Shown: positions 1 through 10,947 of the stretch, piece by piece
How the letters are laid out: the number at the start of each line of letters is the position of its first letter
How positions within the stretch are numbered: the first letter of the stretch is position 1
IMG/VR virus record: IMGVR_UViG_2698536618_000003
Strand: one strand, 5' to 3'
DNA length: 10,947 bases
From: a virus
Lineage: Duplodnaviria > Heunggongvirae > Uroviricota > Caudoviricetes
The notes under the pieces: generated by a model
Told to the model about the DNA's origin: nothing
The model's input: the letters and a program-made list of their open reading frames with translations, nothing else
Databases searched by the model: none
Program-made: the position numbers and the translations under genes

Positions 1-83
1 ATCGTGCGCCATCGGTTGTCTCTGCTGGCGCAGCAGGTGCCAGTTGTTCAGGCTGGCGTGCGAATTGTAAACCAGAATGCCAG

Positions 84-109
84 GAAAAAACAAAACCCGC
101 CGAAGCGGG
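84..109 (-). terminator. Rho-independent terminator downstream of the hok-like gene
   Basis: Stem CCCGC (96-100) / GCGGG (105-109) with a 4-nt loop. Read on the minus strand the hairpin is followed by a U-run (plus-strand A-run 84-95). It lies about 70 nt beyond the hok stop. Confidence 0.55.
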
Positions 110-179
110 TTAAGTGCGGGTGCGTTGAGGATGCCTGATTCATCAGAGGTGGCGAGGGATTTCTCCCCCGCCGGGTCTC

Positions 180-335
180 TTACTCCTCAGGTTCGTAAGC
201 TGTGAAGACAGCGACCTCCGTCTGGCCGGTTCGGACTCGTACCTCGCAGAGGTCTTTCCTCGTTACCAGTGCCGTCACTATGACGGTTAAACAGATGACG
301 ATCAGGGCGATTAACATCGCCTTTTGCTGCTTCAT
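180..335 (-). CDS. hokD: Hok/Gef-family type I toxin (51 aa)
   Basis: Translation MKQQKAMLIALIVICLTVIVTALVTRKDLCEVRVRTGQTEVAVFTAYEPEE has one hydrophobic helix and the conserved C..C tail of Hok/Gef toxins. It is near-identical to my recollection of E. coli HokD/RelF (unverified). ATG at 335-333 with AAGGAG about 10 nt upstream. The track ORF 180-392 is an in-frame upstream extension of this gene. Confidence 0.85.
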   Translation of the reverse strand: MKQQKAMLIALIVICLTVIVTALVTRKDLCEVRVRTGQTEVAVFTAYEPEE

Positions 336-580
336 AGCCTGCTTCTCCTTGCCTTTCGGCACGTAAGAGGCTAACCTACGTTTGTGAAGCATAGATTGGG
401 CCTCAGATTAATGTTAAGCGTCTTGCAGGACGCGTAATGTTAACTGGGGCTTTTCTCTGTCTGCCTTACGGTGGCATGCCCGAGGCAGACAGCCTCAAGC
501 ACCCGCAGCAATTCTACTTAACTCTCGCTTTACCGCAAACCGTTTTTACCCGATATGGGAATTCCCATATCGTAATGAAT

Positions 581-685
581 TCAGTTCCCTAGTCGATCCA
601 TCAAAAACACAACCAGGCAGTAAACGCCCACAACAGCAACAACAGCCAGCGCACCTTCCATTGCCAGTGATATATCATCCGACAT
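581..685 (-). CDS. Small hydrophobic peptide (34 aa), predicted single-pass membrane protein
   Basis: Hand translation of the minus strand gives MSDDISLAMEGALAVVAVVGVYCLVVFLMDRLGN. ATG at 685-683 with GGAGGG 3-4 nt upstream (plus-strand CCCTCC 689-694); stop TGA at 583-581. Below the length cutoff of the ORF track. Confidence 0.4.
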   Translation of the reverse strand: MSDDISLAMEGALAVVAVVGVYCLVVFLMDRLGN

Positions 686-726
686 ATTCCCTCCTTTGGT
701 GTTAATCCCGGCGAACGTTTTTACCC

Positions 727-804
727 TCACCGACAAATAACATATACTAAAAAAGCGATAGCCATAGCAACGCCTGTAATTGCAAATGCTTCAGGCCAGT
801 TCAT
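727..804 (-). CDS. Small hydrophobic peptide (25 aa), translationally coupled to the upstream DUF551 gene
   Basis: Hand translation gives MNWPEAFAITGVAMAIAFLVYVICR. ATG at 804-802 overlaps the TGA stop of the 801-1670 gene (ATGA). GGAGG lies 7 nt upstream (plus-strand 809-813). Confidence 0.4.
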   Translation of the reverse strand: MNWPEAFAITGVAMAIAFLVYVICR

Positions 805-1670
805 TGGCGCACCTCCTGCGGCGGTTCTGGTAGAGGCATCCAGTGTGATGGTATCCACGACGCACCAGGTATTATCCACCCATCATTAGCGTCAGGATGC
901 CCCGGGATGTAAGTCGCCCATTTCATTCGCCAGTCACCTTTCCTGCCAAAATCCCTGGCAACAAGAACGGCTGTTTTGGTATCCGGCATTCGCTCACTAC
1001 AGCTTATCCAACTATCCTGAGTTACCGGATAGTTGCCCGATAGTGCATTCTGCTCCAGTGATGCTTTTACAAACCACGCTGCCTGAACTATAACGCCATG
1101 AATCCAGCGCAAATCAGCATCGCGATCTTTCTTTTTCATCTTTTCGCCACTTAAGGCCTTGCTTATGTGGCTGCGTGCCAGGTCTTCATGTAATTCCTTC
1201 GCCTCCTCAATGGTGAAACCACCAGGCAGAAGAGCCGGAGTTACCGGAGAGCTGGTTGACGCTTCCGGGATTTTCCGAAAATTATTGGTTGACGAATCTT
1301 TATTTTCCCGAAAGTTTCCGGACTGAAACATGGCTTCGCGGCAATCGTTCCAGCCTGTAGCGTATGCAGCCGCTTTGCTGCTGCCTTCAACTGGCGCATC
1401 CTGCCAATACATTTCTTCCGGCACTATCGGCGCTGGAGGGGCGGCAAATAGATATCCGCCAAAGTCAGGAAGCTCTCTAATGGCCTGTACAAATTTTTGT
1501 TTGCCTACGTCAACCCCTAATGGGTAATGAGCTATAATCTTTGCCACCGGCTCTGCTTCCAGCGATGCCAGCGCAATCCGTGCCAGTTCCATTTGTTCAC
1601 CACGGGTAAGCCCGTTTTCAAGCGGATTTTTAATGAACAATTCAATACGTTCTTTGGTAATAGTGGTCAT
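801..1670 (-). CDS. Phage protein with C-terminal DUF551-like domain (289 aa)
   Basis: ATG at 1670 with AAGGAG 8 nt upstream. The Trp-rich C-terminal segment (…GDWRMKWATYIPGHPDANDGWIIPGASWIPSHWMPLPEPP) matches what I recall of the DUF551 domain common in lambdoid prophage nin/ea regions. Confidence 0.8.
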   Translation of the reverse strand: MTTITKERIELFIKNPLENGLTRGEQMELARIALASLEAEPVAKIIAHYPLGVDVGKQKFVQAIRELPDFGGYLFAAPPAPIVPEEMYWQDAPVEGSSKAAAYATGWNDCREAMFQSGNFRENKDSSTNNFRKIPEASTSSPVTPALLPGGFTIEEAKELHEDLARSHISKALSGEKMKKKDRDADLRWIHGVIVQAAWFVKASLEQNALSGNYPVTQDSWISCSERMPDTKTAVLVARDFGRKGDWRMKWATYIPGHPDANDGWIIPGASWIPSHWMPLPEPPQEVRQ

Positions 1671-1680
1671 GTGTTACTCC

Positions 1681-1944
1681 TTAACCCGCAGTGCTTTCAA
1701 CTGATGAGGGGAACAAAATCTTTTCATCAAACCCTGCATTCATATCATGAACAGCAACACACCAATCCATCGACGAACGATTATCAAGAGCCTCCATGAT
1801 TTCATCCATGCGGCGTAGGTCATACAGGTAAATGCTTTTATCGCCAATGGTGTAAAAGCCAATTTTTTTCGGTGATGGACAGCGATCAAGAACTTCCTGT
1901 AATTCGTTCAACCATGCCCGTTCTTTTTTTGTCAAAGTTGCCAT
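1681..1944 (-). CDS. Hypothetical phage protein (87 aa)
   Basis: Internal ATG at 1944-1942 (MATLTKKERAWLNEL…) with AAGGA about 8 nt upstream. The track ORF extends to 2034 but lacks an RBS there. Stop is 10 nt before the next gene start. Confidence 0.65.
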   Translation of the reverse strand: MATLTKKERAWLNELQEVLDRCPSPKKIGFYTIGDKSIYLYDLRRMDEIMEALDNRSSMDWCVAVHDMNAGFDEKILFPSSVESTAG

Positions 1945-2195
1945 ATCAGTTTTCCTTATACGGATTAATTTTATTGTGCAGTGTGTTGAATGACGCCCAT
2001 ACCACGTCGTTATACAATTCAATAACTGGCTCAATTATTTTTCCGATTATCCAGACTAGGATTAACGGGGATATCGGTATCATCAACACGATAAACAGAA
2101 TGAGAAACAGAAATTCTGTTGTTCTACTCTTTCGCGGATATTTTTTCTAAATAATGTGACCATTCATTACCGCCCTTTCGGGCGGCCTCCTGACA

Positions 2196-2408
2196 TTAAT
2201 CGTTGTGATAACTCATAGCTTCATTTGCAGCATCAACTGGATCAACCTCCCTCCAGCAATAATTTGGGTCGGCTCCTTCAGGCGTCCACGGTTCTAATTC
2301 ATTTTTTGCCGCATTCTCATCGCCAGTAATTTTAAAAATCTGCTCAGAGAATTTTCTTGCCCACTCGTTATATTTTTCCGCATTAATGGCTTTCTGTGTA
2401 TTTAACAT
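2196..2408 (-). CDS. Hypothetical phage protein (70 aa)
   Basis: ATG at 2408 with GGAGGTG 7 nt upstream. An acidic small protein; no family recognised. Confidence 0.65.
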   Translation of the reverse strand: MLNTQKAINAEKYNEWARKFSEQIFKITGDENAAKNELEPWTPEGADPNYCWREVDPVDAANEAMSYHND

Positions 2409-2458
2409 AAATACACCTCCAGTTAAGGATTAGATTTTATTTACAGCGCTAAATTTAT

Positions 2459-2815
2459 TTATTCAGTTCTGGATTTTGTCACCCTGCGTATCCGCGCTTT
2501 CGCGTTACGCTCAATCTGAATTAACTTTTCTATATTTTTCCGCCTTTCCTGTTCCTCCTGGCGCAATAGCTTTACATCATCTGCCAGCCTAGTTTCTCTT
2601 TTCGCCACAGAGAGCATCCAGTCAAATGGCTCCACAACTGCACCGCAGATTTTACAGCGGACCTGACGCTCTTTTTCGTCAACCCGGACAGAGGCGTGAT
2701 GACAATATGGTCTTTCCGATGGCTCATAAAGAAAATTAACCTGATTACGAGGGTCATCCTCTTTTACCGGAAATAAAACGATATTGCTTAACTCATCCTC
2801 TGGTTTTATTTCCAT
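2459..2815 (-). CDS. Hypothetical phage protein with putative zinc-ribbon (C-HH … CxxC), 118 aa
   Basis: ATG at 2815 with AAGGAGAGGAG upstream. Motif YCHH…(17 aa)…CKIC suggests a zinc-binding site. Basic C-terminal tail. Confidence 0.7.
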   Translation of the reverse strand: MEIKPEDELSNIVLFPVKEDDPRNQVNFLYEPSERPYCHHASVRVDEKERQVRCKICGAVVEPFDWMLSVAKRETRLADDVKLLRQEEQERRKNIEKLIQIERNAKARIRRVTKSRTE

Positions 2816-3254
2816 GCTCCTCTCCTTTGATGCGAATGCCAGCGACGCGTAATGCGTGTTCTAGGTCAATCAGGTAAAGCCAACTGCCATTTTCTTTAGG
2901 TATCATGACATGTCGCTCATCTGCATTTATCGGGTGTCCATATCGAAGGTCGTAGCGAGTCGGTAATTGAACTTCCCGCGCTTCCAGTTCAGCAATACGC
3001 TTGCTCCCATCAGAGATAACGCCTTCGTAATACTCACGCTGCTCGTTGAGTTGTGATTTTGCTTCTTCCAGTCCATCCAGCAAATCAGCGATAATATCCG
3101 CTTCCCGATGACGGATGTGACGCTTAAACGCAGCAAGAGCCGCATCACAATCCCGTTCAGCATTTGGGCTGTCCGGGATAGCCTGATACCACGCCAGCGT
3201 CGACTGATAGTTTTGTGCTGCCTCACGAAGCGCCTCATAGTTAACCTCTCTCAT
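2793..3254 (-). CDS. Hypothetical phage protein (153 aa), coiled-coil-rich
   Basis: ATG at 3254 with AGGAGGTG 7 nt upstream; its start overlaps the stop of the upstream gene (ATGA). Its 3' end overlaps the next gene start by 23 nt. Confidence 0.7.
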   Translation of the reverse strand: MREVNYEALREAAQNYQSTLAWYQAIPDSPNAERDCDAALAAFKRHIRHREADIIADLLDGLEEAKSQLNEQREYYEGVISDGSKRIAELEAREVQLPTRYDLRYGHPINADERHVMIPKENGSWLYLIDLEHALRVAGIRIKGEEHGNKTRG

Positions 3255-3547
3255 TGAGCCACCTCCTGATAAATCACCGCATGCCCCAGTTTCTCCGCCA
3301 GTGCCAGCTCTGCCTTAGCGCCCGCTGACCGCTGCCAGCCATTCAGCATGTAAATCGCATCCACACAACGAATCATTGCCATGCAAATATCCATGTAGTG
3401 CGGCTGTGTCAGCCCGTCCGGAAGTACTGCCGGGTTTAAGACGGTATGCCCTTCCCGTTTCAGTTCCTCTTCCGCCTTGTGAAACGCCTCACGGTTGAAA
3501 TTTTCATATCCCGTCATTGGACCGGCAATATAAACTCTGACCCTCAC
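3251..3547 (-). CDS. DUF4406-like (nucleoside 2-deoxyribosyltransferase-like fold) protein, about 98 aa
   Basis: Motif VYIAGPMTGYENFNREAFHKAEEELK is characteristic of DUF4406. Start reassigned to GTG at 3547-3545, which overlaps the upstream stop (GTGA) and has AGGAGG 8 nt upstream. The track ORF runs on to 3616 with no RBS. Confidence 0.75.
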   Translation of the reverse strand: MRVRVYIAGPMTGYENFNREAFHKAEEELKREGHTVLNPAVLPDGLTQPHYMDICMAMIRCVDAIYMLNGWQRSAGAKAELALAEKLGHAVIYQEVAQ

Positions 3548-3936
3548 TCCATCACCTCCTGAAAGTTTCCCCGATAGAACGCCAGCACACGCTGCATAAC
3601 TTCGCTCTGGCGGCACTCACGACAAATTATGTTCTGCCGTCTGTTGTAACGACGTATTTCTCCGTCAGGTAACTTTCGAATCAGTGTCGGGTCAGCAGCC
3701 TTCTCCGGTGTCTTACGCCATACGCGATACGCCTGCTCTGATGGAAATACCCCGCAACCAGAGAGCCAGACATCACCACTGGCCGCAAGCGCACCAGATA
3801 AACGACGAATAGCGGTCTTACTGACCCCCGTTTTATCTGCCAGTTGTCGAAAAGTTTCTCGTCCGCTCAGGCGCACGAATTCCACAATGCGCGCCTTCAC
3901 TTCTTCCCGCTCTTCTGGTGTAAATACTTTTGCCAT
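3544..3936 (-). CDS. Hypothetical phage protein with HTH-like segment (130 aa)
   Basis: ATG at 3936-3934 with GGAGG 5 nt upstream (the track start at 3951 is TTG). The segment FRQLADKTGVSKTAIRRL looks like a helix-turn-helix. CxxC at RECRQ. Confidence 0.7.
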   Translation of the reverse strand: MAKVFTPEEREEVKARIVEFVRLSGRETFRQLADKTGVSKTAIRRLSGALAASGDVWLSGCGVFPSEQAYRVWRKTPEKAADPTLIRKLPDGEIRRYNRRQNIICRECRQSEVMQRVLAFYRGNFQEVME

Positions 3937-3951
3937 AAGCGCCTCCGGCAA

Positions 3952-4722
3952 TCACTTTTCCGATACAACACGGCGGGAAGAATCAGTAATCTGTCGAACA
4001 ATATCCCGGTGCTTGTTCAGCTCCCGCAGCGCGGCGCAGACTCGCTCCCACTTCTGAACATCACTTTTCGCCCTGCGCAGCGCCAGGTTTGCCCTGCGAA
4101 GGGACGGAAAAATCAGCTCATCTGCTTGCGTTTCGGTAAACGATGGCAACGGCTGCACAATGTCCGCCACAGTTTCTGTTTTAATTTCTTCCTGTGTTGC
4201 GGCTTCCCGGACTGGTAACGCAGCACCTGCTGGCTGAGGAAAGGCCTTACCATCACTTTCCGTTACCAGCGCGGCTTTCGGCTCTGCTGGTAAATTATCG
4301 CCCGGCATGCAGTAACGAAATTTACCGTTCTGATTAACGCGTGCCAGCCGCCCCGTTGCGGTTACCACCGCCAGCGTGGAGGCAACCTTGCGAGTACTGA
4401 CGCCGAACTTACCCGCCAGTTCCTCACACGTTTTAGCACCATCCTGACCGATAAACTCAATCATCATGTCTGCGGTAACTTTTTGTTCGACCTCCCCGCT
4501 CAGCATATCCTGTGCTTCAGATTTTACTGGCCGCTCTTCGGTTACCCGGGATTCACCTTCGCCAGCCAGAAACCAGGTGTGACCAGTTTTATCAACGACG
4601 CCATTTCTTTTGAGTTCCCACAGCTCGTTGAGAACCTCTTCACGACTGATATCAAGTCGCGCGGCCAGTTCTACCGATGTGGCTTTTCCCATTGCTTTCA
4701 GTGCGTCAAATACGGTTTCCAT
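3952..4722 (-). CDS. Hypothetical phage protein with two winged-helix-like segments (256 aa)
   Basis: ATG at 4722-4720 with GGAGG 8 nt upstream (the track start at 4740 is TTG). Two HTH-like segments, near residues 1-55 and 90-140. Function unknown. Confidence 0.75.
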
Positions 4723-4755
4723 TAAAATTTCCTCCGACAAAATCGTTTCTCAGAT

Positions 4756-5421
4756 TCAAATAAAACCAGCTGCCTTCCGGCGTTCGTATTCCTGTTTCAG
4801 CCGTTCAATTGGCGTTGGCCCTTGCGGGTGTTTCGCCCCTTCCAGTTGTCGTCGCACTGGCGGAACACTCATCCCGTTACCAACATGCTTTGCCCATTTC
4901 GTCAGTTGCCGTTCCGCAAGTCGTTTTAACTCACCCTGCGTCATCTGGCGCTCAATCCCTCTGGTACGCATTTCGAGGCAGATGTGGTACAGCACAGGCT
5001 GAGGCCACGGATATTTGTCGCTTCCGTCATATCGCCAGGACTCATCACGCCAGCGGCGGTACTCCTCCATCACAGCATCCACCGTCAGGCCAAATGGATT
5101 GGCCCCGCTTTCTGAAATCAGCGCCACAAACTCAGCCAGGTCCGGAGGCCATGTTTCACCCGCCCGGCAGCGGTCCATGCACTGGCGGCAGACCTGTCGG
5201 ATTTGCTGCTCAGTCATCGCGCCAATCTGTGCAATCCAGAGCTTCGAAGGTGCGGCCCCGTTCTTCTGGGTCCAGCGGTTCGAATAAACCTCCCCCATGA
5301 GTTCCCACAGCTTCCAGGCCGTTTCTGTCGCTGATAAATCCGTTTTCACGTTCCCACTGCTCACGTGCTGCCCGAATTTCCTGAACTGCCCGTGATGCGG
5401 TGCCACCTGGTGCTGCTGCAT
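4756..5421 (-). CDS. Lambda P-like replication protein (putative DnaB helicase loader), 221 aa
   Basis: ATG at 5421 with a strong GGGGG SD 6 nt upstream. The central region (…WPPDLAEFVAL…YPWPQPVLYHI…ELKRLAERQL…) aligns by eye to lambda P (…PSPGQFVAW…YPWKSNAHYWL…ELRRKAADEL…). Confidence 0.75.
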   Translation of the reverse strand: MQQHQVAPHHGQFRKFGQHVSSGNVKTDLSATETAWKLWELMGEVYSNRWTQKNGAAPSKLWIAQIGAMTEQQIRQVCRQCMDRCRAGETWPPDLAEFVALISESGANPFGLTVDAVMEEYRRWRDESWRYDGSDKYPWPQPVLYHICLEMRTRGIERQMTQGELKRLAERQLTKWAKHVGNGMSVPPVRRQLEGAKHPQGPTPIERLKQEYERRKAAGFI

Positions 5422-6250
5422 GGTTTACCCCCTTGCTGACTGGTTTAACCTGCGCCCTGACGTGATTTACGTGACGGGCGAATTTCTGCTCCCACTGAAT
5501 CTGCGTAAACACTTTCCCCTCCGCTGCCCAGTAGTCCCGGAAGGCGGCAAGTTCAGCAGGTGTAAATTCAGTCTCCGGCAAAGCCATCCCCCACAACGCA
5601 GCCCGTCGTCGAAAATCCCGTGACGGATACCAGCTATCGGTCATCGGAAATTTTCCGATGGGTTCGCTCAGGCCATCCAGGAATACAAGGGGTGCTGCCT
5701 GTAACGACAAAACTTCATGCTCACTGGTCGGAGCACTCTCGCGTGCGTTATGTGTGGGGTTTAGATCTTTGGGTTCCTTTGGGTTCCGTGATCCGTTTTT
5801 GGGTGTCTTTGATGGAAAATTTGGGTGTCTTTGGTTATTTTCCATGCAGCTAAGAGTTCCGTTTTTGGGTCTGTTTTGTGCTGAAACATAACCATTTTCG
5901 GTACTGTTTTTATTAACAGTACCAATTTTACCCACCTTTAAAGACTCCCGTTTTTGGGTGTATTCAGGCTCGGCAACACTTTCTTCTACACCGATAAGTC
6001 GGTACACCACAATTTGCTTTGTTCTGCCTTTTCTCTCACCGGTATCAACAATTAACCCAATCTCCATCAGGTGTCGTAAGCTGTCCTGCACAGTCTTTTT
6101 GTTCAGTTCCGTTACTTCTGCCAGTGCAGATACAGACGGGTATGCACACAAATCGGCACCGCACATATCAGCAAGCCAGGTCAATACAGACTTACTGGAT
6201 GAACTGCCGGTTTTCACCTTTTTAGCCCATCGTAGTGCATCGATACTCAT
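5210..6250 (-). CDS. Replication initiator, lambda O-like: N-terminal HTH, repetitive linker, C-terminal domain (about 346 aa)
   Basis: Start placed at ATG 6250-6248 (MSIDALRWAKK…); the track ORF extends to 6325. N-terminal HTH, then a PKNG/PKEPK-repeat linker encoded by the iteron DNA. Gene order (Cro-like, YdaT-like, this gene, P-like) matches lambda cro-cII-O-P. Confidence 0.75.
   Translation of the reverse strand: MSIDALRWAKKVKTGSSSSKSVLTWLADMCGADLCAYPSVSALAEVTELNKKTVQDSLRHLMEIGLIVDTGERKGRTKQIVVYRLIGVEESVAEPEYTQKRESLKVGKIGTVNKNSTENGYVSAQNRPKNGTLSCMENNQRHPNFPSKTPKNGSRNPKEPKDLNPTHNARESAPTSEHEVLSLQAAPLVFLDGLSEPIGKFPMTDSWYPSRDFRRRAALWGMALPETEFTPAELAAFRDYWAAEGKVFTQIQWEQKFARHVNHVRAQVKPVSKGVNHAAAPGGTASRAVQEIRAAREQWERENGFISDRNGLEAVGTHGGGLFEPLDPEERGRTFEALDCTDWRDD
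5767..5965. repeat. Iteron-like direct repeats (putative phage origin) inside the O-like gene
   Basis: At least 5-6 copies of a motif with core TTTGGGT(G/T)(T/C): 5768-5777, 5778-5787, 5793-5811, 5820-5834, 5857-5878, 5948-5965. Between copies lies an AT-rich stretch with a 9-bp inverted repeat GGTACTGTT/AACAGTACC (about 5900-5923). Confidence 0.6.
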
Positions 6251-6773
6251 ACGAACCCCTGGCAGACATTTGTTTATCTGCAAAGTAATATTGATATTGC
6301 TGACGATACGCATGCTTGAAAGCAATAGCTTTTTCTATAAGCTCGTCAGTCTCACGTTCCACAACAGATGGATCCGCAAAAAGCAGCCCGGACTCCACCA
6401 CATCGCCATATTCTTTGTTTAACCCGGCGATCATGTACGTAATGCTTTTCCCGTCAGTAATTTCACAATACAACCTGAAATCGCTGATCCGGATAGCCTC
6501 CATAATTGCCGGAATCAGCGCCGTGAATTTTTCCCGCTTATCCCTGGTGTCGATAGCTTTCCAGCGTTCGAATATCTTCACCCGGTTAACGCCCAGCGCC
6601 CGTTGATCAACCTCGCCATCATTAAACGTGACGCGTTGAACATCGATGTTCGGGCGTTCTTTCAGAGCCCAGAATGCTTCCGTGATTAATATCGTCGCTT
6701 GCTCCTGTGTCATTCCTGGTCGACATACCCAGGTATCCAGAGCCTCACAAACCTGTTCAGGGGTGATTTTCAT
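6222..6773 (-). CDS. YdaT-like protein occupying the cII position (183 aa)
   Basis: ATG at 6773 overlaps the 3' end of the upstream Cro-like gene by 17 nt. Sits directly downstream of a YdaS/DicC-family gene as in the Rac ydaS-ydaT pair. Family assignment is from context and weak remembered similarity only. Confidence 0.6.
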   Translation of the reverse strand: MKITPEQVCEALDTWVCRPGMTQEQATILITEAFWALKERPNIDVQRVTFNDGEVDQRALGVNRVKIFERWKAIDTRDKREKFTALIPAIMEAIRISDFRLYCEITDGKSITYMIAGLNKEYGDVVESGLLFADPSVVERETDELIEKAIAFKHAYRQQYQYYFADKQMSARGSYEYRCTTMG

Positions 6774-6984
6774 TGTTCAACCGCCCCGCCCGCTTTGCCT
6801 TACGATATTCGTCATAAACTTTGGGGTCGTACTGAAGTTCCCCGCCGGATGCCTCCTGTAGACGCATCGCGCGACCTTCAGGAACCAGTTTCCCCCATGC
6901 AGCAACGCTTGCCAGCCTAACTCCTGCGGCATTGGCAAGCTTTGTTTTGCTGCCAAAAAACGCTATAGCATCAATTTTCAACAT
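6757..6984 (-). CDS. dicC: Cro-like regulator, DicC/YdaS family (75 aa)
   Basis: ATG at 6984 with AAGGAG 7 nt upstream. Small protein divergent from the DicA-like repressor. The motif …LVPEGRAMRLQEASGGELQYDPKVY… is as I recall for YdaS/DicC-family proteins (unverified). Confidence 0.75.
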   Translation of the reverse strand: MLKIDAIAFFGSKTKLANAAGVRLASVAAWGKLVPEGRAMRLQEASGGELQYDPKVYDEYRKAKRAGRLNNENHP

Positions 6985-7060
6985 ATCGAACTCCTTAGGT
7001 TTTCCTAAGGAAACTAGATCGTAGAGAAACCTAAGTCAAGAAAAATTAGAATTACCTAAT
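6985..7060. promoter_or_regulatory. Divergent promoter/operator region between dicC-like and dicA-like genes
   Basis: Perfect inverted repeat CCTTAGG-TTTT-CCTAAGG at 6993-7010, with a related half-site CTTAGGTTTCTC nearby. Minus-strand promoter candidate TTGACT-17-TAGTTT. Plus-strand -10 candidate TAGAAT at 7044-7049, only about 11 nt before the dicA ATG and with no SD, suggesting a leaderless transcript. Confidence 0.55.
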
Positions 7061-7468
7061 ATGAAAAACGAAACCTTCGGTGCTCGCCTCTTATACAGGC
7101 GTAAAAAATTAAAACTGTCTCAGGCCGCATTAGGTAAGCTGGTCAAAGTGGCTCACGTAACAATTTCTCAATGGGAAAGAGATGAAACACAGCCAGCAGG
7201 GAAGAGATTATTCGCACTGAGCCAGGCGCTCCAGTGCTCGCCGACTTGGCTTCTTTTTGGAGATGAAGATAAGCAACCAGGCGAACCGATCCCAGATAAT
7301 CAGCCAGTTAATCTGACAGAAGATCAAAAAGAGTTGCTTCAACTGTTCGACGCACTGCCTGAGTCAGAGCAAAAGGCTCTGTTGTCAGAGATGCGTGCTC
7401 GAGTTGAGAATTTCAACAAACTTTTTGAAGAACTACTCAAAGCTCGCAAAAGAAGCGCAAATAAATAA
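7061..7468 (+). CDS. dicA: DicA-like HTH (XRE-family) repressor, 135 aa
   Basis: N-terminal HTH (…LSQAALGKLVKVAHVTISQWERDET…). Conserved blocks LFALSQALQCSPTWLLFGDEDKQP and MRARVENFNKLFEELLKAR match my recollection of E. coli DicA. Same length as DicA (135 aa). No SD before the ATG. Confidence 0.85.
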   Translation: MKNETFGARLLYRRKKLKLSQAALGKLVKVAHVTISQWERDETQPAGKRLFALSQALQCSPTWLLFGDEDKQPGEPIPDNQPVNLTEDQKELLQLFDALPESEQKALLSEMRARVENFNKLFEELLKARKRSANK

Positions 7469-7544
7469 CCCCCCCCTTTTTTTCGCCACTCTCTGTAATA
7501 AAAAGCACAAACTTTCAAATACTTGTGTTTTTTACATCAAAAAA

Positions 7545-7600
7545 CTTAGGTTTTCCTACATAAAAAGCTTGACCACAATTCTTAGGTTATTCTAAATTTC
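7545..7600 (+). promoter_or_regulatory. Putative DicA-controlled promoter of the rightward (ydfA-DicF-dicB) operon with two operator-like sites
   Basis: TTGACC at 7569-7574 and a -10 candidate TCTAAA/CTAAAT at 7591-7597. Operator-like motifs CTTAGGTTTTCCTAC (7545-7559) and CTTAGGTTATTCTAA (7581-7595) resemble the 6993-7010 palindrome and flank or overlap the promoter. Confidence 0.5.
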
Positions 7601-7674
7601 ACTCATCAAGACACCGCACGGTGTTCTCAGCAAACAGTTCCGCTACCCTGGCGTTAAGGGGAAATGAGGTCAGC

Positions 7675-7827
7675 ATGGATACTATCGATCTTGGCAACAA
7701 CGAATCTCTGGTATGTGGCGTGTTTCCAAACCAGGACGGCGCGTTCACCGCGATGACGTATACCAGAAGCAAAACGTTTAAAACTGAAGCTGGCGCGCGT
7801 CGCTGGTTAACCAGAAACACTGACTGA
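7675..7827 (+). CDS. ydfA: YdfA-like small protein (50 aa)
   Basis: ATG at 7675 with GAGGT upstream. Translation MDTIDLGNNESLVCGVFPNQDGAFTAMTYTRSKTFKTEAGARRWLTRNTD is as I recall for Qin YdfA. The track ORF start at 7621 lacks an RBS. Confidence 0.75.
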   Translation: MDTIDLGNNESLVCGVFPNQDGAFTAMTYTRSKTFKTEAGARRWLTRNTD

Positions 7828-7838
7828 TGAGGTTGACG

Positions 7839-8213
7839 ATGGAATTTAAAGATTTACCAGTACCATTCCAGGAAATGGCATCGAATGTGGTTCGCTCTCA
7901 ACTGGCGACTCTTGACCTGAGTACCGTAGAAAAAGAAACCATCGATAATATATCCGGTAACGTGCGTCGTGCCTTTATCGGACTGTACGAAGAGAAGCAA
8001 CTCTCTGATAACCAGGATTTACATAAAAAATACTTCTTGGAATTAATGGACATCATTGATAAGGGATTTGGCTTGTTAATGAAACAGAAAGGGATTCGAA
8101 TGAACCCCATTGAAAATTACTTCGCAACAAGAAGCATTAATTCCTGTGATTTAAAGCATCCCGCCACAGACGGGAGTGTTACAGTTAGCCATGAGATTTC
8201 GATTAATCATTAA
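7839..8213 (+). CDS. Hypothetical protein (124 aa), AT-rich, unknown family
   Basis: ATG at 7839 with GAGG 6 nt upstream (an alternative ATG at 7827 overlaps the ydfA stop). Codon usage is visibly AT-richer than neighbouring genes. No recognisable motif. Confidence 0.65.
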   Translation: MEFKDLPVPFQEMASNVVRSQLATLDLSTVEKETIDNISGNVRRAFIGLYEEKQLSDNQDLHKKYFLELMDIIDKGFGLLMKQKGIRMNPIENYFATRSINSCDLKHPATDGSVTVSHEISINH

Positions 8214-8424
8214 AATCAATAGCTATTTCAATAAGTGATGCCATCTCGTTGCATTTTGTTGAATTCATCTTACGTAATGAGTCACAAATATCTGATGGTT
8301 GTGATGCTGCTGGCAACTTAGCAGCAAGTAGCATAATTGCCGTTTTTATAGCAGTGAGTTCATCCGCAAGTCCAGCAGGAGAAACATCGTGGTTAAACTG
8401 GATATTTACATTTTTACTAGTCAT
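8203..8424 (-). CDS. Hypothetical small protein (73 aa), convergent with the 124-aa gene
   Basis: ATG at 8424-8422 with GGAGG 5-9 nt upstream. Translation MTSKNVNIQFNHDVSPAGLADELTAIKTAIMLLAAKLPAASQPSDICDSLRKMNSTKCNEMASLIEIAIDFND. Its 3' end overlaps the 124-aa gene by 11 bp. The track ORF extension to 8637 lacks an RBS. Confidence 0.5.
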   Translation of the reverse strand: MTSKNVNIQFNHDVSPAGLADELTAIKTAIMLLAAKLPAASQPSDICDSLRKMNSTKCNEMASLIEIAIDFND

Positions 8425-8759
8425 TTCACCCTCCTGAGGGTTGGTAATTAAGGAGTTCTCCACGGGTGAGGTGGAGTGCGTGCGCCGGACACGGGTGAGC
8501 ATCCGGCACTGACAGTTTACTGAAAGGATATTTCCATGAAAAGTCAGACCATGACGCGAAAGCGCACGGCGAGGTAGCTGGTTCATAGATAACCTGTCGT
8601 TAAATTTTCGTCGACCGTGCGCTTCCGGTTGTGGCACTCCGCGAAATGGCGCGGCGGTAAGTATGGCGGGGTTATTCCTTCCACCGTTGAGGACACCGGG
8701 TTGTCAGGTTGACCATACGCTTAAGTGACAACCCCGCTGCAACGCCCTCTGTTATCAAT

Positions 8760-8812
8760 TTTCTGGTGACGTTTGGCGGTACCAGTTTTACTCCGTAACT
8801 GCTCTGCCGCCT
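8760..8812 (+). ncRNA. dicF: DicF small RNA homologue
   Basis: TTTCTGGTGACGTTTGGCGGTACCAGTTTTACTCCGTAACTGCTCTGCCGCCT differs at about 3 of 53 positions from the E. coli K-12 DicF sequence as I remember it. Ends in a GC hairpin (GGCGG…CCGCC) followed by TTTTTT at 8811-8817. Lies upstream of dicB as in Qin. Confidence 0.75.
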
Positions 8813-9106
8813 TTTTTAAAGTGAATTTTGTGATGCGGTGAATGCGGCTCAGCGCACGCGGAACAGTTAAAACAAGCGGTCTTTTACGGGCGTAACGGGA
8901 ATGCTCTGTATCCGGCGTTAATTGTTAACTGGTTAACGTCACCTGGAGGCACCAGGCACTGCATCAACAAAGTTCACTTCGGTGATGAAGGGTAAGAGAA
9001 AATGTTGAATGTAGCTATTGAAAACCAGAACGGGTGGAATTATAGTGCACCTGCACCTCATAAAGCGGGTGCCGGGCGTGGAAACCCGATGATGACTACT
9101 GCGCAT

Positions 9107-9129
9107 AACCGCGCTCATGCGGTTTTTTT
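9107..9129 (+). terminator. Hairpin plus T-run (possible intrinsic terminator or attenuator) upstream of the Rha gene
   Basis: AACCGC-GCTCAT-GCGGTT followed by TTTTTA. It is nested inside a longer imperfect inverted repeat CGCATAA…TTATGCG (9102-9134). Confidence 0.3.
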
Positions 9130-9298
9130 ATGCGTAATGCACAGCCACATTCAGATTATGGTGGGGCGTGCAGGGCAGCCGAAAGGCTGGCCGGTTTCGG
9201 TAGTCACCGGTATTTCCACCCCTGTACGTCTCACCACCCTTATGGTCGTGGAAAGCCTTGGTGGTGAGTTATTTAAACTGACTATCGAGGCTGCCATC

Positions 9299-9856
9299 AT
9301 GGCTACTATCCATACCCTTTCTCACCCTGACGTAACCATCGAAAATGGACGCGCTGTCACTACGTCTATTGCGATCGCTGAGTTCTTTGGTAAACGCCAC
9401 GAACGAGTGTTGGATAAAATTCGCAATCTGGACTGTTCAGCAAAATTCACTGAGCACAATTTTGTGTCGAGCGAATATACCGACTCAACCGGTCGCAAAC
9501 TCCCAATGTACCAAATCACCAAAAACGGCTTCGTTTTCCTGGTGATGGGCTTCACCGGCAAAAAAGCCGCTGCATTTAAAGAAGCCTACATCGCTGAGTT
9601 CGATCGCATGGAGAAAGAACTGCGCCAGAATAACGCCCCGTCTCCCGACAAAATGATTCACGGGGACGGACGTACCCTGGTTATCCGTCTCGACGAACAC
9701 GGCAATATCAAATTCACTGAAACCGTTCCGGACGGCGCAATGGTCTGCACCCTGGATACCTTCCAGTTTTATCTGGAGAAACAAGGCTGGACTCTTGTAA
9801 ACCGGAGCGCAATTAAAAATATGACTGTGGAGCAATTACTAAAAATTCATTGTTGA
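9299..9856 (+). CDS. Phage regulatory protein, Rha family (about 185 aa)
   Basis: The segment …VTTSIAIAEFFGKRHERVLDKIRNL…YQITKNGFVFLVMGFTGKKAAAFKEAYIAEF… matches what I recall of the Rha (Phage_pRha) domain. Start chosen at ATG 9299 with GAGG about 9 nt upstream. The track ORF is open from 9002, but that extension has odd composition and contains the hairpin/T-run at 9107-9129. Confidence 0.7.
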   Translation: MATIHTLSHPDVTIENGRAVTTSIAIAEFFGKRHERVLDKIRNLDCSAKFTEHNFVSSEYTDSTGRKLPMYQITKNGFVFLVMGFTGKKAAAFKEAYIAEFDRMEKELRQNNAPSPDKMIHGDGRTLVIRLDEHGNIKFTETVPDGAMVCTLDTFQFYLEKQGWTLVNRSAIKNMTVEQLLKIHC

Positions 9857-9866
9857 GGACGAGATA

Positions 9867-10055
9867 ATGGAAACGTTATTACCAAACGTTAATACGTCTG
9901 AAGGTTGTTTTGAAATTGGTGTCACTATCAGTAACCCTGTATTTACTGAAGATGCCATTAACAAGAGAAAACAAGAACGGGAGCTATTAAATAAAATATG
10001 CATTGTTTCAATGCTGGCTCGTTTACGTCTGATGCCAAAAGGATGTGCACAATGA
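9867..10055 (+). CDS. dicB: Cell-division inhibitor DicB (62 aa)
   Basis: METLLPNVNTSEGCFEIGVTISNPVFTEDAINKRKQERELLNKICIVSMLARLRLMPKGCAQ is essentially the E. coli DicB sequence as I recall it. ATG at 9867 with GAGG upstream. Confidence 0.85.
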   Translation: METLLPNVNTSEGCFEIGVTISNPVFTEDAINKRKQERELLNKICIVSMLARLRLMPKGCAQ

Positions 10056-10213
10056 ATTCAGCATTTGCGCTTGTTCTGACAGTTTTTCTTGTTTCCGGAG
10101 AGCCAGTTGATATTGCAGTCAGTGTTCACAGGACAATGCAGGAGTGTATGACTGCAGCAACCGAACAGAAAATTCCCGGTAACTGTTACCCGGTCGATAA
10201 AGTTATTCACTAG
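10052..10213 (+). CDS. ydfD: YdfD-like small protein, ends at an in-frame TAG (53 aa; would be 63 aa to the next TAA at 10241-10243)
   Basis: ATG at 10052 overlaps the dicB stop (ATGA). MNSAFALVLTVFLVSGEPVDIAVSVHRTMQECMTAATEQKIPGNCYPVDKVIH then TAG. The frame continues DNIEIPAGL to TAA, giving the 63-aa length I recall for K-12 YdfD. Confidence 0.7.
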   Translation: MNSAFALVLTVFLVSGEPVDIAVSVHRTMQECMTAATEQKIPGNCYPVDKVIH

Positions 10214-10336
10214 GATAATATCGAAATTCCGGCAGGTCTTTAAAACAGTTCCGTAATAAATATCCGGTTTCATTCTTATATGCCAGCAATGGCAGGGATT
10301 TGTTCATCCTTAAATCTGTCATGAGGTTAAAACAAA

Positions 10337-10947
10337 ATGAGTAAAGTCTTTATTTGCGCCGCCATTCCTGACGAACTGGCAACAAGGGAAGAAGGCGCTG
10401 TGGCTGTAGCCACAGCTATTGAAGCTGGCGACGAACGCCGTGCTCGAGCAAAATTTCACTGGCAGTTCCTGGAACATTATCCGGCTGCTCAGGACTGCGC
10501 TTATAAATTTATTATCTGCGAGGATAAACCTGGCATACCCCGCCCTGCCCTCGATTCATGGGATGCTGAATATATGCAGGAAAACCGCTGGGATGAGGAG
10601 TCTGCTTCCTTTGTTCCGGTTGAGACTGAATCAGATCCGATGAACGTCACTTTTGACAAGCTGGCCCCTGAAGTACAGAACGCTGTCATGGTTAAGTTCG
10701 ACACATGTGAAAACATCACCGTTGATATGGTTATTAGCGCACAGGAATTGTTGCAGGAAGACATGGCAACATTCGACGGACATATCGTTGAAGCGTTGAT
10801 GAAAATGCCAGAAGTTAACGCCATGTATCCGGAGCTTAAGCTGCATGCCATCGGGTGGGTTAAGCATAAATGTAAGCCTGGTGCCAAATGGCCCGAAATT
10901 CAGGCAGAGATGCGCATCTGGAAAAAACGTCGCGAAGGTGAACGCAA
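10337..10947 (+). CDS. Hypothetical prophage protein, 5' part only (at least 203 aa, continues past window end); position corresponds to ydfE of Qin
   Basis: ATG at 10337 with GAGG about 10 nt upstream. The frame is open to the last base of the window (MSKVFICAAIPDELATREEGAVAVATAIEAGDERRARAKFHWQFLEHYPAAQD…). Not in the ORF track because it has no stop within the window. Confidence 0.75.
   Translation, partial: MSKVFICAAIPDELATREEGAVAVATAIEAGDERRARAKFHWQFLEHYPAAQDCAYKFIICEDKPGIPRPALDSWDAEYMQENRWDEESASFVPVETESDPMNVTFDKLAPEVQNAVMVKFDTCENITVDMVISAQELLQEDMATFDGHIVEALMKMPEVNAMYPELKLHAIGWVKHKCKPGAKWPEIQAEMRIWKKRREGER

Follow-up and report, generated by a model that had tools for sequence, protein, structure and literature searches.

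Two micro-genes for predicted single-helix membrane proteins between an Ea22-like gene and hok in Escherichia coli phages

Introduction

The type I toxins of Escherichia coli, namely Hok/Gef, Ldr, Ibs, TisB, ShoB, ZorO, and DinQ, are proteins of 19–51 aa that consist of one hydrophobic helix and have the membrane as their target, and those that are known form independent modules whose translation is repressed. Small membrane proteins such as AcrZ, MgrB, MgtS, CydX, and KdpF are likewise single-pass polypeptides, of about 25–50 aa, with short conserved polar ends, and exert their effect on a larger membrane protein to which they bind; they are chromosomally encoded, their partners are known, and they are often missed by annotation.

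Two published studies bear directly on the locus considered here. The functional analysis of hokW-sokW established toxin-antitoxin behavior without any upstream ORF (PMC8621323), and the RIBOseq survey of O157:H7 Sakai by Hucker et al. 2017 described a novel gene, XECs145, which is predicted to encode an inner-membrane protein (PMC5597208).

The present work concerns two ORFs, ORF1 and ORF2, on the minus strand of a 10,947-nucleotide stretch of DNA from a virus of the Caudoviricetes (IMG/VR record IMGVR_UViG_2698536618_000003), the whole of which is referred to below as the window. They lie between a gene for a DUF551 protein and a hok gene, and the original prediction, which was made from the sequence of the window, regarded them as translationally coupled frames for hydrophobic peptides of the kind that are often type I toxins or membrane-active phage factors. 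The reading that we prefer, and hold to be fairly probable as a whole, is that of two accessory single-pass membrane microproteins that bind partner proteins and are carried on mosaic modules; the specific mode of action proposed for either peptide is much less certain.

Organization of the locus

The 25-aa and 34-aa ORFs are found on the minus strand downstream of the DUF551 gene exactly where they had been placed (804..727 and 685..581), and each is preceded by the strong Shine-Dalgarno sequence that had been claimed for it. The features of the region are as follows.

1670..801, minus strand: EaA/Ea22-like mosaic gene, 289 aa, with a C-terminal DUF551 (ORF list and Pfam)
817..812, minus strand: Shine-Dalgarno AGGAGG of ORF1, 7 nt before the ATG, within the last codons of the DUF551 coding end
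804..802 (ATG) to 729..727 (stop TGA), minus strand: ORF1, 25 aa, MNWPEAFAITGVAMAIAFLVYVICR, predicted single-helix micro-gene
716..726: 11-nt direct repeat, copy 2, directly after the ORF1 stop
695..690, minus strand: Shine-Dalgarno AGGAGG of ORF2, 4 nt before the ORF2 ATG
685..683 (ATG) to 583..581 (stop TGA), minus strand: ORF2, 34 aa, MSDDISLAMEGALAVVAVVGVYCLVVFLMDRLGN, predicted single-helix micro-gene
551..572: perfect 22-bp palindrome CGATATGGGAATTCCCATATCG, between the ORF2 stop and the putative hok promoter
541..551: 11-nt direct repeat, copy 1, GGGTAAAAACG on the minus strand, bounding the 175-bp ORF2 segment
511..538, minus strand: putative hok promoter read from the sequence, TTGCGG (538..533), 16-nt spacer, TAGAAT (516..511)
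504..330, minus strand: hok mRNA leader and sok target (Rfam RF01794, 117.5 bits, E 7e-27)
392..180, minus strand: mok-hok reading frame, with hok at 335..180 (ORF list)

DUF551 (Pfam PF04448, E 6.7e-19) occupies residues 220–285 of the 289-aa upstream protein, the N-terminus of which, MTTITKERIELF..., is of the type common to most genes preceding ORF1 copies. The ATG of ORF1 overlaps the stop codon TGA of this gene (803..801) as ATGA (804..801), and ORF2 begins 41 nt past the ORF1 stop in a different frame, so that the proposed translational coupling holds for ORF1 and the DUF551 gene but does not extend, by overlap, to ORF2 and ORF1. Each peptide has one hydrophobic segment of transmembrane length, in keeping with the one helix predicted for each: the best 17-residue segment reaches a mean Kyte-Doolittle hydropathy of 2.48 in ORF1, 2.94 in ORF2, and 3.22 in Hok. 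By hydropathy, ORF2 ranks first and ORF1 second among the 57 ATG-ORFs of 22–60 aa in the six frames of the whole window.

Downstream, the 22-bp palindrome gives a 9-bp hairpin in the RNA fold and is imperfect in divergent copies. The hok gene, the mRNA of which starts at 504, is annotated as hokD by PGAP on identical DNA. The position of its promoter is one that we infer from the sequence: the putative elements end 6 nt upstream of the start of the Rfam hok-leader match and are conserved in 933W and in the loci of a divergent ORF2 branch, orf2b, described below.

ORF1 as a member of a conserved and unannotated family

ORF1 belongs to a family of 27-aa WPEAF...CRWG microproteins, defined in this analysis, with the consensus MTWPEAFTTVGIAMAVALVVYSICRWG. 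The window peptide aligns to the family without gaps and shows its motif, M-x-W-P-[ED]-A-F, followed by a hydrophobic helix with Gly11 and Tyr21, yet it is a shortened member, with codon 26 changed from TGG to TGA and the final two residues, WG, being lost, and its 25 aa thus fall short of the 27 codons ending in C-R-W-G by which the family is delimited. This TGA-at-codon-26 form is found in 3 of the 130 copies of our ORF1 sample, which was obtained by a pattern scan of viral contigs pooled with earlier loci, and in 10 of 90 motif-matching ORF1 copies beside ORF2. In about 123 of the 130 copies the frame is complete, with 27 codons and CRWG at its end, and the stop codons of the family switch between TAA and TGA at this constant length. 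Among the loci collected through ORF2, a sample without bias as to ORF1, the ORF1 frame is intact in about 112 of 114; counted among these is a 25-aa variant, MSRPDAFAGVAIAIAFLVYVICRWG, preceded by a further kind of upstream gene.

Relatives of ORF1 were found by tblastn in 99 phage records, the carriers including 933W, Stx2 II, Stx2a_WGPS2, and the virulent Vequintavirinae phage Av-05, and a shorter form occurs in Klebsiella prophages. The ORF1 peptide of 933W and Stx2 II, MTWPEAFANVGTVMAVVLVVYSICRWR, is encoded directly before sokW/hokW. A common variant is present in 1631 of 5426 complete E. coli genomes (~30%), at 3105 places. A scan of species-representative genomes, with a pattern that required E/D at residue 5 as well as C-R-W and thus excluded Klebsiella-type variants, recovered ORF1 from no genera but Escherichia and Shigella, apart from two tiny contigs, probably contaminants; database matches add E. 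albertii and Salmonella to the hosts. Neither ORF was found in the K-12 prophages Rac and CPS-53, the latter of which carries the DUF551 gene yfdS, or at lambda ea22. The Shigella phages POCJ13 and 75/02 Stx have TAG at codon 3 of ORF1, and the 75/02 Stx copy is also frameshifted; because of these decayed copies and the nonsense codon of the window, the loss of ORF1 is taken to be tolerated.

In the annotated loci inspected, which comprise RefSeq and GenBank phage records, ORF1 has no CDS of its own, with only the upstream gene being annotated under the match, and among 5.8 billion protein clusters the family is sporadic, its members having been called with artificial N- or C-terminal extensions as 'hypothetical protein'. 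The statement that both ORFs are below the threshold of gene callers is therefore borne out for ORF1 only, ORF2 being annotated by PGAP as a 105-nt CDS. Comparison of both peptides with Pfam, PHROGs, NCBIfam, and PADLOC placed them in no family and gave only sub-threshold matches to transmembrane segments, and neither peptide is in the text supplements of 'The Cryptic Bacterial Microproteome'.

Start of ORF1 and its coupling to the preceding gene

The ATGA overlap with the preceding stop codon is found in 139 of the 139 ORF1 copies collected, partly by construction, since ATGA was fixed by the main search pattern; a scan in which the second codon was left free also gave only ATGA copies. In the Klebsiella form the preceding stop is overlapped as TAATG. 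The genes that precede ORF1 fall into at least three C-terminal classes, namely DUF551 (...PEPPQEV[NR]Q), ...LKRNGLISAEDVLR, and a zinc-ribbon/coiled-coil class (...NIEQEVNR), and most of them share the EaA/Ea22-like N-terminus MTTITKERLL.... The sequences before the ATGA differ from class to class (GCGCCAATGA, GAATCAATGA, TTTTACGATGA), with a GGAGG-like element being located 6–8 nt before the ORF1 ATG in every one of them. Since this element is present in every class and no slippery site is common to them, ORF1 is best regarded as an independent, translationally coupled cistron. That ORF1 might be a programmed-frameshift extension of the DUF551 protein was considered and rejected, as the classes share no slippery heptamer and each has the Shine-Dalgarno sequence and ATG of ORF1 itself.

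Distribution and ribosome occupancy of ORF2

PGAP has already called ORF2 as a gene: on DNA with 100% identity to the window it is listed as a 105-nt 'hypothetical protein' (WP_001278454.1), and such an annotation was found at every E. coli (RefSeq) locus inspected (WP_001278454.1, WP_001278450.1, and variants). The 321-bp region is present in 765 of 5426 complete E. coli genomes and the ORF2 segment in 674 of them, at 1469 places; the identical 34-aa protein (P0011) is found on 997 contigs. Copies were gathered from E. coli genomes and IMG/VR contigs, and the relatives in the protein database are all from E. coli. A tblastn search of 50,697 phage records gave no match to ORF2, possibly owing to low-complexity masking, and blastn against the same records also left ORF2 uncovered. 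The divergent branch orf2b, with the core VLVLKCALAIAAVMAIYCLAVVLMDRLSD, occupies the same position before hok and ends about 42 nt before the 5' end of the hok mRNA; its start is probably an internal GTG behind GGGAGG or AGGAGG.

Evidence of translation comes from XECs145, which contains the O157 variant of ORF2, differing in one residue (V16I). In LB this gene has an RNA RPKM of 79.1, a ribosome RPKM of 346.1, an RCV of 4.35, and a coverage of 0.99, and in BHI an RNA RPKM of 121.3, a ribosome RPKM of 150.1, and an RCV of 1.14, whereas its translation is nearly off under cold and osmotic stress (PMC5597208); since each genome has several copies of the locus, these reads may multi-map. The same study screened only ORFs of at least 30 aa, so ORF1 could not appear in its data (PMC5597208).

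Purifying selection on both reading frames

Conservation of the intact frames in related prophages had been put forward as a check on the original prediction, and the frames are indeed kept. For ORF1, a tree-based count over 59 unique sequences, at codons outside those fixed by the search pattern, gave 90 synonymous, 77 nonsynonymous, and 3 stop changes among 170 events, that is, 53% synonymous against 27% expected (binomial p 7.8e-13), with the two other frames showing 17%; the pairwise pN/pS is 0.43, compared with 0.76 and 1.79 in the other frames. The viral-contig scan for ORF2 was anchored on the non-coding Shine-Dalgarno region and its sample is for this reason unbiased with respect to integrity: the 34-codon frame is intact in 122 of 125 copies, with the remaining 3 stopping two codons early, there are no frameshifts, and 7 intact copies of the 125 start with GTG instead of ATG. 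Neighbor-joining and Fitch reconstruction over 35 unique ORF2 sequences gave 26 synonymous and 19 nonsynonymous events against an expectation of 29% synonymous (p 7e-5), and the changes are distributed over codon positions 1/2/3 as 12/4/29, a bias that the other two frames do not have. We are highly confident, on this evidence, that both ORFs are real coding genes.

RNA structure of the region

The minimum-free-energy fold of the RNA from 830 to 540 is better than that of shuffled sequences (z -2.76), and in the prediction the Shine-Dalgarno region of ORF2 (696-690) is paired with ORF1 codons 17–19 (755-749). One compensatory change, TA to CG at 750/695, has occurred in a single lineage and is synonymous on the ORF1 side; A17D, the commonest viral variant, breaks one end pair of the masking helix. 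The single covariation event hints that translation of ORF1 could unmask the Shine-Dalgarno sequence of ORF2 in the modeled structure.

Association with hok

The position just upstream of hok, to which the original prediction had drawn attention, recurs in samples anchored on ORF2 and on hok. In the ORF2-anchored sample, hok follows ORF2 within 420 nt at 105 of 114 loci (92%). At 76 phage loci anchored on hok, the 520 nt upstream contain both ORFs in 18 cases, ORF1 only in 21, ORF2 only in 11, and neither in 26, which amounts to one or both in 50/76, ORF2 in 29/76, and ORF1 in 39/76. Anchoring on ORF1 (n = 130) gives hok directly next in 24 copies, ORF2 next in 21, and neither within 450 nt in 85. 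From these co-occurrence counts, together with a locus (L006) in which ORF2 is present without hok, it follows that ORF1, ORF2, and hok are separable mosaic modules; they tend strongly but incompletely to travel together.

The joints between the modules can be seen in individual phages. In 933W, ORF1 is followed directly by AAAACGGTTTGCGG and the hok promoter, the ORF2 segment being absent, and elsewhere remnants of the 3' end of ORF2 are kept beside hok where the rest has been lost. The 175-bp ORF2 segment, bounded as it is by repeats, looks like an insertion/deletion polymorphism; of the signs of a MITE-like insertion, it has direct repeats and no terminal inverted repeats.

The two divergent ORF2 branches both end 42–76 nt before the 5' end of the hok mRNA. 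Such closeness to the hok promoter could mean a functional tie to hok, and is treated as co-inheritance in the explanation that we prefer. The corresponding alternative, namely that ORF2, and perhaps ORF1 as well, has a function within the hok module, either as a peptide that modulates the insertion or toxicity of Hok or as an element that tunes the hok promoter, is the one that survives best, although we consider it unlikely. The frequency with which hok follows ORF2, the closeness of both branches to the hok mRNA, the share of hok loci that have ORF2 or ORF1 upstream, and the ORF2 remnants next to hok all speak for it, as does the translation of ORF2 in lysogens, where hok/sok is active too. 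Against it stand the 26 of 76 hok loci of the same subtype with neither ORF, the occurrence of ORF2 without hok, the 85 of 130 ORF1 copies with neither hok nor ORF2 downstream, and the toxin-antitoxin behavior of hokW-sokW, which needed no upstream ORF (PMC8621323); moreover, shared recombination joints alone can give linkage in mosaic phages.

Other readings of the two peptides

According to the second alternative, which we judge less likely still, one or both peptides would be type I toxins that depolarize the membrane in a Hok-like manner and are silenced by an unrecognized antisense RNA. The size, hydrophobicity, and single helix of the peptides fit this reading, both ORFs adjoin hok, two weak sigma-70-like sites on the plus strand (661-688 and 720-748), from which an antisense RNA might start, are antisense to the start of ORF2 and the end of ORF1, with four sigma-70-like sites being counted in the region against 1.0 expected, and a natural chimera (P0096) joins the N-terminal half of ORF1 to the C-terminal half of Hok. 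However, neither Pfam-A nor NCBIfam returned Hok, Ldr, Ibs, TisB, or any other toxin family at E<=10, only sub-threshold matches such as PTR2 being obtained, PADLOC gave no relevant match, Rfam no RNA in 581-804 at E<=1, and the plus strand no terminator-like site. The antisense hexamers overlap variable codons, with A8V in 25/125 copies in addition to the 7/125 GTG starts. Coupling through ATGA to an ordinary gene, as in all 139 copies, would make any toxin a constitutive product of the operon, and the strong translation of the ORF2 orthologue in growing cells, at the RCV of 4.35 cited above (PMC5597208), is the opposite of what a silenced toxin would show. The conserved polar ends of ORF1, WPEAF and CRWG, suggest specific contacts rather than bulk damage to the membrane. 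The toxin suggestion of the original prediction thus finds no support, given the lack of a toxin-family match and of an Rfam antitoxin RNA in 581-804, and in view of the coupling of ORF1 and the heavy ribosome occupancy of the ORF2 orthologue; its other suggestion, that the peptides are membrane-active phage factors, is plausible.

A more speculative combination, to which we attach a slightly smaller chance than to the toxin reading, is that ORF1, ORF2, and Hok make up a membrane module of three peptides, in which ORF1 would be an obligatory partner of the EaA/Ea22-like proteins and ORF2 a modulator of Hok at the protein level, as an immunity protein or co-factor. If this were true, the control of a system so far ascribed entirely to RNA would gain a protein layer. 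It may be observed here that EaA/Ea22-like proteins influence the lysis-lysogeny decision, and that ORF2 is made in the lysogen just before the hok promoter.

Least probable, and in our reading of the codon-level counts largely refuted, is that the ORFs are not functional genes at all, so that what is conserved would be DNA or RNA (a recombination joint, or a terminator or insulator before hok) or the two ORFs would each be half of a broken two-helix gene of 74 aa: ORF1 does stand exactly at a module boundary behind differing upstream genes, the 175-bp ORF2 segment is bounded by the 11-nt direct repeats and ends in the 22-bp palindrome, the region folds better than its shuffles, some copies are decayed, and fused 74-aa ORF1-ORF2 proteins are present in the protein collection (P0008, P0009), but the synonymous bias is confined to the ORF frames, as would not be seen in a DNA or RNA element, the ORF1 stop alternates between TAA and TGA at a fixed 27 codons, most contexts of ORF1 lack ORF2, and ribosomes occupy the ORF2 orthologue. 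The broken gene in particular was rejected: the fused frames depend on one additional G in a run of Gs and come from a few metagenome contigs only, none was seen among the ORF1 copies recovered beside ORF2, and ORF1 is distributed independently.

Proposed roles of ORF1 and ORF2

In the explanation that we prefer, ORF1 and ORF2 would be separately initiated genes for single-pass inner-membrane microproteins, belonging to the accessory genes that lambdoid and other E. coli phages carry and situated in an early operon. ORF1 would be the last cistron of the EaA/Ea22-like gene cassette. Because the ATG of ORF1 shares bases with the stop of the upstream gene (ATGA) and the final codons of that gene contain the Shine-Dalgarno sequence of ORF1, the peptide should be made whenever translation of the upstream gene is completed, and the window ORF1 would be expressed along with the early (nin-region) operon. 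ORF2 would initiate at its own strong Shine-Dalgarno sequence, which may be masked by ORF1 codons 17–19 and opened by ORF1 translation; as a gene translated in lysogens, it would behave like a lysogen-expressed moron.

Membrane insertion and topology are inferred from the peptide sequences, with the positive-inside rule placing the N-terminus of ORF1 outside and its C-terminus inside. The polar ends, namely WPEAF and Y..CRWG in ORF1 and LMDRLGN in ORF2, suggest that there is a specific membrane partner, and by analogy with the known small membrane proteins both peptides may be pictured as small helices attached to a larger membrane protein of the host or the phage and not as self-sufficient killer toxins. 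ORF1, ORF2, and hok/sok would then represent three mosaic modules, often but not always inherited together.

Significance

ORF1 is a conserved membrane micro-gene found in Stx phages of medical importance; in 933W, one of these, it lies directly before hokW-sokW. Its addition to prophage annotation, together with a settled start for ORF2, would be an improvement. The two ORFs provide two defined candidates for study in the poorly understood accessory region around the EaA/Ea22-like genes and hok, and the locus also illustrates that proximity to a type I toxin gene does not by itself mark a hydrophobic micro-ORF as a toxin. If either peptide interacts with Hok or with Ea22-like proteins, this would provide a testable link between small membrane proteins and the maintenance or induction of prophages.

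Comparison with known systems

The closest described gene, XECs145 (WP_001278450.1, WP_001278454.1), is ORF2 itself in its predicted inner-membrane O157 variant (V16I), called, however, from an upstream alternative start that gives 54 aa rather than from the ATG behind the Shine-Dalgarno sequence, and it was described without a function and without a link to ORF1 or hok (PMC5597208). As regards the exo-xis/EaA region and Ea22 of lambda (PMC10834534), the genes upstream of ORF1 are mosaic and EaA/Ea22-like, many of them having a DUF551 C-terminus as in Ea22; lambda has no ORF1 after ea22, and the micro-gene belongs to other members of this Ea22-like gene class. The literature that we found on the Ea22/EaA region does not describe the ORF1 micro-gene. 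ORF1 and ORF2 resemble the type I toxins of E. coli in size, in their single helix, and in having hok as a neighbor, but differ from them in matching no family, in having no recognizable antitoxin RNA, in the coupling of ORF1, and in the strong translation of the ORF2 orthologue. With AcrZ, MgrB, MgtS, CydX, and KdpF they are comparable in kind, although they are phage-borne and share no sequence similarity with them. Of the two genes, ORF2 was already known, being annotated and having published evidence of translation; what is new is ORF1, a well-supported member of the class of small phage and bacterial membrane proteins that has systematically been left unannotated.

ORF2 segment and its breakpoints

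The second micro-ORF, the 34-aa ORF2, looks like an insertion/deletion cassette when its sequence is set against that of the Stx phage 933W, because 933W has an identical junction between ORF1 (the upstream 25-aa micro-ORF) and the hok promoter without the 175-bp segment that holds ORF2 and a palindrome in the window. This segment is bounded by an 11-nt direct repeat, and no terminal inverted repeats were seen on it. The features concerned are the following:

541-551 and 716-726, read as minus strand: 11-nt direct repeat GGGTAAAAACG
551-572: perfect 22-bp palindrome CGATATGGGAATTCCCATATCG, with the ORF2 stop on one side and the hok promoter on the other

In certain hok loci (L255, L258, and L259), ORF2, or its divergent branch orf2b, is reduced to the final codons (e.g., ...MDHLSD and the stop) or to the palindrome alone, and these remnants directly abut the hok promoter; it follows that ORF2 contains recombination breakpoints and that its 3' end moves with hok. 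The palindrome, which is imperfect in divergent copies, is predicted to fold as RNA into a hairpin that no U-run follows, and it could serve as an insulating hairpin or protein-binding site.

Predicted pairing at the ORF2 Shine-Dalgarno and the fate of ORF1

The Shine-Dalgarno of ORF2 (690-696) has a predicted pairing partner in ORF1, the CUUUUUU of codons 17-19 (749-755), and in a single lineage the U-A pair at 750/695 is replaced by C-G, a compensatory change that on the ORF1 side yields a synonymous Leu codon. Taken together, the predicted pairing and this change suggest that ORF2 may be coupled to ORF1 translation via RNA structure.

The ORF1 stop in the window (727-729) arises from a TGG-to-TGA change, and the next in-frame codons are GGG TAA; as a matter of speculation, read-through of this UGA by tRNA-Trp would give back exactly the ancestral ORF1 end, ...CRWG. 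The reading frame has decayed in the Shigella Stx phages POCJ13 (L003) and 75/02 Stx (L004), where ORF1, at about 1541-1625 of these loci, has TAG at codon 3, with an additional frameshift in 75/02 Stx, and their GenBank/RefSeq records instead annotate opposite-strand hypothetical ORFs across the ORF1 DNA. Public data also contain rare composite forms, namely a natural chimera of the ORF1 N-terminal half and the Hok C-terminal half, annotated as a Hok family toxin (P0096), and 74-aa ORF1-ORF2 fusions that result from one-base changes in homopolymer runs (P0008, P0009, and P0001). All these forms may stem from faulty assembly or from recent deletions.

Other signals overlapping the micro-ORFs

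601-678, minus strand: hydrophobic 25-aa ORF MIYHWQWKVRWLLLLLWAFTAWLCF, within ORF2 in an alternative frame
661-688, plus strand: sigma-70-like promoter match (9/12), antisense to the ORF2 start
720-748, plus strand: sigma-70-like promoter match (9/12), antisense to the ORF1 3' end

Neither of the two alternative frames of ORF2 shows a coding signature in the substitution counts, so the 601-678 ORF probably exists as a side effect of the ORF2 codons. Downstream of the two promoter matches, the plus strand has no terminator-like site.

Small-RNA matches elsewhere in the window

90-171, minus strand: isrK-like match, weak at 27 bits and E 0.014 (under the gathering score), just downstream of hok
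8761-8812, plus strand: DicF RNA (Rfam, 70 bits)
9053-9129, plus strand: isrK (Rfam, 64 bits)
9154-9241, plus strand: C4 antisense RNA (Rfam, 79 bits)

The match at 90-171 covers a GC-rich hairpin and a T-run that look like the hok terminator. The plus-strand Rfam cluster at 8761-9241, which also includes a sub-threshold match to the c4-a1b1 target, looks similar to the small-RNA immunity/antirepressor region found in Qin- and P1-type elements.

Follow-up and report, generated by a model that had tools for sequence, protein, structure and literature searches.

A conserved structured leader and exchangeable small genes facing the DicA-repressed operon of Qin-type prophages

The sieB gene (superinfection exclusion B) is carried by phages lambda and P22 and by the Rac prophage of K-12, and its product, SieB, is a membrane protein of 162-192 aa. 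In lambda, sieB lies opposite the pL operon and abuts the 3' end of N, tail to tail. The order in Rac is racR, ydaG, ydaF (DUF1391), sieB, the sRNA kilS, and the FtsZ inhibitor kilR, with sieB counter-oriented and overlapping the tail of ydaF by 4 bp. The counter-oriented moron already known at this position is sieB.

The locus described here occupies positions 7839-8424 of a 10,947-nt stretch of DNA (the window) from a member of the Caudoviricetes, IMG/VR record IMGVR_UViG_2698536618_000003. The window contains the immunity and early-left region of a lambdoid prophage of the Qin/DicA type. Its order is dicA, ydfA (DUF1391), a plus-strand gene (ORF-A), a counter-oriented gene that overlaps its tail (ORF-B), DicF, and a remnant of dicB. 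The gene order matches that of Rac and lambda, and ORF-B and the alternative genes found in its place (cargos) therefore hold the slot equivalent to that of sieB. The slot comes behind the first early-left genes, with which its gene is tail to tail, and precedes a division-inhibitor sRNA and protein. ORF-B has the slot and orientation of sieB and is likewise tail to tail with a promoter-proximal early-left gene; Rac sieB stands just ahead of kilS-kilR, in parallel to the dicF-dicB pair that follows ORF-B. The two genes differ in sequence and product. BLASTP of ORF-B against Rac SieB gives no alignment, ORF-B has no Pfam match, Rac sieB is without the conserved leader, and the ORF-B protein is small (73 aa) and predicted to be soluble.

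Morons (the Hendrix/Juhala concept; for transcriptomic criteria, Owen et al. 2020, PMC7067206) have a deviant GC content, presence/absence polymorphism, and a counter-lytic orientation. In Salmonella prophages, genes that are antisense to lytic genes and have their own promoter are lysogeny-expressed accessory loci (PMC7067206). The ORF-B segment shares the orientation, is present or absent between collinear prophages, and deviates in composition (36% vs 48% GC); its promoter and terminator are candidates predicted from sequence. It differs in that many unrelated cargos stand behind one conserved structured 5' UTR, which includes the SD and the start codon. Moreover, the other boundary of the insert falls inside a coding gene, ORF-A, whose C-terminus is exchanged along with the cargo.

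Lambda OOP RNA, which opposes cII, and STnc6030 of BTP1 are counter-transcripts that overlap an early or lytic gene at its 3' end, and the resulting duplex is likely an RNase III substrate. STnc6030 is a self-exclusion factor, a prophage antisense RNA that excludes the cognate phage BTP1 (PMC7067206). The predicted ORF-B transcript has the same layout but carries an ORF under purifying selection.

The toxin of a type I toxin/antitoxin (TA) system is a small hydrophobic peptide, usually under 60 aa with one transmembrane helix, and is controlled by an antisense RNA that overlaps it. The present locus shares no more than such an overlap, as ORF-B is a 73-aa acidic amphipathic protein and ORF-A is modelled as helical and soluble. 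Polymorphic toxin/immunity loci and type II TA systems resemble the locus in that ORF-A has a conserved N-terminus and a variable C-terminus and adjoins a variable small gene. Unlike type II pairs, ORF-A and ORF-B are convergent, with their 3' ends overlapping, and not co-directional. Their co-occurrence is not obligate, no homology to a toxin or antitoxin fold or family was found, and domains and cargos reassort.

Variable defence hotspots in P2/P4-like elements were reportedly described by Rousset et al. in 2022. These and the present slot have in common conserved flanks and fast-exchanged, mostly uncharacterised cargo at one fixed prophage locus. The present cargos differ in being single ORFs of 30-112 aa with a shared RNA leader inside an early operon. 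They also differ in that PADLOC, with which ORF-A and, of all the cargos, ORF-B were scanned, gives no match.

The locus and its two genes

The features of the window are collected in Table 1. The ydfA gene is the first gene of the DicA-repressed operon and forms the left-hand backbone flank of the slot. It is homologous to ydaF of Rac and holds the same position in both prophages. An isrK-like RNA, a C4-like RNA, and a Rha-family gene are found farther right in the window.

Table 1. Coordinates of the genes, RNA elements and predicted signals of the window
Feature	Position	Strand	Details
dicC	6757-6984	-	
dicA	7061-7468	+	
ydfA (DUF1391)	7675-7827	+	Pfam PF07151, E 7e-28
ORF-A	7839-8213	+	124 aa; SD GAGG at 7829-7832, 6 nt before ATG
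ORF-A N-terminal domain, codons 1-53 (MEFKDLP...LYEEK)	7839-7997	+	conserved backbone part
ORF-A variable C-terminal part, codons 54-124	7998-8213	+	AT-rich; last 11 bp overlap ORF-B
Predicted terminator-like hairpin and U-run	8081-8108	-	GGGGTTCATTCGAATCCC + TTTCTGTTTC; scan match inside the ORF-A coding sequence
ORF-A/ORF-B tail-to-tail overlap	8203-8213		11 bp, including stop codons
ORF-B	8203-8424	-	73 aa; SD AGGAGG at 8430-8435, 5-nt spacer
Structured 5' leader of ORF-B	8425-8509	-	~85 nt
SD-occluding mini-hairpin	8441-8437 with 8432-8428	-	SD at 8430-8435
Leader hairpin 2	8476-8471 with 8463-8458	-	6 bp
Leader hairpin 1	8509-8499 with 8492-8482	-	11 bp
Candidate sigma-70 promoter	8514-8542	-	TTTTCA (8542-8537), 17-nt spacer, TAAACT (8519-8514); predicted start ~8507-8510
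DicF sRNA	8761-8812	+	Rfam RF00039, 70.5 bits; right-hand landmark of the slot

The GC content is 38.7% over 7839-8424 vs 48.1% over the whole window. It is 44% in the N-terminal domain of ORF-A, 36% in codons 54-124, and 36% in ORF-B; ydfA has 49.7% and the ORF-B leader 60%. An earlier, sequence-only reading of this DNA had reported two ORFs with good SDs and an 11-bp 3' overlap in an AT-rich segment, placed between ydfA and DicF in the DicA operon. The coordinates, SDs, base composition, and mapped positions of dicC, dicA, ydfA, and DicF all agree with that description. Its proposal of a moron is supported, the AT-rich segment being a mobile insert of that type that is present in some prophages and absent from others. 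The view of the segment as a single two-gene cassette is not supported: the first 53 codons of ORF-A are conserved backbone, common to several alternative C-termini and to Stx phages, and only the 3' half of ORF-A and ORF-B are variable. Nor is the segment an intact form of the ydfB/ydfC genes of K-12 Qin, as had been suggested, because it is found together with both. When ydfB/ydfC were considered as the same gene, neither homology nor mutual exclusion at the locus was found.

ORF-A is listed in RefSeq/PGAP as a hypothetical protein (WP_001553098.1, WP_000202161.1 being the accession pair of ORF-A and ORF-B). Translation from another ATG, at 7827 and overlapping the stop codon of ydfA, would yield a protein of 128 aa. 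ORF-A is coding, with a pN/pS of 0.3-0.45 (0.3-0.4 in the C-terminal part), and is under weaker constraint than ORF-B. Its N-terminal domain has 22 residues that are invariant across five C-terminal types and is 44-46% identical in Stx phages; residues 1-64 match phrog_6937, 1363, 2151, and 9419. AF2 models this domain as a helical hairpin (pLDDT ~80). For the whole protein the pLDDT is 61, with low confidence in the C-terminal part and disorder at residues 90-124. Joined to several unrelated C-termini, the N-terminal domain makes up ORF-A proteins of 106/109, 122, 124, 133, 135, 187, and 201 aa. Codons 1-106 are common to the 106/109-aa and 124-aa forms, which have different cargos, and unrelated sequence replaces the C-terminal part in the 133-, 135-, 187-, and 201-aa variants. 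In two backgrounds, IS1 insertions within the C-terminal part truncate ORF-A and leave ORF-B intact. An early-operon protein in its own right, ORF-A combines a conserved helical hairpin at the N-terminus with a C-terminus that can be exchanged, and is not an obligate partner of ORF-B.

ORF-B is called by RefSeq/PGAP, also as a hypothetical protein, and every source in a collection of 15 billion proteins labels both ORFs as hypothetical. The 73-aa ORF, which the sequence-only reading had counted as a gene, is conserved: its dN/dS is 0.09 and 0.17 against a Salmonella homologue (74% identical) and a metagenomic homologue (63% identical). The other five frames of the same DNA have a pN/pS of at least 0.38 and contain stop codons. 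ORF-B is a genuine protein-coding gene under strong purifying selection in its own frame only. An in-frame extension to 144 aa (8203-8637) was rejected, as it consists of the conserved structured leader and all cargos use the SD and the ATG at 8424. The protein is acidic and is modelled by AF2 as three helices (pLDDT 67). Its helices are amphipathic, lysines fall within the most hydrophobic stretch, and there is no hydrophobic span.

Neither protein could be placed in a named family by the sequence-only reading, and this remains so. Searches of Pfam, NCBIfam, PADLOC, and PHROGs with ORF-A and ORF-B return only PHROGs of 'unknown function', among them phrog_7249 for ORF-B. The ORF-B family is small, with about 10 clusters and no annotated member in an exhaustive HMMER search. 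Its profile finds nothing credible among PDB sequences, and fold searches return nothing informative for function. The profile and structure searches that had been proposed thus provide models of both proteins and no function for either. An attempt to equate the ORF-B homologue of phage 118970_sal3 with the lysogeny-expressed ST64B gene STMMW_20121 made no link. In the literature on the dicBF operon, DUF1391, and the two WP accessions, no description of these genes was found. The other cargos were compared with Pfam and PHROGs and likewise match only PHROGs of 'unknown function'; one of them, a 62-aa zinc-ribbon-like protein, resembles restriction-alleviation protein Lar at a sub-threshold level, with an E of 0.007 that does not reach the Pfam cut-off.

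The leader and its cargos

In E. coli, the sequence upstream of counter-ORFs of 73, 77, 91, and 92 aa is identical through the SD and ATG. About 85 nt of this leader are also found upstream of the Salmonella and metagenomic ORF-B homologues. A scan of IMG/VR with the leader pattern yielded >120 loci, in which the ORFs after the leader belong to at least ten unrelated families. These are made up of proteins of 73-75 aa (the ORF-B family), 77, 91, 92, 63, 112, and 104 aa, the 62-aa zinc-ribbon-like protein, a second 73-aa family, and a proline-rich peptide of 30-36 aa. A scan of one genome per species located the leader in Edwardsiella (two species), Trabulsiella, Pluralibacter, and one contig labelled Chryseobacterium; the remaining matches of that scan are chance matches in GC-rich genomes. 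Over the IMG/VR and GTDB loci, the leader and its cargos occur in five genera of Enterobacterales, namely Escherichia, Salmonella, Edwardsiella, Trabulsiella, and Pluralibacter. Behind this leader, a portable module, recombination would place many unrelated small ORFs.

The fold of the leader belongs to the minus strand. On that strand it has a folding energy of -35.7 kcal/mol and z = -4.05, compared with z = -0.12 for the plus strand of this segment. Three to four G.U pairs in hairpin 1 would turn into A.C mismatches on the plus strand. Hairpin 2 has compensatory changes, with CG, AU, GC, and UA pairs at one position. In register, 86% of cells are paired vs 29-47% with the partners slid out of register. 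A plus-strand RNA element (put-like or for processing) was rejected because folding is strand-specific and G.U pairs are present. Rfam has no family for the leader at E <= 1 and nothing at gathering thresholds; DicF is its only match in 8050-8830. Pairing between DicF and the leader is weak by eye. In K-12 and in the 461 genomes described below that have ORF-A alone, the promoter-like region and hairpin 1 are kept without the ORF, which raises the possibility that the leader is functional in itself.

The frequency of each cargo was taken from a census of 5,426 complete E. coli genomes. ORF-B is present in 88, the 92-aa cargo (C92) in 127, the 91-aa cargo (C91) in 198, and the 77-aa cargo (C77) in 650, with O157:H7 among the carriers of the last. 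In a further 461, ORF-A is fused directly to a truncated leader and there is no cargo. A synteny comparison of Qin-like prophages, which the sequence-only reading had put forward, revealed several alternative arrangements at the same position. The 124-aa ORF-A is found with ORF-B or alone, and in the latter case the body of ORF-B and its SD are precisely missing. An ORF-A of 106/109 aa is found with the 91-aa counter-ORF, one of 133 aa with the 92-aa counter-ORF, and one of 135 aa with the 77-aa counter-ORF (phages PPompW and Evi).

Outside Qin-type prophages, ORF-B homologues are again counter-oriented and overlap the 3' end of a convergent gene. In Salmonella phage 118970_sal3, the homologue is 34% identical and its convergent partner is a 56-aa protein. 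In a Cox-type Salmonella prophage, the homologue is 74% identical and faces a protein of 57 aa that contains a KHVIALLLEDAKRL-type domain, here called the KHIIALLLEDAKRL domain. ORF-B homologues with other partners are also found on IMG/VR contigs. Relatives of ORF-B pair with three unrelated partners, which are the ORF-A middle domain, the KHIIALLLEDAKRL domain, and sal3 gp051. The KHIIALLLEDAKRL domain also forms the C-terminal part of the ORF-A of 133 aa, the partner of the 92-aa cargo in E. coli. It is found opposite C92, ORF-B relatives, or the zinc-ribbon-like ORF, and domains and cargos therefore reassort. ORF-A and ORF-B are not an obligate pair. The toxin/antitoxin pair entertained by the sequence-only reading is accordingly unlikely, given ORF-A alone in 461 genomes vs 88 with ORF-B, the other partners of ORF-B, and the lack of TA or defence matches.

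Within about 120 Qin-type loci, each ORF-A type has one cargo type. The pairs are ORF-B (B73) with 124 aa, C77 with 135 aa, C91 with 106 or 109 aa, C92 with 133 aa, a 63-aa cargo (C63) with 201 aa, and a member of the second 73-aa family (C73b) with 187 aa. Cargo and ORF-A overlap 3' to 3' in every variant, by 11 to 68 bp. This one-to-one pattern is best explained by tight physical linkage, and it could also reflect a functional pairing rather than linkage alone.

A proposed counter-transcribed unit and its rivals

The promoter and terminator of the ORF-B unit are predictions from sequence. The candidate promoter is weak, with 8 of 12 consensus positions, and falls below the threshold of the scanner. 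In most of the unrelated contexts, GCCGGAT at the base of hairpin 1 is the point where homology starts, with a TAnnnT hexamer (TAAACT, TAAAAT, TAACAT, or TAAGCT) 6-7 nt upstream of it; contexts L009 and L113 have no clear -10-like hexamer. Together, the homology start and the hexamer point to the transcription start listed in Table 1. The candidate terminator has a stronger counterpart (9 pairs) 26 nt after the 91-aa cargo in L006, and the number of terminator-like matches in the scan is not above chance.

ORF-B would be the cargo of a compact unit, about 430 nt long, whose transcription opposes that of the DicA-repressed early operon. Its parts would be the weak sigma-70 promoter, the 85-nt leader with its stable 5' hairpin and a strong, partly occluded SD, the 73-aa ORF, and a 3' end within ORF-A at about 8081-8108. 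The unit may be active in the prophage for as long as repression of the operon lasts. Its product would be an accessory protein that acts in phage-phage or phage-host conflict, most likely by excluding incoming phages. Upon derepression of the operon, convergent transcription and a sense/antisense overlap of >400 nt would silence the unit and also act on the operon mRNA, with which the ORF-B transcript would necessarily form a duplex. This account, in which the prophage-expressed protein is joined by antisense interplay with the operon, is the preferred one, and the chances that it is right or wrong are judged about equal. The architecture is well supported: the analysis shows the anatomy of the locus, the coding status of the ORFs, the structure and strand of the leader, the diversity of the cargos, the separability of ORF-A and ORF-B, and the equivalence in position to sieB. 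The promoter, the terminator, expression in the lysogen, and a function in exclusion are inferred from anatomy, position, and precedent. The Abi, exclusion, or anti-defence role that the sequence-only reading considered may apply, its support being positional and limited to the sieB-equivalent slot.

The same evidence was weighed against other readings. The cargos might be anti-defence or host-takeover proteins of the lytic cycle, with a leader that delays or gates their translation. As is usual at anti-defence loci, the cargos lie beside early genes and are small, acidic, helical, and quickly exchanged; their SD is partly masked, and the Lar-like cargo, weak as its score is, would fit. This reading is nevertheless unlikely: the opposing strong early operon would suppress expression precisely in lytic growth, the known occupant of the slot, sieB, is expressed from the prophage, and no significant match to an anti-defence family was found. 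It is also conceivable that the minus-strand transcript is mainly an antisense RNA, directed at dicF/dicB read-through, at ORF-A, or at related phages by base pairing, with the ORF secondary. The 3'-end overlap in every variant, a predicted 3' end about 100 nt into ORF-A, the promoter-like region and hairpin 1 of K-12 and the loci with ORF-A alone, and the precedents of lambda OOP/cII and of STnc6030 excluding BTP1 (PMC7067206) are all in keeping with it. As the main role it is distinctly improbable, as the dN/dS of 0.09 shows selection on the protein, every cargo opens with a strong SD and an ATG that are conserved, and the cargo sequences are unrelated, so an antisense target within them would differ each time. 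As a second, additional role of the transcript, it is compatible with the preferred account.

The least probable reading makes ORF-A and ORF-B a cognate pair, either toxin and antitoxin or effector and immunity protein, that confers type-specific immunity among related prophages. Induction would lead to production of the variable C-terminal domain of ORF-A as an effector, for which the counter-ORF, expressed by the prophage, would be the matching neutraliser. Matched, 3'-overlapping types in about 120 Qin-type loci and the likeness to polymorphic toxin loci (a conserved N-terminal domain, a variable C-terminal domain, and a small variable neighbour) favour such a pair, but physical linkage alone accounts for the former. 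An intact 124-aa ORF-A is without a counter-gene in more genomes than have ORF-B (461 vs 88), and forms of ORF-A that share codons 1-106 face different cargos. ORF-B relatives have three unrelated partners and the KHIIALLLEDAKRL domain has several cargos. The two genes are convergent and not co-transcribed, TA and PADLOC matches are absent, and IS1 truncates ORF-A in two lineages in which ORF-B is intact.

A broader proposal concerns the leader itself and goes beyond the preferred account of ORF-B. The leader may be a portable cis-regulatory 5' UTR of Enterobacterales prophages, with a stabilising 5' hairpin, the covarying hairpin 2, and the anti-SD elements CUCC/CCCUC. The slot that it marks would be dedicated to small proteins expressed from the prophage (30-112 aa, at least ten families including ORF-B), which would be new exclusion, defence, or host-modulating effectors, and the transcript would also be an antisense brake on the toxic dicF/dicB operon. 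In this full form the proposal is tentative and rather doubtful.

No description was found in the literature of a single conserved, structured 5' UTR shared by ten or more unrelated small cargos in five genera of Enterobacterales, with co-exchange of the C-terminus of the neighbouring early gene. The proteins themselves are already in databases as hypotheticals. Approximately 1 in 5 complete E. coli genomes has one of four cargos in the slot (88 + 127 + 198 + 650 of 5,426), and carriers include O157:H7 and the extraintestinal pathogenic strain IHE3034. The shared leader is a simple sequence handle with which a set of small prophage genes, probably expressed in lysogens, can be harvested. Small prophage genes expressed in lysogens have repeatedly proved to be modulators of defence, exclusion, or virulence. 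The finding also predicts an antisense transcript within the much-studied dicBF operon, of which K-12 would keep a remnant, and this transcript could bear on the silencing of the toxic products of the operon.

Leader of ORF-B and the stretch before DicF

The 250 nt between the leader of ORF-B (its structured 5' UTR) and the DicF sRNA (window 8511-8760) are near-invariant in all Qin-type loci compared, and their conservation exceeds that of the flanking coding genes. This stretch contains a candidate minus-strand promoter; in the dicBF mRNA it belongs to what is called the 'long untranslated region'. The frame of ORF-B, the convergent 73-aa gene, stays open for 71 codons 5' of its ATG (window 8203-8637, minus strand), and longer versions, of 114-127 aa, are listed in some database entries. 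Translation of this N-terminal extension, which falls on the structured leader, is unlikely.

K-12 Qin (MG1655) has kept the promoter-like region and leader hairpins 1-2 (about 2543-2640 of locus L012, NC_000913.3 about 1649042-1649140). The SD is missing, and there is no cargo, i.e., no small ORF behind the leader. This arrangement, in which the remnant directly adjoins the ydfC stop codon, predicts an antisense transcript into ydfC in K-12. Elsewhere, a recurrent cargo is a basic, proline-rich peptide of 30-36 aa (MRINQFGGTERPRPDGQVPYRPTPAPKPKK; L137, L154, L141, L147, L101, and L050), whose sources include Edwardsiella (L137, L154). Its composition recalls that of proline-rich antimicrobial peptides.

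Modules around the cassette

In the window, only an 84-bp remnant of dicB is left, and the gene is marked incomplete in the annotation of the near-identical strain MS20654. Region 8882-9856 comprises this remnant and, after it, two RNAs and a Rha-family ORF; it is an antirepressor module of the P1 c4/ant or Gifsy isrK type that stands in place of the usual dicB-ydfD. The architecture of the window recurs, built from different parts, in the Rac prophage of K-12 (L159, 4906-5812), namely ydaF (DUF1391), sieB on the opposite strand, the sRNA kilS, and kilR. At its 3' end, the kilS region is similar to the DicF terminator region.

Toxin-antitoxin loci are also found. The window carries a type I hok/sok locus at 180-504. 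In its closest relative, MS20654, a relBE pair separates the repressor gene from ydfA (L001, 5286-5764). This pair is absent from the window and is a further variable insert within the same operon leader.

Features of the hok/sok locus and the antirepressor module
Feature	Window position	Strand	Remarks
70-aa ORF of hok/sok	180-392	-	annotated hokD in a related strain
sok RNA	330-504	-	
Rha-family ORF	9002-9856		
isrK-like RNA	9053-9129		3' of dicB remnant, within or ahead of Rha-family ORF
C4-antisense-like RNA	9154-9241		3' of dicB remnant, within or ahead of Rha-family ORF

Disruption and shuffling of ORF-A

The 3' part of ORF-A, the 124-aa gene, is broken by IS1 in two loci (L156 895-1740, L157 901-1740), at sites that correspond to about 8130-8150 of the window. 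The IS1 copies have opposite orientations, lie in different prophage backgrounds, and are independent events. ORF-B is intact in both loci. Two IMG/VR loci (L039, L020) encode a 136-aa fusion of a YdfC-like N-terminus (MQKREPVIIAPDYTDDE...) and a KHVIALLLEDAKRL domain, convergent with a distant ORF-B relative. As this fusion shows, domains shuffle among ydfC, the C-domains of ORF-A, and small stand-alone proteins.

Follow-up and report, generated by a model that had tools for sequence, protein, structure and literature searches.

A probable immI/isrK-type RNA cassette with a Rha-family gene between dicF and dicB of a lambdoid prophage

The window analysed here (10,947 nt; IMG/VR record IMGVR_UViG_2698536618_000003) carries a Rha-family gene between the sRNA gene dicF and the division-inhibitor gene dicB. 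We consider it highly probable that this region forms one self-contained cassette, of the type represented by the immI operon of phages P1/P7 and by the isrK-orf45-anrP locus of the Salmonella prophage Gifsy-1 (Hershko-Shalev et al. 2016; PMC4825925), located within the dicBF (early-left) operon of a lambdoid prophage. Upstream of the Rha gene we identified an IsrK-like sRNA gene and a C4-type antisense RNA gene, and the loop and junction segments of C4 co-vary in a three-way manner, with sites in IsrK and with sites at the Rha Shine-Dalgarno sequence. The locus is a fresh example of a known phage RNA switch, not a new kind of system.

Results

The distance between dicF and dicB is 1,054 nt in the window versus 174 nt in MG1655 (K-12), which agrees with the original prediction of a gap of about 1 kb (about 200 nt in K-12) harboring a Rha-domain gene (Table 1). 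The block that had been suspected to be extra relative to K-12-type loci is recovered by the alignment with a length of about 875 bp, its edges being ambiguous by 1-2 nt. DicF, the terminator T-run of which reaches about position 8818, is the upstream neighbour of this cassette and lies outside it. The ordinary spacer that follows contains a CCTGG/CCAGG hairpin and the GTTAAC-TG-GTTAAC repeat, which had been described as a palindrome at about 8921-8934 and assigned to the leader of the Rha gene. The repeat does exist, at 8924-8937, but it consists of two self-complementary hexamers split by TG rather than one perfect palindrome, and it belongs to the spacer common to K-12-type loci. Against the Rfam STnc100 model the same spacer exhibits a sub-threshold score (32.3 bits, gathering 47). 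The "480-nt structured leader" of the original prediction is made of this ordinary spacer plus the upstream part of the cassette, and is not a plain leader; it is structured, as had been stated, but the description was incomplete, the region holding two Rfam RNA genes (isrK and C4) and a candidate promoter of its own. At the 3' end of the Rha gene the dicB Shine-Dalgarno sequence GAGGA (9855-9859), as read from the sequence, overlaps the Rha stop codon (9854-9856), and the 11-nt spacing between Rha and dicB recurs in relatives.

Table 1. Features of the dicF-dicB region (positions of the window)
Feature	Position	Strand	Evidence
DicF sRNA gene	8761-8812	+	Rfam RF00039, 70.5 bits (gathering 48), full-length match
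Ordinary dicF-dicB spacer	8813-8966	+	aligns with K-12-type locus of strain M6
Extra segment (cassette), about 875 bp	about 8967-9841	+	three-way alignment; not in K-12-type loci
Predicted sigma-70 promoter of IsrK-like RNA, TTGAAA-17 nt-TATAGT	9018-9046	+	promoter scan and conservation
IsrK-like sRNA gene	9053-9129	+	Rfam isrK RF01394, 63.6 bits (gathering 50), full length
IsrK-like 5' hairpin	9053-9072	+	
IsrK-like hairpin with a1 (GUGGAAA, 9078-9084) in loop	9073-9088	+	
b1 (UGACUACUG), single-stranded in IsrK-like RNA	9093-9101	+	co-varies with C4 elements
Candidate intrinsic terminator of IsrK-like RNA	9107-9124, U-run 9123-9129	+	terminator scan
C4-type antisense RNA gene	9154-9241	+	Rfam RF01695, 79.3 bits (gathering 45), full length
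orf45-like leader reading frame, 47 codons	9158-9298	+	AUG in C4 5' stem, in frame with Rha, no stop
C4 closing stem	9159-9175 with 9220-9236	+	
C4 hairpin 1	9176-9189	+	
C4 hairpin 2, loop b' (UUUCGGUAGUCA, 9195-9206)	9190-9211	+	
C4 junction a' (UUUCCAC)	9213-9219	+	
C4 target a2 (GUGGAAA)	9248-9254	+	pairs with a' 9213-9219
C4 target b2 (UGACUAUCGAGG)	9279-9290	+	pairs with b' 9195-9206
Rha-family gene, 185 aa	9299-9856	+	Pfam Phage_pRha PF09669, 4e-31
dicB, 62 aa	9867-10055	+	Pfam DicB, 1.4e-40

Of 5,426 complete E. coli genomes, 396 contain the cassette at full coverage, in every case in the dicF-dicB slot and in highly diversified form; 665 E. coli genomes carry a cassette. The allele of the window is represented, with 98% identity, in E. 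coli C325 (NZ_CP124819). Full-length Rha relatives (66-100% identity, including those of Shigella and Citrobacter) are almost all located in the same slot. The arrangement is thus no one-off. Nor is a Rha gene the usual occupant of this position by frequency: dicF followed by the spacer is found in 10,365 places, and the cassette is a minority allele of the dicF-dicB locus. A literature search for Rha genes in the dicF-dicB interval returned nothing relevant. Variants without dicB carry unrelated small zinc-motif ORFs downstream of Rha, so that dicB is not an obligatory partner. We also considered whether K-12 arose by deletion, and for this purpose examined the 3'-terminal 15 nt of Rha, which are present in K-12-type loci too. 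The last three to four Rha codons proved to track the downstream gene (KIHC-stop or NIH-stop with dicB; SIK-stop, SLK-stop and others elsewhere), so that these 15 nt do not distinguish insertion from deletion.

The putative promoter of the IsrK-like RNA ends 7 nt 5' of the isrK start and is the sole promoter-like site in 8600-10100. Shuffled sequences yield no fewer such sites (1.7) than the region itself (1); it is position and conservation that back the call. A TTGxxx-17-TAxxxT pattern is kept at this position in every context, including unrelated flanks, and it aligns with the TTGACA-17-TATATT sequence upstream of isrK in Gifsy-1, where deletion of the isrK promoter abolishes transcription (PMC4825925). 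Near the promoter we found neither a DicA-type operator (no 8-mer in common with the immunity-region operators) nor a LexA box, the only LexA-like match having two mismatches and being located inside C4. The hairpin with a T-run that had been noticed at 9102-9134 is confirmed: a stem at 9107-9124 is followed by seven T, its outer pairs extend to about 9100-9134 when the long transcript is folded, and this terminator is conserved among relatives. The correct placement and the conservation of both candidate sites suggest that the IsrK-like RNA has its own promoter and intrinsic terminator. The a1 and b1 segments of this RNA co-vary with elements of C4; the Rfam c4-a1b1 model gives 24.6 bits here, below its gathering threshold of 46.7.

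The cloverleaf-like fold of C4, with a long closing stem and two hairpins, is backed by covariation among relatives. In this fold 96.7% of the cells are paired, 13 pairs exhibit compensatory changes and none of 500 shuffles is as good, versus 38-46% paired in slid controls. An invariant CCACC follows the closing stem on its 3' side.

Across 37 distinct relatives, the loop and the junction of C4 co-vary with both groups of sites. For a':a1 and b':b1 taken together, 95.6% of the cells are paired and 14 of the 16 pairs are compensatory, with a covariation score of 0.714 versus 0.156 after shuffling and at most 0.13 after sliding. The corresponding score for b':b2 is 0.442 versus 0.129. Since a2 contains a 3-nt indel in the MAFFT alignment, the a':a2 pairing was judged by the energies of cognate and non-cognate duplexes (-9.2 versus -1.8 kcal/mol) instead of by column-based pair counts. 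The b':b2 duplex is the strongest cognate one (-15.3 versus -6.3 kcal/mol), and in all four pairings the cognate combination is better by 5.7-9.0 kcal/mol. RNAduplex values for the pairing of a2/b2 with C4 in the window are -14.8 and -10.2 kcal/mol, a result equalled by 3 of 1000 shuffles. The recognition segments exhibit 8 alleles of a' and 15 of b', in 20 combinations. The MFE fold additionally contains a local hairpin hiding the Shine-Dalgarno sequence and a long-range pairing that joins isrK to the start codon; covariation is uninformative on both because the 5' strand GGUGGUGAG is invariant, and we rely on neither.

The b2 site overlaps the Rha Shine-Dalgarno GAGG (9287-9290) and adjoins an invariant GAGG-N8-ATG in every variant, an arrangement that bears on the mode of control. 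P4 and N15 control their replication or anti-immunity genes through premature termination of transcription. The present switch might likewise be mainly transcriptional, C4 acting on nascent a1/b1 to enforce the termination of IsrK, with a minor role for translational control at the Rha start. It would suit such a mode that a1 and b1 are immediately 5' of the intrinsic terminator and that the seqA and CI region of P4 is likewise matched by the families isrK and C4, and the possibility has been raised by the Gifsy-1 authors themselves (PMC4825925). We nevertheless regard a mainly transcriptional switch as rather doubtful, and favour translational control because the downstream site overlaps the Shine-Dalgarno sequence and provides the strongest of the cognate duplexes. 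Moreover, IsrK supplied in trans increases anrP translation of Gifsy-1 139-fold, far more than the 8-fold transcriptional effect, and this increase needs translation of orf45 (PMC4825925). The two modes are not mutually exclusive and can coexist.

Substitutions at the three codon positions number 84/72/172 in Rha, a strong, two-fold third-position excess, versus 87/93/92 in the leader, which exhibits no codon periodicity and no third-position excess anywhere in 9053-9298. Amino-acid constraint is thus not seen in the leader. A purely non-coding leader agrees with this lack of periodicity, but stop-codon depletion in 9158-9298 forced a revision of that view. Frame 0 from 9158 is open in 34 of 35 variants, and among distinct alleles 3' of 9158 there are 1, 21 and 21 stops in frames 0, +1 and +2, respectively; in the isrK part the allele-level counts are 2, 5 and 4, a depletion that is not significant. 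The stretch 9158-9298 is held stop-free in the Rha frame by selection. Its AUG and the initial AUG of orf45 in Gifsy-1 fall at the same alignment position. C4 and the Rha ATG are just 57 nt apart, with no separate icd-type ORF between them. Two starts, 9002 and 9299, had been proposed for Rha. The former is present as an in-frame ATG and is disfavoured by its position upstream of the conserved promoter, and the latter is upheld by its invariant GAGG-N8-ATG, the target of the C4 loop. By homology with Gifsy-1 orf45, a third start at 9158, which would give a product of 232 aa, is probably used as well.

The PGAP call of 9002-9856 (284 aa) implies a different reading, in which an "Ash"-Rha fusion is the real gene and the RNA-family matches are secondary. 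About 39 of 43 unique variants keep its frame open all the way from 9002 into Rha, stops are depleted in frame 0, and the translation matches Pfam Phage_ASH (PF10554; 1.5e-17, 64.4 bits against a gathering threshold of 26) as well as N-terminal parts of PHROG families. In mEp460 and in a Stx1 phage the long ORF begins exactly where the upstream gene ends, the open frame extending hundreds of nucleotides 5' of isrK; this extension is not accounted for by the RNA-switch model. Yet the Phage_ASH region here does not evolve as protein-coding sequence. The third-position excess seen in Rha is absent from it, its variation obeys RNA pairing rules with three-way compensatory changes, and the stop depletion is significant only 3' of 9158. 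The conserved promoter lies 3' of the ATG at 9002 and the terminator lies within the ORF, the frame of which is broken in four variants (L010, L044, L058 and L003). In P4, Phage_ASH maps onto the CI gene, the product of which is an RNA. The equivalent frame of Gifsy-1 is a separate 45-codon ORF (PMC4825925). We therefore hold the fusion protein to be quite improbable and retain the two RNA genes followed by a Rha gene.

The Phage_pRha match covers residues 21-106 of the Rha protein (107.9 bits against a gathering threshold of 29.9). Its PHROG matches include anti-repressor families, among them, at the C-terminus, phrog_2379, the family of Gifsy-1 AnrP. The C-terminal domain (about residues 100-172) is AnrP-like, the BLASTP E-value between the two proteins being 0.005, and the N-terminal domain is Rha in this protein and ORF6N in AnrP. 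A PDB sequence search found nothing. This domain composition suggests that the product is probably an antirepressor. The original prediction had connected Rha with growth interference and phage exclusion. The family is named after rha of phi80, a gene that interferes with growth on hosts deficient in IHF, and the present gene adjoins dicB and dicF, both with exclusion-related phenotypes; it could on these grounds be seen as an exclusion factor added to the DicF/DicB module. However, the best PHROG neighbours bear transcriptional-regulator and anti-repressor labels, the C-terminal domain is in the family of AnrP, the inducer of Gifsy-1, the antirepressors of P1 and Gifsy-1 are controlled by the same RNA gate, and in other phages the cassette is located among early regulatory and replication genes. 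The proposed link to exclusion is thus unsupported and a role of this kind appears very unlikely; domains and context point to an RNA-gated antirepressor.

Discussion

We propose that the promoter at 9018-9046 drives the IsrK-like sRNA, most of which would end at the intrinsic terminator (9107-9129). Read-through, together with transcripts from the DicA-repressed upstream operon promoter, would pass C4 into Rha; the hairpin would then be the terminator with read-through to the Rha mRNA, and the additional layer of control, that had been suspected. The C4 RNA, presumably released by RNase P, would pair through b' and a' either with a2/b2 or with a1/b1 of IsrK. When bound to a2/b2 it would block the ribosome-binding site of Rha and shut down its translation, as in the P1 model. 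The short IsrK would serve as a decoy or remodeller that captures a'/b', frees the translation start regions and turns the gene on, in the manner demonstrated by experiment in Gifsy-1. Ribosomes would probably enter at the AUG within the C4 stem (9158) and continue in frame into Rha, start at 9299, or do both, and the product would most likely act as an antirepressor and promote prophage derepression. Joining the P1 and Gifsy-1 models in this way is our own synthesis, the Gifsy-1 model being without a'b':a2b2 pairing. Compensatory mutants of Gifsy-1 (G28A/C162U and G31A/C159U) provide support for a helix (PMC4825925) that, in our reading of the alignment, would correspond to a1b1:a'b'.

Two further possibilities can be put forward, tentatively. 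Through the overlap of the Rha stop codon with the dicB Shine-Dalgarno sequence, translational coupling or polarity may place DicB, a toxic division inhibitor, under the IsrK/C4 gate, which would recreate the P1 immI trio (C4 RNA, division inhibitor, antirepressor) with unrelated parts. The a/b combinations in this slot, at least 20 in number, may also represent an RNA "barcode" by which dicF-type prophages in the same cell keep their antirepressors orthogonal; the b alleles of co-resident cassettes differ in all four pairs examined, which are too few for significance.

The analysis gives a gene labelled "Rha family phage regulatory protein" a defined and testable regulatory mechanism, and the well-studied dicBF division-inhibition operon gains an RNA-gated probable antirepressor. 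In hundreds of E. coli genomes Rha is called about 100 codons too long (the 284-aa PGAP calls), because two small RNA genes have been translated on paper, and our results indicate that Pfam Phage_ASH largely consists of translated IsrK/C4-type RNA genes. The matched a/b variants constitute a natural set for studies of antisense RNA immunity specificity and of prophage crosstalk.

With the dicBF locus of K-12 Qin (ydfABC-dicF-dicB-ydfD) the window shares DicA-/DicC-type immunity genes, ydfA, DicF, the spacer and dicB, with a DUF1482/ydfD-like gene in the flank; the cognate DicA-like repressor gene of the window is at 7061-7468. Qin is without the 875-bp cassette and has the 174-nt dicF-dicB gap. 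The P4 immunity region (seqA-CI RNA-seqC), when tested, is matched by the same two Rfam families, isrK and C4, and in P4 as well as in the N15 CA RNA anti-immunity system a small RNA is processed and pairs with sites that flank its own gene. The overlap of the downstream site with the Shine-Dalgarno sequence sets the present locus apart from these two.

Citron and Schuster reportedly described the immI operon of P1/P7 (c4-icd-ant) in 1990. Their work appears as reference B66 in the reference list of PMC2864571. As in that operon, the C4 antisense RNA comes from the same transcript as its target, a' and b' match both upstream a1/b1 and downstream a2/b2 sites, the latter covering a ribosome-binding site, allelic changes in the recognition segments set specificity, as between P1 and P7, and the operon includes a cell-division inhibitor. 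Unlike in P1/P7, the blocked ribosome-binding site is that of the antirepressor-like gene itself, without an intervening icd; the division inhibitor is DicB, unrelated to Icd and located downstream instead of upstream; a1 and b1 are packaged as a terminated sRNA; and the domain composition of the effector is different.

The Gifsy-1 locus differs in its N-terminal domain (ORF6N in AnrP, Rha here), in its leader ORF, which ends in an overlapping ATGA instead of being fused in frame, and in its slot, downstream of antQ rather than between dicF and dicB in an early-left operon. The present locus, known from sequence alone, has no isrJ after the gene. The two loci are otherwise built alike. Both exhibit the order promoter, IsrK sRNA with terminator, C4-like RNA (STnc1160/orf45 in Gifsy-1) and antirepressor gene, the promoter and terminator being predicted and the antirepressor probable in the present locus, with the promoter and the upstream AUG at homologous positions. 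The same Rfam isrK and C4 families match both, c4-a1b1 being also found in Gifsy-1; the C-terminal domains of the two proteins are in the same PHROG family, and each locus carries a cognate set of a1/a'/a2 and b1/b'/b2 with b2 at the Shine-Dalgarno sequence.

Results

The region between dicF and dicB is probably an RNA-gated (IsrK/C4) antirepressor cassette, a type of system that is already known. The operon belongs to the Qin (dicBF) type of lambdoid early-left operons. Its dicF-dicB interval of 1,054 nt is wider than in K-12 (174 nt in MG1655), as the original prediction of a Rha gene inserted there behind a long structured leader had noted; that observation is borne out with small corrections only, and the interpretation attached to it in part. 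The predicted T-run hairpin exists (stem 9107-9124, followed by seven T) and is the putative terminator of IsrK. The GTTAAC repeat is also present, but the "palindrome" at 8924-8937 is two hexamers split by TG, and it lies in a shared spacer and thus has nothing to do with the cassette. Within the same operon, 7827-8637 is a further mosaic replacement: ydfB and ydfC occupy this position in K-12 and C325, and the window has there two ORFs without Pfam match, one of 128 aa (7827-8213, plus strand) and one of 144 aa running the other way (8203-8637, minus). The left end of the window carries a hok/sok-type type I toxin-antitoxin locus (330-504 and 180-392, both minus strand), with a sok of 117.5 bits in Rfam and a Hok-like ORF of 70 aa (hokD in the related strain C325).

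Features of the operon and pairing sites of the cassette (window coordinates)
Feature	Position	Strand	Match or description
DicC-like gene	6757-6984	minus	
DicA-like repressor	7061-7468		HTH_3
ydfA			DUF1391
DicF	8761-8812		Rfam, 70.5 bits
Predicted promoter	9018-9046		TTGAAA-17-TATAGT
isrK	9053-9129		Rfam, full length, 63.6 bits (gathering 50)
a1	9078-9084		in IsrK
b1	9093-9101		in IsrK
C4 antisense RNA	9154-9241		Rfam, full length, 79.3 bits (gathering 45)
b'	9195-9206		C4 hairpin-2 loop
a'	9213-9219		C4 junction
a2	9248-9254		C4 target site
b2	9279-9290		C4 target site; overlaps Rha Shine-Dalgarno
Phage_pRha gene	9299-9856		4e-31
dicB	9867-10055		1.4e-40
DUF1482/ydfD-like ORF	after dicB		

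In a three-way alignment, with strain M6 supplying the K-12-type locus and strain C325 one that is 98% identical to the window, the DNA that is extra to the K-12 type falls at about 8967-9841 (875 bp). The ordinary spacer before it (8824-8971), also found in K-12-type loci, has a sub-threshold match to Rfam STnc100 (32.3 bits, gathering 47, E = 2.8e-5) and two hairpins, CGTTAA...TTAACG around the GTTAAC repeats and CCTGG-AGGCA-CCAGG at about 8942-8956. In this spacer, upstream of the cassette, PGAP annotates in C325 (9183-9266, window ~8882-8965) a pseudogene 'DicB, incomplete, missing C-terminus'. The dicB frame is open upstream of the dicB ATG in the K-12-type loci of the same alignment; our guess is an annotation artefact, a longer DicB model split by the cassette, rather than a second dicB.

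Among 5,426 complete E. coli genomes, dicF plus spacer is found at 10,365 places (4,620 genomes), and the cassette-specific promoter-plus-isrK block at 763 places (665 genomes, with full coverage in 396); in 322 genomes, coverage of the entire interval from dicF to dicB is 80% or more. The cassette is thus a minority allele of the dicF-dicB slot (about 4-7% of loci) and not its usual occupant, a possibility that the original prediction had raised against itself. Nearly all of 85 loci with full-length Rha relatives (66-100% identity; E. coli, Shigella, Citrobacter braakii and IMG/VR prophage contigs) share the layout of the window, in the order spacer, promoter block, isrK, C4, Rha and then often dicB. 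The final 3-4 Rha codons differ according to the downstream neighbour, and cassette and K-12-type alleles both occur on diverse flanks. Where dicB is missing from Rha-cassette loci (L070, 3102-3493; L082, 3066-3347), the next genes are small ORFs unrelated to DicB, ending in ...KYCSE(A/I)CAEKDQMAHEL, a zinc-ribbon-like motif. Phage mEp460 and a Stx1 phage have the isrK, C4 and Rha N-domain unit between a cII-like gene and replication genes; present at other sites in other phages, the unit thus behaves as a mobile cassette.

PGAP predicts a 284-aa protein from 9002, of which the 99 upstream codons match Pfam Phage_ASH (PF10554; 1.5e-17). This match spans exactly the isrK-plus-C4 DNA (9041-9295). 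Over 50 unique relatives, substitutions at the three codon positions number 84/72/172 in Rha versus 87/93/92 in 9053-9298, the flat counts indicating that the leader is without amino-acid-level selection. Its variation obeys RNA rules. Pairing in the helices of C4 and IsrK reaches 96.7%, and 13 pairs have both partners changed, a result equalled by 0 of 500 shuffles. The C4 segments a' and b' co-vary with a1 and b1 of IsrK (95.6% paired, 14 of 16 pairs compensatory), with a covariation score of 0.714 against 0.156 when shuffled and at most 0.13 when slid; b' co-varies with b2 too (0.442 versus 0.129). For a2, where an indel spoils the column register, duplex energies were compared instead: a':a2 gives -9.2 kcal/mol for cognate and -1.8 for non-cognate partners, and the remaining three pairings -9.1/-3.4, -11.6/-4.7 and -15.3/-6.3 kcal/mol. 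The 37 distinct sequences hold 8 alleles of a', 15 of b' and 20 combinations. GAGG-N8-ATG, directly 3' of b2 and overlapping it, is invariant. In phage P4 (L092, 8330-8521), an obsolete "cI protein" ORF matches Phage_ASH over DNA that is C4 by Rfam; the P4 immunity factor at that DNA is the CI RNA. From the P4 and window matches, Phage_ASH thus appears to consist mostly of translated RNA genes, as do the N-terminal stretches of several PHROG families (phrog_995, phrog_821, phrog_6928, phrog_3960); the 284-aa 'Rha family' calls of PGAP inherit this problem.

The predicted promoter is the sole sigma-70-like site in 8600-10100 and ends 7 nt 5' of isrK. The count of promoter-like sites is not above that of shuffles, and support comes from position and conservation: TTGxxx-17-TAxxxT is kept there in every relative, also where the flanks are unrelated, and aligns with TTGACA-17-TATATT upstream of the Gifsy-1 isrK, where deletion of the isrK promoter abolishes operon transcription (PMC4825925). 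Across loci, the 85-nt block 8968-9052, which contains ATG 9002 and the promoter, keeps 94-100% identity, unlike isrK, C4 and Rha, which have diverged to 78-92%; recent recombination or additional regulatory sites could account for this. Downstream of C4, GGUGGUGAG (9260-9268) is nearly invariant across all relatives and is complementary to CUCACCACC (9230-9238), the invariant 3' strand of the C4 closing stem. This pairing, which with both sides invariant gives no covariation signal, could be an alternative to the C4 fold, resembling structure B in the Gifsy-1 paper.

Of 43 unique variants, about 39 show no interruption of the Rha frame across the leader. From AUG 9158 to the Rha ATG, frame 0 has 2 stops, against 83 and 72 in the remaining frames; a given frame of a shuffled 141-nt segment is open with a probability of about 0.15. 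The a and b segments have been replaced repeatedly, and in their distinct alleles stops in frames 0, +1 and +2 number 1, 21 and 21 downstream of 9158, and 2, 5 and 4, without bias, upstream of it. Hence stops are kept out of the Rha frame over 9158-9298, while the encoded amino-acid sequence may vary freely. AUG 9158 belongs to the 5' strand of the C4 closing stem and aligns with the first AUG of Gifsy-1 orf45, which is translated, is required for anrP translation, and is conserved in nucleotide but not in peptide sequence (PMC4825925). Whereas orf45 terminates at an ATGA that overlaps the start of anrP, the 47 codons of the window continue into Rha; in both arrangements ribosomes would be brought to the gene start. 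ATG 9002, proposed originally as a start beside 9299, lies upstream of the cassette promoter, so that it could be read only from transcripts that begin at the DicA-controlled operon promoter, and nothing specific was found in favour of it as a start. In mEp460 (L004, 2641-3792) and the Stx1 phage (L005, 2773-3795), the isrK-C4-Rha frame is open 230-360 nt further upstream, beginning at the stop codon of the preceding gene, which our model of the window does not explain; upstream translation might bypass the RNA gate there.

In the protein, the Rha domain covers residues 21-106, and residues ~100-172 match phrog_2379, of which Gifsy-1 AnrP is a full-length member (3e-98). Pairwise BLASTP against AnrP gives E = 0.005, and a PDB sequence search returned no match. 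AnrP has an ORF6N N-domain in place of Rha; the RNA gate and C-domain are thus shared and the N-domain swapped. With the nearest PHROGs labelled transcriptional regulator or anti-repressor, the Rha protein is probably an antirepressor. We found nothing in support of the exclusion role first suggested for it.

Discussion

The order of P1/P7 immI is a1b1, C4 with a'b', then a2b2 at the ribosome-binding site, and the anatomy of the window fits both this and the Gifsy-1 isrK locus. By analogy, we infer that in the off state C4, in cis or processed, would cover a2/b2 and the Shine-Dalgarno, its stem burying AUG 9158, and that in the on state the short IsrK-like RNA in excess would take up a' and b', opening the start regions. 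Termination at the IsrK terminator may be tuned as well, by C4 binding to a1 and b1 of the nascent RNA in the manner of P4 and N15; a switch acting chiefly through termination is rated lower, given that the Shine-Dalgarno is overlapped by b2 in every variant and that no duplex is stronger than b':b2. In Gifsy-1, anrP is translated 139-fold more when IsrK is given in trans, and compensatory mutants G28A/C162U and G31A/C159U validate a helix (PMC4825925), which by our reading of the Gifsy-1 alignment would be the a1b1:a'b' pairing.

Because the Rha stop codon (9854-9856) shares nucleotides with the Shine-Dalgarno of dicB (9855-9859), the RNA gate may govern DicB too. We consider it rather unlikely that it does so and that allelic diversity keeps co-resident prophages orthogonal; if DicB were so gated, the c4-icd-ant operon of P1 would have a counterpart here made of unrelated components.

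Weinberg et al. 2010 (PMC2864571) compiled the C4 and c4-a1b1 motifs of prophages from gamma-proteobacteria, and the IsrK mechanism has been in print since 2016 (PMC4825925). Our literature search found no paper on this cassette location between dicF and dicB. The Gifsy-1 locus has the same Rfam families as the window, with c4-a1b1 in addition. What sets the window locus apart from known isrK/C4 systems is its Rha-type effector and the leader ORF fused to it in frame; the lack of icd between C4 and the effector gene and the residence between dicF and dicB are likewise distinctive.
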